From assembly GCA_023228765.1 (NCBI GenBank), contig JALOAM010000001.1:1-59641 (forward strand): DNA of 59,641 nucleotides. The letters run 5' to 3'. The notes under the pieces are model-generated. The model saw only the letters and a program-made list of their open reading frames with translations, searched no databases and was not told where the DNA came from. This document shows, one piece after another, positions 1 to 59,641 of the stretch. The position numbers and the translations under genes were made by a program. The stretch is from Dehalococcoidia bacterium. GTDB lineage: Bacteria; Chloroflexota; Dehalococcoidia; UBA2979. Position 1 is the first letter of the stretch; each line of letters begins with the position of its first letter.

Positions 1-71
1 TCCCCTCGCAGACCGCCTACTGGTTCGCGTGGTCCGGAGCGTTCCCGGACACGGAGGTGTGGCTGCCCTAG
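1..71 (+). CDS. 3' end of a CDS running off the window start (tail ...PSQTAYWFAWSGAFPDTEVWLP*)
   Basis: Frame 3 is open from base 3 to TAG at 69-71. The aromatic tail resembles DUF3179-type C-termini from memory only. Too short to assign. Confidence 0.3.
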   Translation, partial: PSQTAYWFAWSGAFPDTEVWLP

Positions 72-397
72 GAAGCCTCCGCTCGATCCTCGGAGGGCTC
101 CGGGACATCCCTGAGTTGACGGCACCCCTGCAACACCTACACTTGCTGCGTTATGGCGTGCATCACTCGTCGCACCGCCCCCGCCTTGCAGGTCGCCCCG
201 CGCGACCTCGGCCTCCTCGTACTCGTACTTAGCTAGGCGACGCCGCGCATCGCGCTGCGTCGCCTGCCGCCCGATCTGGGCGGCCACCGGTGTCCCTCGA
301 TAGAGGGTGCGCCCAACCAGTCATGTCTCGAACCAGCCGGCCCCCCAGAAGCAGAGAAGCACTGAAGCAACCCGGCCTGTAGCGAAGGAATCCAGCG

Positions 398-2107
398 ATG
401 AGCCCCACCCCCAATGGCACCCGCATGAGCGGCGCCGACATCGTCCTCGAGTGCCTGAAGCGCCTCGAGGTCGACACGGTGTTCGGGTACCCGGGTGGGG
501 CGGTACTGCCCCTGTACGACCGGTTCCCGGCGCACCCGGAGATCCGGCACATCCTGGTCCGGCACGAGCAGGGCGGCGGACACGCCGCGGACGGCTACGC
601 CCGCGCCTCCGGCCGCCTCGGCGTCGCGATCGGCACGAGTGGTCCCGGCGCGACGAACCTGGTCACCGCGATCGCCACGGCGCACATCGACAGCGTGCCC
701 ACGCTGTTCCTGACCGGGAACGTGACCCGCGCCCTGATCGGGCGGGACGGGTTCCAGGAGGCGGACATCACCGGCATCACGATGCCGACGGTGAAGCACA
801 ACTACCTGGTCATGCGCGCCGCTGACATCGCGCCGACGATCGCGGAGGCCGCCTTCCTCGCGACCACCGGGCGGAAGGGCGCCGTCCACGTGGACATCCC
901 GAAGGACGTGTTCATCGAGGAGGCCGAGTTCAACTGGCCGGACACGATCTCGATCCGCGGCTACCGCATCCCCGGTCCCGCCGACGCGGAGGAGGTCCGC
1001 CGGGCCGCCGAGGTGATCGACGCGGCGGAGCGCCCCGTGATCTTCGCGGGCCACGGCGTGATCCAGTCCGGCGCCTCGGATGACCTCCGCCGGTTCGCGG
1101 AGAAGGGCGGCATCCCCGTCCTGAACACGCTGCTGGGCCTGGGGAGCATCTCCCCGGACCACGCGCTGTCCTACGGGATGATGGGGATGCACGGGTCCTA
1201 CTGGGCGAACCACACCGCGAGCAACGCGGACGTGATCATCGGGCTGGGCATGCGCATGGACGACCGTGCGCTGGGCCGCTTCGCGGACATGAACCCCACC
1301 GCCACGATCGTCCACGTGGACATCGACCCCGCGGAGCACGCGAAGAACCTGCCGACCGCCCATCCGATCGTCGGGGACCTTGCGCAGGTGCTCCCGCAGC
1401 TGACCGAGGCGATCGAGGCGCGCACCCACGTCGAGTGGATCCGCTGGATCGACACCATGCGGAACGAGCACCGGCAGTCCATGTCCGTGCCGTCCGGCCA
1501 GGAGCTGACGCAGCAGTTCGCGATCACCAAGATCGCGGAGTTCATCGGCCCGGAGGCCGTCCTCACCACGGGCGTCGGGCAGCACCAGATGTGGGCGGCG
1601 CAGTTCGGCCACGTCGCGCGCCCGCGGCAGTTCATCACCTCGGGCGGCCTCGGCACGATGGGGTTCGAGGTGCCTGCGGCGATGGGCGCGCAGGTGGCGT
1701 GCGCGGACCGCGCCGTGTGGACGATCTGCGGTGACGGCGGCTTCCAGATGACGTTCCAGGAGATCGCCACCATGGTGGACGAGCGTCTGCCCGTGAAGAT
1801 GGCGATCATGAATAACGGGTTCCTGGGCATGGTGCGCCAGTGGCAGGAGCTGTTCCACGGGAACAACTACGTGGCGGTCCACATGTCCCAGCCGGACTTC
1901 GTGAAGATCGCGGAGGCTTACGGCATCCACGGCATCCGCGTCACGGACCAGTCCCAGGTGGAAGACGCCATCCGCGAGGCGGCGGCGTACCCCGGTCCGG
2001 TGATCCTGGACTTCCAGGTGACGGCGGAGGACAACGTCTGGCCCATGGTGCCCGCCGGCGCCGCCCTCAACGAGACCATCGAGGCCCCCGTCCGGGTGAC
2101 TCACTAG
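398..2107 (+). CDS. ilvB: acetolactate synthase large (catalytic) subunit, ThDP-dependent
   Basis: 569-aa ORF. N-terminus GADIVLECLKRLEVDTVFGYPGGAVLPLYD and ThDP motif GGLGTMGFEVPAAMGA...GDGGFQM are typical of AHAS. Followed by ilvN and ilvC. Confidence 0.95.
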   Translation: MSPTPNGTRMSGADIVLECLKRLEVDTVFGYPGGAVLPLYDRFPAHPEIRHILVRHEQGGGHAADGYARASGRLGVAIGTSGPGATNLVTAIATAHIDSVPTLFLTGNVTRALIGRDGFQEADITGITMPTVKHNYLVMRAADIAPTIAEAAFLATTGRKGAVHVDIPKDVFIEEAEFNWPDTISIRGYRIPGPADAEEVRRAAEVIDAAERPVIFAGHGVIQSGASDDLRRFAEKGGIPVLNTLLGLGSISPDHALSYGMMGMHGSYWANHTASNADVIIGLGMRMDDRALGRFADMNPTATIVHVDIDPAEHAKNLPTAHPIVGDLAQVLPQLTEAIEARTHVEWIRWIDTMRNEHRQSMSVPSGQELTQQFAITKIAEFIGPEAVLTTGVGQHQMWAAQFGHVARPRQFITSGGLGTMGFEVPAAMGAQVACADRAVWTICGDGGFQMTFQEIATMVDERLPVKMAIMNNGFLGMVRQWQELFHGNNYVAVHMSQPDFVKIAEAYGIHGIRVTDQSQVEDAIREAAAYPGPVILDFQVTAEDNVWPMVPAGAALNETIEAPVRVTH

Positions 2108-2131
2108 CCCGGAGCCCAGGAGGCAACTGAC

Positions 2132-2761
2132 ATGACGACGATGACCCCCGCTGCCACGACGACGTCGGCCACTTCGGCCACGCCGAACAAGCACACGCTC
2201 GCCGCGCTGGTGGAGAACCGGCCCGGCGTCCTCAACCGGGTCGCCAGCATGTTCCGGCGGCGCGGCTTCAACATCGACTCCCTCGCCGTGGGCACCACGG
2301 AGGAGGAGGGCGTCTCCCGCATGACCATCGTGGTCGAGGGGCCGCCGGAGATCGGCGACCAGGTGCGCAAGCAGCTGGACAAGCTGATCGACGTGATCAC
2401 GGTGGAGCCGCTCTCCGAGCAGGAGGCGATCACGCGCGAGCTGGCCCTGATCAAGGTCGTCGCGCGGCCGGACCAGCGGCGCGAGATCCTGGACCTGATC
2501 GCGATCTTCCGTGCGCAGGTAGTGGATGTCTCGCAGACCACGCTGGTGGTGCAGCTGACCGCGGCCGGGGACACCCTGGACGCGCTGATCGAGAACTTGC
2601 GGCCGTACGGCATTCGGGAGATGGTGCGCACCGGCCGCATCGCCCTCGCCCGGGGCGCGCGCACGACAGCGACCCACCAGCACGAGCCGGAGGCACTGCG
2701 ACGCTTCCACCAGGAGTCCGGCCGTCGCCCGGAGGGCGACCTGCCGTACACCACGAAGTAG
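2132..2761 (+). CDS. ilvN: acetolactate synthase small (regulatory, ACT-domain) subunit
   Basis: HTLAALVENRPGVLNRVASMFRRRGFNIDSLAVG is the classical IlvN ACT signature. GGAGG-type RBS upstream. About 40-aa C-terminal extension. Confidence 0.9.
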   Translation: MTTMTPAATTTSATSATPNKHTLAALVENRPGVLNRVASMFRRRGFNIDSLAVGTTEEEGVSRMTIVVEGPPEIGDQVRKQLDKLIDVITVEPLSEQEAITRELALIKVVARPDQRREILDLIAIFRAQVVDVSQTTLVVQLTAAGDTLDALIENLRPYGIREMVRTGRIALARGARTTATHQHEPEALRRFHQESGRRPEGDLPYTTK

Positions 2762-2876
2762 GGCACAAACGCAATCCAGCGCACCACCCGCCGGCGAGGA
2801 TGCCCGGCGGTGAACAGCAGACGCGAGTCCGCGACGTGCGGTCCGCGATCCATGAAGGACTGAGGAGACCGAACCC

Positions 2877-3869
2877 GTGGCGAAGATCTACTACGACTCC
2901 GACGCCGACCTGAGCGTGCTGAACGGCCGCACGGTCGGCATCATCGGGTTCGGCTCGCAGGGGCACGCACACGCCCAGAACCTGCACGACTCCGGCGTCA
3001 ACGTCGTCGTCGGCCTGTACCCCGGCTCGAAGTCGTGGAAGAAGGTGGAGGAGGCCGGCCTGCGCGTCGGCACCGTGGATGAGGTCGCCCAGGAGGCGGA
3101 CGTCATCATGATCCTCACCCCGGACCAGGTCCAGAAGAAGATCTACGACGACCACATCGCCCCGCACCTGACCGCCGGCAAGACGCTGATGTTCGCCCAC
3201 GGGTTCAACATCCACTTCAACGCGATCCGCCCGCCGGAGGACGTGGACGTCACGATGATCGCCCCGAAGGGGCCGGGCCACCTCGTGCGGCGCGTGTTCG
3301 TGGAGGGCGGCGCAGTCCCCGCGCTGGTCGCCGTCCACCAGGACGCGACGGAGGGCGCCCTCGCCACGGCGCTGGCGTACGGCAAGGGCATCGGCTCCAC
3401 CCGCTCCGGGATCCTGGAGACGACGTTCCGCGAGGAGACCGAGACCGACCTGTTCGGCGAGCAGGCGATCCTCTGCGGCGGCCTGACCCAGATGATCAAG
3501 AATGCCTTCGAGACCCTGGTGGAGGCCGGCTACCAGCCGGAGTCCGCCTACTTCGAGACGTTCCACGAGGTGAAGCTGATCGTCGACCTCATGTACGAGG
3601 GCGGCATGGCGAAGATGCGCGACTCGATCTCGGACACCGCGGAGTACGGGGACTACACCCGCGGCCCGCGCGTCGCCCCGCCGGAGCAGAAGGCGGAGAT
3701 GAAGAAGATCCTCCGCGAGATCCAGACGGGCCAGTTCGCGCGAGAATGGATCACGGAGAACCAGGCCGGCCAGCCGCACTTCCAGGCCCTGCGACGCATC
3801 AACGCCGAGCACCCCATCGAGGAAGTCGGCGAGGAAGTCCGCGGCATGATGTCGTGGCTGGGCAAGTAA
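2877..3869 (+). CDS. ilvC: ketol-acid reductoisomerase (class I)
   Basis: [34 protein letters not shown] Rossmann N-terminus. 330 aa. GTG start with a GAGGAG RBS. Confidence 0.95.
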
Positions 3870-4010
3870 CACCGGGTGAGTAGCGCGCTGGGCTAGTCAC
3901 AGCCGAGCGAGCAGAGACTGAGACGATGACGAACACCCCCGCGAGTCGCACGACGGAAGCTGTACGCGTATGCGTCAGCGGTGTCGTCGTGCCCTCGCTG
4001 GGGGCAGTCC

Positions 4011-4036
4011 GTGAGGCCGGTGCAGACCGGCCTCAC
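4011..4036 (+). promoter_or_regulatory. perfect 10-bp GC hairpin (GTGAGGCCGG-TGCAGA-CCGGCCTCAC) in the 304-nt ilvC-leuA spacer
   Basis: Read directly. No U tract follows. Possible attenuator or processing element; function unknown. Confidence 0.3.
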
Positions 4037-4173
4037 GCGTTCCCCGCGCGACTGACCGCGCTCCTCCTTGGCCTCGTCCTTACGCAGCCCTCCGCTGCCG
4101 CGCGTTCGGCGTGGCGGATGGGAGGGCACGAGGACCACCCGACCGGCTGAGGACACCCCGAAGGGGCACCGAT

Positions 4174-5727
4174 ATGAGCGACACCGACAAGATCTACGTC
4201 TTCGACACCACGCTGCGGGATGGCGAGCAGTCCGCCGGCATCGCCTTCACCATGGACGAGAAGGTGGAGATCGCCCGCCAGCTCGCCAAGCTGAACGTGG
4301 ACATCATCGAGGCTGGCTTCCCGGCCACCTCCCCCGGCGACCGCGAGGCGATCGCGCAGATCGCCCGCGACGTGAAGGGCCCGGTCATCGCCGGCCTCGC
4401 GCGGGCCGTCCACGCGGACATCGACCACGCCTACGAGGCCGTACGGGGCGCCGAGGCCCCACGCATCCACGTGTTCCTCTCGTCCAGCGAGATCCACATG
4501 GGCCAGCAGCTCCACAAGAACCGCGAGGACATCCTGGGGATGACCCGTTCCGCCGTGGCGCACGCGAAGAAGTACGTCTCGGACGTCGAGTTCTCGCCGA
4601 TGGACGCCTCCCGCTCCGACCGCGCGTTCCTGTACCAGGTGCTGCAGGCCGCCATCGAAGAGGGCGCGACCACGGTGAACATCCCGGACACCGTGGGCTA
4701 CGCCATCCCGGAGGAGTTCGAGGACCTGATCCGCTCGATCATCGCGAACGTGCCGAACATCGACCGCGCGCGGGTCTCCGTGCACTGCCAGAACGACCTG
4801 GGCATGGCGACCGCGAACTCGCTCGCCGGCATCCTCGGCGGGGCTCGGCAGGTGGAGGGCACGATCAACGGCATCGGGGAGCGCGCGGGCAACGCAGCGC
4901 TCGAGGAAGTCGTGCTCGCGATCGCGACGCGCCCGGACTTCCTCCACGTCCACACGGACGTGAACACGCGGGAGTTCTACGCCGCCAGCAAGCTGGTGGA
5001 GCGCTACTCCGGCATGATGCTGCAACCGCACAAGGCGGTCGTGGGCAAGAACGCGTTCCGGCACTCCTCCGGCATCCACCAGGACGGCGTCCTGAAGATG
5101 CGCGAGACGTACGAGATCATGGACCCCGCGAGCATCGGCATCCCCGAAGGCTCCTCGATCGTCCTGACGAAGGTGTCCGGCTCGCACGCGGTGAAGGCGC
5201 GCCTCGCCGACCTCGGCATCACGCCGGACGACACGGAGTTCAACCGCATCTTCGAGGCGTTCAAGGACGTCGCGGACGCGAAGGACGAGGTGGACGACCG
5301 CGACCTGATGGCGATCGTCTCGGAGCAGACGCAGATCAGCGTGAAGGACCAGTGGACGCTGGACCTCGTGCAGGTCTCCAGCAGCGACCACGGCGCTCCC
5401 ACCGCCTCCGTCCGCCTGCTGGACGTGGACGGCCAGCCTCGGCAGGACGCGGCGATCGGGACCGGGCCGGTGGACGCGATCTACCGCGCGATCAACCGGG
5501 TCACGGGGGTGGATAATGAACTCATCGAGTTCAGCGTGAAGTCCGTGACCGAAGGCATCGACGCCCAGGGCGAGGTGACGATCCGCATCCAGACGGACGC
5601 GGGCGTGTACCAGGGCCGGGCGGCGGACACGGACATCCTCGTGGCGTCCGCGCGGGCATACGTCCACGCGGTCAACCGCTCGATCGCGGCGGCCCAGCAG
5701 GCGGAGCGCGTGACGGCGAACGCGTAA
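4174..5727 (+). CDS. leuA: 2-isopropylmalate synthase
   Basis: [20 protein letters not shown]... HMGL-like TIM barrel plus C-terminal LeuA dimerisation/regulatory domain. Start moved from the ORF-track 4111 to the ATG at 4174, which gives the canonical N-terminus. Confidence 0.92.
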
Positions 5728-5828
5728 GGGCCGGATGGACAGCAGTCGGTAGGAACAGGCAGAGACGCCCTCGGAGGCGGCAGAGTCCTCCGAGGACAGC
5801 CCTCGGAACCAACGGAGAAGGCATCCCC

Positions 5829-7232
5829 GTGGCGAAGACGATCATCGAGAAGATCTGGGAGCAGCATGTCGTGCGGTCCGCCGCCGGCGAACCGGACCTG
5901 CTCTACATCGACCTGCACCTGGTGCACGAGGTGACCAGCCCGCAGGCGTTCGAGAGCCTCCGGATGAGCGGCCGGAAGGTGCGCCGCCCGGACCTCACGC
6001 TCGCCACGGTCGACCACAACGTGCCCACCACCAACCGGAGCGAGCCGAACCCGGACCCCCTGTCCGCACAGCAGATCGAGACGCTGCGCGAGAACGCGAA
6101 GGAGTTCGGCGTCCCGCTGTGGGACATCTTCGACATCCGGCAGGGCATCGTGCACATCATCAGCCCGGAGCACGGCCTCACCCAGCCGGGCATGACGATC
6201 GTCTGCGGTGACTCGCACACCTCCACGCACGGTGCCTTCGGCGCGCTCGCGTTCGGCATCGGCACGTCCGAGGTGGAGCACGTGCTGGCCACCCAGACGC
6301 TGCCGCAGTCGAGGCCGAAGACGATGGCGGTGGAGGTCACCGGCAAGCTCCACGAGGGCGTCACGGCGAAGGACGTGGTCCTCGCGATCATCCGCAAGAT
6401 CGGCGTCGACGGTGGCGTCGGCCACGTCATCGAGTACCGCGGCGAGGTCATCCGCAACCTCTCGATGGAAGAGCGGATGACGATCTGCAACATGACGATC
6501 GAGGGCGGCGCGCGCGCCGGCCTCGTCGCGCCGGACGAGACCACCTTCGAGTACCTCAAAGGCCGCGAGTTCGCCCCGAAGGGCGAGGCGTGGGACCAGA
6601 CCGTCGAGATGTGGCGCGCACTGACCACGGACGAGGGCGCCACGTTCGACACCGTGGTCACGCTCCGCGGCGAGGACATCGAGCCGCACGTGACCTGGGG
6701 CACGACGCCCGCTCAGAGCGTGGGCGTGACCCAGGCCGTCCCCGCGCCGGCGGAGGCCGCGACGGCGTCCGCCCGCGAGACGGCGGAACGCTCCCTGAAG
6801 TACATGGACCTCGAAGCCGGGACCCCCATCGAGAGCATCGCCCTCGACCGCGTGTTCATCGGCTCATGCACGAACGGGCGGATCGAGGACCTGCGCGCCG
6901 CGGCCGGCATCGTGAAGGGCCACAAGATCGCGGCCGGCATCCACGGGATGGTGGTGCCGGGCTCCGGCCTCGTGAAGCAGCAGGCGGAGGCCGAAGGCCT
7001 CCACCAGGTGTTCCTCGACGCCGGGTTCGAGTGGCGCGAGCCGGGGTGCTCGATGTGCCTGGGCATGAACCCGGACATCCTGCTGCCGGGCGAGCGCTGC
7101 GCCTCCACCAGCAACCGCAACTTCGAGGGCCGGCAGGGCGCCGGCGGCCGCACCCACCTCGTGTCCCCCCAGATGGCCGCCGCCGCCGCCATCGAGGGCC
7201 ACTTCGTGGACATCCGGAATTGGAAGAAGTAG
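5829..7232 (+). CDS. leuC: 3-isopropylmalate dehydratase large subunit
   Basis: Aconitase-family ORF of 467 aa ([13 protein letters not shown]..., [33 protein letters not shown]). leuD follows immediately. Confidence 0.95.
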
Positions 7233-7236
7233 AGCC

Positions 7237-7860
7237 ATGCGTAAGGTCACTGGGGTCCAGGGTCGCGCGGTTCCGCTGAACAAGGCGGACGTGGACACGG
7301 ACCAGATCATGCCGAAGCAGTTCCTGAAGCGGATCGAGCGGTCCGGGTTCGGGCCGTATGCGTTCTACGACTGGAAGAAGGACCCGGACTTCGTCATGAA
7401 CGTCCCGGCCTACCAGGGCGCGCCGATCATGCTCGCGCAGCAGAACTTCGGGTGTGGCTCCTCCCGCGAGCACGCGGTGTGGGGGCTGGAGGACTCCGGC
7501 GTCGAGGCGATCATCGCCCCGTCCTTCGGGGACATCTTCCGCAACAACTCCTCGAAGGTCGGCCTGCTGACCATCGTGCTGCCGCAGGACGACATCGACT
7601 ACCTGATGGCCCGCCACGAGGAGCTCCCGACCGCTGAGCTGGTCGTGAACGTCGAGGCACAGACCGTCGCCGTCGCGGATGGCTCGTGGTCGCGCACGTT
7701 CGAGATCGACCCGTTCGTGAAGCACCGGCTCCTCAACGGCCTCGACGACATCGGCCTCACCCTCCAGCACGGGGACGACATCGCGAAGTTCGAGGAGACC
7801 CGCACGGAGCTGAAGCCGGACACGAAGCTCGCGGCGTTGAACTCGCTCAAGGTCGGCTAG
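7237..7860 (+). CDS. leuD: 3-isopropylmalate dehydratase small subunit
   Basis: 207 aa with the swivel-domain motif NFGCGSSREHAVWGL. Starts 4 nt after the leuC stop. Confidence 0.95.
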   Translation: MRKVTGVQGRAVPLNKADVDTDQIMPKQFLKRIERSGFGPYAFYDWKKDPDFVMNVPAYQGAPIMLAQQNFGCGSSREHAVWGLEDSGVEAIIAPSFGDIFRNNSSKVGLLTIVLPQDDIDYLMARHEELPTAELVVNVEAQTVAVADGSWSRTFEIDPFVKHRLLNGLDDIGLTLQHGDDIAKFEETRTELKPDTKLAALNSLKVG

Positions 7861-7886
7861 CACCAACATCCGTCGGACACATGCAA

Positions 7887-7916
7887 AGGGGCGGCCCCGG
7901 AGTGGGGGCCGCCCCT
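7887..7916. terminator. bidirectional GC hairpin between convergent leuD and the 7942-8367 gene
   Basis: AGGGGCGGCCCC-GGAGTG-GGGGCCGCCCCT is a perfect 12-bp stem. T-containing tails lie on both strands (TTCTG / TTTGC). Confidence 0.6.
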
Positions 7917-7941
7917 TCTGCGTTGCGCCTCTCGGAAAGCG

Positions 7942-8367
7942 TTAGCTCGCCGGGGCGAAGAGGCGCACGGTCACCTCGGTGTCCGCGGGGTCGTGCGGCT
8001 GGGAGGCCAACGGGTATGGCTGCACGTCCAGCACCTGCATCCCGTACCCACCGAGGACCACGGACGCGTCGTCCGGGCCCTGGAACGTGATCACGAACGG
8101 TTCGCCATCGTGCTCGAACTGGAGGCGAGCCTGGCCCTGCCAGATGCACATCGCGTCCGCCGGGCAACGCGAGTCCTCCAGCAGCGCGACGAACTCGACG
8201 GTCGTCCCATCCGGCAGGTCGAGGGTGTCACCGACACCGAGGACCACGGGCCGGAAACGGCCGCCATCGCCCTCGTCCGGCCCGTGCGAGACCGGCAGGT
8301 GTTGCGCCGCCATCGCCGAAGCGAACAGCCCGAGCAGGATCATCGGCAGCAAGAAGAACTTCATCAT
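7942..8367 (-). CDS. small secreted protein, unknown function (141 aa)
   Basis: C-terminal part of ORF 7942-9204. Starts at ATGATG (MMKFFLLPMILLGLFASAMAA signal peptide). Contains a DSRCPADAMCIWQG motif. The upstream part of the long ORF looks like an artefact. Confidence 0.6.
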   Translation of the reverse strand: MMKFFLLPMILLGLFASAMAAQHLPVSHGPDEGDGGRFRPVVLGVGDTLDLPDGTTVEFVALLEDSRCPADAMCIWQGQARLQFEHDGEPFVITFQGPDDASVVLGGYGMQVLDVQPYPLASQPHDPADTEVTVRLFAPAS

Positions 8368-8460
8368 CGCGGTCGCCCTCCTCGGGCAGTGGCGGATGGG
8401 GTGGATGTCGCATCGATGCTCGTGAGGGTGAGACGCCGAGGTAGGCATGGCAGTTCCCGA

Positions 8461-8507
8461 CCTCTGACCCGCTCCCCTTGAGGGGGGAGGGCTGGGACGG
8501 GGCGGAG
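8461..8507 (-). repeat. degenerate copy of the GC-rich palindromic intergenic repeat
   Basis: CCTCTGACCCGCTCCCC-TTGA-GGGGGGAGGGCTGGGACGGGGCGGAG. Shares the TCAGAGG end, the GAGGG/CCCTC hairpin and a GCGGAG flank with the other copies. Confidence 0.45.
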
Positions 8508-8568
8508 CGGTGCTCGACACGGACCACACCGGCCGCCCTCCGAGCCCCCGTGCTACGTTCCGCCTCGG

Positions 8569-9516
8569 ATGCCCACGCCACCGATGACCCGTCCTGCAAC
8601 CCTCCCCATCGAGGCGTACGCCCCACTGCGCGAGGCGCTCCCCGGTGCGCGCCCGGAGGCCGCGAGGTGGATCGGTTCCGGGTGGGGCGCCGCTGCGTTC
8701 CTCGTCCCCAGCGCGGACGGCGACTGGGTCGCGCGCGTGCCCTCGGCCGTGCCGTGGTCCGTCGAGGACCTCGAGCGCGAGGTGCGGACAGTGCCGCTGC
8801 TCGAATCGCGACCGTTCGAGGTGACCGTCCCCCGCGATGCCCGTCTCGTCCGCGACGCCGAGGGTGCGCTGCTCGCGGCCGTCCACCGGATGGTGCCGGG
8901 GAGCACCTCCAAGGGGCGCGCGCTGCGCGGTCGGGCGCGACGCGAGCACCTCGCGGGGATCGGGCGCTTCCTCGCGGTGCTCCACACGACCCCGCACGAG
9001 GCGACGCGGGCGCACGGCGTGGAGGCGCGCGACACCTGGCGCGAACTCTCGCTCCCGCGCATCGAGGAGACGATGGCGCTCGCGGGGCCGATGAGCCGCG
9101 CATGGCTCGAGGACCGCGTCCGCACGTTCGAGGCGCTCGAGCCCTCGAGCGCGACGGTCGCCCTCATCCACGGTGATCTCTCGGGCGACCACCTGCTGAT
9201 GCACGAGGACGGACGGCTCTCCGGTGTGATCGACTGGACGGAGGCGCGCCTCTCCGATCCCGCCCTCGACTTCGCGGGAGTCCTCAACCGGTTCTCCTGG
9301 CGCGACCTAGAGGTCGTGCGCGCGCACTACGACGCGCCGGTGGACGCCACGCTCATGGAGCGCGCACGCGTCTACATCGACATCGTCCCGATCTACTCCG
9401 TCACGGATGGCTACATCGCGGCCGGCGAGGCCGAACGCGCCGCCGGCCTCCGCAAGCTCGCGGCGCGTGCCGCGGCATGGGCTCGCGCGACCGGCCGAGG
9501 GAACCGCACTCGGTAG
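8569..9516 (+). CDS. aminoglycoside/choline-kinase-type phosphotransferase family protein
   Basis: Catalytic-loop and Mg-binding motifs LIHGDLSGDHLL ... VIDWTEARLSDPALDFA are typical of the APH fold. Substrate unknown. Confidence 0.75.
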   Translation: MPTPPMTRPATLPIEAYAPLREALPGARPEAARWIGSGWGAAAFLVPSADGDWVARVPSAVPWSVEDLEREVRTVPLLESRPFEVTVPRDARLVRDAEGALLAAVHRMVPGSTSKGRALRGRARREHLAGIGRFLAVLHTTPHEATRAHGVEARDTWRELSLPRIEETMALAGPMSRAWLEDRVRTFEALEPSSATVALIHGDLSGDHLLMHEDGRLSGVIDWTEARLSDPALDFAGVLNRFSWRDLEVVRAHYDAPVDATLMERARVYIDIVPIYSVTDGYIAAGEAERAAGLRKLAARAAAWARATGRGNRTR

Positions 9517-9577
9517 CACGGCGTCATATCCCTCGTAGCGCGGTCAGCTCGTCCTCGCGACGGGTGGAGGGAACCCT

Positions 9578-10252
9578 ATGGCTTTCGCACGACACCGCAT
9601 CTCGAAGCTCCTCGGCGTGGCGTTCGTCGGCGCCATGCTCGTCGTCGGCGTCGCCTGTAGCGACGACAGCGGCAACGAGGACGGACCAACCTCGACGCCG
9701 ACGAGCACCTCGACCGGCACGCCCGAGGCAACTGCGACCGAGACACCGCAAACCACCGGCGGCGGCGCAGCGGGTGGCGGCATCGAGCCCGCGAATCCGG
9801 AGGAGCCGCCGACTGGCGCGCTGGTCTCCGAAGGGGGCGAGGTGGACCTCGGCCTCGGGACGTACTGCTGGTCGCCGCCGGCGGGCAGCGGTGCCTTCGC
9901 CGGATGCGCGGACATGATCGGCATCATCACCGGCACAGAGGACCTTGCGGTCACGGCCGGCGAGGTGCTTACGGTCACCGGTGACCTCACCTGGCCGCCG
10001 ATGACGATCGCGTACGCGCAGCTGCGCCCGGCCCCCGCCGACACGGTGGTCCCGGCCGAGGGCGACTTCCGCGCCTGGTCGCCCGAGGCAGAGCCGACGG
10101 AGCTCGAGTTCGAGGCAGGCGCTCCGGACGAGCACACGATCACCCTGCCGGCTGACCTCGAACCGGGCCGCTACCTCCTCGCGGTGAACTACACCGCTGG
10201 CGAGGGCCGCGGCTCCGAGGCCACGTACGGAGCGATCCTCGTCGTCGAGTAG
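9578..10252 (+). CDS. lipoprotein, unknown function
   Basis: Lipobox LVVGVAC at the end of the signal peptide, a Thr/Pro/Gly-rich linker and GGAGGG RBS. No recognisable domain. Confidence 0.6.
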   Translation: MAFARHRISKLLGVAFVGAMLVVGVACSDDSGNEDGPTSTPTSTSTGTPEATATETPQTTGGGAAGGGIEPANPEEPPTGALVSEGGEVDLGLGTYCWSPPAGSGAFAGCADMIGIITGTEDLAVTAGEVLTVTGDLTWPPMTIAYAQLRPAPADTVVPAEGDFRAWSPEAEPTELEFEAGAPDEHTITLPADLEPGRYLLAVNYTAGEGRGSEATYGAILVVE

Positions 10253-10363
10253 TCGCTGGCCGAGGGCGCGACCCCGGCGAACACACGGCGGGGCCGGGTT
10301 ACACTCGGCCCCGTTCGCGTGTGCGCGGGCGGCCCCCTCCCTTGCTCGACGATCGGAGTCTCG

Positions 10364-11458
10364 ATGGCGACCTTTGACATCCTCGTGCTGCCCGGCGACG
10401 GCATCGGCCCGGAGGTAACGGCGGAGGGCGTCCGCGTCCTGCAGGCGGTCGGCGAGCGCTTCGAGCACGTCTTCAACTTCGAGCAGGACCTGGTGGGGGG
10501 CGCGTCGATCGACGCCGACGGCGTCGCCGTCCTCCCGGAGACCATCGAGAAGGCGCGGTCGTCATCGGCGGTGCTGTTCGGCGCCGTGGGCGGTCCGAAG
10601 TGGGACATCCCCACGGCGGACGTGCGTCCGGAGCAGGGGCTACTGGCGCTGCGCTCCGGCCTCGGCCTGTGGGCGAACCTCCGCCCTGTGACCGCGATCC
10701 CCGCACTGCTGGACGCCTCCACGCTGAAGCCCGAGGTGATCGAGGGTGTCGACCTCCTCGTCATCCGCGAGCTGACCAGCGGCCTCTACTTCGGCAAGCC
10801 GCAGGAGCGCCGCGTCGTGGACGGCCGCCGGGAGGCCGTGGACACCAACTACTACAACGAGGACGAGATCGCGCGCGTCGCCCACCTCGGCTTCCGCACG
10901 GCACGTGAGCGCCGCAAGAAGCTCACGAGCGTCGACAAGGCCAACGTGATGGCCTCCAGCCGCCTGTGGCGCGAGATCGTGGTCGAGGTGTCGCAGGAGT
11001 ACCCCGACGTGGCGCTGGAGCACGTCCTGGTCGATGCGATGACGATGCACCTCATCCGCCGCCCGCGTGACTTCGACGTGGTCATCGCCGACAACATGTT
11101 CGGCGACATCATCACGGACGAAGCCTCGATGCTCACCGGATCGATGGGCATGCTCGCCTCCGCCTCCCTCGGCCAGCTCGGCGAGGACGGCCTCGGCCTC
11201 GGCATGTACGAACCGATCCACGGGTCGGCCCCCGACATCGCCGGCAAGGGCGTCGCGAACCCCCTCGCGATGATCCTCACGACCGCGATGCTGCTCCGCC
11301 ACTCCTGCGGCCTCGAGGAGGAAGCGCAGGCCGTCGAGCGCGCCGTCATGGCCGTGATCGACGCCGGCCTCCGCACGCCAGACATCGCCGCCACCGGTGA
11401 GCCCTCGCTCCCCACCCGGGAGATGGCGGACGAGGTGCTCTCCCGCCTGGGCGCGTAG
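10364..11458 (+). CDS. leuB: 3-isopropylmalate dehydrogenase
   Basis: [18 protein letters not shown]..., [29 protein letters not shown]. Start trimmed from 10319 to the ATG at 10364. Confidence 0.93.
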
Positions 11459-11499
11459 CACCCCTCGGAGACACCTCGCGGGCTCCGGCCCCGCTCTGG

Positions 11500-11562
11500 C
11501 TCCGCCTCCGATCCGACTCCCCTCTCCCGGTTCCGGGAGAGGGGCCGGGGGTGAGGGCCCTC
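11500..11562 (-). repeat. palindromic intergenic repeat, subtype 1 (CTCTCCCGG-loop-CCGGGAGAG), reverse orientation
   Basis: The reverse complement reads GAGGGCCCTCACCCCCGGCCCCTCTCCCGGAACCGGGAGAGGGGAGTCGGATCGGAGGCGGAG. Forms a head-to-head pair with 11603-11659. Confidence 0.8.
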
Positions 11563-11602
11563 CCCCCACGAGGATCTCGGGAAATGGAAGCAGATCCGGA
11601 GC

Positions 11603-11659
11603 GGCCCTCACCCTAACCCTCTCCCGGAACCGGGAGAGGGGATCAGAGTGCGGGAGTCG
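11603..11659 (+). repeat. palindromic intergenic repeat, subtype 1, forward orientation
   Basis: GGCCCTCACCCTAACCCTCTCCCGGAACCGGGAGAGGGGATCAGAGTGCGGGAGTCG. Confidence 0.8.
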
Positions 11660-11770
11660 TGGGGCCGAAGGCGGCCCGCCGCACAATCTCCCCACCGTCA
11701 CGTTCTCTGGTAGAGCAAGGCCGTTCGGCCCTGTACCGTCGATCACTGGGGTCATTCCAGGAGGAACTCA

Positions 11771-12508
11771 TTGCGTACGTTGAGATGGCTCGCAGTGCCG
11801 GCTGTCGCGCTGGCGCTCTTCTCGGTCGCCTGCGGTGGCGACGACAACGGTGGCGAGGACAGCGAGGCGACCGAGACGTCGACCACGACCTCCACCGCGA
11901 CGTCCGAGACGACGACTGAGGCCACGGCGACGGAGTCCTCTGGCGAGGGCGAAGAGGTGGATCTCGCCTCGGTCTTCGCGGGGTTCGGCGAGGCGACCTT
12001 CAACATCACCTACCGCATGGACGGCGGCGCCGAGGGCGAGTCGATCGCCGGTGACTGGAAGTGGATCCAGGACGCCGGGGGCGAGCGCACCCGCTTCGAA
12101 GCTGAGTCCGAGGGCCAGACCGTCGTGATGATCACCACGCCGGAGCAGACGCTGGTCTGCTCGCAGGACACCTGCTTCGACGCCGGTGGCGCGATGGGCG
12201 GCGCGGTCCCGGACATCGGCGACATGTTCACGGAGAACATCGACGACGTGCAGGCGGAGGCCTCCACCGGCACGGTCCGCAAGATCGACGGCCGCGAGAT
12301 CGCCGGCACCGACACCGAGTGCGTCGAGTTCGAGGATGAGGCCGAGGGCGTGAACGGCGTCGCCTGCTACGCCGAGGGTGGCATCCCCCTCTTCGTCGAG
12401 AGCACGACCGCGGACGGCACCTTCCGCATGGAGGCGATCGAGTTCTCCACGGACGTGAGCGACGCTGACTTCGAGGCGCCCTTCCCGGTGATGAGCCTCG
12501 GCGGCTAG
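11771..12508 (+). CDS. lipoprotein, unknown function
   Basis: TTG start 6 nt after a GGAGGA RBS. Signal peptide with lipobox LFSVAC, acidic Thr/Glu-rich linker, then a globular domain with no recognised family. Confidence 0.6.
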   Translation: MRTLRWLAVPAVALALFSVACGGDDNGGEDSEATETSTTTSTATSETTTEATATESSGEGEEVDLASVFAGFGEATFNITYRMDGGAEGESIAGDWKWIQDAGGERTRFEAESEGQTVVMITTPEQTLVCSQDTCFDAGGAMGGAVPDIGDMFTENIDDVQAEASTGTVRKIDGREIAGTDTECVEFEDEAEGVNGVACYAEGGIPLFVESTTADGTFRMEAIEFSTDVSDADFEAPFPVMSLGG

Positions 12509-12587
12509 TCCGCGTTCGGGCGAGGGGATCAGAAGTCGGAGGGCGCTCCTGCCCTCTGTCACCTCATAGCCCACGAGCAGAAGGCAT

Positions 12588-12626
12588 CGGCGCCCTCCTC
12601 CCTCGCGGGGGAGGGCGCCGCTTTCT
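12588..12626 (+). terminator. intrinsic terminator-like hairpin downstream of the 11771-12508 gene
   Basis: CGGCGCCCTCC...GGAGGGCGCCG is an 11-bp perfect stem, followed by CTTTCT. Confidence 0.55.
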
Positions 12627-12683
12627 ACGCGACCGACCGTCGAGGGCTCGCCTCGTCTGTCTCCGTTGTGAGCGATCCAGTGT

Positions 12684-12738
12684 CGGAGGAGACCCTCACC
12701 CCAACCCTCTCCCGCTTCGCGGGCGAGGGGGCCAGAGG
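12684..12738 (+). repeat. palindromic intergenic repeat, subtype 2 (CTCTCCCGC-TTC-GCGGGCGAG), forward
   Basis: CGGAGGAGACCCTCACCCCAACCCTCTCCCGCTTCGCGGGCGAGGGGGCCAGAGG. Confidence 0.8.
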
Positions 12739-12834
12739 TGGTTCGACCTCCAGCGCCACTACCCGCCGACGGGCGAGGAGGTGAGAGGGCGCTACCATCG
12801 CCTCGCTCAACCCCGACTTGAGGAGGACTCCACC

Positions 12835-14205
12835 ATGCAAGACTTGGCGACCGAGCTGCGCGTGCCGGATCCGGGGATCCGTGTCCTCTTCGGGCGGGAC
12901 GCGCGATGGCAGGCATGGCTGGACGTGGAGGCAGCGCTCGCGGCGGCGGAGGCGGACCTCGGGATGATCCCGCGGGAGGCGGCCGAGGAGATCGCGCGGA
13001 AGTGCCAGCTCTCACTCCTCGACATCCCGACGATCGAGGAGGGGTTGCGGGTGACGGGGCATCCCCTGGTGCCGCTGATCTGGGAGTTGGACCGCGTGTG
13101 CGAGGGCGACGCGGGCGGGTACGTCCACTGGGGCGCGACCACGCAGAACATCACGCAGACCGGGCTCATCCTGCAGCTCCGCAAGGTGCACGCGATCATC
13201 CTCGAGCGGCTGGCGCACCTGCTGGAGGCGCTCGCCGGCCTCGCGGAGCGGACGCGGGACCACCTGCTACCAGGGCGCACGCACGGTCAGCACGCGGTGC
13301 CCGCGACGTTCGGGCTGAAGGTCGCGAGCTGGATCGACGAGATCTGCCGGCACGTGGAGCGCCTGAGGGCGTGCGAGCCTCGGCTGTTCGTCGCGATGCT
13401 CGGTGGGGGCGCCGGGACGGTCGCCTCCTTCGGCGAGCACGGGATGCAGGTGCAGGACCGGCTGGCGGAACACCTCGGCCTCGGGTCGATGCCGGTACCG
13501 TCGCGCGTGATCCTCGACCACCAGGCGGAGTACGTCCTCGTCCTCTCGATGTTCTCCTCGACGGCTACGAGGATCGCGCGGGAGATCTTCACGCTGATGA
13601 AGGAGGAGTTCGGGGAGGTGGAGGAACCTGTCTCGCCGGGCACCGTCGGCAGCAGCACGATGCCGCAGAAGCGCAACCCGAAGCTGAGCCAGGACATCAT
13701 CACGCTTGGCGCTCAGATCCGCTCGAACGTCCCGCTCGCGCTGGAGGCGATGCAGGCCGAGCACGAGGCGGACCGCGCGATCACGAACATCGGCGCACGT
13801 GCCCTCGAAGCGTCGTGCACGATGACGGGCGACGTGCTCGAGCGCCTGATCATGCTCGCGGAGGGGATGCGCGTCTTCCCGGAGCGGATGCGTAAGAACC
13901 TCGACCTCTCGGGCGGCCTCATCATGTCGGAGACGCTGATGCTGGAACTCGGCCGCGAGATCGGCCGCCAGCGCGCGCACGACGTGATCTACGACGTGGC
14001 GCAGGAGGCCGCCGTCTCCGAGCACTCCTTCCGCGACCTCCTCGCACGGAACGAGGAAGTCACGAGCCGCCTCTCCGCCGAGCGCATCGAGCAGTTCCTG
14101 GACCCCGCGAACCACATCGGACAGTGCCGGGAGCTGACGGACGCGCAGGCGTCGAGGGCGCGCGAGGTGGCCGCGGACGTGCGGTCCTCCGTCCCCGCGG
14201 GCTGA
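12835..14205 (+). CDS. class-II fumarase/aspartase-superfamily lyase (adenylosuccinate lyase / 3-carboxymuconate cycloisomerase-like)
   Basis: Superfamily signature GSSTMPQKRNP and the TxxH motif region. Start set to the ATG at 12835 behind GAGGAGGA. Exact substrate cannot be called from sequence alone. Confidence 0.8.
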   Translation: MQDLATELRVPDPGIRVLFGRDARWQAWLDVEAALAAAEADLGMIPREAAEEIARKCQLSLLDIPTIEEGLRVTGHPLVPLIWELDRVCEGDAGGYVHWGATTQNITQTGLILQLRKVHAIILERLAHLLEALAGLAERTRDHLLPGRTHGQHAVPATFGLKVASWIDEICRHVERLRACEPRLFVAMLGGGAGTVASFGEHGMQVQDRLAEHLGLGSMPVPSRVILDHQAEYVLVLSMFSSTATRIAREIFTLMKEEFGEVEEPVSPGTVGSSTMPQKRNPKLSQDIITLGAQIRSNVPLALEAMQAEHEADRAITNIGARALEASCTMTGDVLERLIMLAEGMRVFPERMRKNLDLSGGLIMSETLMLELGREIGRQRAHDVIYDVAQEAAVSEHSFRDLLARNEEVTSRLSAERIEQFLDPANHIGQCRELTDAQASRAREVAADVRSSVPAG

Positions 14206-14465
14206 GCCTCACGAGGGTTCGGGGGATCGAGATGAGATTCACACCCGGATTACACTTTGCTTGCGGATCGTGAATCGGCCTTCGCCACAGTGGACGGTGT
14301 GGAAGGGGCCGCACCCGAACTGCGGTTCGCAAGAATCAAGCAGTAGTGGTGGGAGCGGTTGCGGACCATATGCAGTGACCTTCGGGTCACGGGTTCGGCC
14401 CCGACCACAGCACACACTCCCCTCGGACGCATGAGGGCTAGAGTGACGAGCGACGAGCCCTGCTG

Positions 14466-15164
14466 ATGCCCGCCAAGATCCTCGTCGCCGACGACGAACC
14501 CAACATCGTGAAACTGCTGCGCATGTACCTCCGCGAGGAGGGCTATGACGTGGTCGCCGCGCGCGACGGGCGCGAGGCGCTCGACCGCTTCCGCACGGAG
14601 AAGCCGGACCTCGTCGTCCTCGACCTGATGATGCCTGAGATCGGGGGGTTCGAGGTCTGCACCGAGATCCGGAAGCAGTCCGACATCCCCGTGATCATGC
14701 TCACCGCCCGCTCCGACGATGTCGACAAGGTCGTCGGCCTGGAGATGGGCGCGGACGACTACATCACGAAGCCGTTCAACCCGCGCGAGTTCGTCGCGCG
14801 GGTGAAGGCCAACCTCCGCCGCCGCGACTGGGACCGCGCGGGCGCGGAGGAGAAGAACGACGAGCCGATCACCATCGATGACGTGACGCTCGACCCGGCG
14901 GGTCGTGACGTCCTCGTCGCGGGCGAGCGCGTCCGTCTCCGCCAGCGCGAGTTCGACCTGCTCACCGCGTTCATGCGCCATCCCAACGTCGCCCTCGACC
15001 GGGAGCGGCTGCTCTCGATGGTGTGGGGCGAGGACTTCTACGGGGACGCTCGCACCATCGATGTCCACGTCGCGTGGTTGCGGGAGAAGCTGAAGGCCGC
15101 GAAGCCCAAGATCGAGACCGTCTGGGGCGTCGGCTACAAGTTCGTCCCGGCGGATGCTTCATAG
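14466..15164 (+). CDS. OmpR/PhoB-family response regulator
   Basis: Receiver domain (ILVADDEPN...LVVLDLMMPE...KPF) plus a winged-helix C-terminus (TVWGVGYKF). Confidence 0.92.
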   Translation: MPAKILVADDEPNIVKLLRMYLREEGYDVVAARDGREALDRFRTEKPDLVVLDLMMPEIGGFEVCTEIRKQSDIPVIMLTARSDDVDKVVGLEMGADDYITKPFNPREFVARVKANLRRRDWDRAGAEEKNDEPITIDDVTLDPAGRDVLVAGERVRLRQREFDLLTAFMRHPNVALDRERLLSMVWGEDFYGDARTIDVHVAWLREKLKAAKPKIETVWGVGYKFVPADAS

Positions 15165-16587
15165 CTTTCGTGCCAGGCTCCTCGGGGGCTTCGGCATCGT
15201 CATCCTCATCACCCTGAGCTTCTCGGCCGTGCTGGTCGCGCTGCTGTTGCGCGACCAGCAGGCGGAGACCGCCGAGGCGCGCATCGGCGTGCTGGTGGCG
15301 CCGATCACGCAGATCGCGAGGGAGAAGGAGCTCCTCGGCTGGCCCGACGAGCTGATCCGCGTGGAGCTGTCCGCCTACGCGGACGCCTTCGACCTGCGCG
15401 TCCTGATCATGGACCGCCGCAACCGCGTCGTGATCGACACCGCAACCGGCGAGCCGCTCCTCGGCCAGGTCATGGAACTATCCTTCACCGAACCGATCCT
15501 CGCGCAAGGGCCGATGGAGGCATTCCGCACCCAGCGGCTCCGGGTGGGCGGCGACGAGCTCTACCTGTTCACCGTGGGCGAGTCGAGCTCGAACTCCATC
15601 CTCGACCGCGCACCGCTGCGACAGGTGGTCATCGCCGTCCCCGCGGGCGACGTGGCCGGCGCGTGGTGGCAGCTGCTGCCGCGCCTTGGCATCGCGGGGC
15701 TCGGTGCGGCAGCGGTCGCGGTCGTGTTCGCGCTCCTGTTCGCATCACGGGTTACGGTCCCCCTCCGCGCGATGACGCAGGCCTCGGAAGCCATGGCCGC
15801 CGGCGACCTCAGTCAGCGCATCGACGTGAACGGAGAGGACGAGGTGGGGCGACTCGCGGAGGCGTTCAACCTCATGTCCAGCCGCGTCAGCCGGGGCGAC
15901 CGCTCCATGCGCGACCTGCTCGCCAACGTCTCCCACGAGCTGCGCACGCCGCTCACCTCGATCCAGGGGTTCTCGCAGGCGATCGCGGACGGCGTCACGG
16001 ACGACCCCACCGAGGCGGCCCTGCTGATCTCGGACGAGGCGCAGCGCATCCGCCTGCTGCTGGACGACCTCCTCTACCTCTCCGAGATCGAGTCCAGCAC
16101 CGTGCACCTCAACCTCGAGGAGGTGGACCTCGACGGACTGGTGGAGGGCGCCCTCCGCCGCTTCCGCTTCCAGGCCGACGAGCGCGAGGTGGAGCTGGTT
16201 GCGAACTCGCATGGCGGATCGATCCAGGCCGACGGCCGCCGCATCGAGCAGGTGCTCGCCAACCTCGTGGAGAACGCCATCCGCTTCGCGCCCCCTCGGA
16301 CGGCCGTCACGATCACCACCTCCGAGGTCGCCGACGGCGTCCTCATCGACGTGCACAATGGCGGCGCCCCCATCCCCACCGAGGACCGCGAGCGCGTCTT
16401 TGACCGCTTCTACCAGGTCGACCGCGCGCGGAGCCCCGGCCGCCACCGCGGCCTCGGCCTCTCGATCGTCCACGAGCTGGTGCAGGCCCACCACGGCCAC
16501 GTCTCCGTCGACTCCTCCGAGGAGCGCGGCACGACGTTCTCCGTCTTCCTCCCCCTCTCGCCGAGGGCGACCGAGACCGCGGGATAG
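15154..16587 (+). CDS. membrane sensor histidine kinase (2 TM, HAMP, HisKA, HATPase_c)
   Basis: H-box SHELRTPLTSIQG, N-box LVENAIRF, G-boxes. Overlaps the regulator gene by 11 nt. Confidence 0.9.
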   Translation: MLHSFRARLLGGFGIVILITLSFSAVLVALLLRDQQAETAEARIGVLVAPITQIAREKELLGWPDELIRVELSAYADAFDLRVLIMDRRNRVVIDTATGEPLLGQVMELSFTEPILAQGPMEAFRTQRLRVGGDELYLFTVGESSSNSILDRAPLRQVVIAVPAGDVAGAWWQLLPRLGIAGLGAAAVAVVFALLFASRVTVPLRAMTQASEAMAAGDLSQRIDVNGEDEVGRLAEAFNLMSSRVSRGDRSMRDLLANVSHELRTPLTSIQGFSQAIADGVTDDPTEAALLISDEAQRIRLLLDDLLYLSEIESSTVHLNLEEVDLDGLVEGALRRFRFQADEREVELVANSHGGSIQADGRRIEQVLANLVENAIRFAPPRTAVTITTSEVADGVLIDVHNGGAPIPTEDRERVFDRFYQVDRARSPGRHRGLGLSIVHELVQAHHGHVSVDSSEERGTTFSVFLPLSPRATETAG

Positions 16588-16590
16588 GTC

Positions 16591-16645
16591 GGAGGGCCCT
16601 CACCCCCGGCCCCTCTCCCGAAACCGGGAGAGGGGAGGCGGAGTC
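16591..16645 (+). repeat. palindromic intergenic repeat, subtype 1, forward
   Basis: GGAGGGCCCTCACCCCCGGCCCCTCTCCCGAAACCGGGAGAGGGGAGGCGGAGTC. Lies between the convergent kinase and cimA genes. Confidence 0.8.
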
Positions 16646-16754
16646 TTCCGAGCCATCCGCCATAGCCCAACGGATCGGACGGTTCGGCCCCCTCCCCTGT
16701 ACGGGGGAGGGTGGGGGTGGGTACTGCGCCAGTCCTGCAAGACAGCGCCGATAT

Positions 16755-16821
16755 CGGAGCAGACTCTCACCCCATCCCTCTCCCGCTTCGCGGGCGAGGG
16801 GATCAGAGGCAGAGCGGAGTC
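16755..16821 (+). repeat. palindromic intergenic repeat, subtype 2, forward
   Basis: CGGAGCAGACTCTCACCCCATCCCTCTCCCGCTTCGCGGGCGAGGGGATCAGAGGCAGAGCGGAGTC. Confidence 0.8.
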
Positions 16822-16834
16822 AGAGCCGGAGACG

Positions 16835-18484
16835 CTACGTCGAGGCGATCTCCGCCTGACCCCAGTGCAAGATCCAGTACTCGTACGCGTCCTGGAGGGC
16901 GAGCCAGGACGCCTCGATGACGTCGGTGGAGGCGCCGACGGTACGCCAGCGGTGGAGGCCGTCCGAGGTCTCGATGAGCGTGCGGACGGCGGCGTCTGAG
17001 CCGGCCTGCGAGTTGATGATGCGCACCTTGTAGTCCACGAGATGGACCGGGGACATCGAGGGGAACACCTGGAGCAGGGCCTTCCGCACGGCGGCGTCGA
17101 GGGCGCTGACGGGGCCGTTGCCGTCGGCCGCGACCTGTACCATCTGCTCGCCGATGCGGAGCTTCACCATCGCCTCCGCCATCATGGCGCTCGCGGTCTG
17201 CTTGTCCGCCTCGTCGGAGTGGCGGCGGCGTTCCACGATGAGGAAGTCCTCCAGCATGAACGGTGCCTCGTAGCCCTCCAGCGTGCGGCGCACGAGGAGC
17301 TCGAAGGACGCCTCGGCGGACTCGAAGGCGGCGCCCTTTGACTCGCGCTCCTTCACGCGCTCCAGGGCGCGGGCGGTCTGCTCGTCGGTGAGTTCGAGCT
17401 CCACGCCCTGCTCGCGCAGCTTCTCGGAGACGTTGCGGCGGCCCGAGAGCTCCGAGACGAGCACGCGCTCCCGGTTGCCGACGCGCAGCGGGTCGACGTG
17501 GGTGTATGAGCCTGCCGACTTGGTGATCGCGGCGACGTGGAGGCCGGCCTTGTGCGCGAACGCACCCGAGCCGACGTAGGGCTGCTGCGGGTCCGGCGGC
17601 AGGTTCGCCAGCTCCTGCGCGAAGTGCGCGACCTCCGTCAGCCGGCGCAGCTGCTCGTCGGTCACCACGTCGAGGCCCATCTTCAGCTTGAGATTGCCGA
17701 TGACGGAGACGATGTTGGCGTTGCCCGTGCGCTCGCCCCAGCCGTTGAGGCACGCCTGCACCTGCGTCGCCCCCGCGCGGATCGCGAGGAGCGTGTTGGC
17801 GACGGCGCCGTCCGTGTCGTTGTGGGCGTGGATGCCGATGGCGCACGAGACCGCCTCGCGCGCGGCGCGGACTGCCGCCTCGATCTCCCAGGGCAGCGCG
17901 CCACCATTGGTGTCGCACAGCGTCACGGTCGTCGCACCGCCACGCTCCGCCGCCCGCAGGCTCGCGAGGGCGTACTCGGGGTCCTCGCGGTAGCCGTCGA
18001 AGTAGTGCTCCGCGTCGAACGTCAGCTCACGGCCCTGCTCGACGAGGTAGGCGATGGAGTCGCGGATCATGAGGAGGTTCTCCTCCTCGGTCGTCTGCAG
18101 CACCTCGCGCGCCTGGCGGCTGGAGGACTTCCCGACGAGGGTGACCGCAGGCGTGTCGGCCTCCAGCACGGCGCGGATCGCGGGGTCGGTGGCGGCATCG
18201 CCGCCGGCGCGGCGGGTGGAGCCGAAGGCCACCAGCTTCGCGTGCTGAAGCGGGACCTCCTTGGCGCGCTGGAAGAACTCCGCATCCTTCGGGTTGGAGC
18301 CGGGGTAGCCGCCCTCGATGTAGTGGACGCCCAGCTCGTCCAGCTTCTGGACGATGAGCAGCTTGTCCTCCAGCGAGAGGGAGAGCCCCTCCATGCCGAG
18401 GCCGTCGCGGAGCGTGGTGTCGTAGAGGCACAGGTCGGCGGCGTTTACGGAAGGGGCGGCGGTCTGTTGGGTATCGGTCGTCAT
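16835..18484 (-). CDS. cimA: (R)-citramalate synthase (LeuA/homocitrate synthase family, long form)
   Basis: LYDTTLRDGLGMEGLSLSLEDKLLIVQKLDELGVHYIEGGYPGSNPKD N-terminus and a C-terminal LeuA_dimer domain. This architecture matches CimA-type enzymes rather than the leuA at 4174. Confidence 0.85.
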   Translation of the reverse strand: MTTDTQQTAAPSVNAADLCLYDTTLRDGLGMEGLSLSLEDKLLIVQKLDELGVHYIEGGYPGSNPKDAEFFQRAKEVPLQHAKLVAFGSTRRAGGDAATDPAIRAVLEADTPAVTLVGKSSSRQAREVLQTTEEENLLMIRDSIAYLVEQGRELTFDAEHYFDGYREDPEYALASLRAAERGGATTVTLCDTNGGALPWEIEAAVRAAREAVSCAIGIHAHNDTDGAVANTLLAIRAGATQVQACLNGWGERTGNANIVSVIGNLKLKMGLDVVTDEQLRRLTEVAHFAQELANLPPDPQQPYVGSGAFAHKAGLHVAAITKSAGSYTHVDPLRVGNRERVLVSELSGRRNVSEKLREQGVELELTDEQTARALERVKERESKGAAFESAEASFELLVRRTLEGYEAPFMLEDFLIVERRRHSDEADKQTASAMMAEAMVKLRIGEQMVQVAADGNGPVSALDAAVRKALLQVFPSMSPVHLVDYKVRIINSQAGSDAAVRTLIETSDGLHRWRTVGASTDVIEASWLALQDAYEYWILHWGQAEIAST

Positions 18485-18781
18485 TGCGTGATCGTCTCTC
18501 CACCCGGGCGGGGCAGCGTCTGGCCGATCACACGTTGAGGTCGAACGGGGCGAGACGAGCCGGCGCGTCCGGGAACGGGTGCGTTCCTCGGTGGTTAGCG
18601 AAGCGCAATGATCGAGGCTGCCGGTCCGTGGGACCGGTCAGCGCTCACCGCCTTCGTCGTCGCAGGCACGCTTGTCATAACCAAGCCAGTGTAGGGGCGG
18701 CCCATGGCGGTGGGCAATCGGCCTTGAACCTCCGGCCGCTTCGAGGGGCAAGTGTGCTCGCATGCGTGCCCACCCAGTCCC

Positions 18782-19045
18782 CTAGTCGGCTGGGCGGGAT
18801 TGAGGGCGCTCCAACCCTCGGAGGGCCTGGGCGAGGCCCTCGCGGCCGGCAGCGATGCCGGGGAGCCGGGCCGCGGCCTGGTTCTCGCCGGCGACCTCGA
18901 CCAGGAGTTCCTCGCGCAGGACGGACACGGACCGAGGCGCCTCGATCCCGATCTTCACACGCTCACCATCGATCGCGAGCAGGCGGACGACGACCTTGCC
19001 GTCGATGACGATCCCCTGCTCTGCCTTCCGCGTCAGAATCAGCAC
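18782..19045 (-). CDS. csrA: carbon storage regulator / translational repressor CsrA
   Basis: (GTG)LILTRKAEQGIVIDGKVVVRLLAIDGERVKIGIEAPRSVSVLREE is the canonical CsrA core. AAGGAGG RBS. Located downstream of fliW. Confidence 0.92.
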   Translation of the reverse strand: MLILTRKAEQGIVIDGKVVVRLLAIDGERVKIGIEAPRSVSVLREELLVEVAGENQAAARLPGIAAGREGLAQALRGLERPQSRPAD

Positions 19046-19260
19046 CCGTGGCCTCCTTGCCTCTGGGCTCCGATCGCCTTCGTGCCCTCGCCGCCGCGCG
19101 GCAGGGGGCGAGCCGCCTCGTGCGGCCGTATCGAGGGCGATCGAGGGTGCGGCCGAGCGACCGAGACCCCACCGGGATCATCGGTCAACGGGACGCACTT
19201 CTCCAGCATCCGGACGCTCGCGGGAGCGAGCTCCTGGACGCTGCACCGAGGTGCCGGACG

Positions 19261-19782
19261 CTACGCGCTGGCGCGGAGGGCGACGCGCTCCTCGGCGTTC
19301 CCGGCAGCGGCTCCCACCTCGACGGCGCCACCCTCGGCCTCGGCCGCGGCGACCTGGGCGAAGAGGGCGAAGCGCATCGGGTAGTCGCTGTGCTGCAGGA
19401 TGACCTGGCGCGCCATGTGCGAGCGGCGGCTGAGGATCATCGGAGCCAGCAGGTTCGCCGTGATCTTCTCGGGGTCCTCGTGCAGGGTGAGCACGCAGCG
19501 GACCAGAGCGTCCTGCGCCTCGTGCATGCCCAGGGCCTCCGCGTCCGCGTCGGACAGCTCGAAGGCGTACCCCGGCATGAACGCGAACGGCTCCAGCAGC
19601 GCGAACGCGACGTCCGGGTCCTCCAGGGACTGCAGCCACTCCACGGGGGAGTCCTGCTCCGGGATGAGCGCGTACCGGCGGAGCGACTCGAAGCCGCCGA
19701 CGCCGGGGTCGAAGGAGAAGATCTGCTCCTCCATCACCTCGATCGTTTCCTCGACGCCGAGGAAGTTCGTCTTCACCAGCAT
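19261..19782 (-). CDS. fliW: flagellar assembly factor FliW (CsrA antagonist)
   Basis: MLVKTNFLGVEETIEVMEEQIFSFDPGVGGFESLRRYALI...NLLAPMIL. Start trimmed to the ATG at 19782 behind AAGGAGGAA. Ala-rich C-terminal tail. Confidence 0.88.
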   Translation of the reverse strand: MLVKTNFLGVEETIEVMEEQIFSFDPGVGGFESLRRYALIPEQDSPVEWLQSLEDPDVAFALLEPFAFMPGYAFELSDADAEALGMHEAQDALVRCVLTLHEDPEKITANLLAPMILSRRSHMARQVILQHSDYPMRFALFAQVAAAEAEGGAVEVGAAAGNAEERVALRASA

Positions 19783-19844
19783 GGTTCCTCCTTGGCGAGG
19801 GTGTCCGGCCTCGCCCTGTTCACTTGAAGTGCGTGCATCACCGG

Positions 19845-20729
19845 TCATCGCAGGAAGTCCATCAGGCTCGGCCCCAGCGACCGCGCGGTCGCCGAGAGCG
19901 CGGCCTGGAAGGCCGTGTCCCGCATCTGCAGCTCCACCACCTCCTGGGTGATGTCGATCTCCTCGAGTCCGGAGATGGTGGTCCGCAGGGCCAGCTCCTC
20001 CTCGCTCAGCCGGTCCCAGGTCATCTCCACGCGGCGCATACGCGCACCGACCTCGCCCCGGGCCGTCAGCACCGTGTCGATCTCTCGCGAGATGTCCCCG
20101 GAGGCGACGTTCATCGCCGTGCGGTCATTCGCGAGGAGGCCGTCACGGAACGCGATGAGGGAGGCGAAGATGCCATCGAACAGCGGGTCGCCATCGATGT
20201 TCACGGCGATGGTCTCGCCGTCACCGATCTCACGAAGCACCTGGCCACCGTCGCCGTTGTAGGTGACGGTGGTCGGGTTCTGCGGCACGTCCGGCGTGAA
20301 CGGCTCACCCCCCTGGTGCCCCCCGAAGATCCGGCGGCCGGAGTAGCTCGTGTTGGCGATGGAGAGCGCCTCGTGCAGGAGTTGCTCCACCTCCGTCGCG
20401 ATCTGGGCGCGCGCGTCACCGTTGAGGCCTGACGAGTCCGCCTGCACGGAGAGTTCGTGCGCGCGGCTCAGTACCCCTCCCAGCGACTCGAGGGCGGACT
20501 CCACCGCGCTCAGCTCCGTCACGGCAAGGTCCGCCGTGCGGATGCGCTGCCCGACGGTGTCGAGCTTGGAGCGGGCGGCGAGGGCGCGCGCGGTGGCGAA
20601 CGGGTCGTCCGAGGGACGGTTGATCTTCCGGCCGCTGGCGACGCGCTCCTGCGTCTCGTTCAGGTTCGCGGTCGCCCGCTGGATGTGTTGCAGCAGGCGG
20701 TCGTGCACGCTTCGGTTGCTGATGCGCAT
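19845..20729 (-). CDS. flgL: flagellar hook-associated protein 3 (hook-filament junction)
   Basis: MRISNRSVHDRLL...ERVASGRKINRPSDDPFATARA flagellin-N-like terminus and a conserved C-terminal helix. Confidence 0.85.
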   Translation of the reverse strand: MRISNRSVHDRLLQHIQRATANLNETQERVASGRKINRPSDDPFATARALAARSKLDTVGQRIRTADLAVTELSAVESALESLGGVLSRAHELSVQADSSGLNGDARAQIATEVEQLLHEALSIANTSYSGRRIFGGHQGGEPFTPDVPQNPTTVTYNGDGGQVLREIGDGETIAVNIDGDPLFDGIFASLIAFRDGLLANDRTAMNVASGDISREIDTVLTARGEVGARMRRVEMTWDRLSEEELALRTTISGLEEIDITQEVVELQMRDTAFQAALSATARSLGPSLMDFLR

Positions 20730-20735
20730 CGCCGC

Positions 20736-22106
20736 CTACCCGATCATCGCCATGAGCTGGTCGAGCATTTCGTCGATGGTGGAGATGACCTTCGCGGCGG
20801 CCTCGTATCCCTTCTGGAACTGCACCATCGCCACCATCTCCTCGTCCAGGCTGACGCCCGACACGCTGGAGCGGAGCTGTTCGAGGTGCGCGATGGTGGC
20901 GCCCTGCGCCGCCGCGATGCCCGAGGCATCCCGCACGGAGACGCCGAGGCGCGTGAGCATCCCGTTGAAGTACGCCTCGTACGTCTGGCTACCACCGGTG
21001 AGGTTGGTCGCCCGCTGCAGGTCTGAGATCGCGAGGGCGCCCGAGCCGTCGCCGGTCGCGCCCGTCGCGGTCGCCGCCGCCACCAGCCCGAGGTTGGCCT
21101 CGACGGCCGCGTTCACGGCGATGTCGGTCGCGTCCGTGCCCGTGAAGAACGCGGTGCCCGTGGTGACGCCGTCGAGGGCGTACCCGGTGGCGTGGACGGC
21201 GTTCACGTCCGCGATCACCTGCGAGATGAGCGTGTTCAGGTCCGCCATCCGCGCCGGCAGATCCACATCGCGCTGGTGGAGGAGCCCGCCGACCTCGCCG
21301 CTCTGGAACTGCACCTCGGTGCCGTCGGAGGCCCACTGGAGGTCGTAGAAGTTCTGGTTCGTGGTGTCCGGCACGAGGTTGATCGCGCTCGACTTCACAC
21401 CCTGCACCAGGGCACGCCCGCCGACGAACACGTCGATATGTCCGTCCTCGTGCTCGATCGTGCGCATGTCCGTGAGCTGCGCGAGGCGGTCGAGGGCGAG
21501 GTCACGCTGGTCGCTCAGGTCGGAGGCCGGGTCCACCGTCGCGCGCACCTCGATGATGCGCTGGTTGAGCTGGGCGATCTGCTTCGAGAGGTCGTTGATC
21601 TCACCGATCGAGGCCTCCAGCCGCGTGTTGGCATCGGCACGGATGTCCGCCATCGAGGTGGCGAGACGCTGCGCGACGAAGGCGAGCGACTGGCCGGACT
21701 GCACCACGGCACTCCGCGCGGCGCTGTGCTCCGGCGCGTTCGCGAGGTCCCGCCACGCGTTGAAGAACTGGCCCATCACCGCCCTCAGGCCGTTGTCGCT
21801 CGGCTCGCCGAAGGCGAGCTCGACCAGGGAGAGCGAGTCCGCCCGTGCGGAGTAGTCCCCGGCGGCGTGGCTCTGGGTGCGGATCTGGAAGTCCACGAAC
21901 ATGTCGCGGACGCGCTCCACGGAGAGTACCTGCACGCCCTGGCCAACGCCGGCGCTGCCGGCCGGGGCGACCGCGGCGAGGTGGATGCGCTGCCGGCTGA
22001 AGCCGGGCGTGTTCACGTTGGAGATGTTGTGCGTGACGGCGTCCATCGCCTCCTGGTGGGCGAGGAGCGAACGGACCGCCGAGTTGAGGCCGATGGAGAT
22101 GGCCAT
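20736..22106 (-). CDS. flgK: flagellar hook-associated protein 1
   Basis: MAISIGLNSAVRSLLAHQEAMDAVTHNISNVNTPGFSRQR N-terminus and the FlgK C-terminal LDEEMVAMVQFQKGYEAAAKVI. Confidence 0.88.
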   Translation of the reverse strand: MAISIGLNSAVRSLLAHQEAMDAVTHNISNVNTPGFSRQRIHLAAVAPAGSAGVGQGVQVLSVERVRDMFVDFQIRTQSHAAGDYSARADSLSLVELAFGEPSDNGLRAVMGQFFNAWRDLANAPEHSAARSAVVQSGQSLAFVAQRLATSMADIRADANTRLEASIGEINDLSKQIAQLNQRIIEVRATVDPASDLSDQRDLALDRLAQLTDMRTIEHEDGHIDVFVGGRALVQGVKSSAINLVPDTTNQNFYDLQWASDGTEVQFQSGEVGGLLHQRDVDLPARMADLNTLISQVIADVNAVHATGYALDGVTTGTAFFTGTDATDIAVNAAVEANLGLVAAATATGATGDGSGALAISDLQRATNLTGGSQTYEAYFNGMLTRLGVSVRDASGIAAAQGATIAHLEQLRSSVSGVSLDEEMVAMVQFQKGYEAAAKVISTIDEMLDQLMAMIG

Positions 22107-22112
22107 GCTGGG

Positions 22113-22649
22113 CTACGCCGACCGGTCCAGCGTCCGGCCACCCTCGACGGACGGGCTGTCGCCCTCCGAGGTGTAGAGCGACCCGGCGAGGACCGTGCGC
22201 AGGTAGTGGATCCAGCGGTCGACCAGTGCGCGGCTGTTCCGGAGCAGCCGTGCGTTCACGGCGTGCGCCTCCTCCAGCGCGACGGCCTCCGCGCGCAGCT
22301 CTCGCCCGGCCCGCTCGAGCTCGTCCGCGATCTCGGTGGGCAGGTGCGTCGCGATCTCGGAGACCGTGGCGGTGTCCGCCGGGATGCCCGTCGCCATCTC
22401 GATCGCGACCAGCGCGGTCATGCGCTCGGTCTCCATCGCGCGGAGGTGGTCCAGCACCTGCTCCTTTTGCTCCACGAGCCGGGTCAGGCGCTCCACGTCT
22501 CCCTCCACGATCGCGTCCTGCTCCTGCGTCGCGATGCCGAGGAGCGCGCGATAGAGGTCGCGCTGCCCCGTGAGGACGTCCGCGAGGGTCACGGCCCCCA
22601 CGGTCAGGTCAGAACGCGGCGAGAGAGTTCGCGTCGAGGAGGAGGTCAC
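22113..22649 (-). CDS. flgN: FlgN-family flagellar export chaperone
   Basis: Helical 178-aa protein with LYRALLGIATQEQDAIVEGDVERLTRLVEQKEQVL. Sits in the flgM-flgN-flgK position. Confidence 0.7.
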   Translation of the reverse strand: MTSSSTRTLSPRSDLTVGAVTLADVLTGQRDLYRALLGIATQEQDAIVEGDVERLTRLVEQKEQVLDHLRAMETERMTALVAIEMATGIPADTATVSEIATHLPTEIADELERAGRELRAEAVALEEAHAVNARLLRNSRALVDRWIHYLRTVLAGSLYTSEGDSPSVEGGRTLDRSA

Positions 22650-22951
22650 GGACTCACCCCGCGGTCGTGCAGCAGGCTCGCGAGGCCGAAGTAGTCCACC
22701 TCGTACTGGCCGTTCGCGATCCTCGACTTCAGGTCCTCCACGCGGGAGGCGCGGGCGTCCGGGGACTCCTTCACGGCGTCCATGATCCGGGCGAACTCGC
22801 GGGCGCCCTCGGACAGCGTCACCTGGTCCGTGCGGCGTCCGGCGGCGTGCGCGCCACGGCGGGCATCCGCGGCGGCTTCGGCTGCCTCGGCGCTCGTGAC
22901 CTGCCGGCGGTAGATGCCGCTGGCGTCGTGGGGGCGGATGGGCTGGACCAT
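22646..22951 (-). CDS. flgM: anti-sigma-28 factor FlgM
   Basis: 101 aa. The C-terminal ASRVEDLKSRIANGQYEVD motif is typical of FlgM. Overlaps flgN by 4 nt. Confidence 0.8.
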   Translation of the reverse strand: MVQPIRPHDASGIYRRQVTSAEAAEAAADARRGAHAAGRRTDQVTLSEGAREFARIMDAVKESPDARASRVEDLKSRIANGQYEVDYFGLASLLHDRGVSP

Positions 22952-22987
22952 GATGGTGCCTCGTTCCCGCGGAGGACCGCGTCCCGG

Positions 22988-23812
22988 TTAGACCGTGACG
23001 TCGTTCGCCTGCGTGAGCATCTGTTCGATCGTCCGGAAGGCGACCAGGTTGAGCTGGTAGCCACGCTTCGCCATGACCAGGCCGGTCATCTCCGTCGCGA
23101 TGTCCACGTTGGAGGCCTCCAGCCAGCCGGAGAACACCGCGCCCATGCCGTCCGCGCCCGGCGCGCCGTTGATCGGCGGCTGCGACTCCGGCGTCTCGCG
23201 GTACCGGCTGTTGCCGATCGCCTCGAGGCCCGCGGGGTTCGAGAACCGCGCAAGCTCGATCTGGCCCACCACCTGGCGGACGCCGTCGCGCGGGTCGAAT
23301 GGCCCGAGCGCGGCGAGCTCCGCGTCCGTGTAGTCACGGATCACGGACACCTCGCCGTTGGTCTCGATCCGGAGGCCGCGGAAGTTCTGGGGCAGCGCCA
23401 GCGGCGGATCCAGCAGCTCACCGGAGGCCGTGGTCACCTTGCCGTCCCCGTCCAGCATGAAGACGCCGGAGCGCGTGTAGGCGACGGAGCCGTCATCCAG
23501 GCGGACGCGGAAGAAGCCGTCCCCGCTGATGGCAAAGTCCATCTGGCGGCCGGTGGGCTGCAGCGTGCCCTGCGCGAAGTCGCGCGTCATCGCAGCGGTG
23601 GAGACACCGGCGGACTCCGCCACGTCGCGCTGGTCCACGGTCCCCGTGGCGATGGCGGCGAAGACGGAGGAGGAGTTGAGGATGTCCTGGAAGTGGATCT
23701 TCACCCGCTTGTAGCCGGTGGTGTTCACGTTCGCCAGGTTGTTGGAGATCGCCTCGATGTTCTTCTGCTGCTGCTGCATGCCAGAGACCGCGGCGTCGAG
23801 AGAGAGTGGCAT
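22988..23812 (-). CDS. flgG: flagellar basal-body rod protein (distal rod, FlgG/FlhP-like)
   Basis: MPLSLDAAVSGMQQQQKNIEAISNNLANVNTTGYKR and C-terminal GWLEASNVDIATEMTGLVMAKRGYQLN. Start trimmed to 23812. Confidence 0.88.
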   Translation of the reverse strand: MPLSLDAAVSGMQQQQKNIEAISNNLANVNTTGYKRVKIHFQDILNSSSVFAAIATGTVDQRDVAESAGVSTAAMTRDFAQGTLQPTGRQMDFAISGDGFFRVRLDDGSVAYTRSGVFMLDGDGKVTTASGELLDPPLALPQNFRGLRIETNGEVSVIRDYTDAELAALGPFDPRDGVRQVVGQIELARFSNPAGLEAIGNSRYRETPESQPPINGAPGADGMGAVFSGWLEASNVDIATEMTGLVMAKRGYQLNLVAFRTIEQMLTQANDVTV

Positions 23813-23822
23813 CGCGCGCCTC

Positions 23823-24650
23823 CTACACCCGTCCGAGGTCGGCGACGGCCGTCTCGAGCGTCTTGTTGATCTCGGCGAACACACGCTGGCTGGAGGAGAA
23901 CGTCCGCGCGACGGAGTACATCGTGGTGGCGTTCTGCCCCACGTTGACGTTCGCCTCCTCCAGCGATCCCTGGATCAGGAAGGTGCGCCCCGCCTCCATG
24001 TCCACGGGGGTCACCTCCGCGCCCTCGGGGATGGTGAACTTGGAATCGCCGGCGCGGATCAGGTCCTCCGCGTTCAGGTTCACCAGCTGGAGGCGCGCCA
24101 CGGGGTCCTCGTTCACGTCGATGAACGTGGAGCCATCGGGCTGCGGGATCTCCGTGCTGATCAGCTGGATGACGTCGCCGTTCATGCGGATGCGGATCTT
24201 GTCCGTCGTCAGCGTGATGTGCTGGCCGGCCTCGTCGAGGACGAACGCGCCGTCGGCGCTGATCAGGCGGCCTTCCGGGTCACGGGCGAAGTGGCCGTCG
24301 CGCGTGTAGCGGATGCCCTCGTCGGTCTCGACGACGAAGAAGCCGTCGCCCTGCACCATGACGTCCAGCGCGATGCCGGTCTCACGCTCGGCGCCCTGCC
24401 CGAGGAACGTGCGGACGTTCTCCACGTACGCGCCCGTCCCGATCTGCCCGATGACCTCGTCGAGGCGTCCGGGCACCGGGCCGTCGGCGGGCACGCTGCG
24501 CCGCGCGAGGACGCCGGCGAAGGCGGTCTGCGCGGACTGGTCGGCCTTGTAGCCCACCGTCGAGGAGTTCGCGATGTTGTCCGCGACCACGTCCTGCTGG
24601 CGCATCCCGATGAGCATCCCAGAGGCGGCGGTGTAGAGCGCGCGGATCAT
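23823..24650 (-). CDS. flgF: flagellar basal-body rod protein (FlgF/FlhO-like)
   Basis: MIRALYTAASGMLIGMRQQDVVADNIANSSTVGYKAD and C-terminal GSLEEANVNVGQNATTM. This is the real part of the long ORF 23823-25493. Confidence 0.8.
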   Translation of the reverse strand: MIRALYTAASGMLIGMRQQDVVADNIANSSTVGYKADQSAQTAFAGVLARRSVPADGPVPGRLDEVIGQIGTGAYVENVRTFLGQGAERETGIALDVMVQGDGFFVVETDEGIRYTRDGHFARDPEGRLISADGAFVLDEAGQHITLTTDKIRIRMNGDVIQLISTEIPQPDGSTFIDVNEDPVARLQLVNLNAEDLIRAGDSKFTIPEGAEVTPVDMEAGRTFLIQGSLEEANVNVGQNATTMYSVARTFSSSQRVFAEINKTLETAVADLGRV

Positions 24651-25303
24651 GCGGTCCTCCGGCTCAGACGCACGCCGACCACCACCGACAGCCCGAGGGC
24701 CATCGCGAGCGCGGCGACGCGGATCACGTCGGTGATGAAGGCGGGGTCGCCGGTGTTCGGCAGCGAGCCGGGGACCTGGAGGCCCAGCGAGCCGCCCTGC
24801 GCCTCGCCGCCCTGCCCGTCCGTGGTGGCGATCCCGATGAGGGAGAAGTACCCGCCGATCGAGCGGTCCTCGGTCGGCTGGGGGACAGCGTCGGGGTCCG
24901 GCTCCACGGTGAGGATGAGCAGGTCGAACCCGAAGTCCGCGATCGGCGGCAAGGTGCCCTCGAACGCCACGGCGCCGGAGGCGCTGGCGTTGAAGCGGCC
25001 CGCCGAGATGGCGTCGCCCGCCTCCGAGTTCACGAGCCACGCCTGGTACAGCTCGTCCTCCAGCATCGGCAGACCGTCCGCCTCGATGCGGATGATGCCC
25101 TCCGCGAAGATCAGCTCCGCGCTGCCCGAGGCGTCCTGCGGTCCCCAGTTGGACAGGTCGATGTAGGACAGCTCCACGGTGACCGGCACGCCGTTCGCGC
25201 GCGCCTCGGGCGTCCCGCTCGCGACGAGCGCGAGCACGGCGAGCGCGCCGGCGAGGGCGACGCGGAGTCCACTGCGGATCGGGCTGCGCATGCCGAGGAT
25301 CAT
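24647..25303 (-). CDS. secreted RskA_C-like (anti-sigma-K extracytoplasmic domain-like) protein with LPNTG cell-wall sorting signal
   Basis: Signal peptide ALAVLALVASGTPEARA. LYQAWLVN...AISAGRF...LLILTVEPDPDAVPQPT matches the RskA C-terminal domain pattern as recalled. The C-terminus has LPNTG, a hydrophobic helix and an RLSRRTA tail. 4-nt overlaps with both neighbouring genes. Confidence 0.7.
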   Translation of the reverse strand: MILGMRSPIRSGLRVALAGALAVLALVASGTPEARANGVPVTVELSYIDLSNWGPQDASGSAELIFAEGIIRIEADGLPMLEDELYQAWLVNSEAGDAISAGRFNASASGAVAFEGTLPPIADFGFDLLILTVEPDPDAVPQPTEDRSIGGYFSLIGIATTDGQGGEAQGGSLGLQVPGSLPNTGDPAFITDVIRVAALAMALGLSVVVGVRLSRRTA

Positions 25304-25854
25304 GAGTGACGGCCCTCAGTGCGATCGGTCCGCCCGGACATGCGCGCGATGCGCACCTCCTCCAGGCCGATGTGCAGCTCCCGCGCGATCGCGCGGTCGG
25401 AGAGGCCCTCGTCGGCGAGCTGCGCGATGCGCGAGCGGACGCCAGAGGTCCCGCGCGAGACGAACTCGCCGGCGGCGACCGGGAGGTCGTCACCCTCGTC
25501 GATGGTTCCGTCCTCGAACGTGTCGAGGGAGAGCGGAGCGACGGCCGCGAAAGCGGGCTGCAGGCGCTCGCCCGTCAGGCCGTCACGCGCGCCGCCCGGC
25601 CGGCCACCACTGAGCATCCCGGCGAGGGTCTCGCGCTGGCTGACGAGCTGCGCCTGCATCTCGTCCACGGCTTCCTGCAGGGCGAAGAGCAGCTCCTCCG
25701 CGGACTCCGTGGCCAGCGAGTCCACGTGGTCCTCCAGGAGGTCCATGGGCTGCCGGCTGAACAGGTACGCGTGGTAGAGCACCCCCAGCGCGAGCAGCAT
25801 CAGCGGCACGCCGAGGGCGAGTGTGACCAGGAGGACCGTGGGGGAGACGCTCAT
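25300..25854 (-). CDS. single-pass membrane protein with C-terminal helix-turn-helix (SwrB-position / DUF2802-like architecture)
   Basis: N-terminal TM VLLVTLALGVPLMLLALGVLYHAYLF, a helical middle, and C-terminal RIAQLADEGLSDRAIARELHIGLEEVRIA. Its ATG overlaps the fliA stop (ATGA). Confidence 0.65.
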   Translation of the reverse strand: MSVSPTVLLVTLALGVPLMLLALGVLYHAYLFSRQPMDLLEDHVDSLATESAEELLFALQEAVDEMQAQLVSQRETLAGMLSGGRPGGARDGLTGERLQPAFAAVAPLSLDTFEDGTIDEGDDLPVAAGEFVSRGTSGVRSRIAQLADEGLSDRAIARELHIGLEEVRIARMSGRTDRTEGRHS

Positions 25855-26753
25855 GCTGCCTGTCCCTGCTGCCGGCTGGTCACCCCAGCCCGAAGTCGCG
25901 TCAGCGCGCGGGCGTGGAGCTGGCAGACGCGGGACTCGGAGATGCCCAGCACCTCACTGACCTCCCGCATGGTCAGCTCCTCCTTGTAGTAGAGCGAAAG
26001 GATGAGCTGCTCCCGATCAGGCAAATCCCTAATCGCAAACGCGAGATCACCTATGAGTTCCTGACGCTCGAGGTCAGCGGAGAAGTCCTCCCCGTCCGGG
26101 TCGGCCACCGCCATCGCCCCGCCGGAGTCCTCCTCCCCGTCGCTCGCGCCGAGCGTGTCGAGGCTGACCGTGATCCAGGAGGACTCCACCTGCGCCTGCC
26201 GGTACGCGTCCGGATGGATCCCCATCGCCGCCGCGACCTCCTCGTCCGTGGGGTCGCGGCCGAGCTCGTTGGTGAGCCGGAGGATCGCCTCGTTCGCGTC
26301 GCGCGCCTTCTGGCGCACGGAGCGCGGGAGGCGGTCCAGCGAGCGGAGGGCGTCGATGATCGCGCCGCGGATGCGGGCGATCGCGTACGTCTCGAACTTC
26401 ACACCCTTCGTGTGATCGAACCGCTCGACGGCCTCGATCAGGCCGATCGTGCCGAAGGAGAGGATGTCCTCGTAGTCCAGGATCGACGGCAACGAGATCG
26501 CGAGGCGGCCCATCACGTACTTCACCAGCGGCGCGTATTGCAGGATCAACTGCTCGCGCACGGCCGGGTCACGCTCCTCCATGTAGCGCTCCCACAGCGC
26601 CAGGTTCCGGCGCTGCTGCTCCGCCGGCTCCACCACCGCGAGCTTGCCTCGGCGGCCCGCCGGGCGTGCCGAGGCCGCGGGCGTCCCTCCCGCCGGAGTC
26701 GAGGCCCCCGGCTGCTCGGGCGGTGGGGCAGGCGTACGTCGTCTGTCAGGCAT
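25851..26753 (-). CDS. fliA: flagellar RNA polymerase sigma-28 factor
   Basis: Sigma-70 regions 2, 3 and 4 (LILQYAPLVKYVMGRL, DILSFGTIGLIEAVERFD, LTMREVSEVLGISESRVCQLHARAL). About 45-aa Pro/Ala-rich N-terminal extension. Confidence 0.9.
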   Translation of the reverse strand: MPDRRRTPAPPPEQPGASTPAGGTPAASARPAGRRGKLAVVEPAEQQRRNLALWERYMEERDPAVREQLILQYAPLVKYVMGRLAISLPSILDYEDILSFGTIGLIEAVERFDHTKGVKFETYAIARIRGAIIDALRSLDRLPRSVRQKARDANEAILRLTNELGRDPTDEEVAAAMGIHPDAYRQAQVESSWITVSLDTLGASDGEEDSGGAMAVADPDGEDFSADLERQELIGDLAFAIRDLPDREQLILSLYYKEELTMREVSEVLGISESRVCQLHARALTRLRAGVTSRQQGQAA

Positions 26754-26769
26754 GGGCTGCCATCCTCAG

Positions 26770-27075
26770 TTACGCCGCTCGACTCTCGTCGACGGCGGTG
26801 TCTCGTTCTGCTCGGACTGCGGTCAGGCTGACCGGCTGGGGGTCTTCGTCGTCATCGAGGAGGGCGTCGTCATCCTCGAGGGTGCGGGGGCGATGGACGG
26901 GCGGGGCGGTGAGGACCACGAGCTCCGCGGCGTACGCGACCAGGCTGCCGGCGATGAAGGCGAGCAACCCGCGCAGCATCGCCACCTCGATCGGGTAGCC
27001 GACCGAGGTCGACTGCCACGTCGCGATGATCGCGAGGCCGACGGAGACGTAGAGCCCGGCGCGCAGGATCAGCAC
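26770..27075 (-). CDS. small two-TM membrane protein with acidic C-terminal tail (hypothetical)
   Basis: A GTG start overlaps the pilZ-gene TAG (TAGTG). 101 aa: two hydrophobic helices, then TLEDDDALLDDDEDPQP. Ends 16 nt upstream of fliA. Start and reality are uncertain. Confidence 0.4.
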   Translation of the reverse strand: MLILRAGLYVSVGLAIIATWQSTSVGYPIEVAMLRGLLAFIAGSLVAYAAELVVLTAPPVHRPRTLEDDDALLDDDEDPQPVSLTAVRAERDTAVDESRAA

Positions 27076-27731
27076 TAGATCACGCCCTTTCGCCGCATCT
27101 CCGCCTGCTGTCGGTAGACAAAGCGGACCAGGCGCTCTCGCTCGGAGCGGTTCGGCTCCAGGAACTGGCAGTGCAGCCGGTAGTGCTGGGCACTCGCGAC
27201 GGGCCGGCTGCACGAGAGCACGAGCGCGGCGATGTCCATCTCGAACGGATCGCCGTCGATCTCGAACACCAGCCGCAGGCGCGTGCCGGCCGCGACGAAC
27301 TCGCGGCACTGCAGGAGGATCCCGCCCCCACCGAGGTCCAGGATCACCGCCTGCAACTGCTGGGCCTCGCCCCCGGCGTCGTCCAGTCGCGCGACGATGC
27401 GCGGCGCGATGCGGACGGGGAGCCGGTAGAACTCGCGGCGCTCGGTCTTCTCGGCCTCGCGCGGCGTGTCGATAAAGAACGAGTCGGTCGCCAGCTCCAC
27501 CATGTGCACGGACGTGTTGAAGCGGAACACGCGGCCGTGGACGGTGGTAAACATCGTCAACTGCTCACCGGGTTCGACCACGAGCACCTCGCGGTCACGT
27601 CGAGGCAGCCCCAGCCGCAGCTGGGACGGCAGGATCGCGCGGACGGTCGCCTCGTACGAGACGCCGAGGGGGTCGCCGGGAGGCGATACCTTGAGCCGCG
27701 TGCCGGGCTGCAGATCGACATAGGCGGGCAT
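27075..27731 (-). CDS. PilZ-domain flagellar brake-type protein (YcgR/MotI-like)
   Basis: RREFYRLPV (RxxxR) followed by ILDLGGGGILL (D-x-S/G-x-x-G) about 30 aa later, after an N-terminal PilZN-like half. Confidence 0.8.
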   Translation of the reverse strand: MPAYVDLQPGTRLKVSPPGDPLGVSYEATVRAILPSQLRLGLPRRDREVLVVEPGEQLTMFTTVHGRVFRFNTSVHMVELATDSFFIDTPREAEKTERREFYRLPVRIAPRIVARLDDAGGEAQQLQAVILDLGGGGILLQCREFVAAGTRLRLVFEIDGDPFEMDIAALVLSCSRPVASAQHYRLHCQFLEPNRSERERLVRFVYRQQAEMRRKGVI

Positions 27732-27740
27732 GGTGGCTCG

Positions 27741-29171
27741 CTACCCCACCTTCGCGAGGGTGCGCTCGGCGGCGGGACGCCGCGCCGGGACCACGGGCTG
27801 CGCGGGCGACCACTGCGCCCGCACGACCGCCTCCGCGAGCGCGAGGTTGTCGCCCGGCACGGGAGCATCGCCCACCTGGTCCGACCTCGTCGTAAACGCC
27901 ACCCCGAGGGCAGCCTCGATCAGGACGCTCGCCAGGTGGCCGAAGTGCGCCGTCTCGTCGCAGCGCGTCACGACCGCGCCATCGAGGCCGACCGCGCTGA
28001 ACGCGGAGACCACCTCGGCGAGGTCGGAGCCTTTGGTCGTGGCGGGGATGGTCAGCAGCACCAGGCGCTGGCGGGCGACATGGAGGAAGGAGGTGAGCTC
28101 CGCCATCCGGTCGCGTCGCAGGCCGTTCTGGCCGGGGGTGTCCACGATCACGAGATCCACACCCGGCTCCTGGAGGATCGCCTCCAGCTCATCCGGCGCG
28201 TAGCAGAGCCGGACGTCAAGGCCGGTCACGGCGCCGAACGCCACCAGCTGCTGGGGCGCCCCAGCGCGGTTCACATCCGTGCCTGCGATGACCACGTTGA
28301 GTCCCTGCCGCTGGAGGTCCAGCGCCATCCGCACGGCCATCGTGGTCTTGCCGGCGCCACCGGGCCCCACGAGGAACATCGCACGCTGGCGTCGGCCCAC
28401 CACGCTGGCGACGGGCGGGAGCTTGGCCGCCAGGCGGCGCTCCACCATGGCGGCGAGCGTCTCCTCGTCAGTGGCGGCGCCCGCGTCCACCTCGCCCAGG
28501 AGGTTCGCCGCGAGGGCGGGCGTCATGCCGTGACGCAGCAGCCGCTCGCGTACTCCGCGGAGGGCGGTCGAGCCGCCCTCGATGCGCTGGTCGAGACGCT
28601 CGGAGACGAGCTGCTCCAGCAGCACACGCATCTGGTCGAGCTGGCGGCTCCACGTCTCGTTGCCCTCGGCGGACGGGAGCATGGAGGGCATCGCCGTCGG
28701 GACGGGGAGTGGGGTCGGCGCGGCCGGCTGTTCTGCTCGCTTCGCGGCAGCGCGCTTCGGTGCGGGCTTCTCCACCTCCTGCGGCGCGCGCTTCTCCGTC
28801 ACGCGCTTCTCGGTGGCGCGCTTGCGCGAGGGCCGCACGGGCACCGGGACATCGTCCACGGGCGCGACCGCCTGGAAGCCGGCGAAGGGGCCCGCTGCGA
28901 GCGGTGCCGCGGCGGTCGCCTCGGCGACGGCGCGTACGAGGTCGTGTGCGGCCTCGTCCTGCTCCAGCGTCGCGCGCGATGCTCGGACGTCGGGGGCCTC
29001 CTGCGGGACCCGCGCGACGACCTCGACGAACTCGCGGCCCGGCTGGCCGAAGAGTCCCGGCGCGAACGCCTTGCGGGTCGAGAGGATGACGGCGGCATCG
29101 CCCAGGTCACGTCGGACCTGGTCGTACGCCTCCGCCATCGTCGGTGCCTGGAACCGCTTAGGCTGCTGCAT
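27741..29171 (-). CDS. flhF: flagellar biosynthesis SRP-type GTPase FlhF
   Basis: N-terminal FQAPTMAEAYDQVRRDLGDAAVIL. G-domain motifs LVGPGGAGKTT, DTPGQN, TRCDET. Lys/Arg-rich B-domain. Confidence 0.88.
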   Translation of the reverse strand: MQQPKRFQAPTMAEAYDQVRRDLGDAAVILSTRKAFAPGLFGQPGREFVEVVARVPQEAPDVRASRATLEQDEAAHDLVRAVAEATAAAPLAAGPFAGFQAVAPVDDVPVPVRPSRKRATEKRVTEKRAPQEVEKPAPKRAAAKRAEQPAAPTPLPVPTAMPSMLPSAEGNETWSRQLDQMRVLLEQLVSERLDQRIEGGSTALRGVRERLLRHGMTPALAANLLGEVDAGAATDEETLAAMVERRLAAKLPPVASVVGRRQRAMFLVGPGGAGKTTMAVRMALDLQRQGLNVVIAGTDVNRAGAPQQLVAFGAVTGLDVRLCYAPDELEAILQEPGVDLVIVDTPGQNGLRRDRMAELTSFLHVARQRLVLLTIPATTKGSDLAEVVSAFSAVGLDGAVVTRCDETAHFGHLASVLIEAALGVAFTTRSDQVGDAPVPGDNLALAEAVVRAQWSPAQPVVPARRPAAERTLAKVG

Positions 29172-31269
29172 GTTCCACCTCCACCTGTCCCACCGCGTCC
29201 ACCTCCACCTCGCGCGCCACCTCGGCGAACGACATGACGGCCAGCGTGGGGAGCGAGCGCTCCAGCAACCGGCGGAGCGGCCGCCGGATCCGGGTCGATG
29301 TGAGCAGGACCGGCTGTGTCCCCGTGGCGGCGGCGTGTTCCATCTGCGCCGCTACCCGGTTCATCAACCGCTGCATCAGGTCCGGCGACACCACGAGGGC
29401 GACGCCGGCGTCGGTCTGGGTCAGTGACTGCGCCAGGGTCTGCTCCAGGCGCGGGTTCATCGTGATCGCGTGCAGGCGGTTGTCGGAGGCCCGGTGCTGC
29501 ATCGTGATCTGGCGCGCCAGCGCCTGCCGCACGCCCTCCGCGAGCGCCTCCACGTCCTTCGTCTGCCGCCCGAGGTCCGCGAGCGTCTCCGCGATGCTGA
29601 CCATGTCGCGGACAGAGACGCCCTCCGACAGCAGCAGCTGCAGGACGCCCTGCACCTCGCCGACCGTGAGGACGCCCGGCACGAGCTCCTCGACGACCGC
29701 GGGGTACTCCCGCTTCAGGTGGTCGAGCAGACCCTGCGTGTCCTGCCTCGAGAGGAGCTCCGGCGCGTGCCGCCGGATCAGCTCGCTGAGGTGGGTGATG
29801 AGGACGGAAGCCGGGTCGACGACCGTGTAGCCCATCAGCTCGGCCTGCTGCTTCGTGTGGGACGTGATCCAGCGCGCCGGGAGGCCGAACGCCGGCTCCA
29901 CGGTGGACTCGCCCTCGATGTCCCCGGTCGCGAGGCCGGAGTCCATGGCGAGGAACTGGTTCACGTAGAGGGTGCCGCCGCCGATCTCGATGCCACGGAG
30001 GCGCACCACGTACTGGTTCGCGCCGAGCGAGAGGTTGTCGCGGATGCGGATCATCGGCACGACGATGCCCATCTCCATGGCGGTCTGACGCCGCATGATC
30101 GTGATCCGGTTGAGCAGGCTCCCGCCACGTTCGTCGTCCACCAGGGGGATGAGGCCGTACCCGACCTCCACCTCCAGGGGATCGACGCGGAGGACGGACA
30201 CCACCGAGTCGACGCTCTGCGACTCCTCGGCCTGTTCCGCCTCTTTCGCCTCGGCATCCTCGACCAGCTGCGTCTTCTGACGCTGCCGGACCAGGAACCC
30301 CGCCCCGGCCATCATGGCCGCGATGAGGAGGAACGGGGATCGGGGAAGTCCCGGAGTGAGGCCGAATCCACCCAGTACGGCGGCCACGATGAAGAGCACC
30401 CGGGGGTTGCTGAACAGCTGCGAGCCGATGTTCAGGCCCAGCTCCGTGTCCGAGGACGCCGCGCGGGTCACGATGATGCCCGTGGCCGTGGAGATCAGGA
30501 GCGCCGGGATCTGCGACACGAGGCCGTCGCCCACGGCCAGGATGGAGAACGCATTGACCGCCTCGCCGGGCGACATCCCCATCTGCATGATGCCGATGGT
30601 CATACCGCCGATGAGGTTGATCGCCGTGATGATCAGGCCGGCGATCGCGTCGCCCTTCACGAACTTGGAGGCGCCGTCCATCGCGCCGTAGAAGTCCGCC
30701 TCCGAGGAGATGCGACGGCGGCGATCCTTCGCCTCGGTCTCCGTGATGAGGCCGGCGTTGAGGTCCGCGTCGATCGACATCTGCTTGCCGGGCATCGCAT
30801 CCAGGGTGAAGCGCGCGGCCACCTCCGCGACGCGCCCCGCGCCGTTGGTGATCACCACGAACTGCACGACCAGCAGGATGAGGAACACGACGATACCGAC
30901 GACGAGCGATCCGCCGATGACGAAGTGTCCGAAGGCGTCCACCACGGCTCCCGCATCGCCGTGGAGCAGGACCAGCCGCGTCGTCGCGATGTTGATGCCC
31001 AGGCGGAACAGCGTGGTCAGCAGCAGCAGCGAGGGGAACACGCTGAACGAAAGCGCGTCCTGCGTGTACATCGAGATCAGCAGGATCGTGATCGCGATCG
31101 CGATGTTCGTGACGATCAGCATGCTGAGCAGCACCGGCGGCAGCGGCACCACCATCAGCGCGATGATCATCATCACGGTGACGGCCATCGCCACGTCAGA
31201 GTTCTTCGTCAGGATGTCCAGCATCCCCGTCCGACGACCACCGACAGAGGACATCACGGAAGCAGCCAT
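29158..31269 (-). CDS. flhA: flagellar type III export apparatus protein FlhA
   Basis: 703 aa with the FHIPEP signature region (FPSLLLLTTLFRLGINIATTRLVL, GAMDGASKFVKGDAIAG). GAGGAGA RBS before the ATG at 31269. Confidence 0.95.
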   Translation of the reverse strand: MAASVMSSVGGRRTGMLDILTKNSDVAMAVTVMMIIALMVVPLPPVLLSMLIVTNIAIAITILLISMYTQDALSFSVFPSLLLLTTLFRLGINIATTRLVLLHGDAGAVVDAFGHFVIGGSLVVGIVVFLILLVVQFVVITNGAGRVAEVAARFTLDAMPGKQMSIDADLNAGLITETEAKDRRRRISSEADFYGAMDGASKFVKGDAIAGLIITAINLIGGMTIGIMQMGMSPGEAVNAFSILAVGDGLVSQIPALLISTATGIIVTRAASSDTELGLNIGSQLFSNPRVLFIVAAVLGGFGLTPGLPRSPFLLIAAMMAGAGFLVRQRQKTQLVEDAEAKEAEQAEESQSVDSVVSVLRVDPLEVEVGYGLIPLVDDERGGSLLNRITIMRRQTAMEMGIVVPMIRIRDNLSLGANQYVVRLRGIEIGGGTLYVNQFLAMDSGLATGDIEGESTVEPAFGLPARWITSHTKQQAELMGYTVVDPASVLITHLSELIRRHAPELLSRQDTQGLLDHLKREYPAVVEELVPGVLTVGEVQGVLQLLLSEGVSVRDMVSIAETLADLGRQTKDVEALAEGVRQALARQITMQHRASDNRLHAITMNPRLEQTLAQSLTQTDAGVALVVSPDLMQRLMNRVAAQMEHAAATGTQPVLLTSTRIRRPLRRLLERSLPTLAVMSFAEVAREVEVDAVGQVEVEHAAA

Positions 31270-31303
31270 GCGCTCGCTCTCCTCGTGCTCTCGTTACGCC
31301 GCA

Positions 31304-32383
31304 TCACGCCGTCGCCCGCAGCCGCACACCGCTGGTGCGCAGCCGGTAGACGAACGCGAGGATCTCCGCGACGGCCTCGTAGAGGTCGATCGGGATCTCC
31401 TGGCCGATGCGCGTGGCCTTGTAGATGGCGCGGCACAGCGGCGGGTTCTGGATGACGGGGATGCCGTGTTCCTCGGCGACCTCGCGCATCTTGAGCGCGA
31501 CGAGGTTGATGCCCTTCGCGAGGACGACCGGGGCGTTCGAAGAAGCCGGGTCGTACTTCAGGGCGACCGCGTAGTGGGTGGGGTTCACCAGCACCACGTC
31601 CGCCTTCGGCACGGACTCCATGATCCTGGACATGAGCTTGCGGCGCTGGCGGTTGATCGCGCCCTTCATCTGCGGGTCGCCCTCGGTCTGGCGGTGCTCG
31701 TCGATGACCTCCTGGCGGCTCATCCGCAACTGGCGGACGTGGTCCGCGCGCTGGAAGACGTAGTCCGCCACCGCCAGCACGAGCACCGCGAGGGCCATGC
31801 GCGTCACGAGGTCGAACGAGACGTTCACGAGGATCGCGAGGGAGTCCGCGAGGCCGGCCTGGAACCCCATCGTCGTGATGTCGTCCCAGTGCGAGATGAA
31901 GACGAGGTACCCGACCAGCCCGAGGACGACGAACTTGATCACGGACTTCAGCAGGTTCACCCACGCCTGCCGCGAGGCGATCAGGCGCTTCGTCCCCTGC
32001 ATCGGGTTCATGCGGCTGAACTGCGGCTTCACCGCCTCGCGCGAGAACAGCGGGCCCCCGGTCTGCGCCATCCCGCCAAGGACCGAGAGCACCATCACCG
32101 CGCCCATCAGCGGGGCGAGCAGCATCACCGAGCGCCACATGAGGTCGAGGCCCACCGACGCGGTGAGGTCGATCGTGAGCGGGTTCCGCTCCAGGTGCGC
32201 CCAGCTGTCGATGGTGAGCGCCTCCAGGTTGCGCCACATGTACTCGCCGCCGAACCGGAACACGCCGATCACGGCGAGCAGCACGATCGCGGAGTCCACC
32301 TCGCGCGAGTGGGCCACCTGGCCCTTCTTGCGCGCGTCCTCCTGCCGGCGTGGGGTGGGCGCCTCGGTCTTCTCGCCTGACAT
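31304..32383 (-). CDS. flhB: flagellar export switch protein FlhB
   Basis: MSGEKTEAPTPRRQEDARKKGQVAHSREV and the NPTH autocleavage site (VLVNPTHYAVAL). The real CDS is the C-terminal 359 aa of ORF 31304-33406. Confidence 0.93.
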   Translation of the reverse strand: MSGEKTEAPTPRRQEDARKKGQVAHSREVDSAIVLLAVIGVFRFGGEYMWRNLEALTIDSWAHLERNPLTIDLTASVGLDLMWRSVMLLAPLMGAVMVLSVLGGMAQTGGPLFSREAVKPQFSRMNPMQGTKRLIASRQAWVNLLKSVIKFVVLGLVGYLVFISHWDDITTMGFQAGLADSLAILVNVSFDLVTRMALAVLVLAVADYVFQRADHVRQLRMSRQEVIDEHRQTEGDPQMKGAINRQRRKLMSRIMESVPKADVVLVNPTHYAVALKYDPASSNAPVVLAKGINLVALKMREVAEEHGIPVIQNPPLCRAIYKATRIGQEIPIDLYEAVAEILAFVYRLRTSGVRLRATA

Positions 32384-33177
32384 CAGCGCACCACCAGTGC
32401 GTTCACGTCGACAAGTGCGCGGCCCATGGTGGCGCCGAGGAAGGAGACCATCATCGGCATCGACGCGCCGAGGACGAGCAGACCGACGCCGATCTTCACG
32501 GGGAAGCCGACGACGAGGGCGTTCATCTGCGGCACCGCGCGGTTCGCGACCGCCATCGCGAAGTCCGCGAGGATCACCGCGCCGAACACCGGCAGCGCGA
32601 TCTGCACGGCGGAGACGATCATCGTGCCGAAGAACGGGATCACGCGGTCGCCCGCCACCACGCCCAGCGTCGCCTCGCCCGGCGGGATGGCGTCGAAGGT
32701 GCGGAGGAAGCCCATGATCACGAGGTAGTGGCCGTTGATGGCGAAGAAGACCAGGGTGATCACCACCCGGTAGAACTGCTCCATCGTGCCGCTCATCGCC
32801 CCGGTCATCGGATCGAAGATCTGGCCGATGTTGAAGCCGATCTGCACGCTCACCAGCGAGGCCGCCATCTCCAGCCCCTGGAACACGAGCATCACTCCGA
32901 GTCCGATCGCGATGCCGAGGATCACCTCCGTCCCGAGGGCGGATGCGAACGCGAACAGGTCGGTCGGGGAGCCCTCGATCGTGCGGTCGCCGACGGTCTG
33001 CGAGGACAGCGGGAGCACGATAAGCGAGAGGATGATCGCGAAGCCGACCTTGGTGTGGATCGGCACGCCGCGCGCCCCGAACAGCGGCGCGGCGACGATC
33101 GCCGCGGTGAGGCGGCCCATCACCAGCAGGAAGTACGCCGACCACTCCGGCGAGACGGCGAACACCTCGGACAGCAC
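32383..33177 (-). CDS. fliR: flagellar export apparatus protein FliR
   Basis: 264-aa polytopic membrane protein. Stop overlaps the flhB start (ATGA). Conserved order fliP-fliQ-fliR-flhB. Confidence 0.9.
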   Translation of the reverse strand: MLSEVFAVSPEWSAYFLLVMGRLTAAIVAAPLFGARGVPIHTKVGFAIILSLIVLPLSSQTVGDRTIEGSPTDLFAFASALGTEVILGIAIGLGVMLVFQGLEMAASLVSVQIGFNIGQIFDPMTGAMSGTMEQFYRVVITLVFFAINGHYLVIMGFLRTFDAIPPGEATLGVVAGDRVIPFFGTMIVSAVQIALPVFGAVILADFAMAVANRAVPQMNALVVGFPVKIGVGLLVLGASMPMMVSFLGATMGRALVDVNALVVR

Positions 33178-33447
33178 TTAGCGCGCCAGCTCCGGCAGCG
33201 ACTCCAGGAGCCGCGAGGTGTAGTTCACCATCGTGCCGATCATCCACGGCCCCACCACGGCGCAGACCGCGAAGACGCCGAGGATCTTCGGCACGAAGGT
33301 CATCGTGACCTCGTTGATCTGGGTCATCGCCTGGAACACGGAGACGACCATGCCGATCACCAGCGACACCACGAGGATCGGTGCGGAGACCAGCAACGTG
33401 GTCCACAACGCGTCCTGCGCGAGGGTGATCACCTGTGCGTCATTCAT
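33178..33447 (-). CDS. fliQ: flagellar export apparatus protein FliQ
   Basis: 89 aa with two TM helices. Typical FliQ N-terminus (...LAQDALWTTLLVSAPILVVSLVIGMVVSVFQAMTQINE). Confidence 0.92.
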   Translation of the reverse strand: MNDAQVITLAQDALWTTLLVSAPILVVSLVIGMVVSVFQAMTQINEVTMTFVPKILGVFAVCAVVGPWMIGTMVNYTSRLLESLPELAR

Positions 33448-33504
33448 GGCATGTCCAGTTCGGCTCGCCCGGTTTCCGGGTGAACCCCTATGCGGAAGCG
33501 ATGG

Positions 33505-34299
33505 TCAGAGGACGAACGATCTAACGAGCGAACCGATGATCAGGCTCCACCCGTCCACCAGGACGAAGAGCAGGATCTTGAACGGCAGAGACACCACCAC
33601 CGGCGGCAGCATCATCATGCCCATCGAGAGCAGCGCCGAAGACACGACGATGTCGATGATCAGGAACGGGATGAAGATCACGAACCCCATGAGGAACGCG
33701 GTCTTCAACTCGCTCACGATGAAGCCCGGGATCATCACGTAGGTCGGGACCTCGTCCACGTTCGCCGGACGCGCGTCCTGTGACAGCCCCACGAACAGCT
33801 CGAGGTCTGACTCCCGCGTCTGTGCCAGCATGAACGTGCGCAGCGGGCCCTCGGCGCGGTCGAACGCCTCGGACTGGCCGATCTCGCCGTTGAGGTAGGG
33901 CTGCAGCGCCTGGTCGTTCACGGTGGTCCACACCGGCGCCATCACGAACACGGTGAGCAGGAACCCGATGCCGATGAGCACCTGGTTCGGCGGCAGCTGT
34001 GGCACGCCGATCGCGTTCCGGACGAGCGACAGCACGATCACGATCCGGGTGAACGAGGTCACCATGATCAGCAGCGCCGGCGCGAGCGAGAGCGTGGTGA
34101 GCAGCAACAACAGCTGCACGCCAGTCGCCCGTCCGGAGGGGTCGTCCACCGACTCCGGCCCGAGGCCCGGCGCGGTCACGCTGCCGTCTGCCGCGACGCA
34201 CCCGCTCGACAGCGCGAGCAGCACCGTCAGCCCGAGCACGAGCCCGACTGAGCGGCGCGTCACGCGCACGCGGCGGAACGGGAGACCTCCCAGGGTCAC
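33505..34299 (-). CDS. fliP: flagellar export apparatus protein FliP
   Basis: TSFTRIVIVLSLVRNAIGVPQLPPNQVLIGIGFLLTVFVMAP and ELKTAFLMGFVIFIPFLIIDIVVSSALLSMGMMMLPP are FliP signatures. Confidence 0.93.
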   Translation of the reverse strand: MTLGGLPFRRVRVTRRSVGLVLGLTVLLALSSGCVAADGSVTAPGLGPESVDDPSGRATGVQLLLLLTTLSLAPALLIMVTSFTRIVIVLSLVRNAIGVPQLPPNQVLIGIGFLLTVFVMAPVWTTVNDQALQPYLNGEIGQSEAFDRAEGPLRTFMLAQTRESDLELFVGLSQDARPANVDEVPTYVMIPGFIVSELKTAFLMGFVIFIPFLIIDIVVSSALLSMGMMMLPPVVVSLPFKILLFVLVDGWSLIIGSLVRSFVL

Positions 34300-34302
34300 G
34301 CG

Positions 34303-35256
34303 CTAGCTCGCGTTCCGGCGGGCGGCCGCGATGGCGCGCTGCAGCTCGGCGATCTGCTCCTCGCGCGACGATGCCGAGGGAGCCGGCGGCGCCTGCCGCG
34401 CCTGCCCGTAAGACGCGCGCGCCCGAGGACCAGCGGCCGTCGAGCCGTTCGGCATCACCTCGACCGCGTCGATGCTGGCGAGCGTGCGGTCGAAGAGCGA
34501 CTCTCGCTCCTGCTCGGCCGTCGCGATGATCTCCTCGGAGGTGCGGGGAGCGGGATGTGTGCTGCGCGCGAGCATCCCCTTGAGCGCGCCGAAGCGAGGA
34601 GCCTCGGTGGCTTCCGCTGTCGCGACGCGCGAGCGTCGAGGGGCACGCCCCGGGCGAGCCTGGCGCCCGCCCTGCTGCTCCTTCAGCGCCTGACGGCGCT
34701 CGTTCATCTCGGACTGGCGGGCGCGCATCGCCACGAGGCCGGTGCGGAGCGATCCGAGCAACGACATCGCACCGAGGGCGACGCCACTGGCACGTGCCGG
34801 GGCGCGGACCTCGGGCTCCTCGGGCGAGGTGGTGAGGCGCTTGAACTCCTCGGGGTCGTCGACAGTGAGGAGCTGGGTGATGCGTTCCTGCGTCACCCCC
34901 ACCAGCACGGCGCGGTCGCCGAGGCGGACCAGGTGCAGCGTGCGGTTCGGGCCGAGCGCGTGCGTCTCGAGGACCTCGAGGGCGCGTGTGCTACCGCGCG
35001 ATCCTCCGTGGTTCATGCGCCGCACGTACCAGCGCATCGCGTGCACGGCGCCCCAGATCACGGCGACGACGAGGGCGAGACGGATGCCGAGGCTGAACCA
35101 GTCGCCGGCGCCGAAGGAGGTGACGCTGGAGCCCACCTCGTCGCCGGACTCGCCCGCCTCCTGCGCGGACGCAGTCGCGACCGTGGCGACGGCGAACAGT
35201 CCGCCGAGGAGCGTGGCTCCGACGAAACGGATGGAGGGACGATCGAGTCGCATCAC
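34303..35256 (-). CDS. fliO: FliO/FliZ-like flagellar protein with a long charged C-terminal extension
   Basis: Signal/TM, a second TM (LALVVAVIWGAVHAMRWY), then the FliO-type motif LEVLETHALGPNRTLHLVRLGDRAVLVGVTQERITQL. About 190 extra Ala/Arg/Glu-rich residues. Lies in the fliY-fliO-fliP position. Confidence 0.65.
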   Translation of the reverse strand: MMRLDRPSIRFVGATLLGGLFAVATVATASAQEAGESGDEVGSSVTSFGAGDWFSLGIRLALVVAVIWGAVHAMRWYVRRMNHGGSRGSTRALEVLETHALGPNRTLHLVRLGDRAVLVGVTQERITQLLTVDDPEEFKRLTTSPEEPEVRAPARASGVALGAMSLLGSLRTGLVAMRARQSEMNERRQALKEQQGGRQARPGRAPRRSRVATAEATEAPRFGALKGMLARSTHPAPRTSEEIIATAEQERESLFDRTLASIDAVEVMPNGSTAAGPRARASYGQARQAPPAPSASSREEQIAELQRAIAAARRNAS

Positions 35257-36353
35257 TACGCTCCCATCGCCTGCGCTCGGCGGCGCGGGGAGACGATCTC
35301 CGTGACGCGGACGCCGAAGTTCTCGTCCACGACCACGACCTCGCCGTGGGCGATGAGCTGGTCGTTCACCATCACATCCACCGGCTCGCCGGCGAGCTTG
35401 TTCAGCTCCACCACGCTGCCCGGACCCAGGCCCAGGACGTCCTCCACGGTGAGGGACGCCCGCCCGAGTTCCACGGTGACGCGCATGGACACGTCCATGA
35501 TCAGTTCGAGCGAGCGACGCTCGGAGGACATGTGCGCTGGCTCGCTCAACGGTGGGAAGCGCACCGGGTGCACCTCCACGTCGTCGCGCGCGCCGGCGCC
35601 GAACGTCCCCGCCGTGCGGAACGGCGACACGTTCCCGAGGTCCCCCCCAAGCTCCGAGGTCAGGTCGAACGGATCCGACGCGAACCCCGCAGCCGCCGGT
35701 GCGGCGCGAAGCGGCGTCGGGTCGGCCTCGACGTTCGCGGCATCGAGGCTGCGACCGATCGCGTCGAGGAAGGACTGCGGAAGGATCAGCACGAGGCGGG
35801 CGGGCTCGCCATCGGCAAGGCCGAGGCCGAGGTCGATGCGGATCACCGGGCTGCCGGCGGCCGCCTCCACGACGACGCCGACGGTGCTCGCGATGTCGCC
35901 GAGGCGCGCATCCGCCGGGACGGCCTCGATCCCCGCGAGCTGGTCCTGGAACAGCGTCATGCCGAGAAGGTCGAAGTACTCGCGGGTCGCGCCGGAGATG
36001 ACCTGGAGCTGCGCGTTCGCGAAGTCCGCGTCCGCCATCCGGTCCGCGCCAGCCTGGATGCCGAGCAGCCCACCGAGGTCCGGCAGCGGCACGATCACCG
36101 CGGAGGCGAACCGCTGGCCGGACGGCGACGTGAGCGCGACGTCGATCCCCACGTGCGGGACCACCTCGAACTCGGCCTGCAGGCCGCCAGCGTCGGCGAG
36201 GCCGAACGAGATGTCCGCGAGCGCGGGCCGCTCGGTCGTGAGGCTCTCGATGCCGGTGAGCATCTGCTCCCGGACGAGGCTCGCCACCCCGGCGAGGGCG
36301 TCCGCATGCCGTCCGAGGGCGTTCCGCATCAGTTCGTCCATGTCGTACCCCAT
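35256..36353 (-). CDS. fliY: flagellar C-ring protein, long FliN form (FliY-like)
   Basis: C-terminal SpoA/FliN domain (LIMDVSMRVTVELGRASLTVEDVLGLGPGSVVELNKLAGEPVDVMVNDQLIAHGEVVVVDENFGVRVTEI) preceded by a roughly 270-aa region. CheC-like phosphatase residues are not verifiable by eye. Start at 36353 (GGAG RBS) or 36386. Confidence 0.85.
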   Translation of the reverse strand: MGYDMDELMRNALGRHADALAGVASLVREQMLTGIESLTTERPALADISFGLADAGGLQAEFEVVPHVGIDVALTSPSGQRFASAVIVPLPDLGGLLGIQAGADRMADADFANAQLQVISGATREYFDLLGMTLFQDQLAGIEAVPADARLGDIASTVGVVVEAAAGSPVIRIDLGLGLADGEPARLVLILPQSFLDAIGRSLDAANVEADPTPLRAAPAAAGFASDPFDLTSELGGDLGNVSPFRTAGTFGAGARDDVEVHPVRFPPLSEPAHMSSERRSLELIMDVSMRVTVELGRASLTVEDVLGLGPGSVVELNKLAGEPVDVMVNDQLIAHGEVVVVDENFGVRVTEIVSPRRRAQAMGA

Positions 36354-36400
36354 CGACTCCGGCCGCCCGGCGGGCGGCCTGCGCACTCGAACGGTTCGGT

Positions 36401-37483
36401 CTAGCTAGCCTGCTGCTCCGGCTGTTCCGGTTGGCCGGCCTCGGGCTGCGGTTCCGCAGGGACGAGGTCGGCGACGGGAAGGCCAGCCGGGCGCTCCTCG
36501 ATGACGTCGGCGATCTGGACGCCCATGTGGCTCCCGACCACGCCGGGCAGCGCGAGGAAGCGCGTGCGCTCGCCGATGACGACGTGCAGCGGGCGCCCGA
36601 GCCGCGCGTCGAGGACGAACGTGTCGCCCTCCTGCAGTCCGGCCACCGTCCGCGCGGGCAGGTCCACTCCGCCGAGGACGACCGAGAGGTCCACGCGAGA
36701 ACGCCCGATGAGCGTCTCCATCGCGTGGCGTTCCTCGTCGCTGATCGCGTGACGGGTGTTGTTGGTCATCCAGAGCTGCGCGGACAGGCTCGGCGTCAGC
36801 GGCTCGATCACCTGGTAGGGGATGCAGAAGGACATCTGCCCGCGGTGGTTGCCGATGATCATCTCGAAGGCCGCGGTCAGCACGACATCGGTCGGCGCCG
36901 CCACCTGGATCAACGACGCGTCCAGCCCGACGTCCTGCAACGTCGGCTCCACCGGCCGGACCGTCGACCACATCTCCTGGAGCGCGAGGCTGAAGATCCG
37001 TGAGAAGGATCGGAGGAGGCCGACCTCCATCTCGCCCAGCTCACGGGTGCGGTCCACCAGCGCGCCGTTCCCGCCCAGCAGACGGTCGACGACCTCCGCG
37101 GCGATCTCGGTGTTGAACTCGACCACCATATTGCCGATGAGCGGCCGCATCCCCATGACGTAGCAGACGGTCGGGTTCGGGACCTGGACCTGCCACTCCT
37201 CGTACAGCCCTTGCTCCAGGCTGGAGAGACGGACGGACACCATGGTCCGCAGCCGCGAGGAGAACGAGGCGCCGAGCATCCTCGCGAAGTGCTCGTGGAT
37301 CGACTGAAGCGTCGCCCACTGCTCCTTCGAGAACTTGTCGGGACGCCGGAAGTCGTAGGACTTGATCGCGGTCAGCGCGGAACGGTCGTGGCGCGTACCC
37401 GTGTCTTCCTCCGACGCATCGCCGGGGAGGTCATTGAGGAGCGCATCGATTTCCCATTGGGAGAGGGCTCGCTGCTCGGCCAT
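36401..37483 (-). CDS. fliM: flagellar motor switch protein FliM
   Basis: N-terminal LSQWEIDALLN CheY-binding-type motif, middle domain, C-terminal SpoA-like domain. 360 aa. Confidence 0.92.
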   Translation of the reverse strand: MAEQRALSQWEIDALLNDLPGDASEEDTGTRHDRSALTAIKSYDFRRPDKFSKEQWATLQSIHEHFARMLGASFSSRLRTMVSVRLSSLEQGLYEEWQVQVPNPTVCYVMGMRPLIGNMVVEFNTEIAAEVVDRLLGGNGALVDRTRELGEMEVGLLRSFSRIFSLALQEMWSTVRPVEPTLQDVGLDASLIQVAAPTDVVLTAAFEMIIGNHRGQMSFCIPYQVIEPLTPSLSAQLWMTNNTRHAISDEERHAMETLIGRSRVDLSVVLGGVDLPARTVAGLQEGDTFVLDARLGRPLHVVIGERTRFLALPGVVGSHMGVQIADVIEERPAGLPVADLVPAEPQPEAGQPEQPEQQAS

Positions 37484-37552
37484 CGTTCTCGTCGTCTCGC
37501 TGATCTACTGGTGGGCTCTGGCTGGTTACCGATGTGGGCTGCTGGGCGTGGG

Positions 37553-38263
37553 CTACTGGGTGATGAAGTTGAGGAAGAGCACGCGGTGGACCTCGGGCTC
37601 GTGGATCAGGGCATCCACGGCGGCCTGGATCTCCGCCTTCAGCGCTTCCTTGCCCTCCGCCGTCGCGACCTCGGACGCCGTGTGCACGGTGACCACCGTG
37701 GTGACGGCGTCCTCGATCAGCTGGAGGCCCGTCCCGATCTCGTGCTCGAACTCCGTCATGAGCGCCTGGCGCTCCGCCTCGCACGGGTCGATCACCTCGC
37801 CGCCGCTGGAGCGGTCGAGCACCGGGGCCGGAGCGCCACCCGGCGCCGCGGAGACCACGAGGTCACCCCACCCGCCGAGGAGCGCGCCATGGCTTTCCTC
37901 GGTCGCCTCGGGCGTCGTCTCGCCTTCCGTCGTCGCGGGAGCCTCGGCCGGAGCGGTGCGCCCGACGTTCGTGTGGCCGCAGCCGTGGAGGACGGACTCC
38001 CAGCGCTCGTCGTAGCTCTCGAACTCGATCACGGTCTGGAGCTTCAGGTACTGGCGGTCGGAGCCGGGCTCGGGCAGCAAGTTGAACACGCGGTCGGCCA
38101 GGGTCAGATGCGGCCCCAGCTTGCCGGAGACGTTCACGGGCTGCGTCGGCGGTGCCGCCGCGGCAACCGGCGTCTCACCGCCCATGAGGAACGTGAAGGC
38201 CGCGAACGCCACCACCACGCCCACGACGGCGCCACCAATGCCCAGCAAGATCGGCTTATTCAT
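37553..38263 (-). CDS. fliL: flagellar basal-body-associated protein FliL
   Basis: MNKPILLGIGGAVVGVVVAFAAFTFL TM helix, YLKLQTVIEFE and VHRVLFLNFITQ C-terminus. Start trimmed to 38263. Contains an unusually long insert in the periplasmic domain. Confidence 0.8.
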   Translation of the reverse strand: MNKPILLGIGGAVVGVVVAFAAFTFLMGGETPVAAAAPPTQPVNVSGKLGPHLTLADRVFNLLPEPGSDRQYLKLQTVIEFESYDERWESVLHGCGHTNVGRTAPAEAPATTEGETTPEATEESHGALLGGWGDLVVSAAPGGAPAPVLDRSSGGEVIDPCEAERQALMTEFEHEIGTGLQLIEDAVTTVVTVHTASEVATAEGKEALKAEIQAAVDALIHEPEVHRVLFLNFITQ

Positions 38264-39083
38264 GGTCTGCTCCAGCTCCGCTGGTATTGCCGTCGATTGG
38301 GTTGCGGTCGATTGGGTTGCCCTCGGCCGGAATGCCCTCAAGGGGGCCGGACGTACCGTCGAGAGAAGCGTTGGGGTACAGCAGGACGATGTCCGCGCGC
38401 CGGTTCAGCGCACGCCCCTCCGGGGTGAGGTTGGAGGCGATGGGCCGGTACTCGCCGTAGCCCGCGGCAAACGCGCGCGCCGGGTCCACGTTGAGCTCCT
38501 CGGTGAGGACTCGGAGCACGGCAGTGGCGCGGGCGGACGAGAGCTCCCAGTTCGAGGGGTACTTCTCGGTGGCCAGCGGGATGTTGTCCGTGTGGCCCTC
38601 GACGCGGATCTCGTTCTCGGTCTGGTTCACCGCCGCCGCGACGATGCTGAGCAGCGGGCGCGCCTCCGGCCGGATGTCCGCACTCGCCGAGGGGAACACG
38701 AGGTTGTCCGCGAGGCGGATGACGATCCGGTCTTCGTCGCGCGAGACCAGGATCTGGCCGTCGAGCCCGGCCATCGCCGAACGCTCCTCGATCACCTGCC
38801 GGACACGCTCCAGGTCCATGTCCAGGACGGAGGCGTCGTTGCGCTCCGGGACGATCCCGGTGCCGCCGTCGAAGATTGAACCGTCGGAGGCGCCATCCTT
38901 GACGCCCACGTTGAACGCCTCGGCGAGCCCTCGCGCGAGGGCCTCCATCTTGACCTCGTTCGCGTCCGCGGTGGCGTACAGGATGATGAAGAAGCCCAGG
39001 AGCAGCGTGACCAGGTCGGCGTAGGAGATGACCCAACGCTCGTCCGGGTGTTCCTCGGCGTGGCCCTTGGAGCGGCGGCTCAT
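38256..39083 (-). CDS. motB: flagellar stator protein MotB (OmpA-like peptidoglycan-binding C-terminus)
   Basis: ERWVISYADLVTLLLGFFIILYA plug/TM with the conserved Asp. C-terminal GHTDNIPL...NWELSSARATAV...NRRADIVL. Confidence 0.88.
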   Translation of the reverse strand: MSRRSKGHAEEHPDERWVISYADLVTLLLGFFIILYATADANEVKMEALARGLAEAFNVGVKDGASDGSIFDGGTGIVPERNDASVLDMDLERVRQVIEERSAMAGLDGQILVSRDEDRIVIRLADNLVFPSASADIRPEARPLLSIVAAAVNQTENEIRVEGHTDNIPLATEKYPSNWELSSARATAVLRVLTEELNVDPARAFAAGYGEYRPIASNLTPEGRALNRRADIVLLYPNASLDGTSGPLEGIPAEGNPIDRNPIDGNTSGAGADHE

Positions 39084-39886
39084 GCGGCCGCCCGTCCGGC
39101 GCCGGCGCCCTCGTCCTCGTCGTCGCTGGTGCGCAGCTCGGGCGGCAGGAACGACTGGAGCTTCTCCCGCACGATGCGAGGGTTGTCGCCGGCCTGGATG
39201 GAGAGGATGCCCTCCAGCACCATCTCGCGGACGGCCTGCTCCTCGGCGGCGATGCCCTTCAGCTTCATGGCGATGGGCAGCAGGACCACGTTCGCGAACC
39301 CGACGCCGTAGAACGTGGCGACGAACGCGGTCGCGATGCCGTGGCCGAGATCCTCGACAGCGCCGCCGAGGCCACCGAGCACGGTGATGAGGCCCATGAC
39401 CGCCCCGAGCACCCCGAGCGTCGGGGCGAAGCCGGAGCCGGCCTTGAAGACCTCCGCCTTCTCGGTCTCGCGCTTCGCGGCGCCCTCGATCTCGATCTCG
39501 AGGATCGAGCGGAGCGCCTCCGGGTCCGTGCCGTCGATCATGAGCATGAGCCCCTTCTTCGCGAAGGGATCGCTCATGGACTGCGCGTCCTCCTCCAGCG
39601 ACAGCAGGCCCTCGCGGCGCGCCTTGTCCGCCATGGTCACCAGGTGGGCGGCCATCTCGTGCGGCTCGGCGTTGTCGCCGCCCTTGAGGGAGCGCATGTA
39701 GCCGGCGGGGATGCTCTTGAGCTGGGCAGGCGGGAACGAGATCACGGTGGCGCCCAGCGTGCCCACGATGACGATCAGGAAGCCGGGGATGTTGATCAGC
39801 GACGGGATCGTCCCGCCCTCGACCATGTAGCCGCCAAGGATGCCGATCGCGGCGATGACCAGCCCGGCAATCGTCGTAGCGCCCAC
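39080..39886 (-). CDS. motA: flagellar stator protein MotA
   Basis: 268 aa with 4 TM. The motif APTLGVLGAVMGLI...ATAFVATFYGVGFANVVLLPIA is typical of MotA/TolQ/ExbB. Overlaps motB by 4 nt. Confidence 0.9.
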   Translation of the reverse strand: MGATTIAGLVIAAIGILGGYMVEGGTIPSLINIPGFLIVIVGTLGATVISFPPAQLKSIPAGYMRSLKGGDNAEPHEMAAHLVTMADKARREGLLSLEEDAQSMSDPFAKKGLMLMIDGTDPEALRSILEIEIEGAAKRETEKAEVFKAGSGFAPTLGVLGAVMGLITVLGGLGGAVEDLGHGIATAFVATFYGVGFANVVLLPIAMKLKGIAAEEQAVREMVLEGILSIQAGDNPRIVREKLQSFLPPELRTSDDEDEGAGAGRAAA

Positions 39887-39944
39887 GCCAACCTCCGCTC
39901 GCGGACCGCCCGAGGACCTCGGACGACGCGGGATCCCTCGTCGT

Positions 39945-40163
39945 CTAGTCCTGGACGAGACTCAGCAGCGGGCGGCCGACGCCCCCGTAGACCGCCTTGC
40001 GGTAGTCCATGACGCGCTGCACCACCTCGTCGCGCGTCTCGCGCACGACGAACGAGACCCCGTTGAACAGCACGATGTGCGTGTCCGGGGTGCTCTCCAC
40101 CGACTGGATGAACTCGGCGTTCAGCACGAACTCGCTGCGGTCGAACCGGGTCACGGCGATCAT
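39945..40163 (-). CDS. flbD: flagellar protein FlbD
   Basis: MIAVTRFDRSEFVLNAEFIQSVESTPDTHIVLFNGVSFVVRETRDEVVQRVMDY matches the FlbD family. 72 aa. Lies immediately upstream of motA. Confidence 0.85.
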   Translation of the reverse strand: MIAVTRFDRSEFVLNAEFIQSVESTPDTHIVLFNGVSFVVRETRDEVVQRVMDYRKAVYGGVGRPLLSLVQD

Positions 40164-40310
40164 GTCGTCCCCTAACGCCACCCTTCGCCACCCCCGATCG
40201 AGGCAGCCCGCGGCGTCGAGGCCCATTGTTCGGCTGCGCGTTCGCCGTCCGTATTGGGGAAGCACCCTAGCGATCCGCCAGGCGTCCCCTACCTTGCGGC
40301 TGACGAAGGT

Positions 40311-40373
40311 CGGAGGCGGAGCAGACCCTCACCCCAACCCTCTCCCGCTTCGCGGGCGAAGGGGTCAGAGCCG
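40311..40373 (+). repeat. palindromic intergenic repeat, subtype 2, forward
   Basis: CGGAGGCGGAGCAGACCCTCACCCCAACCCTCTCCCGCTTCGCGGGCGAAGGGGTCAGAGCCG. Confidence 0.8.
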
Positions 40374-40408
40374 GGCACGAATCACGGGCACACGATCCGC
40401 CGTCCGCA

Positions 40409-40457
40409 CTCCAACTCCCCTCTCCCGGTCCGGGAGAGGGCCGGGGCGAGGGCCCTC
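40409..40457 (-). repeat. palindromic intergenic repeat, subtype 1, reverse
   Basis: The reverse complement reads GAGGGCCCTCGCCCCGGCCCTCTCCCGGACCGGGAGAGGGGAGTTGGAG. Tail-to-tail pair with 40311-40373. Confidence 0.8.
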
Positions 40458-40469
40458 GGCGCTCGCGGA

Positions 40470-40892
40470 CTACGAGGGCCGGCGGTCGCGGGGGAGGAGC
40501 GAGGAGAGCATGGAGCGCAGGTCGGAGATCGTGAAGGGCTTCGGGAGGAAGGCGTCCGCGCCCGCCGCCTTGATCTCGTGCTCCTGCAGGTCGTCGCTGT
40601 AGGCGGACATCGCCACCAGCGGGATCAGGTCCCAGCGGCGGTCTTCCCGGATGCGGCGGGCGAGCTCCACGCCGCCCATGCGAGGCATCCGCACGTCCAT
40701 CAGCACCAGGTCCGGGAGCAGTCCATCCTCGAGGCGGGCGAGTGCGTCCTCACCGTCCACGCAGAGGATGGAGTCGAATCCAGCAGCACGAAGGGCGATG
40801 CCGAGCATCGCCCTGACACCTTCCTCGTCTTCCGCGACGAGGACCACCGGAGCCGGTGAAGATTGGTCCGCCACAGGCCGGTATGTTGCCAT
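40470..40892 (-). CDS. single-domain (CheY-like) response regulator receiver protein
   Basis: VVLVAEDEEG...LVLMDVRMPRMGG...VAMSAY...FLPKPF. 140 aa from the ATG at 40892. No output domain. Confidence 0.85.
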   Translation of the reverse strand: MATYRPVADQSSPAPVVLVAEDEEGVRAMLGIALRAAGFDSILCVDGEDALARLEDGLLPDLVLMDVRMPRMGGVELARRIREDRRWDLIPLVAMSAYSDDLQEHEIKAAGADAFLPKPFTISDLRSMLSSLLPRDRRPS

Positions 40893-41048
40893 ACCTATCC
40901 CCGTCCGACGAGTCGCAGAAGTTGAGAAACGGGGAGCCGGAACGCACTTCACCAGAACGTCAGAAAAACAACAGCGCCCTGACGGGCGCTGTTGTACCAG
41001 GGCTGCCATTCATGACAGGAACGGGCGTCGGGGCGTGCTCGGCGCAGG

Positions 41049-41846
41049 CTAGATCGCGGCGCGCGTGTCCGTGTCGGACGCGTCGAGGCCCACGAGGCCG
41101 CGCTTGATCGCGTAGCGGATCAGGTCCGTGCGGTTCTTGGCGTGGAGCTTCGTCATGATGTGGGCGCGGTGCGCCTCCACCGTCTTCACGGAGATCACCA
41201 GCTCGTCCGCGATCGCCTGGTTGGAGAGGCCCTCCGCGATGAGCTGGAGCACCTCCCGCTCGCGCGGGGTCAGCGTCTCGTAGCCCGTCTTGCCCTCCGG
41301 CTGCTTCGCCTGCATCAGCACGTCGTTGACGGAGATCTCCTCCGAGACCGAGGTGGAGAAGTAGGTGTTGCCGCGGCGGACGGACTGGATGGCGAGCAGA
41401 AGCTCCTCCATGTCCGAGTTCTTCACCACGTAGCCGGCGGCGCCGGCGCGCAGCGCCTGCAGCAGCCGTTCGTCCTCCAGGTATGCGGTCAGGATGAGGA
41501 CGCGCGTGCTGGGCGAGCGCTTCACGATCTGCCGCGTCGCCTCGATACCGTTGAGGCCCGGCATCACCATGTCCATCAGCACCACGTCCGGCATCAGCCG
41601 CTCCGCAGAGTCGACGGCGTCACGACCGTTGGTCGCCTCGCCCACCACTTCCAGGCCATCCTGCGCCTCCAGCAGCATCCGCAGCGCCTGCCGGAGGAGC
41701 GCGTGGTCGTCCGCGACCAGGATGCGGATGTGCGAGGAGCCGCGTACCGGCGGCCGCACTCGGGTAATCGGGGCGTTCAGACGGTCGTGCTGATTCACTT
41801 GGCTTCCCCCACCTACCCGCAGGTTACCCGACGAGTAACTGTCCAC
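41049..41846 (-). CDS. NarL/LuxR-family response regulator
   Basis: Receiver (ILVADDHALL...VVLMDMVMPGLNG...ILTAY) plus GerE HTH (LTPREREVLQLIAEGLSNQAIADELVISVKTVEAHRAHIMTKL). GTG at 41846 gives a roughly 40-aa leader; GTG at 41798 is an alternative start. Confidence 0.88.
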   Translation of the reverse strand: MDSYSSGNLRVGGGSQVNQHDRLNAPITRVRPPVRGSSHIRILVADDHALLRQALRMLLEAQDGLEVVGEATNGRDAVDSAERLMPDVVLMDMVMPGLNGIEATRQIVKRSPSTRVLILTAYLEDERLLQALRAGAAGYVVKNSDMEELLLAIQSVRRGNTYFSTSVSEEISVNDVLMQAKQPEGKTGYETLTPREREVLQLIAEGLSNQAIADELVISVKTVEAHRAHIMTKLHAKNRTDLIRYAIKRGLVGLDASDTDTRAAI

Positions 41847-41915
41847 TCATTACGTCTTCCTGTCGCTCAGACAAGTTCTGTCCGAGGCTGGCAGGAAGAC
41901 GCTTCGTGCGTCGCG

Positions 41916-42146
41916 TTATGACAAGTCGGCGTTATTCGGACTCGACTCCGCCCCGGACGGCGCGACGAGGTCGCGGTCGTCCTCGGAGCGGTCGACGCCC
42001 TCCACGCGAGCGGCAAAGACCCGCTCGCCGCCGCACCGCTTACAGCGGGCGGGGATAGCGCCCTCGGACGGATCGCCGAGCACCCAGTGGTGCACGCAAG
42101 CCGGGGCATCCTCGGTCACAACTTCGAGCTCGGTACGCCGACCCAT
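41916..42146 (-). CDS. small putative zinc-ribbon protein (76 aa), unknown function
   Basis: ATG at 42146 lies 8 nt after GAGGA. C-x-HH ... C-x2-C pattern (ACVHHW...ARCKRCGG) and an acidic tail. 70 nt upstream of the NarL-type regulator on the same strand. Confidence 0.45.
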   Translation of the reverse strand: MGRRTELEVVTEDAPACVHHWVLGDPSEGAIPARCKRCGGERVFAARVEGVDRSEDDRDLVAPSGAESSPNNADLS

Positions 42147-42452
42147 ATTCGGAATCCTCACTCCGCCCCGCTATGGGCAGTGAAGATCTGCGCTTCAGGG
42201 TGACACATGTCATCCCCGTTGCATGCATCCTATGGAGCCACTGCGTCAACCCTTATAGGGGGAACCCCTAAGGTTTTGGGCCTCGCCCCCCGATTCGCCC
42301 CTCCGCGGTGGGGCCGGGAGCGGTCCATCCATCAGGGAGTACGCGGACTCGTGCCCACGTACTCCCCGCGGCGCGGGCGGTCGACTCCGTGACGGGCCCG
42401 CGGCGAGTCTCTACGCGCGCGAGCCCCGAGGTCGCCCTCCGGTGGTTGGCCC

Positions 42453-42764
42453 TTAGAGGTTGTCCGGGGTGCCCTCGAAGCTGAACTCGTAGTGGGTCTC
42501 TTCCTCCACGAGGCGTCCGAGGTCGGAGCGCAGCGCCATCGAGTGCTCCGCCTGCGCGGCGTGCTCGGCTGCATCCACGGTCTCCCAGAAGCCGACCCGT
42601 CCCCAGCGACGGTCGTCCGACTCGGCGCCCTCGTACGGGTTGAGGATGTAGCCACCCTGGTAACCGTTCTGCTCCCGGTAGAACGCGGAGAGCTTCTGAA
42701 GCACTTCCTTCAGTCGCGCCTCCTGTCCCTCCTTCGGGTGCATGTAGGAGATCCGGACGAACAT
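42453..42764 (-). CDS. ABM/Dabb-fold (antibiotic-biosynthesis-monooxygenase-like) small protein
   Basis: 103 aa from the ATG at 42764 (AGGAGG RBS). The MFVRISYMHPKEGQEARLKEVL...VGFWETVDAAEHAAQ pattern fits the ferredoxin-like ABM fold. Assignment from recall. Confidence 0.55.
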   Translation of the reverse strand: MFVRISYMHPKEGQEARLKEVLQKLSAFYREQNGYQGGYILNPYEGAESDDRRWGRVGFWETVDAAEHAAQAEHSMALRSDLGRLVEEETHYEFSFEGTPDNL

Positions 42765-42950
42765 GGCAGCCTCCTGGATACGGCGACCGAAATCCTCGAC
42801 GGGTTCGAGAAGGCCGGACACCCTGATCATGCGTTGAGCGCGAGAATAGCCGCGATTTGGATCGAACGTGAAGGTGCTGCATGAGCTGGCGTCGAACGTG
42901 GCGATCCCCGCCGCTGGCGGCCCGCTCCCCTCTGCATGTCCCCGGACACG

Positions 42951-42983
42951 AGAAACGCGCCCCCGGCAGAGCCGGGCGCGCGT
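42951..42983 (-). terminator. intrinsic terminator of the zinc-ribbon gene
   Basis: On the minus strand, ACGCGCGCCCGGC-TCT-GCCGGGGGCGCGT (13-bp stem, 1 mismatch) is followed by TTTCT. It lies 24 nt after the stop codon. Confidence 0.65.
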
Positions 42984-43006
42984 TCATCGCGTTCTGGGAA
43001 CGAGTA

Positions 43007-43219
43007 TTAGAGGCGGAGCTTGCCGTGGGACGGCTGGCGGCGGCGCTGCTTGCCAGCGGCCAGACGCTCTTCCTCCTCGAGGTCCTTCGGGTCACAGCGC
43101 TGAGCCTCGTGGACGTAGCCACAGGCGACGCAGGTCCCGAACTGGCCGTACCAGTCGTCCTCGATAATCATCAGCCCACGACAGCGCGGGCACTTCTTTG
43201 GCGGCGCACTCACGATCAT
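43007..43219 (-). CDS. 70-aa zinc-ribbon protein (CPRC...CVACG) with acidic then basic tail
   Basis: AAGGAG RBS 6 nt before the ATG. Two CxxC knuckles 18 residues apart. C-terminal DPKDLEEEERLAAGKQRRRQPSHGKLRL. Sole gene downstream of the riboswitch. Confidence 0.65.
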   Translation of the reverse strand: MIVSAPPKKCPRCRGLMIIEDDWYGQFGTCVACGYVHEAQRCDPKDLEEEERLAAGKQRRRQPSHGKLRL

Positions 43220-43279
43220 GCCGCACTCCTTCTGGAATCGTCCGCATCCGGCTTCCCGCCGGTCGGGCTGATCCAGTCA

Positions 43280-43412
43280 GCCTCCGAGGTTAGCTGTCGG
43301 GTTCGGGCTGGTTCAGTATGCCCGTCCTTCTCATCCCGTGATGGGAAGGATTCACCCCAAGGTGTTGGGTCCCCCGGTCTCGATCGAGACTGCTCCCTTC
43401 GAGATTAGGCCG
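43280..43412 (-). promoter_or_regulatory. ydaO-yuaA class (c-di-AMP) riboswitch aptamer
   Basis: The minus-strand RNA reads GGCCUAAUC...GGGGGACCCA (43366-43375)...GGGGUGAAUCC (43348-43358)...CCCGAACCCGACAGCUAACCUCGGAGGC (43280-43307). These are the conserved blocks of the class in the correct order, closed by GCCU/AGGC pairing. No covariance-model scan could be run. Confidence 0.8.
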
Positions 43413-43456
43413 GTCACTCATCACAAGTGTGAATACCTCGTGCTTGTGACAACAAG

Positions 43457-43484
43457 AGCATAGGCGGGTAAAGGTGCTTGTCAA
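43457..43484 (-). promoter_or_regulatory. sigma-70-type promoter for the riboswitch-zinc-ribbon unit
   Basis: Minus strand: TTGACA (43479-43484), 16 nt, TATGCT (43457-43462), in a locally AT-richer stretch. The predicted TSS near 43450 gives a 5' UTR of about 230 nt. Confidence 0.5.
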
Positions 43485-43522
43485 CCCTTACGCGCCATGA
43501 TCTCAAGACAACATTTTGAAGA

Positions 43523-44305
43523 TCACACAAGAGTTTCTACATCGCGTTCGGAGCGTTTCGCTATCCAAACCATTTCAGGTGCGCCGTCCTGATACGGCTG
43601 GCCCTGAAACCCTCCCCAGAGCGACTCCACCTCGAACCTGCACCGCTCGAGGAGATGCTGCATCTCGTAGCGGTGGACGTAGCGTAGCCGGAAGGAGGTG
43701 CGCCGCCACTGGCCGTCCTCGTCGCGGACCCGGAGCGAGGTGGTCACCACCTGCTCCGTGGGGCGGTAGTCCTGGTGCGCCTGGTAGCCCTCCCACCCGA
43801 ACGGCTCCCAGTCCTCGGCACGGCGCCCCATCCACTTCGCCATCATCCGCAGGTCCGGGTTGAACACGTTCAGCGCGAGGCGTCCCCCCGGTCCGAGGGC
43901 ATCCCGGCACGCCCGCAACGTGGCGATCTGGTCCTCCGTCGTGAGGTTATGGAGAAACGTGCGGAACGGGATCGTCACCAGCGGCACGGGCGCGTCGAGG
44001 GTGAACGAGCGCATATCCCCGTCGCGGAGCGTGACCAGGTGGCTGACACCGGCAACCTCCGCCTTCTCGCGGGCGACCTCCAGCATCGCGGGCTCGCGGT
44101 CGAAGCCGAGGACAGGGACGCCTGCCTGCGCCGTGGGGACGGCGATGCGGCCCGTGCCGACGCCCAGCTCCACCACCGCGCCTGCCTCCCGCGCCAGCGC
44201 GACGTAGAACTCGACGTCGCCGGGCACGCCGCGCGAGTGCTCGTCGTACGCCCGGGCGTATTCGCGGTAATAAGGATCGTGTCCCTCGGACGGATACGTG
44301 CTCAC
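43523..44305 (-). CDS. class I SAM-dependent methyltransferase
   Basis: Motif I VVELGVGTGRIAVP and post-I/II motifs. GTG at 44305 behind GAGGAG is preferred over the ORF-track start at 44389, which would leave only 23 nt before cobT. Confidence 0.8.
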   Translation of the reverse strand: MSTYPSEGHDPYYREYARAYDEHSRGVPGDVEFYVALAREAGAVVELGVGTGRIAVPTAQAGVPVLGFDREPAMLEVAREKAEVAGVSHLVTLRDGDMRSFTLDAPVPLVTIPFRTFLHNLTTEDQIATLRACRDALGPGGRLALNVFNPDLRMMAKWMGRRAEDWEPFGWEGYQAHQDYRPTEQVVTTSLRVRDEDGQWRRTSFRLRYVHRYEMQHLLERCRFEVESLWGGFQGQPYQDGAPEMVWIAKRSERDVETLV

Positions 44306-44412
44306 GGGCTCCTCGCGACGGGCCGAGGACTGACTGGCGCTCGCAGCCCGAAGGGTGTCGCGCGCATACACTCGGCAGCACCGTCGCACCCCGCATCGTA
44401 GGCTCGGCCCCC

Positions 44413-45510
44413 ATGTCAGAGACGCCTCACGAGGACCTCATCGCGCGCACCGTCGCCGCGATCCAGCCGCCCGACGCCGCCGCGGCTGCTTCCGCCGCGG
44501 CGCGGCAGGACACGCTCACCAAGCCGCCGGGGTCACTCGGGCGGTTGGAGGACCTCGCGGTCCGCATCGCCGGGATCACGCGCACGCCGCGTCCAAGGCT
44601 GGAGCGGCGGCTGATCATCGTGGCGGCGGGTGACCATGGCGTCGCCACACGTGGTGTGTCCGCGTACCCGCAGGAGGTCACCGGCCAGATGGTCGCGAAC
44701 TTCCTCCACGGGGGCGCCGCCATCAGCGTGCTCGCCGCCCACGCCGGAGCGCGCGTGCGCGTCGTGGACGCCGGCGTGATCGCCGAGACGCCCGAGGTCC
44801 CCGCGCTGCTGCGACTCCGCCTCGGCGCCGGCACCGCGGACATCGCCGAGGGACCCGCGATGAGCCACGAGGCCGCGGCCGCCGCCGTCGCGGCCGGGAT
44901 CGCCCTCCTGCAGTCCGAGCGCGCCGAGGGAGGCGTCGACATCGTCGGGCTGGGCGAGATGGGGATCGGGAACAGCACCTCTGCCGCGGCGATCATCGCC
45001 GCCGTGACGGGACGCCCGCCACGGGCGGTCACCGGGCGCGGCACCGGCGTGGACGACGTGCGGTTCGAACAGAAGATCCGCGCCGTCGAGCAGGCGCTGG
45101 AGGTGAACCGCCCCGACTCGACCGACGGCCTCGATCTGCTCCGCACCGTCGGCGGGTACGAGGTCGGCGTGCTGGCCGGGGTGTACCTGGCGGCCGCCGC
45201 GGAGGGCATCCCCGCCGTGGTCGACGGACTCATCTCGGGCGCGGCCGCCCTCGTCGCCGTGGCCCTCGCACCACAGGCCCGCGATGCCCTGATCGCCTCG
45301 CACCGCTCGGCGGAACCGGGGCATTCGACGGCGCTGGAGCACCTGCGCCTGGAGCCGATGCTGGACCTCGGGATGCGGCTCGGGGAGGGCAGCGGTGCCG
45401 CCCTCGGCATCTCGCTCTGCGTCGCCGCCTGCCGGGTGCTGGACGAGATGGCGACGTTCGACGAGGCCGGCGTCTCTGACTCCGACGACGCGGTCGAGCC
45501 CGAGTCGTAG
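44413..45510 (+). CDS. cobT: nicotinate-nucleotide--dimethylbenzimidazole phosphoribosyltransferase
   Basis: LTKPPGSLGRLEDLAVRIAG, GDHGV, GEMGIGNST, GEGSGAAL are CobT hallmarks. 365 aa. Confidence 0.93.
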   Translation: MSETPHEDLIARTVAAIQPPDAAAAASAAARQDTLTKPPGSLGRLEDLAVRIAGITRTPRPRLERRLIIVAAGDHGVATRGVSAYPQEVTGQMVANFLHGGAAISVLAAHAGARVRVVDAGVIAETPEVPALLRLRLGAGTADIAEGPAMSHEAAAAAVAAGIALLQSERAEGGVDIVGLGEMGIGNSTSAAAIIAAVTGRPPRAVTGRGTGVDDVRFEQKIRAVEQALEVNRPDSTDGLDLLRTVGGYEVGVLAGVYLAAAAEGIPAVVDGLISGAAALVAVALAPQARDALIASHRSAEPGHSTALEHLRLEPMLDLGMRLGEGSGAALGISLCVAACRVLDEMATFDEAGVSDSDDAVEPES

Positions 45511-45511
45511 C

Positions 45512-46297
45512 GTGGGGGCCGTCCGCGTCCTGGGCGGCGCGCTGATCGCGGTCGAGTTCCTCACCCCGCTGCGCCTGCGCAAGGTGCAGACCTACGACGA
45601 CCGTACCTTCGCGGAAGCGCTGGGCTGGTACCCCTTCGCCGGGCTGCTCATCGGACTGATCCTCGCGCTCCTGGACCTCGGACTGCGCGAGTTGCTCCCA
45701 CCCGGCCCCACCGCCGCGCTCCTCGTCGCCACGCTCGCGCTGCTCTCGGGTGGGCTGCACCTCGATGGCGTCGCAGACACCGCGGACGGCCTCGCGGTGC
45801 AGGGCGACCGCGCCCGGCGGCTCGGCGTCATGAGCGAGGGCAACACGGGGCCGGCGGGCGTCATGGCGCTGGTGCTCGTGCTCCTCGCACAGTGGTCGTC
45901 GCTCGCCAGCCTGCCGGAGGATGCGCGCCTCGCGGCGCTGCTGATCGCCCCCGTCATCGCGCGGTGGACGGTGGTTCCGGTGGGGCTGCTCTTTCCTCCC
46001 GCACGCCCTCGAGGCCTGGGGCACGCGATCCACGCCGGCCTGTGGCCGCTCGCCGCGCCGCTCGCGACGCTGATCGCGGTGGTGGTCGCGACCGTGACGT
46101 TCGGCCTCGCGGGGCTCGTGCTCATCGCACTCGGCGGAGTCGCGGCCGTCCTCGTCGCAGCGGCGGCGGCGCGAATGCTGGAGGGCGTCACGGGCGACGT
46201 GTTCGGAGCCGCGATCGAGATCGCGCAGGTGGTCGTCTGGTTCGCGGTGATCGCCTCGGTCGGCCGCGGCTGGGCCGCACCCCTGCTGGGGACGTAG
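45512..46297 (+). CDS. cobS: adenosylcobinamide-GDP ribazoletransferase (cobalamin synthase)
   Basis: Polytopic membrane protein. ALIAVEFLTPLRL... and LHLDGVADTADGL motif. GTG start 2 nt after the cobT stop. Confidence 0.88.
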   Translation: MGAVRVLGGALIAVEFLTPLRLRKVQTYDDRTFAEALGWYPFAGLLIGLILALLDLGLRELLPPGPTAALLVATLALLSGGLHLDGVADTADGLAVQGDRARRLGVMSEGNTGPAGVMALVLVLLAQWSSLASLPEDARLAALLIAPVIARWTVVPVGLLFPPARPRGLGHAIHAGLWPLAAPLATLIAVVVATVTFGLAGLVLIALGGVAAVLVAAAAARMLEGVTGDVFGAAIEIAQVVVWFAVIASVGRGWAAPLLGT

Positions 46298-46304
46298 GCC
46301 GAGG

Positions 46305-46883
46305 ATGGGCGCGATCTTCTTCGTCACCGGCGGTGCGCGCAGCGGCAAGTCCACCTTCGCCGAACACCTCGCCGCTCGCGCGCACGACGCTGCCGAGGGC
46401 GGATCGCCCGTCGTCTACCTCGCCACGATGCAGGCCGGCGACGACGAGCTCCGCGACCGCATCGCCCGCCACCAGTCCCGACGCCCCGAGGGCTGGACCA
46501 CCGTCGAGGAACCGCTCGCGCTGGCGCAGGCGCTCGCCGCGACGCCCCCCGACGCCTGCGTGCTGATCGACTGCCTCTCGCTGTGGGTGACGAACCGCCT
46601 GATGCAGCTCGGGACGGAGGATCCGCCACTCGCGGAGGTTGCTGCGCTGGAGGCCGCCCTCGACTCTGAAGTCGACGCCCTCCTGGCGATCGCCCGCGGC
46701 CGCGAGGGCACGACGATCACCGTGACGAACGAGGTCGGCGCGGGCCTGGTGCCCCCGTATCCCCTCGGGCGGGTGTACCGCGACGTGCTCGGGCGCGTGA
46801 ACCAGCGCGTCTCGCGCGGCGCCAACCTCGCCTGGCTGCTGGTCTCGGGACGCGCACTGGAACTGCCACCACCCGTCGAGTAG
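46305..46883 (+). CDS. cobU: bifunctional adenosylcobinamide kinase / adenosylcobinamide-phosphate guanylyltransferase
   Basis: P-loop FFVTGGARSGKSTFAE, IARHQSRRPEGWTTVEEP and VTNEVGAGLVP motifs. Confidence 0.9.
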   Translation: MGAIFFVTGGARSGKSTFAEHLAARAHDAAEGGSPVVYLATMQAGDDELRDRIARHQSRRPEGWTTVEEPLALAQALAATPPDACVLIDCLSLWVTNRLMQLGTEDPPLAEVAALEAALDSEVDALLAIARGREGTTITVTNEVGAGLVPPYPLGRVYRDVLGRVNQRVSRGANLAWLLVSGRALELPPPVE

Positions 46884-46931
46884 CGGCCATCGAGGGCGTC
46901 GCGCCCTCGAAGCGTGTGGTGCGTCGGCCGG

Positions 46932-47411
46932 CTAGTAGCCGGGCTTCGCCACCATCAGGTAGATGAAGACGACGTACAGCAGCCCGATCGCGGCACCGCC
47001 GAGGCGCGCGACCGGCGAGTTGAACGCGGCGATGAGCGCCTCGCTCGTGGTCTCGCCGCGCTGCTGTGCCTCCTGAGCTGCTGTCAGCAGCTTCCGAGCG
47101 TGGCGCGAGAGGACCCCGCCGCCGATACCCATCGCGACGAACCACGCGAGGAACGCGGCCGAAAGCCAGGCCTGCGAGAACTCGTAACCGTCCACCTCGA
47201 TCACCAGCCAGACACCCAGGACGGCGACGACGATGGCGGCGAAGGCAGTGATGCGTCCGCCCATGAGCTGCAGCTGGGCCGCCCTGGCGATCTCCGCCAC
47301 CGCGGGGCGCGGTCCGGCGGACATGACCGCAACCATGGCCGCGCCGCTGCCGAACGCCATCACTACGACGCCCAGGATGTGCCCGATGAGCAGAATGTCC
47401 CGCAAGTCCAT
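46932..47411 (-). CDS. four-TM integral membrane protein (DUF2269-like, from recall)
   Basis: 159 aa with four hydrophobic helices and N-terminus MDLRDILLIGHILGVVVMAFG. No catalytic motifs. Confidence 0.55.
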   Translation of the reverse strand: MDLRDILLIGHILGVVVMAFGSGAAMVAVMSAGPRPAVAEIARAAQLQLMGGRITAFAAIVVAVLGVWLVIEVDGYEFSQAWLSAAFLAWFVAMGIGGGVLSRHARKLLTAAQEAQQRGETTSEALIAAFNSPVARLGGAAIGLLYVVFIYLMVAKPGY

Positions 47412-47525
47412 CTCGCCGACTCCAGTCTGCGGGCGCCAGGTCGCACCCGCTCACGGGACTGTAACGCAGCAGCCCTCATCAGTTGTGTGGAACTTGAGGA
47501 GGCCGTGGGCCCTCGAACAGTGCTC

Positions 47526-48683
47526 CTAGCTGCACTTGAGCAGCAGCGGCGTCAGCTCCGGCAGGCCGGAGGGGAACAGCGCGGCCCACGACGCATTCAC
47601 GAACGCGGGGCGCCCCACCGTGTACTGCACCAGCCGCCCATCCGGCGCGCTCGCCCACATCGCGAGTTCCGGGAGCGGGCAGGCGATCGCCTGGATCAGC
47701 GTGTCCGTGCTGCCGCCGCCGAAGAGGACCATGCTGATGCCGCCGCGGAACACCTCGCCGTCCACGATCGTGCCGGTGGCGATCTGCGGCGCGGGCTCGG
47801 CCGGCGGTGGTGTCGAGCTTGCCGTGACGGTGACCAGGATATCGTCCGTGGTGATGTTTCCGCCGTCGCTCACGATCAGCCGGAACGTCATCGACGCCCC
47901 CACCTCCGAGGGCGCGACGAAGCTGACCGAGGTCCCCTGCGCGATCTGCGGCAGGACCGTCGGGCCGCTCTGCTGCGCCCAGAAGGCGCTCGCGTTCCTC
48001 GTACCCGTCGCCTGCAGCGTCACGGTCTCGCCCGGCGCCACCAGTCGGTCTGGCCCGGCGCTCACCGCGCCCGAGGCGGACGCTGCCGCGGGGCCCTCGG
48101 CGTTGGTGGAGGTGAAGCCGCGGCCCGCGTGGCCGTTGGAGTCAGTGATCGGCTCGAAGTTCACGCCCTCGATCGCGTACGCGCCGGAGAACGGCAGCGA
48201 GTCGCCGGAGGACCACGCCTCGTCGTCGCGTACGTTCAGCTGGAAGTGGATGTGCGCGACACCGTTGTTCCCGGCCTCGCCAGCCGGCGCCACCGTCCCG
48301 ATCCGCTGCCCGAGGTTCACGGGGTCGCCGCGCCGCAGACCGGACTCCGGGTAGATGTGGCACATCATCAGGTCGACCTCGGCCGTGAGGATGGAGACGC
48401 AGGTGCTGGAGGAGTAGCCAACCTCGCCCGCGACCGGCGCGAGCACCGGCGTCCCGCCGGTGTCCGAGCCGTCCGTGCGCCAGATGTCCAGCGCGAACGG
48501 GTCGACGCCCTCGTGCGTGACGGTGTTGTACCCAGCCAGCACTTCCCACTGCGTGCCAGCGGGGGCAGGGGCCTTGATGCCTGTGGTCTGGGCGGATGCG
48601 TCTCCGGCGACTACCAGGGAGACGGCCAGTACGAAGAAAGCGGCGACTCCGAGGAGCCGCGCGAACGCGGGCGCTGTCGCCAA
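47526..48683 (-). CDS. secreted M23-family metallopeptidase with C-terminal Ig/PKD-like and extra domains
   Basis: HxxxD/HxH-type motifs (...THEGVDPFALD..., NNGVAHIHFQL). TTG start at 48683, 6 nt after GGAGG, gives a clean signal peptide ending ASA-Q. The ORF-track start at 48758 is probably too long. Confidence 0.8.
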   Translation of the reverse strand: MATAPAFARLLGVAAFFVLAVSLVVAGDASAQTTGIKAPAPAGTQWEVLAGYNTVTHEGVDPFALDIWRTDGSDTGGTPVLAPVAGEVGYSSSTCVSILTAEVDLMMCHIYPESGLRRGDPVNLGQRIGTVAPAGEAGNNGVAHIHFQLNVRDDEAWSSGDSLPFSGAYAIEGVNFEPITDSNGHAGRGFTSTNAEGPAAASASGAVSAGPDRLVAPGETVTLQATGTRNASAFWAQQSGPTVLPQIAQGTSVSFVAPSEVGASMTFRLIVSDGGNITTDDILVTVTASSTPPPAEPAPQIATGTIVDGEVFRGGISMVLFGGGSTDTLIQAIACPLPELAMWASAPDGRLVQYTVGRPAFVNASWAALFPSGLPELTPLLLKCS

Positions 48684-48784
48684 AACGAACCTCCGACGTC
48701 GCCCCGCCCCTCCATAGGAACTCAAACGAGCGTGGGATTCAACCCGTTCGCCGGACAACTGAGTTGGGTGGACGCGGAGGAGAG

Positions 48785-48850
48785 GCGGAGCAGACCGTCA
48801 CCCCGCCCTCTCCCGCTCCGCGGCGAGGGGGCCGGATTCGGTATCAGAGG
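48785..48850 (+). repeat. palindromic intergenic repeat, subtype 2 variant, forward
   Basis: GCGGAGCAGACCGTCACCCCGCCCTCTCCCGCTCCGCGGCGAGGGGGCCGGATTCGGTATCAGAGG. Confidence 0.75.
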
Positions 48851-48861
48851 GCCATGGGAGA

Positions 48862-48900
48862 GGACAAACAACAGGGGAGGGGCCGAACACCCCTCCCCTG
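48862..48900 (-). terminator. intrinsic terminator downstream of htrA
   Basis: On the minus strand, CAGGGGAGGGG-TGTTCGG-CCCCTCCCCTG is followed by TTGTTTGT. It lies 23 nt after the htrA stop. Confidence 0.65.
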
Positions 48901-48922
48901 TTGGAGAGTTCCTGGCGTCCCG

Positions 48923-50026
48923 CTACGAGAGGTCCCACGGCTGGAGCGTGGCCGTCAGGGTGACCTCCTGGTCGCCGCGCATTACGACGATCTCCATCTC
49001 CTCGCCCACGTCCGCGCTGTCGATGGCGCTCGCGAGGTCCTCGAAGGTGTGGGTGGTCTCACCGTTGATCTTCACGATGACGTCGCCCTCCACGATGCCG
49101 GCGCGGGCGGCGGCGCCCTCCGGGACCACCGTGGTCATGTACAGGCCTCGCGTCTGCGTCGTGCCGAGCTCAGTGGCGGCGACTTCGTCGAGTTCGACGG
49201 GGCCGGCGATGCCGAGCTGCGGGTGCTGGATCGCCTCACCCGCGATCAGCTGCGGCAGGTAGCGCGCGGCGGTGTTGGACGGGACCGCGAAGCCGAGGCC
49301 GGCGAAGGTCTGGCCGGTGGGGTTCCGGATCGAGGTGTTGATGCCGACGACCTCGCCCGCCAGGTTGAACAACGGGCCGCCCGAGTTGCCGGGGTTCAGG
49401 GCCGCATCGGTCTGGATCACGCCCTGGATCGAGCGTCCGCCGAACGAGGGGGAGCTGCGGTTCACAGCCGAGATGATGCCCTGCGTCACCGTGAACGCCT
49501 CGTCGAACGGGTTGCCGATGGCGAACACCGCGTCGCCGACCTCGGCCTCCGCGGAGTTCCCGAGGTTCGCAGGCTGGAGCTGATCCGCGGTGAAGCCGGT
49601 CGCGCGGATGATCGCGAGGTCGTTCCCCGGGTCGGTGCCCACGACCTCCGCAAGGGAGGCGCTGCCGTCGTACAGCGTCACCTTGGCGCGGCTCAGGGCC
49701 TCCACCACGTGGTAATTGGTGAGGATGTGGCCCTCGTCGTCGATGACGATGCCGGAGCCGCTGCCCGGGCCGTCTGCGTTCTCGATGAGGACGACCGAGT
49801 TGATCACCTGCGAGACGACGCTCGAAAGGTCGCCCGCGACGATGTCCGACATGCCGGCGCTGGCGCCTGACGTCCCCTGGTTCGAGATCGGCTGCTGGGT
49901 GCCCTCGGTCGCCGCGGGAGGGCTCCCCGTGTCGTCCTCGCTGCATGCAACCGAGACGAGTCCAAACGTCAGTGCAACGGCGCCCACGAGCAGCACGCGT
50001 GGGCGAAGGAATGAGAAGCCGGTCAT
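48923..50026 (-). CDS. htrA: HtrA/DegP-family serine protease with one PDZ domain (lipoprotein-type signal)
   Basis: Catalytic triad context intact: HILTNYHVV, NDLAIIRA, GNSGGPLFN. C-terminal PDZ. ATG at 50026 behind GGAGGA. Confidence 0.9.
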   Translation of the reverse strand: MTGFSFLRPRVLLVGAVALTFGLVSVACSEDDTGSPPAATEGTQQPISNQGTSGASAGMSDIVAGDLSSVVSQVINSVVLIENADGPGSGSGIVIDDEGHILTNYHVVEALSRAKVTLYDGSASLAEVVGTDPGNDLAIIRATGFTADQLQPANLGNSAEAEVGDAVFAIGNPFDEAFTVTQGIISAVNRSSPSFGGRSIQGVIQTDAALNPGNSGGPLFNLAGEVVGINTSIRNPTGQTFAGLGFAVPSNTAARYLPQLIAGEAIQHPQLGIAGPVELDEVAATELGTTQTRGLYMTTVVPEGAAARAGIVEGDVIVKINGETTHTFEDLASAIDSADVGEEMEIVVMRGDQEVTLTATLQPWDLS

Positions 50027-50094
50027 GGAGTCCTCCGTGTGGTCTGAGACCATCGTGGAGGACGCCCGTCATACCCGCATTGCGTAAGCATGAA

Positions 50095-50109
50095 GCGGTT
50101 ACTAACCGC
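50095..50109. promoter_or_regulatory. perfect 7-1-7 palindrome GCGGTTA-C-TAACCGC upstream of htrA (candidate operator)
   Basis: Read directly. Lies 69-83 nt upstream of the htrA start in a locally AT-richer patch. No known consensus assigned. Confidence 0.3.
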
Positions 50110-50201
50110 GACGTTATGCGCACCTCTCCGGCCTTCAGCAGCAGCCCTCATCTCAGCGCGCCCTCGGAAGCCGGGCCTCCGAGGGCAGCACTCCCGTCTG
50201 T

Positions 50202-52565
50202 CTACTGGCGGGCGAGGGCCATCCGCACCTCCGCCTCGTGGTCCGTCAGCCGGTCGCCCGTCACATCCACGGCAACGCGCTCGATCTTGCCGGTGAACGC
50301 GAAGGGCGCCGAGTATCTCGGGGTGACCGTTGACCCCGAGGAGCGTCCGCACGACAGGCCGCCCTCGATACCGATGATGTTGGGCATCGTGCAGGGCAGG
50401 TCCATCGACCCGACTGGCTCCTCGTTGATGAACAGCGTCCCCGTCCCGGGCGTGCCCTTTCCGTTCGCGAGGTCAGGCGGCCCGGTGACCTCGAACTGGT
50501 AGCTGAGCAGGGCGCGTCCGCTGGGGATGGGCTGTTCGGACTCGACATGGAACTGCTGGCTGCCCACGTAGTTGTGAACGTAGTGCAGCTTCCCGTCCTG
50601 GACGAACAGCGCGTAGCCCCCGCTCGCTCCGCCGTGGGACAGGAGGATGCCCTCCGCGCCCTCGTCGGGGATCTCCACCAGGGCGGCGATCACATGCGGG
50701 CGGTTCAGCACGCGCACGGCCGAGCTCTCCGGGATCGTCTGGGTGCCCGGGAAGTAGGTGTAGCGTGTCCTCGCCTCGGTAAGTTGGGGCCGCTCCGTCG
50801 AGAGCCGGCTCGTGGTCGAGCCATCGATCGGCAGGACCTGGTACTTCCCGGCCTCCACGTACCAGAGTGAGATCAGCTCCTGGACGACATCCGGCCGCTC
50901 ACCCGCCAGGTTATGCACCTCGGCGGGGTCGTCCGTGACGCGGTACAGCTCCCACCCGTCGAGGTCGCGCTCTCGCAGCCGCTCGATCGTGAGGTCCTGG
51001 CCGAAGGCGTAGCCCAGGCCAGTGGCCTCCGTGAAGCTCGGCCCGGGGTACGGACAGACCGCCCGCCAGCCGTCGTGGTAGATCGACCGGTGGCCGAACA
51101 TCTCGAAGTACTGGGTCGGCCTCGGAGCCGGCGCCGCCGCGTCGTCCAGCGTCGACCCGAAGCTCGCCCCTTCGATCGGCGCCTGAGTCACCCCGTGGAT
51201 CTCGGCGGGTGGCTCAATGTCGAGCAGGTCGAGGACGGTGGGCACCATGTCGATCGCGTGTACGAACTGGTCCCGCAGCTCGCCTCGCGCCTGGATGCCG
51301 TCCGGCCAGTGGACGATGAACGGGTCGCTGATGCCGCCGCGGTACGTCTCGCGCTTCCAGCGCCGGAACGGCGTATCGCCCGCCCAGGTCCATCCCCACG
51401 GGTAGTGGTTGAAGTAGTGCGGCCCGCCGAGGTCATCGAGCGCGGCGAGGTTCTCCTCCGGCGACTCGGGCACATTATTGAAGAACTTGTTCTCGTTCAC
51501 GGATCCGGTCGGGCCGCCCTCGGCGCTGGCGCCGTTGTCCGAGATGACCATCAGCAGCGTGTTATCCAGCTGGCCGATGTCCTCCAGGAAGTGGATGAAC
51601 CGCCCGAGGTGGTGGTCCGTGTGCTCGAGGAAGCCCGCGAAGACCTCCATCATGCGCGCGTACACGCGCCGCTCATCGTCCGTGAGCGATTCCCACTCGG
51701 GGACATCGGGGTCATGGGGCGAGAGCTCGGTGTCCGCCGGCAGCACCCCGAGTTCCTTCTGCCGCGCGAAGACCTCCTCGCGGTAGGCGTCCCATCCCGC
51801 GTCGAACCGGCCCCGGTACTTGTCGGCCCACTCGGTCGGGACGTGGTGCGGGGCATGCATCGCACCCGGGGCGAGGTAGAGGAAGAACGGCTTGTCCGGC
51901 GCCACCTGCTTCGAGTCCGCGACGAAGGCGATGCTCCGGTCCACGAGGTCCTCGGTGAGGTGGTAGCCCTCCTCCGGTGTCTTCGGCGGATCGACCTGGT
52001 GCATGTCGTGAACCAGCGCCGGGTAGTACTGGTGCGTGTCACCGCCGAGGAACCCGTAATACCGCTCGAAGCCACGGCCAGTCGGCCAGCGGTCGTACGG
52101 ACCGGCGGCGCTCATCTGTTCGGCGGGCGTCAGGTGCCACTTCCCCACGGCGTAGGTGTTGTACCCGCGCTGCGAGAGGATCTCGCTGAGGAAGCCGTGC
52201 TCGAACGGGATGTTGCAGTCGTACCCGGGAAAGCCCGTCGAGATCTCCATGATCCCGGCCACGTGGTTGCTGTGGTGGTTCCGCCCCGTGAGGATGCACG
52301 ACCGCGTGGGCGAGCAGAGTGCCGTCGTGTGCATGTTCCGATAGCGCAGCCCGTCCTGCGCCAGCCGGTCGAGGTTGGGCGTGCGGATCGGCGAGCCATA
52401 ACAACCGAGCTGCCCGTAGCCGGTGTCGTCCAGGACGATGAACACCACGTTGGGACTGTCCTCGGGCGCGCGTCGCGGCTCCGGCCAGGCCGGGCTCGAC
52501 TCTTCGGTGGTCCGTCCGATCGTGAAGGGAAAACTGCTTCCCTGTGGGTACTCGGTCAGGGGCAT
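50202..52565 (-). CDS. Cys-type arylsulfatase (large, about 790-aa form)
   Basis: FIVLDDTGYGQLGCYG and the formylglycine motif LCSPTRSCILTGR. ISDNGAS and GKWHL blocks. Start at 52565 behind AGGAGA. Confidence 0.9.
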   Translation of the reverse strand: MPLTEYPQGSSFPFTIGRTTEESSPAWPEPRRAPEDSPNVVFIVLDDTGYGQLGCYGSPIRTPNLDRLAQDGLRYRNMHTTALCSPTRSCILTGRNHHSNHVAGIMEISTGFPGYDCNIPFEHGFLSEILSQRGYNTYAVGKWHLTPAEQMSAAGPYDRWPTGRGFERYYGFLGGDTHQYYPALVHDMHQVDPPKTPEEGYHLTEDLVDRSIAFVADSKQVAPDKPFFLYLAPGAMHAPHHVPTEWADKYRGRFDAGWDAYREEVFARQKELGVLPADTELSPHDPDVPEWESLTDDERRVYARMMEVFAGFLEHTDHHLGRFIHFLEDIGQLDNTLLMVISDNGASAEGGPTGSVNENKFFNNVPESPEENLAALDDLGGPHYFNHYPWGWTWAGDTPFRRWKRETYRGGISDPFIVHWPDGIQARGELRDQFVHAIDMVPTVLDLLDIEPPAEIHGVTQAPIEGASFGSTLDDAAAPAPRPTQYFEMFGHRSIYHDGWRAVCPYPGPSFTEATGLGYAFGQDLTIERLRERDLDGWELYRVTDDPAEVHNLAGERPDVVQELISLWYVEAGKYQVLPIDGSTTSRLSTERPQLTEARTRYTYFPGTQTIPESSAVRVLNRPHVIAALVEIPDEGAEGILLSHGGASGGYALFVQDGKLHYVHNYVGSQQFHVESEQPIPSGRALLSYQFEVTGPPDLANGKGTPGTGTLFINEEPVGSMDLPCTMPNIIGIEGGLSCGRSSGSTVTPRYSAPFAFTGKIERVAVDVTGDRLTDHEAEVRMALARQ

Positions 52566-52596
52566 GGCGCACTCTCCTAGGAGCGAGTTCGAGGTC

Positions 52597-52631
52597 GTAA
52601 GAAGCACCACGCGGAGCCGATGGGCTCCGCG
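52597..52631 (-). terminator. terminator-like hairpin downstream of the enoyl-CoA hydratase gene
   Basis: On the minus strand, CGCGGAGCC-CATC-GGCTCCGCG is followed by TGGTGCTTCTT. Confidence 0.45.
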
Positions 52632-52712
52632 TCGGTGCGACCGAACCTAGGAACGCTTCTACTCAGAGCACGCTCAGCCAAGCCTCAGCCCGGATCGAGC
52701 ACGGGCGCGAGT

Positions 52713-53531
52713 TCAGCGCCCCTGGAAGTCCGGCTTCCGCTTCTCGCGGAACGCCGCCGGCCCCTCCAGCGAGTCCTCCGTCGACTGCACGATGGTCATC
52801 GCGGCCTGCGCGGCCTCCAGCGCCTCCGGGAACGAGAGGTCCAGCGAGCGGTACGTGAGGCGCTTCATGAGCTGGATCGCGACGGGCGGGCCGTCCACCA
52901 GCTGCTGCACGTAGGCGCGGGTCTCCTCCATCAGGGAGTCGTGTGGCACCACCTTCAGCAGGTAGCCCATCTCCAGCGCCGTCAGAGCATCAAAGATCTC
53001 GCCCCGCCACATCAGGTCGAGCGCACGCTGCAGGCCCACCAGCCGGGGCAGGAGCCACGCCCCGCCGTCGCCGGGGACCAGGCCGACGTTCACGTAGGAC
53101 ATCCCGAACCGCGCGAGGTCCGAGGAAATGCGGATGTCCGCCATCGACGCCATGTCCATGCCAGCGCCCACCGCCGCGCCGTTGATCGCGGCGATGTAGG
53201 GCTTGTCCAGGTACTGGAGCGCCTGGGGGACACGGTGCACTGAGTAACGCAGTGAGTTACGCCGCTCACCCGCGTTCCGGCCCTGCATCAGGACCGTGTC
53301 CTCCTCCGCGCTCGCCCGGAGGTCGGCGCCTGCGCAGAAGGCGCGGCCCGCGCCGGTGATGATCACGGCGCGCACGCCCTCGTCCTCCGCGGCGCGGCGG
53401 ATGGCGTCCTCCCACTCGTGCAGGAGCGCGTCACTGAAGGAGTTCATGCGCTCGGGCCGGTTGAGCGTGATGGTCGCGATCCGGTCCGACACGTCGTACA
53501 GGATGGCTTCGTAGTCCGCCTGCTGGGTCAT
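52713..53531 (-). CDS. enoyl-CoA hydratase/isomerase (crotonase) family protein
   Basis: ITLNRPERMNSF, ITGAGRAFCAGADL, AAINGAAVGAGMDMA. 272 aa from the ATG at 53531 (GGAGGA RBS). The upstream part of ORF 52713-53912 is rejected. Confidence 0.9.
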   Translation of the reverse strand: MTQQADYEAILYDVSDRIATITLNRPERMNSFSDALLHEWEDAIRRAAEDEGVRAVIITGAGRAFCAGADLRASAEEDTVLMQGRNAGERRNSLRYSVHRVPQALQYLDKPYIAAINGAAVGAGMDMASMADIRISSDLARFGMSYVNVGLVPGDGGAWLLPRLVGLQRALDLMWRGEIFDALTALEMGYLLKVVPHDSLMEETRAYVQQLVDGPPVAIQLMKRLTYRSLDLSFPEALEAAQAAMTIVQSTEDSLEGPAAFREKRKPDFQGR

Positions 53532-53655
53532 TGCGAATTCCTCCGGGAGAACGAGATCGCGAGCGCCAGCGGAGTCTACCGCGCCTGTCAGGGAGTGCTC
53601 CCTACCGAGGAAGTCGCTGGATTCCTTCCAGACACGGCGGTACGGTTGCACGTCG

Positions 53656-55284
53656 ATGCGCCTGAAGCAGCAGCCCTCCCGACTCCTGGCCCTGGCCGTC
53701 CTGATCTTCGGGGCGGTCTTCCTTCTGGCGTGTGAACGTACTGCCGATCTCATCCCCGGCGAGGCCACCCCGACGCCCTCCAGCACCGCGGGCGCGGGCG
53801 AGGCATCGCCCACCCCGATCGTGGTGAACCCGGACAACACCACCGGCGGCTCCGCCACGGGCGGACGCGTGATCGAGGACCACCAGCTCGCCCTCTCCAT
53901 TGTCCAGATCATGGCCGTGGACGACTCCGCGGGCTTCGAGGAAGTCCGCCGCTACGGCACGGGCGTGGTCGTCAACGCGGAGGAAGGTCTCATCGCGACC
54001 GCCTACCCCGTGGTCGACCCGGTGAACGGCGCCGGTGGGCGCGCGTACACCTCCATCGTCATCGCCACCGACCGCGAGCCGGGCACGCCCGCGCAGCGCG
54101 AGTTCACCGCGACGCTGGTCGCAGCCGACCCCACCGTGGACCTCGCGATCCTGCGGGTGACCGGGGACGCGGGCGGCCAGGCGATCGACCCCGGCACGTT
54201 CGACCTCCCCGCGGTCACGCTGGGGGACGCCTCGATCGCGGGGGTGGGCTTCGGGCTTCGGCTGTTCGGTTACCCCGGCTCGGCGGACGCGGAGCAGGTG
54301 GTGGAGACGACACAGGCGACGATCACCGGCCAGCGCGGCGCCGCCGGCCGCACGGGGCGCACCTGGTTCAAGATGGACGCGAGGATGCCGTACGGCGCTG
54401 CGGGCGGCCCAGCGTTCGACCGCTTCGGCGCACTCGTCGGGATCCTCGCACAGGACCGCTACCAGCCCTCCGGCGTGGTCGGCATGGCCCGCCCGCTGGA
54501 CCTGCTCCAGGCGCTGATCGACGGTGCGCAGGGCGCGACCTCGTTCGACGCACCGGTCTACCGCGACTCCTCGATGCCCGGTTCGCTCGATGTGGCCCCG
54601 GACACCGGGATCTTCGTCTCGCGTCCCGCCTTCGCGGAGAACGCGACGGAGACCAGTAGCGGCACGGACCTCTTCGACTACGAAACCCGCTTCGTGCAGG
54701 GCCTCGGCACGCTCTACTACGAGTACGTCGTCAACGGCGCCCCGGACGGCGCGGTGATCGAGGAACACTGGTACCTCGACGGCATCGAGCAGCAGTCGCT
54801 CTCGTCCTCGCAGGTGTGGAGTGGCGGCACATTCGGGATGATCGCGGACCGCATCACGGCACCCAGCGCTTCCGGCATCCCCGCGGGCGTCTGGCGCCTC
54901 GACGTGTCGGTCGACGGCGTGCTGCACGCCAGCGCCACCGCGGTCGTGGGCGTCGACGTGGGGACGCCGTCCGCCGTCTTCCAGTTCGCGGCAGCGGAGG
55001 CCACCCCGGACGGAAACATCCAAGTCGCCGCGTTCACCGGCGCGGGCCAGATCCTGATGATGTTCGACGTCGCCGGTATGACCGGCGCCACCCAGGTCGA
55101 ATGGCACGTGTTCCGGGACAACAACCGCGTCTACACCTCGCCGCAGGTCCCGTGGACCTTCGGCCCAGGCGGGCGCTTCTGGGTGGGCTACCGCCCGCCC
55201 GAGGGCGTCGGCCCCGGCGTCTGGGAGCTGGAGCTCCATGTGAACGGCACGATTGTGAACGTCGGGACGATCACCCTCTTCTAG
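53656..55284 (+). CDS. lipoprotein with a trypsin-fold (S1C-like) domain lacking catalytic His and Ser, plus a roughly 250-aa C-terminal domain
   Basis: Lipobox FLLAC. GTGVVVNAEEGLIATAYPVV (His position is Pro), DLAILRV (Asp kept), PYGAAGGPAFD (Ser position is Ala). Confidence 0.7.
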   Translation: MRLKQQPSRLLALAVLIFGAVFLLACERTADLIPGEATPTPSSTAGAGEASPTPIVVNPDNTTGGSATGGRVIEDHQLALSIVQIMAVDDSAGFEEVRRYGTGVVVNAEEGLIATAYPVVDPVNGAGGRAYTSIVIATDREPGTPAQREFTATLVAADPTVDLAILRVTGDAGGQAIDPGTFDLPAVTLGDASIAGVGFGLRLFGYPGSADAEQVVETTQATITGQRGAAGRTGRTWFKMDARMPYGAAGGPAFDRFGALVGILAQDRYQPSGVVGMARPLDLLQALIDGAQGATSFDAPVYRDSSMPGSLDVAPDTGIFVSRPAFAENATETSSGTDLFDYETRFVQGLGTLYYEYVVNGAPDGAVIEEHWYLDGIEQQSLSSSQVWSGGTFGMIADRITAPSASGIPAGVWRLDVSVDGVLHASATAVVGVDVGTPSAVFQFAAAEATPDGNIQVAAFTGAGQILMMFDVAGMTGATQVEWHVFRDNNRVYTSPQVPWTFGPGGRFWVGYRPPEGVGPGVWELELHVNGTIVNVGTITLF

Positions 55285-55320
55285 CGTCGCCCCGCTGGAG
55301 CTGCCCTGCTCGGGCCCGCC

Positions 55321-56385
55321 CTACTCCGAGCCCTCGAACGCCCCGTCGTCGTACAGCCGTTCGAGGGCGGACTGGTCTACCACGGCGTCCACACCGATGG
55401 CCTCGGGGATCACCTCGTACTGCACGAGGAGATCGATGAGCGCCTCCCACGAGGCCGCGTCGGAGAGCCCGATGCGCCCGTCCTCCCGCTGCGCCGCGGC
55501 AAGGTCCGTGTCCAGCAGGTAGCGCTGGTGCGCTGCGTCGGCGCCCTCGGCGTAGCGGAGGGTGATCTCCACGGCCTCGTCCGGGTGCTCCGTGATCCAC
55601 TGCACCGCTCGGAAGGTGGCGCGCAGGAAGCGCTCGGCGAGATCGCCGTCCGCCAGCGTGTCCTCCGTGGCGAGGTAGGTGAGGCCCAGCGTCGGCACGC
55701 CGAAGTCGTGCGGGTCGATGACGTTGATCTCGACACCGGCGCTGCGGATCGTGTCCGGCTCGTTGTTCAGGAAGACCGGGTAGACATCGACCCCGCGCTC
55801 CATGAACACGCGCGGATCGAAGCCGACGCCGACGAGTTCGACGTCATCGTCGGACAACCCGGCCCCGGCGAGGAGCGCGTGCAGCTCCGCGGGCACGACG
55901 CCTGCCTTGAAGCCGACGCTGTGCCCCGCGAAGTCCTCCGGCGTTTCGATGCCGGAGTCGGCATGGGAGACGTAGCCCTGATCACCCCGCTGGCCGAAGA
56001 GGGCGATCGCCTGCACGGGGAGGCCCTCCTGCACGCGCCGGACAGCCTGCGCGGCGGTGCCAGTGGTGAAGTCCACCTCGCCATCGAGGAGCAGCTTCAG
56101 ATGCTCGTCCTGGCCGGAGGAGTGCGTGATGCGCACCTCCAAGCCCTCGTCTTCGAAGAAGCCCTCGGCGTCCGCGACATACGCGGCGACGAACGGGAGG
56201 TTGGCCTGGGCGCGGAACCCGGCCATGAACGTGACCTGCCGGACCTCGGGGGTCTCGTCCTCGCCGCCGCACGCCGCGAGGGCGAGCGCGGAGAGCGCAC
56301 TGAGGGCGAGGATCGCGAGCACAAACAGGGACGAGACGCCTCCCCCTCTGTTCAGGAGGTGGCGGGCGCGTGGACGTGCGGACAT
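55321..56385 (-). CDS. ABC transporter substrate-binding lipoprotein (NMT1/THI5-like, NitT/TauT family)
   Basis: Lipobox ALAACGG. Periplasmic-binding fold typical of sulfonate/nitrate/bicarbonate-type systems. Start at 56385 or 56421. Confidence 0.8.
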   Translation of the reverse strand: MSARPRARHLLNRGGGVSSLFVLAILALSALSALALAACGGEDETPEVRQVTFMAGFRAQANLPFVAAYVADAEGFFEDEGLEVRITHSSGQDEHLKLLLDGEVDFTTGTAAQAVRRVQEGLPVQAIALFGQRGDQGYVSHADSGIETPEDFAGHSVGFKAGVVPAELHALLAGAGLSDDDVELVGVGFDPRVFMERGVDVYPVFLNNEPDTIRSAGVEINVIDPHDFGVPTLGLTYLATEDTLADGDLAERFLRATFRAVQWITEHPDEAVEITLRYAEGADAAHQRYLLDTDLAAAQREDGRIGLSDAASWEALIDLLVQYEVIPEAIGVDAVVDQSALERLYDDGAFEGSE

Positions 56386-56500
56386 AGAGGGACACACTCC
56401 CGGTATTGCCGGTGCGTGCATCCGAACTCTGTCCGGGCGCTACACGCGAACGATGATGCGAGTGATGGGGGTATCCGCGGCTACGGTCGTCGCGCGGGCA

Positions 56501-57277
56501 CTACGCACCCATCTGCTGGCGCTCCGCGGAGGTCATCCACCGCAGCACGCGAGCCTCAACATACGAGAGGACGGCGGTGATGCCAATCCCCGCGGCAGCG
56601 AGGACGAACACCGCCGCGAACAGCACGTCCGTGTCGAACTCGCCATTCGCGATCAGGATCAGCTGCCCCATGCCCCCCGCCCCCGCGAGGAACTCCGCCA
56701 CCACCGCGCCGATCAGCGAGAGTGGCACGCTGATCCGCAGCGCCGCGAACACGTAGGGCAGCGAGGACGGCAACCGCAGCTTCCAGAACACCTGCGCGCG
56801 CGACGCGTTCAGCACCCGCAGAACATCGAGGGCGGCCGGGTCGACCTGCCTCAGCCCCACGACCGCGTTCACCAGCATCGGAAAGAACGTGATCAGCGCC
56901 GCTACGGCGACACGCGGCGAAGTGCCAAAGCCGAACCAGATCAGCAGCAGCGGGTACACCGCCACGATCGGCGTCACCTTCACCAGCAAGGCCGGCGGGT
57001 AGATCGCGCGCTCCAGCACCCGCGAGTGCGCCATGAGGACGGCGAGGCCGAACGCGACCGTGCTCGCCAGCACCAGCCCCGCGAGCGCCGTCACCAGCGA
57101 CTCCACGAGCGCGCCCAGGTAGCGCCCCGGCTCGTCGAGGAACGCCGCGCCGACCTCGGACGGTGCCGGGAGGATGTAGGGCTGGATGTCACGGAGGCGC
57201 ACCCACAAATCCCACCCGAACAGCAGCAGCGCCCCAAAGGCGAGCGGCGGAGCGACGAGGAGCACGAGGCGTCGCAT
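56501..57277 (-). CDS. ABC transporter permease (NitT/TauT family)
   Basis: 258 aa with 6 TM and a BPD_transp_1 EAA-like loop (VLNASRAQVFWKLRLPSSLPY). Confidence 0.88.
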   Translation of the reverse strand: MRRLVLLVAPPLAFGALLLFGWDLWVRLRDIQPYILPAPSEVGAAFLDEPGRYLGALVESLVTALAGLVLASTVAFGLAVLMAHSRVLERAIYPPALLVKVTPIVAVYPLLLIWFGFGTSPRVAVAALITFFPMLVNAVVGLRQVDPAALDVLRVLNASRAQVFWKLRLPSSLPYVFAALRISVPLSLIGAVVAEFLAGAGGMGQLILIANGEFDTDVLFAAVFVLAAAGIGITAVLSYVEARVLRWMTSAERQQMGA

Positions 57278-58089
57278 CAGCCGGCACTCGCCTGCTCGTC
57301 GCCGCGTACCTCGGCGAGTTCGTCCGCGCGCAGCGCCGAACGCACGCGGCGCACCGCCTCGATGAAGGCGGGAGAGTCCTCCATCGCTTCGGAGCGTGGT
57401 CGAGGTAGCTCGATACGCAGGTCATGGACGATGCGCCCGGGGCGTGGGGACATCACCACGACGCGGTCGGAGAGCAGGACGGCCTCGCGGACGGCGTGGG
57501 TGACGAACAGGACGGTGATCCGCTCGGCCTCCCAGATACGCAGCAGCTCCAGCCGCATCGCCTCGCGCGACAGCTCGTCCAGCGCGCCGAAGGGTTCGTC
57601 CATCAGCAGCACACGCGGCCGGTGCACGAGTGCCCGTGCGAGGGCGACCCGCTGCCGCATGCCGCCGGAGAGCTCGGCGGGCCGGTAGCGCTCGAAGCCC
57701 GCAATCCCCACCTGGCGCAGCATCGCGCCCACGTCGCCCTCGGCGCCGGTCACCTCCAGCGGGAGGCGCACGTTCTGCTCCACGGTGCGCCACGGGAGGA
57801 GTCCCGGCTCCTGCGCGACGAGGCCCACCTGCCGTGCGCGCTGTACCGCCCTCGGCGTCGCGCCCAGCAGCGCCACCTCGCCCCCCGACGGTTCGAGGAG
57901 CCCCGCGACGGCGCGGAGCAGCGTGGTTTTGCCGCACCCGGACGGCCCGACAAGCGAGACGAACTCCCCCTCGCGCACCTCCAGGTCCGTCGGGGCGAGG
58001 GCGGGAAGCGGGCCGTCCGCACCGGGGTAGGTGTGCGCGAGGCCGTGGAGCGCGATCGCAGCAGCGGGGGAGGCAGTGGTCACGGGCAT
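57277..58089 (-). CDS. ABC transporter ATP-binding protein (NitT/TauT family)
   Basis: Walker A GPSGCGKTT, signature LSGGMRQRV, Walker B VLLMDEPFGALD. 270 aa from the ATG at 58089. Stop overlaps the permease start. Confidence 0.9.
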   Translation of the reverse strand: MPVTTASPAAAIALHGLAHTYPGADGPLPALAPTDLEVREGEFVSLVGPSGCGKTTLLRAVAGLLEPSGGEVALLGATPRAVQRARQVGLVAQEPGLLPWRTVEQNVRLPLEVTGAEGDVGAMLRQVGIAGFERYRPAELSGGMRQRVALARALVHRPRVLLMDEPFGALDELSREAMRLELLRIWEAERITVLFVTHAVREAVLLSDRVVVMSPRPGRIVHDLRIELPRPRSEAMEDSPAFIEAVRRVRSALRADELAEVRGDEQASAG

Positions 58090-58221
58090 CCCGTCAGGCG
58101 CGCACGGCGCCGCGATGGCGCTCCAGCACGAAGGGGCTTCTCGTCCGGTGGAATCGTTGCGAGGATAGCGACGCGCCTCCGGAGGATGCACGGCCGAGGG
58201 CACATGGCGGAGAGGAACTTG

Positions 58222-58890
58222 ATGTCTCACACCATCGCACTGGTCGGCGGCACGGGCCCGGAGGGTCGCGGCCTCGCGACCCGCTTCGCCCTCGCCGGGC
58301 ACACCGTCATCCTCGGCTCCCGTGAGGCCACCCGAGGGCAGGAGTCCGGCGCCGAGCTGGCCGCATCCCTCGGCGACGCGGGCGCGCGCGTCAGCGGCAC
58401 CGACAACGAGACCGCCGTCCGCGACGCCGACCTCGTCGTGGTCGTGGTGCCCTACACCGCGCACCGGCCGACGCTCGAGGGGCTACGGGACGCCCTGGCC
58501 GGGAAGATCGTGATCGACGCGGTGGTGCCGGTGCGCTTCGAGAAGGGCCCGCGACCGATCGAGGTGGAAGCCGGCTCCGCCACCGAGGAGGCCGCCGCGA
58601 TCCTCGCAGACTCCACGGTCATCGGCGCGTTCCACAACCTCCCCGCGGAGGTCCTCCTCGACCCGAGCGCCCAGCTCGTGTCCGACATCCTCGTGACCGG
58701 CGGGAACGGCGAGGCGAAGGACACTGTGATGGCGCTCGCGAACCAGATCGAGGGCTGCCGCGCGGTCGACGCCGGGCCGCTGCGGTTCTCGCGGTTCGTG
58801 GAGGGCCTGACAACCCTCATCATCGGCATCAACGGGCGCTACAAGGCGCACGGCTCGATCAAGATCACCGGCATCGACGGCGCTCACTAG
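58222..58890 (+). CDS. npdG: NADPH-dependent F420 reductase
   Basis: IALVGGTGPEGRGLATRFALAGHTVILGSR Rossmann N-terminus and length (222 aa) fit NpdG/Fno. GGAGAGGA RBS. Confidence 0.85.
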   Translation: MSHTIALVGGTGPEGRGLATRFALAGHTVILGSREATRGQESGAELAASLGDAGARVSGTDNETAVRDADLVVVVVPYTAHRPTLEGLRDALAGKIVIDAVVPVRFEKGPRPIEVEAGSATEEAAAILADSTVIGAFHNLPAEVLLDPSAQLVSDILVTGGNGEAKDTVMALANQIEGCRAVDAGPLRFSRFVEGLTTLIIGINGRYKAHGSIKITGIDGAH

Positions 58891-58947
58891 CACCACCCAC
58901 GAGGCTCCCGAAGACGGCGCGCGCAGCGTGCCGAAGGCGAGGCATGC

Positions 58948-59641
58948 ATGTCTGACTCTGCTGTTCCGGACGTCCGCCTCATCGGCATCCGCGGCATCCC
59001 GATGGTCCAGCGCGACGACGACCTGGTCGCGATCATCGCGGATGCCGCCGCCGCACAGGGCACCCCGATCGAGGACGGCGACGTCGTCGTCGTCACCCAG
59101 CGCATCGTGTCGAAGGCGGAGGGCCGCGTCCTCCCCCTCGACGACTTCGAGCCGAGCCCGTTCGCCCTCCACTACGCCGAGCGCACAGAGAAGGACCCGA
59201 GGATCGTGGAGGCCGTCCTCCGCGAGTCGAAGCGGGTGATCCGGCAGGTCGGCGGCGTGCTGATCACGGAGACGCACCACGGCTTCAAGGCCGCCAACTC
59301 CGGCGTGGACGGCTCCAACGTCGGCGGTCAGGACCTGGTCTGCCTGCTCCCCGTGGACCCGGACGCCTCCTGCCGCGCGCTGCGCGACGGCCTGCGCGAG
59401 CGACTGGGCGTGGAGGTGGCCGTGGTGATGACGGATACGTTCGGGCGCCCGTGGCGGCACGGCCAGACCAATGTCGCCATCGGCGTCGCGGGGATGCTGC
59501 CCTTCCGCGACTACATCGGCAAGATCGACCTGGACGGGCGTGAGCTGCGCGTCACCACGATCTGCGTCGCCGACGAGATCGCCGGCGCCGCCGAGCTGGT
59601 CATGGGCAAACTGGACGCCATCCCGGTCGCCCTCGCCCGCG
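58948..59641 (+). CDS. cofE: coenzyme F420-0:L-glutamate ligase (3' end beyond window)
   Basis: Translated by hand from the ATG at 58948: ...VVVVTQRIVSKAEGR..., TDTFGRPWRHGQTNVAIG, ADEIAGAAELVMGK. Open to the window end and absent from the ORF track because there is no stop. Confidence 0.85.
   Translation, partial: MSDSAVPDVRLIGIRGIPMVQRDDDLVAIIADAAAAQGTPIEDGDVVVVTQRIVSKAEGRVLPLDDFEPSPFALHYAERTEKDPRIVEAVLRESKRVIRQVGGVLITETHHGFKAANSGVDGSNVGGQDLVCLLPVDPDASCRALRDGLRERLGVEVAVVMTDTFGRPWRHGQTNVAIGVAGMLPFRDYIGKIDLDGRELRVTTICVADEIAGAAELVMGKLDAIPVALAR

Follow-up and report, generated by a model that had tools for sequence, protein, structure and literature searches.

Two genes between fliA and flgF in the flagellar operon of monoderm Chloroflexota encode a SwrB/FipA-type membrane protein and a secreted protein with an LPXTG sorting signal

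The two genes that separate fliA from flgF, here called orfX and orfY, are real and belong, as accessory genes, to the flagellar operon of monoderm Chloroflexota. By position and family, OrfX is a SwrB/FipA-type protein, and OrfY is an undescribed secreted protein that carries a wall-anchoring signal and is kept at the same spot across the phylum. We lean, with somewhat better than even confidence, towards a reading in which OrfX acts as an assembly factor at the cytoplasmic face of the membrane and OrfY as a wall-tethered extracytoplasmic flagellar accessory protein, the two not forming an anti-sigma system. The pair may reveal how the flagella of single-membrane Chloroflexota fit into the wall.

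Gene order and conservation of the locus

The window, which is the whole stretch of 59,641 nucleotides that was analysed (contig JALOAM010000001.1 of a Dehalococcoidia bacterium), has a GC content of 69.5%, and the GC3 values of orfY (0.97) and orfX (0.92) are typical for real genes here. The sequence confirmed the coordinates that the first-pass annotation had given to both genes, as well as the LPNTG motif and the helix-turn-helix (HTH) string RIAQLADEGLSDRAIARELHIGLEEVRIA, which corresponds to OrfX residues 142-170. It also confirmed that the fliA-orfX, orfX-orfY and orfY-flgF junctions are all ATGA overlaps (25851-25854, 25300-25303 and 24647-24650, respectively). The same annotation concluded from these overlaps that both proteins are made stoichiometrically with sigma-28 and the rod proteins. 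This over-reads the coupling, since the overlaps indicate co-translation and not equal stoichiometry. Other 4-nt overlaps occur in the same operon, at fliW/flgL, flgM/flgN and motA/motB, and are thus common here; for comparison, SwrB of B. subtilis has been reported to be a low-abundance, sub-stoichiometric protein (bioRxiv 10.1101/2021.04.30.442225). The features of the locus are listed in Table 1; PilZ was also identified among the flanking genes in the Pfam/NCBIfam search.

Table 1. Genes and protein segments at the orfX/orfY locus (positions in the window).
Feature	Positions	Strand	Basis or description
flhF (SRP54-type GTPase), proposed OrfX partner	27741..29171	-	Pfam SRP54 6.5e-27
fliA (sigma-28, FliA/WhiG family)	25851..26753	-	Pfam Sigma70_r2/r3/r4; NCBIfam TIGR02479, 250.8 bits
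orfX, 184 aa	25300..25854	-	SwrB/FipA-type (DUF6115/DUF2802-like) single-pass membrane protein
OrfX residues 5-34, N-terminal transmembrane helix	25753..25842	-	AF2 helix, pLDDT 88-95
OrfX residues 37-82, juxtamembrane helical stalk (LLFALQEAV...QRxxLxxxLS)	25609..25746	-	AF2 helices 37-50, 52-82
OrfX residues 83-135, variable, largely disordered linker	25450..25608	-	pLDDT <50 at 97-134
OrfX residues 136-183, C-terminal three-helix HTH-like domain	25306..25449	-	AF2 helices 136-148, 153-160, 164-183
orfY, 218 aa	24647..25303	-	Secreted RskA_C-superfamily (likely) beta-sandwich protein, C-terminal LPXTG sorting signal
OrfY residues 1-36, Sec-type signal peptide	25196..25303	-	Sequence; AF2 helix 9-28
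OrfY residues 37-153, eight-strand RskA_C-like beta-sandwich	24845..25195	-	AF2 strands 41-152, pLDDT 75-93
OrfY residues 154-180, flexible Gly/Gln/Glu-rich tether	24764..24844	-	pLDDT <50 at 154-182; variable in alignment
OrfY residues 181-185, LPNTG sortase-type motif	24749..24763	-	Sequence
OrfY residues 186-218, juxtamembrane DPAFITDVIR, hydrophobic helix, RLSRRTA tail	24650..24748	-	AF2 helix 187-216, pLDDT 87-92
flgF (distal rod)	23823..24650	-	Pfam Flg_bb_rod, LlgE_F_G_D1, Flg_bbr_C; TIGR02490
flgG-like second distal rod gene	22988..23812	-	ORF; synteny with rod gene called in L001
flgM, canonical anti-sigma-28 factor	22646..22951	-	Pfam FlgM 1.2e-14
flgN, after flgM	22113..22649	-	Pfam FlgN 4.5e-22

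The pair is conserved beside fliA in relatives, as our survey found the same order in 32 species-level genomes: flhA-flhF-pilZ-small TM gene-fliA-orfX-orfY-flgF-flgG-flgM. This flhA-to-flgM order recurs on distant metagenome contigs and on the megaplasmid of Thermomicrobium roseum. In the 32 genomes, orfX was located directly downstream of fliA wherever the upstream region was visible. The flgF start fell on the last codon of orfY in 24 of the 32 genome loci, and the two genes also overlap in T. roseum.

OrfX as a SwrB/FipA-type membrane protein

The initial description of OrfX as an N-terminal TM helix, a helical region and a C-terminal HTH holds in the AF2 model, in which the last part is an HTH-like three-helix domain; this architecture also agrees with the published descriptions of FipA and SwrB. 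Homologues were retrieved with E-values down to 1e-107 among the 120 best-scoring listed. When aligned, they share invariant residues in the TM motif (G15, P17, L20-A22, V25-H28) and in the C-terminal domain (G150, S152-R154, G163-V167, R171), with Q73, R74, L77 and S82 conserved in the stalk. The linker varies in length and is absent from mini-versions of 100-114 aa. Because no positive charge precedes the TM helix and R34 follows it, OrfX is predicted to adopt an N-out/C-in topology, with the bulk of the protein in the cytoplasm.

The C-terminal domain has weak Pfam matches to HTH_38, HTH_23 and DUF6115 and folds into three helices in the AF2 model, but its LuxR/NarL-type Foldseek matches (0.6 A over ~35 residues) are not statistically significant. 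DUF6115 was matched by 24 of 25 OrfX homologues (best E 4.5e-5, none shown above the cutoff). The window protein scored 15.9 bits against this family (PF19610, E 0.018), below the gathering cutoff of 27, which B. subtilis SwrB reaches with exactly 27.0 bits; SwrB also weakly matches DUF2802 (0.017). A direct comparison of the OrfX and SwrB families with hhalign gave a weak match over 35 C-terminal columns (E 3.5e-4, probability 37%).

OrfX had also been likened to DUF2802 proteins by architecture and to SwrB by position. The second likeness fits, since orfX directly follows fliA as swrB follows sigD, and the DUF6115 family agrees with it. One orthologue (L036) speaks for the first, as it matches DUF2802 with 27.5 bits (E 3.6e-6, cutoff 33.5) and DUF6115 at 2.8e-5. 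For the window protein, no match to DUF2802 (PF10975) was obtained at E<=1, and this family is not among the 25 listed for the 25 OrfX homologues. DUF2802 is now named FipA, and the glycine and leucine positions of its C-terminal domain are required for FlhF binding (PMC11620751). In OrfX, G150, E166 and I169 reproduce the G-x15-E-x2-[L/I] spacing and correspond to G110/E126/L129 of FipA and G136/E152/L155 of SwrB. G150 and E166 are invariant in the homologue alignment, and the spacing is kept in the mini-versions of L041, L046 and L047. SwrB L155P is a loss-of-function mutation, and the hhalign register agrees with the mutational data.

SwrB is an N-out/C-in protein whose TM histidine is functionally required and on which the formation of SwrB puncta depends (bioRxiv 10.1101/2021.04.30.442225). 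It has been proposed to act on the export gate, and FlgW of Campylobacter jejuni was reported as a distant relative. FipA, in turn, has been reported only in genomes with both FlhF and FlhG. We found no flhG in the window. Among the loci examined, orfX was present wherever flhF was seen at the syntenic site and absent from all six loci without flhF, in which flhA runs straight into pilZ (L040, L051, L053, L060, L068 and L071). A single loss in one clade probably accounts for the shared absence, which we count as one evolutionary event.

OrfY, its sorting signal and its flagellar context

The first reading gave OrfY a signal peptide, followed by an RskA_C-like domain and then LPXTG, a composition that HMM matches support. 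Homologues of OrfY were retrieved with E-values down to 1e-128 among the 120 best-scoring listed. The signal peptide has a basic n-region and a hydrophobic core, followed by ARA and then NGVP, and N37, V39 and P40 of the mature N-terminus are invariant. The sandwich carries the motif YQxWLVNS...AISxGRF...LTVEPxPDxxPQPT. RskA_C (PF10099) was matched by 10 of 26 OrfY homologues (best 1.2e-9), the T. roseum protein reaching 28.7 bits (1.8e-6) against a cutoff of 29.4. The window protein matched NCBIfam NF052375 'antisigma' (E 5.5e-6) at 26.5 bits for a cutoff of 100, gave no Pfam match at E<=1 and reached no curated threshold. OrfY is likely a member of the RskA_C superfamily, with family membership not established for the window protein itself. 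Its fold has weak Cu/Zn-SOD-like matches, all to generic Greek-key sandwiches (best E 2e-3), and no sequence relative was found in the PDB. NCBI names one homologue 'anti-sigma factor', and JGI lists a relative as 'LPXTG-motif cell wall-anchored protein'.

The full sorting signal is present in 31 of the 32 genome loci. L181, P182, T184 and G185 are invariant in 26 homologues, as are D192, R195, L199 and S206 in the close family, and Gram_pos_anchor was matched by 5 of the 26 homologues (best 2.2e-4). Among the 150 best family representatives, 114 carry LPxT[GA], 99 of them together with a TM segment and a basic tail. Eleven have a TM anchor without LPXTG, and thus covalent wall linkage may not be essential for OrfY. 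The label 'classical sortase substrate' fits the signal itself; a search of the window and of ~520 kb of related loci turned up no sortase gene. No flagellum-associated sortase substrate was found in the searchable literature.

OrfY could instead be a general surface protein, associated with the cell wall or S-layer, which is carried in the flagellar operon and has no specific flagellar role. Its LPXTG architecture is typical of generic surface proteins, and its sandwich is a generic Greek key without a diagnostic match. However, the distribution of the family argues against this explanation, which we regard as quite improbable. A profile search at E<=1e-10 retrieved 181 OrfY-family clusters (50% identity). 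In nine of the nine distant relatives with a readable, and thus informative, neighbourhood (L037, L040, L041, L042, L043, L044, L046, L047 and T. roseum L045), OrfY was encoded in a flagellar context, between fliA (or orfX) and flgF. Lineages from Dehalococcoidia to Thermomicrobiales share this position at identities down to ~35%, in most cases with a stop codon that overlaps the next start, and none of the members examined was located outside a flagellar cluster.

The first-pass annotation proposed that OrfX and OrfY resemble the cytoplasmic/TM and extracytoplasmic halves of a split membrane anti-sigma factor. Such a factor would control sigma-28 in addition to FlgM. The location of the pair immediately downstream of fliA fits this idea, as do the RskA_C-like domain of OrfY with its NCBIfam 'antisigma' match and its NCBI-named homologue, the resemblance of the OrfX C-terminal domain to sigma-70 region 4 and LuxR-type HTH domains, and the lowered sigma-D-dependent expression of B. 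subtilis swrB mutants. We nevertheless consider it highly improbable. No zf-HC2, RsiW or RskA N-terminal type domain was found by Pfam/NCBIfam in OrfX, OrfY or their homologues, and the N-terminal TM helix of OrfX, with the bulk of the protein C-in, is the reverse of the N-terminal half of RskA. OrfY would expose only ~7 residues to the cytoplasm. The adjacent sigma factor belongs to group 3 (FliA; it has regions 2, 3 and 4) and is not of the ECF SigK type, and FlgM and FlgN are already present three genes downstream. Moreover, the SwrB/FipA relatives of OrfX serve in assembly and positioning and do not act as anti-sigma factors. Finally, the two genes are separable: orfY is retained beside fliA in clades without any orfX (at least six loci), and therefore the two proteins are not obligate halves.

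Proposed roles and comparison with known systems

In the model we favour, the N-out/C-in anchor of OrfX would hold the stalk and the three-helix domain at the cytoplasmic face of the membrane. We infer that this HTH-like domain is a protein-protein interaction module and not a DNA binder. The target of OrfX would be the nascent basal body, reached most probably by way of FlhF, like FipA, and/or of the export gate, as proposed for SwrB. OrfX would thereby promote flagellar assembly, raising sigma-28 activity only indirectly through FlgM export. OrfY would be exported by Sec, with ~27 flexible residues tethering its sandwich to the LPXTG signal. Sortase would link it to peptidoglycan, or its C-terminal helix would at least hold it at the membrane. 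On the outer side of the membrane, it would cooperate with FlgF and FlgG, the distal rod proteins co-translated with it, as a wall-tethered accessory to flagellar assembly or structure in an envelope lacking both P- and L-rings. Tepidiforma, a flagellated member of the Dehalococcoidia, has a cytoplasmic membrane, peptidoglycan and an S-layer and no flgH or flgI, and the Dehalococcoidia orders with flagella have genes for peptidoglycan synthesis (PMC10284905).

The pair might also work as a checkpoint across the envelope, in which OrfY would sense something that happens outside the cytoplasm, for instance the arrival of the rod at the wall or its passage through it, and signal to OrfX. The C-terminal helix of OrfY, or the peptide left after cleavage, would contact the TM helix of OrfX, which would then switch on the export apparatus or FlhF. 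In streptococci, the sorting-signal peptides that remain after cleavage act as intramembrane signals. The two membrane helices show a conservation that is unusual for mere anchors, and their genes lie side by side with an overlap. Elsewhere, RskA_C domains form the sensor half of membrane anti-sigma factors, and the SwrB puncta need the TM histidine. We consider such signalling unlikely, however, as at least six loci keep OrfY without orfX and OrfX exposes only ~4 residues outside the membrane. In addition, the D..R juxtamembrane motif is missing in L046 and L047, both of which carry orfX, so the features of the tail do not strictly track orfX.

The assembly-factor model could be extended, and here we are much more tentative. 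OrfY might be the first flagellar component that sortase attaches covalently to peptidoglycan, surrounding or guiding the distal rod where it crosses the wall, and might replace the P/L-ring bushing or serve as a factor for rod passage or rod length. It would have been recruited from an anti-sigma sensor domain, and OrfX, SwrB, FipA and FlgW would belong to one ancient family of membrane-anchored partners of FlhF or the export gate. If this were true, SwrB of the Firmicutes, FipA of the Gammaproteobacteria, FlgW of the Campylobacterota and OrfX of the Chloroflexota would be one family.

Among known systems, the P- and L-ring proteins FlgI and FlgH (chaperone FlgA) of diderm flagella, which these genomes lack (PMC10284905), offer a functional analogy only: their place is outside the cytoplasm at the wall, and their synthesis goes together with that of the distal rod. 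They have no sequence or fold relationship to OrfY, for which ring formation would be pure conjecture. OrfY resembles LPXTG substrates in its signal peptide and in its LPNTG motif, after which come ~16 hydrophobic residues and the tail RLSRR. It differs from them in that the sequence of the tail is conserved beyond the needs of anchoring, and one OrfY subfamily places 20-25 residues between LPxTGG and the TM segment. With RskA, the anti-sigma-K factor of Mycobacterium, and other RskA_C anti-sigma factors, the OrfY sandwich shares a likely superfamily and the YQxW...G.F...EP...P motifs. In contrast to these proteins, OrfY lacks the anti-sigma domain at the N-terminus, has a cleavable signal peptide where they have a type-II TM anchor, and is encoded next to FliA and not to an ECF sigma factor. 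To our knowledge, RskA-type proteins do not end in an LPXTG sorting signal.

OrfX and SwrB both have a single N-terminal TM helix with a histidine (H28, invariant in OrfX), the N-out/C-in orientation predicted for OrfX, a helical junction with conserved hydrophobic residues, a poorly conserved middle region and a small C-terminal HTH-like domain, in which SwrB L155 aligns with OrfX I169. Their similarity is weak and confined to ~35 C-terminal residues, and the conserved histidine is at the cytoplasmic end of the helix in OrfX, whereas SwrH13 is mid-helix. The function of SwrB is not confidently transferable to OrfX. Compared with FipA, the membrane partner of FlhF in Vibrio, Pseudomonas and Shewanella (PMC11620751), the window OrfX is without a DUF2802 match and without an flhG seen in the window, and its host is a monoderm Chloroflexota and not a polarly flagellated gammaproteobacterium. 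The two share a short extracytoplasmic N-terminus, a TM helix, a coiled region and a conserved C-terminal domain; both are encoded beside the flhF/fliA operon, and the presence of the OrfX gene tracks flhF in the loci examined.

orfX and orfY: two conserved genes of the flagellar operon in Chloroflexota

Both the table of ORFs and the sequence of the minus strand place fliA, orfX, orfY and flgF in the row proposed by the first-pass annotation, with ATGA stop/start overlaps at each junction. Both orfX and orfY are real genes, since their GC3 values are 0.92 and 0.97 in a window of 69.5% GC; the long ORFs on the opposite strand (e.g. 23718-25166+ and 25306-25989+) lack this bias and were rejected as spurious. 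The overlaps had also been read as evidence that the two proteins are made stoichiometrically with sigma-28 and the rod proteins. However, 4-nt overlaps indicate co-translation, not equal stoichiometry, and they are common at further junctions of this operon.

Domain models identified the neighbors as FliA/WhiG, FlgF, FlgM, FlgN, a YcgR-like PilZ protein and FlhF, and the operon continues upstream, both in the window and in the compared locus L001, with flhA, fliO, fliN/Y, fliM, fliL, motB and motA. No sigma-28 promoter (TAAA-N13-17-CCGATA) was found in the whole window and no sigma-70-like promoter within its 18.5-32 kb region, where the single terminator detected is at chance level.

Features of the flagellar region in the window
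Feature	Position	Strand	Basis or description
flgF	23823-24650	-	ORF table and sequence; FlgF match
orfY	24647-25303	-	218 aa; ORF table and sequence
LPNTG of OrfY	24749-24763	-	residues 181-185
orfX	25300-25854	-	184 aa; ORF table and sequence
fliA	25851-26753	-	ORF table and minus-strand sequence; FliA/WhiG match
small protein gene	26770-27078	-	between pilZ and fliA
pilZ	27075-27731	-	YcgR/MotI-like; directly after flhF
flhF	27741-29171	-	neighbor identified by domain scan
fliO	34303-35256	-	317 aa
response regulator	41049-41846	-	NarL/LuxR type (Response_reg and GerE)
M23/PKD-like protein	47526-48758	-	410 aa

Among the matches listed, the best homologues reached E-values of 1e-128 for OrfY and 1e-107 for OrfX, and all named homologues of both came from Dehalococcoidia/Chloroflexota metagenome-assembled genomes (MAGs). 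A species-level scan, taking one genome per species, yielded 32 loci, all labelled Chloroflexota. The pair is kept beside fliA in these relatives, in the order flhF-pilZ-fliA-orfX-orfY-flgF-flgG-flgM wherever the contig is long enough, and the last orfY codon coincides with the flgF start in 24 of the 32. More distant OrfY members with a readable neighborhood all (9/9) lie between fliA (or orfX) and flgF. These include the cultured Thermomicrobium roseum, whose megaplasmid carries TRD_RS09465 and TRD_RS09470 between fliA and two rod genes; by position they correspond to trd_A0042/43, which are absent from the discussion in the T. roseum genome paper (PMC2615216). In the literature searched, whose coverage is incomplete, neither Chloroflexota family is described.

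The surrounding region offered several further observations. The gene separating pilZ from fliA specifies a small protein of about 100 aa that has an acidic tail as well as two hydrophobic segments and gave no match in a Pfam scan. Genes comparable in size and character are found at this site in L001 (103 aa), L040 (138), L044 (114), L046 (85), L047 (92) and T. roseum (89), and this protein is a third conserved unknown of the flagellar operon. The response regulator gene, just upstream of the motA end and on the same strand, could encode a regulator of the flagellar operon. The 410-aa protein, a possible wall hydrolase encoded a few kb away from the flagellar genes, has an M23 peptidase domain that scores below the Pfam cutoff as well as a PKD-like domain. 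We saw no MinD-type flhG in the window; weak matches to CbiA/ParA fall inside the FlhF GTPase domain. Finally, a MAG labelled 'Dehalococcoides mccartyi' carries an orfX homologue without a TM helix (L012, 5501-5905), with genes that look acetyltransferase-like by eye from their translations in place of fliA upstream. This is either a broken operon or a chimeric contig, and the organism label is doubtful because Dehalococcoides is not flagellated.

The domain and sorting signal of OrfY

The window OrfY gave no Pfam match of its own; its sub-threshold hit to the NCBIfam model NF052375 'antisigma' (5.5e-6) aligns with the extracytoplasmic, C-terminal portion of the model. Of 26 homologues, 10 matched RskA_C (best 1.2e-9) and five Gram_pos_anchor, and the T. 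roseum orthologue scored 28.7 bits against RskA_C. The likeness to the extracytoplasmic domain of RskA, noticed at first from sequence patterns, is real at the domain level across homologues, although the window protein itself falls under the RskA_C threshold. An AF2 model (mean pLDDT 71.5) begins with a signal-peptide helix, followed by an eight-strand sandwich (residues 41-152, pLDDT 75-93), a disordered tether (154-182) and a confident helix (187-216). Foldseek returned only weak matches (best E 2e-3), all to sandwiches of a generic Greek-key/Cu,Zn-SOD-like kind; these indicate no more than the fold class, because the SOD metal ligands are absent from OrfY. Searching PDB sequences with the profile of OrfY gave nothing at E<=10.

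The LPNTG motif lies where it had been reported. Invariant positions in the alignment comprise L181, P182, T184 and G185 of this motif, much of the beta-domain, and D192, R195, L199 and S206 of the tail. Searching 1.84 billion representative proteins with the OrfY profile recovered 268 relatives, of which 181 had E<=1e-10. Among the best 150, LPxT[GA] occurs within the last 75 residues of 114, and 99 of these also have the hydrophobic segment and basic tail; 11 carry a TM anchor only, without LPxT[GA], and the other 25 are either truncated or carry the domain C-terminally, like ordinary anti-sigma factors. In OrfY, a sensor-type domain has apparently been put to use in another architecture. 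The protein is a new variant: an RskA_C-type domain in a protein with an LPXTG signal, fixed in flagellar operons phylum-wide. The literature searched, again with incomplete coverage, contained no earlier report of a flagellar operon that encodes an LPXTG protein.

We found no sortase among the 38 window ORFs scanned and no TLxTC-type sortase candidate in 520 kb of loci including flanks, and literature searches gave no usable reports on sortase in Chloroflexi. Two single clusters from the profile search join the OrfY-like domain to neighboring functions, P0496 (541 aa) to a FliA-like sigma factor and P0371 (318 aa) to the FlgF D1 and C-terminal domains. These predictions could reflect true fusions, or else frameshifts or faulty gene calling where the genes are tightly packed; as single clusters they were not counted as evidence.

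OrfX, its co-occurrence with flhF, and the anti-sigma reading

On its own, OrfX gave only weak, sub-threshold Pfam matches, to HTH_38, HTH_23 and DUF6115. In a family-wide scan, 24 of 25 homologues matched DUF6115 (best E 4.5e-5), and the divergent orthologue L036 matched both DUF2802 (3.6e-6) and DUF6115 (2.8e-5); the window protein lies below the thresholds of both. The B. subtilis SwrB sequence used as query was checked in three ways. Its length (167) and residues H13, L48, F51, L53 and L155 agree with published mutants, it shares 99% identity with database entries that are named SwrB and carry PF19610, and it scores 27.0 bits against DUF6115 (DUF2802 weakly, 0.017). DUF6115 is thus the SwrB family. 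The comparison of OrfX with SwrB, initially made by position, is supported by the DUF6115 matches of the homologues, and that with DUF2802 proteins by the divergent orthologue, whose match also lies below the cutoff. A profile-profile alignment of the OrfX and SwrB families covered the last 35 columns with an E-value of 3.5e-4 and a probability of only 37%.

The AF2 model of OrfX starts with a TM helix (5-34) and continues through further helices (37-82) and a disordered segment (97-134) to a three-helix bundle (136-183). The HTH-like string, confirmed at residues 142-170, falls in this bundle, which is HTH-like in shape; however, its Foldseek superposition on LuxR/NarL HTH domains (0.6 A) spans only about 35 residues and is not statistically significant. 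Invariant residues are found in the TM motif (G15, P17, L20-A22, V25-H28) and towards the C-terminus (G150, S152-R154, G163-V167, R171). Mini-versions of 100-114 aa, barely more than a TM helix and the C-terminal domain, keep a G-x15-E-x2-L spacing. We place OrfX as a probable new member of the SwrB/FipA kind.

In T. roseum, the protein at the OrfX position (TRD_RS09465; L045 11451-11834, NC_011961.1) has 127 aa, one TM helix, no kinase domain and a C-terminal HTH-like motif that appears degenerate. Its annotation, 'transmembrane sensory transduction histidine kinase for metal resistance', is almost certainly wrong and should be corrected.

Wherever flhF is visible at the syntenic site, an orfX-like gene separates fliA from orfY. 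This holds for the window, the Dehalococcoidia loci, L041, L044, L046, L047, L077/L078 and T. roseum. In six loci without flhF (L040, L051, L053, L060, L068, L071), flhA runs directly into pilZ, orfX is absent (6/6) and orfY directly follows fliA, a junction likewise seen on shorter contigs of the same clade (L042, L043, L048-L070). The FliA proteins of the six are about 80% identical to that of L040, and because these loci belong to one clade, the co-absence is probably one loss event. The pattern fits an FlhF-linked role for OrfX, by analogy with FipA. The clade lacking both genes consists mostly of soil-metagenome Chloroflexota, and its OrfY has LP[NRK]TGG followed by a Pro/Ala-rich spacer of 20-25 residues and then the TM segment. 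Strict co-variation of the juxtamembrane D..R motif of OrfY with orfX was rejected, as L046 and L047 have orfX without the motif.

The first-pass annotation had also proposed that OrfX and OrfY are the two halves of a split membrane anti-sigma factor acting behind fliA. While the observation of the gene pair stands, with OrfX now probably of SwrB/FipA type and OrfY carrying an RskA_C-like domain with an LPXTG signal, this reading is not supported. A cytoplasmic anti-sigma domain was detected neither in the two proteins nor in their homologues. OrfX has its TM helix first and its bulk, as predicted, in the cytoplasm, the reverse of the RskA N-terminal half, and its relatives function in assembly and positioning; OrfY would expose only some seven residues to the cytoplasm. 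Furthermore, loci without orfX still keep orfY, the adjoining sigma factor is a group-3 FliA, and FlgM and FlgN are both present. The name 'anti-sigma factor' given to some OrfY homologues in databases should be corrected as well.

Proposed roles and comparison with known flagellar proteins

Most likely, OrfX would sit at the inner membrane face and serve FlhF, the export gate or both as an adaptor of the SwrB/FipA type. OrfY would be exported and either tethered to peptidoglycan by a sortase through LPNTG or held by its C-terminal helix, and would act at the level of the wall alongside the distal rod proteins translated directly after it. There, OrfY may serve as a bushing, a rod-passage or length factor, or a sensor. 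In the main rival reading, which is less likely, the OrfY tail would interact with the OrfX TM helix at the level of the membrane; both segments are conserved, but the persistence of orfY where orfX is lost speaks against it.

The proposed action of OrfY in the wall bears on a poorly understood step, the passage and stabilization of the rod in single-membrane walls without a P- or L-ring. Flagellated Dehalococcoidia are monoderm, with membrane, peptidoglycan and S-layer, and lack flgH and flgI (PMC10284905), and the T. roseum genome paper explicitly raised the anchoring of the flagellum in the wall for Chloroflexota and left it open (PMC2615216). OrfY is a concrete candidate for this role because it is predicted to be secreted, bears a wall-anchoring signal and is encoded, throughout the phylum, next to the distal rod genes on their fliA side. 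Should it prove to be a wall-anchored motor part, the interest would be high; on present evidence it is moderate. Cultured, flagellated strains of Tepidiforma have already been viewed by cryo-ET (PMC10284905).

For OrfX, three known proteins offer a comparison. DUF2802 proteins, now called FipA, have a 5-residue periplasmic N-terminus and bind FlhF in a manner that depends on the conserved G110 and L129 (PMC11620751). SwrB, thought to activate flagellar type III export, is N-out/C-in and requires a histidine in its TM helix (bioRxiv 10.1101/2021.04.30.442225), and its L155P allele is a loss of function. FlgW of Campylobacter, a reported distant relative, is reported to bind FliO. The window FliO is unusually long, with the Pfam FliO match restricted to residues 76-148, which is of interest since SwrB/FlgW-type proteins have been proposed to target FliO.

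The C-terminal domains of FipA, SwrB and OrfX have in common a G-x15-E-x2-[L/I] spacing (G110/E126/L129, G136/E152/L155 and G150/E166/I169, respectively), so that the residue whose substitution inactivates SwrB occupies the position of OrfX I169 and FipA L129. This shared motif, together with the co-loss of orfX and flhF, links SwrB, FipA and the Chloroflexota OrfX, and suggests FlhF as a candidate for the missing target of SwrB.

What the first reader, a model, noticed from the sequence alone, without database searches (positions are those of the whole stretch)
42951..43490. c-di-AMP (ydaO-class) riboswitch whose only cargo is a 70-aa zinc-ribbon protein
On the minus strand there is a complete, self-contained unit.
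- Promoter: TTGACA-16 nt-TATGCT (43457-43484).
- 5' UTR of about 230 nt, reading GCCUAAUC...GGGGGACCCA...GGGGUGAAUCC...CCCGAACCCGACAGCUAACCUCGGAGGC (43280-43412).
- AAGGAG RBS and a 70-aa ORF (43007-43219).
- A 13-bp GC hairpin plus T tract (42951-42983).

The three RNA blocks, their order and the GCCU/AGGC closing helix are the hallmark of the ydaO-yuaA c-di-AMP riboswitch as I know it from Bacillus and actinobacterial examples. The regulons I know of for this class are K+/osmolyte transporters and cell-wall hydrolases (for example rpfA). A tiny CPRC...CVACG zinc ribbon with an acidic-then-basic tail is not among them. It is therefore a candidate new c-di-AMP-controlled effector or regulator.
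Basis: partly seen in the sequence, partly recalled or inferred. Interest (0 to 1): 0.78.

Follow-up and report, generated by a model that had tools for sequence, protein, structure and literature searches.

The report
c-di-AMP riboswitch controlling a small zinc-ribbon protein
A textbook c-di-AMP-sensing riboswitch sits in front of a tiny, uncharacterised zinc-ribbon protein with an invariant tail, and the same pairing recurs across Chloroflexota genomes, so this protein is a likely new output of c-di-AMP signalling.

Summary
Window 43264-43421 (-) matches Rfam RF00379 (c-di-AMP/ydaO) at 81.9 bits against a gathering score of 38, over the full model, and it is the only Rfam hit in the window. 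The promoter (TTGACA-16-TATGCT), the AAGGAG RBS, the 70-aa ORF and a very stable post-ORF hairpin are all present; the T tract after that hairpin is weak.

The pairing is not a one-off. 407 species-level genomes, all labelled Chloroflexota/Dehalococcoidia in the 80 listed, encode the protein. All 80 retained loci carry the aptamer's 3' hallmark 57-99 nt upstream of the start codon. All 26 homolog loci scanned with Rfam (down to about 54% protein identity), plus the window, have the aptamer. 87 of 90 distinct loci have the promoter.

The protein is under strong purifying selection, and its C-terminal tail KQRRRQPSHGKLRL is essentially invariant. No curated family covers it. Patescibacteria-like relatives fuse the same module to a probable sigma-r4/LuxR-like HTH.

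Distant clades carry classic terminators after the aptamer, which implies an OFF switch. The window's clade lacks a U-tract, so its read-out is unresolved.

The protein's function is inferred only, most likely a partner of the transcription machinery or of nucleic acid. I found no literature on this pairing.

The parts
43479..43484 (-). -35 hexamer TTGACA
   Evidence: A TTGACA-16/17-TAnnnT promoter lies upstream of the aptamer in 87 of 90 distinct homologous loci, against 3 of 90 in a control region of the same size.
43457..43462 (-). -10 hexamer TATGCT; the inferred TSS is near 43450
   Evidence: The TSS is inferred, not measured.
43264..43421 (-). c-di-AMP riboswitch aptamer (RF00379); the closing helix P1 spans about 43411 to 43280
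   Evidence: 81.9 bits against gathering 38, full-length model. RNAalifold on 35 homologous leaders recovers the nested helices, and 13 of 27 pairs show compensatory changes.
43248..43262 (-). Conserved platform hairpin CCGGC-GGGAA-GCCGG, with no U-tract
   Evidence: 90% of cells paired against 14-50% in slid controls; 10 sequences have a double change at the fifth pair; 0 of 500 shuffles reach the covariation score. It occupies the position of the terminator hairpin seen in distant clades.
43226..43231 (-). Shine-Dalgarno AAGGAG, 6 nt before the ATG
   Evidence: SD-like motifs are found at this position in nearly all homologous loci.
43007..43219 (-). 70-aa ORF: zinc ribbon (C10, C13, C30, C33), acidic helix (residues 44-54), basic tail
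   Evidence: Purifying selection: differences by codon position are 27483 / 17835 / 89055.
43010..43051 (-). Codons 57-70, the near-invariant tail KQRRRQPSHGKLRL
   Evidence: residues 59 and 62-70 are invariant and 58, 60 and 61 are at least 90% conserved; position 57 varies between K and R; 18060 synonymous against 243 non-synonymous codon differences. The stop codon is TAA here and is never TGA in 97 loci.
42946..42992 (-). Post-ORF GC-rich hairpin, a probable terminator with a weak U-tract (UUUCU)
   Evidence: -37.1 kcal/mol, z = -6.1. The scanner did not call it. Stable hairpins follow the stop codon in most homologous loci, but only 9 of 88 have a U-rich tail.
42453..42764 (-). Downstream ABM-family gene. 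This is a neighbour and a possible read-through cargo, not shown to belong to the unit.
   Evidence: Pfam ABM is sub-threshold. It has its own AGGAGG RBS. It lies on the same strand downstream in 36 of 91 loci, 64-782 nt away.

Best explanation
This is a self-contained unit made of a sigma-70-type promoter, a canonical c-di-AMP (ydaO-class) aptamer and a 70-aa zinc-ribbon protein. The unit is conserved across Chloroflexota (class Dehalococcoidia in the record titles).

The riboswitch most likely acts as an OFF switch, so the protein is made when c-di-AMP is low. In the more distant clades the read-out is an intrinsic terminator immediately after the aptamer. In the window's clade the U-tract has been lost and a conserved hairpin remains. 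There the read-out is unresolved: U-tract-independent termination, Rho-dependent termination or translational control are all possible.

The product is a small trans-acting factor. A folded C4 zinc ribbon is followed by an acidic helix and an invariant basic C-terminal peptide (RRRQPSHGKLRL). That peptide most likely docks onto a highly conserved partner. My best guess for the partner is the transcription machinery or nucleic acid. Two things point that way: the ribbon is most like the TFIIB/Rpb9 ribbons, and relatives in Patescibacteria-like genomes fuse the same ribbon-plus-tail module to a probable sigma-region-4/LuxR-type HTH.

Shown here: the aptamer's identity, the conservation of the promoter-aptamer-ORF arrangement, protein-level selection, and the terminators in sister clades.

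Inferred: ligand binding, OFF polarity in the window, a monocistronic transcript, and the protein's partner (about 0.3 for transcription-related).
For: Aptamer: 81.9 bits; helices recovered, 13 of 27 pairs with compensatory changes.

Association: 407 genomes encode a relative; 80 of 80 loci have the 3' hallmark 57-99 nt upstream of the start; 26 of 26 homolog loci with RF00379 at 50-104 bits, down to about 54% protein identity; promoter in 87 of 90 loci against 3 of 90 in the control.

OFF logic: (L082, L085, L087 and L088 have hairpins of -20 to -36 kcal/mol followed by U6, z = -4.4 to -5.6, directly after the aptamer; in L082 the 3' arm repeats the GGAGGC of the closing helix).

Real protein: 91 clusters, invariant tail; tail: 18060 synonymous against 243 non-synonymous differences; AF2 three-stranded ribbon, block mean pLDDT 83-91.

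Function hints: best sub-threshold matches are the TFIIB, Rpb9 and TFS ribbons; the sequences retrieved include about 22 architectures with an N-terminal domain, a linker, the ribbon and the tail; the N-terminal profile hits sigma-H region 4 at E 0.0047, followed by many LuxR, DevR and sigma-r4 chains.

Stand-alone unit: stable hairpin after the stop; in L085 a classic terminator follows the ORF 22 nt after the stop.
Against: No ligand-binding or expression data exist.

The window's platform is not significantly structured (z = -1.18) and has no U-tract. SD-accessibility modelling gives no bound-versus-free difference for the window (0.36 against 0.38). Across loci the trend is the opposite of SD sequestration (0.50 against 0.39).

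All zinc-ribbon family matches are below curated cut-offs. Fold searches give nothing better than E 0.04.

The HTH assignment for the fusion partners is weak.

The tail is predicted disordered (mean pLDDT 59), so nothing structural supports any particular partner.

An ABM gene recurs downstream (36 of 91 loci) and might be co-transcribed.

One divergent homolog (L081) has no aptamer.
Confidence: 0.65

Rival explanations
1. The riboswitch controls an operon. The small ORF is co-transcribed with the downstream ABM-family gene, and possibly with orf81 and the LuxR-type regulator, so the zinc-ribbon protein is not the only cargo.
For: The ABM homolog lies on the same strand downstream in 36 of 91 loci, as close as 64-87 nt in L035, L022, L019, L031 and L082. 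It is also present in the distant L082, L087 and L096. The window's post-ORF hairpin has a poor U-tract and was not called as a terminator.
Against: 55 of 91 loci have no ABM gene downstream, while the riboswitch-ORF pair is universal. In L092 the ABM gene is upstream instead. In the window a -37 kcal/mol hairpin and a 243-nt gap separate the two genes, and the ABM gene has its own RBS. L085 has a classic terminator right after the ORF. L082 has a promoter-like site between the two genes.
Confidence: 0.2
2. The small protein is a ribosome- or translation-associated factor, and the basic tail inserts into an rRNA site or the mRNA channel. It is not a transcription factor.
For: An invariant basic tail implies a universally conserved partner. 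Zinc-ribbon ribosomal proteins appear among the weak fold hits (archaeal 70S chains). TGA is never used as the stop codon.
Against: No sequence or profile similarity to any ribosomal protein family. The recurrent fusion to an HTH-like domain fits transcription or DNA better.
Confidence: 0.12
3. The protein is a feedback or effector component of c-di-AMP or potassium homeostasis. It would bind a cyclase, a phosphodiesterase or a K+/osmolyte transporter, so that low c-di-AMP induces a corrector.
For: The known regulon logic of this riboswitch class covers K+ and osmolyte uptake and cell-wall remodelling (review PMC7266159). Induction at low c-di-AMP suits a homeostatic corrector.
Against: No transporter, cyclase or phosphodiesterase gene is linked to it in any of the loci examined. 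Fusion relatives occur in Patescibacteria-like genomes without the riboswitch.
Confidence: 0.1
4. The ORF acts in cis as a regulatory nascent peptide. The invariant C-terminal peptide would arrest the ribosome at the stop codon. Folding of the zinc ribbon about 31 residues upstream, roughly the length of the exit tunnel, would relieve the arrest and so tune the downstream hairpin or gene.
For: Amino-acid invariance ends exactly at the stop codon while synonymous sites vary freely. The stop is never TGA in 97 loci. The ribbon-to-C-terminus spacing is about 31 residues.
Against: The downstream gene is not conserved. The same ribbon-plus-tail module ends proteins of 190-740 aa in other lineages. 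The N-terminal ribbon is also strongly conserved as a protein. The TGA avoidance is shared in part by neighbouring small genes and is not phylogenetically independent.
Confidence: 0.05

Closest known systems
c-di-AMP riboswitch (ydaO-yuaA motif, Rfam RF00379), e.g. the Bacillus subtilis ydaO/kimA and ktrAB leaders and the actinobacterial rpfA leader
   Same: The aptamer sequence and nested-helix architecture match over the full model, well above threshold, and the helices covary. It sits in a 5' UTR downstream of its own promoter. Sister clades use a terminator directly after the aptamer, the usual OFF arrangement.
   Different: The cargo is not a K+/osmolyte or amino-acid transporter, nor a cell-wall enzyme, which are the classes listed for this riboswitch in PMC7266159. 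It is a 70-aa soluble zinc-ribbon protein with no curated family. In the window's clade the platform has no U-tract.
TFIIB / TFB N-terminal zinc ribbon, with the Rpb9 / TFS / RPC10 ribbons (Pfam PF08271, PF02150)
   Same: A CxxC...CxxC three-stranded ribbon of similar length. These are the best sequence matches (PF08271 at 22.7 bits; PDB 1pft at E 0.098) and appear among the best fold matches.
   Different: All scores are below curated thresholds. The organism is bacterial. The protein has no cyclin-fold or TFIIS-like domain. It carries a family-specific acidic helix and an invariant basic tail that those families lack.
ZifS (TTHA0897), small zinc-finger protein of Thermus thermophilus (PDB 8yoz)
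   Same: A small (77-79 aa) stand-alone bacterial zinc-binding protein, and the top Foldseek hit.
   Different: E 0.07, TM 0.37 and rmsd 5.7 A are not significant. There is no sequence-level match. I found no paper on it in the library, so there is no function to transfer.
Small RNAP-binding zinc proteins of bacteria, such as actinobacterial RbpA and DksA/TraR (from my own knowledge, not tested here)
   Same: Small size, a zinc-binding core and a charged extension that does the work. This is an analogy for how the protein might act.
   Different: No detectable homology to either family in the Pfam, NCBIfam or PDB searches. The domain order and the tail motif are unrelated.

Membership tests
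c-di-AMP riboswitch aptamer (Rfam RF00379, ydaO-yuaA) | Covariance-model score at or above the curated gathering score, over the whole model | tested here: met
   81.9 bits against 38, E 1.5e-17, model positions 1-134 of 134, not truncated.
c-di-AMP riboswitch aptamer (Rfam RF00379, ydaO-yuaA) | Nested long-range helices (the closing helix, the CGGGG/CCYCG helix, the GGGU/ACCC helix) and internal hairpins, maintained by compensatory change | tested here: met
   RNAalifold on 35 homologous Chloroflexota leaders recovers these helices de novo. 13 of 27 pairs have double changes that keep pairing.
c-di-AMP riboswitch aptamer (Rfam RF00379, ydaO-yuaA) | Cis-regulatory position: 5' UTR, same strand, between a promoter and an ORF | tested here: met
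   The promoter lies 36 nt upstream of the model start. The ATG is 44 nt downstream of the model end. The arrangement is conserved in 87 of 90 loci.
c-di-AMP riboswitch aptamer (Rfam RF00379, ydaO-yuaA) | Binds c-di-AMP (two ligands per RNA, sub-nanomolar in published examples) | not testable with these tools
   This needs in-line probing or ITC of the 43264-43421 transcript.
c-di-AMP riboswitch, complete OFF switch (aptamer plus expression platform) | An intrinsic terminator or SD-sequestering helix that competes with the 3' strand of the aptamer | tested here: not met
   Window: no U-tract, platform z = -1.18, and SD accessibility 0.36 against 0.38. The feature is met in the sister clades L082, L085, L087 and L088 (hairpin plus U6). 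It is not part of the Rfam aptamer definition, so aptamer membership stands. Only the read-out in this clade is open.
Known cargo classes of the c-di-AMP riboswitch (K+/osmolyte/amino-acid transporters, cell-wall remodelling enzymes) | The downstream gene encodes a transporter or a cell-wall hydrolase or lytic enzyme | tested here: not met
   The product is a 70-aa soluble protein with only sub-threshold zinc-ribbon hits in Pfam and NCBIfam. The cargo classes are as listed in PMC7266159.
Zinc ribbon, TFIIB type (Pfam PF08271 Zn_Ribbon_TF) | Two CxxC knuckles about 15-20 residues apart, conserved across the family | tested here: met
   C10, C13, C30 and C33 are at least 90% conserved in 28 sequences.
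Zinc ribbon, TFIIB type (Pfam PF08271 Zn_Ribbon_TF) | Profile score at or above Pfam's gathering score | tested here: not met
   22.7 bits against 29. The PDB profile search gives 1pft (TFIIB) as best hit at E 0.098. It is filed as 'zinc ribbon, TFIIB-like', not as a member of the family.
Zinc ribbon, TFIIB type (Pfam PF08271 Zn_Ribbon_TF) | Three-stranded antiparallel ribbon fold | tested here: met
   The AF2 model has strands at 16-22, 25-30 and 36-38, with 10-residue block mean pLDDT of 83-91. Foldseek hits are ribbons (RPC10, Rpb9, TFIIB, the Topo I C-terminal domain), but none is significant.
Sigma-70 region 4 / LuxR (GerE) HTH, for the N-terminal domain of the fusion relatives | Significant profile match to region-4 or GerE HTH domains | tested here: inconclusive
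   PDB profile search: sigma-H at E 0.0047, then about 13 further sigma-r4, LuxR or DevR chains at E 0.1-1. Pfam: 3 member hits out of 19 members scanned, all sub-threshold. hhalign against a LuxR HTH alignment: correct register, P 0.004, probability 8.5%.
Cis-acting leader or arrest peptide | A conserved regulated gene immediately downstream of the short ORF | tested here: not met
   The downstream gene varies between loci: ABM in 36 of 91, and others elsewhere.

The most novel reading that the evidence does not exclude
The 70-aa protein is a bacterial counterpart of the TFIIB/TFS-type ribbon. It would dock onto RNA polymerase through its invariant C-terminal peptide and be made only when c-di-AMP falls. 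Chloroflexota would then convert a second-messenger signal into a global change in transcription through a riboswitch-to-RNAP-modulator cascade. Patescibacteria would use the same docking module fused to an HTH as a recruiting activator.
Probability: 0.15. Interest if true: 0.85.

Novelty: new variant of a known kind. Interest (0 to 1): 0.62.

Why it matters
Genes under c-di-AMP riboswitches have been the main guide to what this essential second messenger controls. So far that means ion and osmolyte transport and cell-wall remodelling.

This case is a near-obligate pairing across a class of Chloroflexota. In every stand-alone homolog locus tested except one divergent low-GC contig of unknown origin (L081), the riboswitch has its own conserved promoter and drives a tiny soluble protein that looks like a regulator, not a transporter or an enzyme. 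That points to an unexplored output branch of c-di-AMP signalling in a large, mostly uncultured and environmentally important lineage.

It also gives a precise experimental handle. A 14-residue invariant tail is an obvious bait for finding the partner.

The family further shows one aptamer coupled to different read-outs in sister clades: classic terminators in some, and a U-tract-less hairpin in others.

Tried and rejected
(1) The terminator scan found nothing in 42300-43700. It also missed the riboswitch terminators of L082, L087 and L088 because their stems are interrupted. Explicit folding was needed instead.

(2) I tested SD sequestration as the read-out in the window's clade. I compared SD accessibility with the aptamer's 3' strands locked away or free in 77 leaders. 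There was no support: the window gave 0.36 against 0.38, and the overall trend ran the wrong way. This is a crude equilibrium model, so the result is inconclusive and not a refutation.

(3) RNAalifold on the platform found only the central hairpin. An outer helix (CUGGAUC/GAUUCCAG) seen by eye in the window is not consistently alignable across loci, so I dropped it.

(4) Pfam, NCBIfam and PHROGs gave no family for the protein. PADLOC was not tried.

(5) Foldseek against PDB and against viral models gave only generic ribbons, with E at least 0.04.

(6) I tried to firm up the HTH assignment of the fusion partners. A deep word-indexed search with the domain alignment returned nothing. A Pfam scan of its members was weak. 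hhalign was weak.

(7) Other architectures in the wider family (P0144, P0100, P0137 and others) look like frameshifted or over-extended calls and gave no domains. P0102 is a repeat artefact. P0089 is probably a chimeric contig.

(8) Literature: eight searches found nothing linking this riboswitch to zinc-ribbon proteins or to Chloroflexota, and nothing on ZifS/TTHA0897. The two primary papers on the motif's gene associations (PMC3830699, PMC2916388) are not held. I therefore cannot exclude that their supplementary lists already contain a 'hypothetical protein' of this family.

(9) From memory only, and untested: the tail (RRRQPSHGKLRL) loosely recalls the N-terminus of ribosomal protein bL34 and MuA-type ClpX C-terminal degrons. 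No profile hit supports either idea.
Full report
**1. What is in the window**

On the minus strand, Rfam's c-di-AMP model (RF00379) matches 43264-43421 at 81.9 bits. The gathering score is 38, E is 1.5e-17, and the match covers model positions 1-134 without truncation. It is the only family above threshold in the 59.6-kb window.

A sigma-70-type promoter, TTGACA-16-TATGCT, lies at 43484..43457. One site was found against 0.1 expected in shuffles.

AAGGAG (43226-43231) precedes the ATG at 43219 by 6 nt. The ORF 43007-43219 encodes 70 aa.

After the stop codon there is a -37.1 kcal/mol hairpin (z = -6.1). Its tail is only UUUCU, and the terminator scan did not call it. The window is 69.5% G+C. 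Its closest relatives among the fetched loci are Dehalococcoidia MAGs at about 75-81% nucleotide identity.

**2. Is the aptamer a true family member?**

Yes, on every test available here. I took 35 homologous leaders from other genomes and gave them to RNAalifold with no structural prior. It recovers the closing helix, the CGGGG/CCYCG and GGGU/ACCC long-range helices and the internal hairpins. 13 of 27 predicted pairs keep pairing through changes on both sides. Ligand binding cannot be tested with these tools.

**3. Is the small ORF a real gene, and is the pairing recurrent?**

The protein has 91 clusters of homologs at 50-100% identity, nearly all 66-72 aa. The named ones come from Chloroflexi/Dehalococcoidia metagenome bins.

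A scan of one genome per species found 407 genomes encoding a relative. The 80 best, at 74% identity or more, were kept. Nearly all are labelled Chloroflexota or Dehalococcoidia, and none names another phylum.

All 80 carry the aptamer's 3' hallmark (CCCGAACCCGNCAGCTAACC, at most 2 mismatches) 57-99 nt upstream of the start codon. Rfam confirmed the aptamer in all 18 of those I scanned, at 50-90 bits.

I then fetched more distant homologs, at about 54-61% identity. L082 (bacterium HR24), L085, L087, L088, L092, L094, L096 and L097 all have the aptamer directly upstream on the same strand, at 68-104 bits. That makes 26 of 26 homolog loci scanned, plus the window.

There were two non-confirmations. 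L084 has its contig end 107 nt upstream of the gene and cannot be tested. L081 is the most divergent homolog (about 50% identity). It sits on a low-GC contig with a tandem paralog and has no aptamer even at E 0.1 or below.

A TTGACA-16/17-TAnnnT promoter lies upstream of the aptamer in 87 of 90 distinct loci. A control region of the same size has one in 3 of 90.

Selection acts at the protein level. Differences by codon position are 27483, 17835 and 89055. In the last 14 codons there are 18060 synonymous codon differences against 243 non-synonymous.

**4. The protein**

The alignment shows three parts:
- a CPRC...C..CG zinc ribbon;
- a variable, acidic segment;
- a C-terminal tail, (K/R)QRRRQPSHGKLRL.

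The last nine residues, QPSHGKLRL, are invariant in all 28 aligned sequences. AlphaFold2 (mean pLDDT 76.6) gives a three-stranded ribbon (16-38), a helix (44-54) and an unstructured tail.

No curated family covers it. Pfam's best hit is the TFIIB zinc ribbon at 22.7 bits, below the cut-off of 29. Next come Rpb9 and Lar. NCBIfam gives archaeal TFS and Spt4 far below threshold. PHROGs gives nothing useful.

A PDB profile search gives the TFIIB ribbon (1pft) as best hit at E 0.098. Foldseek finds only generic ribbons (ZifS/8yoz, the Topo I C-terminal domain in RNAP complexes, RPC10, Rpb9, TFIIB). None is better than E 0.07 in PDB or 0.04 in the viral set.

**5. A functional hint from domain fusions**

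An exhaustive profile search found 1126 representatives at E 1e-3 or below, and 82 at 1e-10 or below. Among the sequences I retrieved, about 22 are proteins of roughly 180-740 aa that end in the same ribbon-plus-tail module. In most of them the N-terminal part begins with a shared domain whose motif is NPWxL..E.T.L.L...G.S..E.A..L.

Two of them (L089/L090 and L091) sit in ordinary chromosomal contexts with RuvC, YebC and YidC neighbours. Their DUF5656 and DUF5674 neighbours make me read the contigs as Patescibacteria-like, although one source labels P0151 as archaeal. Neither locus has a c-di-AMP aptamer.

A profile of the N-terminal domain hits sigma-H region 4 (E 0.0047), followed by many LuxR, DevR and sigma-D/E region-4 chains at E 0.1-1. 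Pfam gives 3 sub-threshold region-4 hits among the 19 members scanned. hhalign against a LuxR HTH alignment finds the right register with weak statistics.

I read this as suggestive, not established. The ribbon-plus-tail module keeps company with a DNA-binding HTH, which favours a role at the transcription machinery or on nucleic acid.

**6. How the switch is read out**

In L082, L085, L087 and L088 the aptamer is followed at once by a strong hairpin and a U6 tract (-20 to -36 kcal/mol, z = -4.4 to -5.6). In L082 the 3' arm of that hairpin repeats the GGAGGC of the aptamer's closing helix. This is the classic arrangement for ligand-induced termination.

From my own knowledge, all characterised members of this class are OFF switches. 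I therefore infer that the protein is made when c-di-AMP is low.

The window's clade keeps a hairpin at the same position (43248-43262). It is 90% paired across 39 sequences, against 14-50% in slid controls. Ten sequences have a double change at its fifth pair. There is no U-tract, and the platform as a whole is not unusually stable (z = -1.18).

A simple equilibrium model of SD accessibility does not support SD sequestration. U-tract-independent termination, Rho-dependent termination and translational control all remain open. This is the main mechanistic gap.

**7. Is the protein the only cargo?**

Probably. Stable hairpins follow the stop codon in most loci, and L085 has a textbook terminator there. 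The downstream gene also varies between loci.

The neighbourhood seen in the window is MTase, riboswitch, ORF, ABM, orf81 and a LuxR-type regulator, with a divergent CobT. It is only partly conserved: ABM in 36 of 91 loci, orf81 in 33, MTase in 31 and CobT in 48. Where the ABM gene is present it is sometimes only 64-87 nt away. Co-transcription in some genomes, and some read-through in the window, cannot be excluded.

**8. Comparison with what is known, and novelty**

The RNA is an ordinary member of RF00379. The unusual part is what it controls. [quoted passage not shown]

I found nothing in the searchable library that links this riboswitch to zinc-ribbon proteins or to Chloroflexota. The two primary surveys of gene associations are not held. 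Prior listing as a 'hypothetical protein' therefore cannot be excluded.

I rate it a new variant of a known kind. It is a canonical sensor with a new, lineage-wide and apparently dedicated output, a putative small regulator. Within the family the expression platform also differs between clades.

**9. Verdict**

| Claim | Confidence |
|---|---|
| This is a c-di-AMP riboswitch | about 0.95 |
| The 70-aa protein is its conserved primary cargo | about 0.85 |
| OFF polarity | about 0.75 |
| The partner is transcription-related | about 0.3 |

Interest is 0.62. The result is solid and testable, and it would expand the c-di-AMP regulon into regulation by a small protein. The protein's function is still only inferred.

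Noticed in passing
window 43007-43009, and the homologous stop codons in L001-L097: The stop codon of this gene family is TAG (67) or TAA (30) and never TGA in 97 loci. Neighbouring genes in the same loci use TGA in 53 of 182 cases (Fisher p = 8e-12). The counts are not phylogenetically independent, and the ABM (2 of 37) and orf81 (4 of 33) genes are also TGA-poor. The pattern may reflect selection for an exact C-terminus.
   Followed up: partly
L001-L097, neighbour genes of the small ORF: TAG is the commonest stop codon overall in these Dehalococcoidia loci (97 of 182 neighbour genes). This is unusual for bacteria, where TAG is normally the rarest stop.
   Followed up: no
window 41916-42161 (-): An 81-aa ORF with a C-x-H-H-W ... 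C-x-R-C-G pattern, possibly another small zinc-binding protein. It is conserved in 33 of 91 loci, usually between the ABM gene and a LuxR-type response regulator (41049-41846). It has no Pfam, NCBIfam or PHROG family. By eye, a TTGACG-17-TAGGAT promoter-like site lies upstream near 42250.
   Followed up: partly
L011, L041, L045, L051, L060, L069 (e.g. L060 3531-3682, minus strand): Cobalamin riboswitches (RF00174, 37-47 bits) lie on the opposite strand upstream of the c-di-AMP unit in 6 of 18 related loci. They presumably serve the divergent CobT/cobalamin genes. The window has CobT and CobS at 44413-46297 but no cobalamin riboswitch above gathering.
   Followed up: no
L081 2774-3207: A low-GC contig carries two tandem paralogs of the zinc-ribbon protein. 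The first lacks the QPSHGKLRL tail. There is no c-di-AMP aptamer. A Fic-domain gene lies upstream and an ATP-dependent DNA ligase downstream.
   Followed up: partly
L089 6001-6717; L091 4544-5113; proteins P0103-P0172: The ribbon-plus-tail module is fused to an N-terminal 'NPWxL' probable HTH domain, sometimes repeated three or four times (P0141, P0148), in Patescibacteria-like genomes. These loci have no riboswitch.
   Followed up: partly
window 43412-43450 (-): Between the inferred TSS and the aptamer, the leader is predicted to form a hairpin (GUCACAAGCACGAGG...CACUUGUGAUGAGUGAC) in the minimum-free-energy fold of the whole leader. I did not check whether it is conserved.
   Followed up: no
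L057, L062, L065, L066, L068 (platform region just upstream of position 4001): One subclade has a longer platform (98-99 nt) with a CCUCC...GGAGG hairpin and a second hairpin abutting a GAGGAGG Shine-Dalgarno. This looks like an anti-SD / anti-anti-SD arrangement, and so perhaps a third type of read-out in the same family.
   Followed up: no
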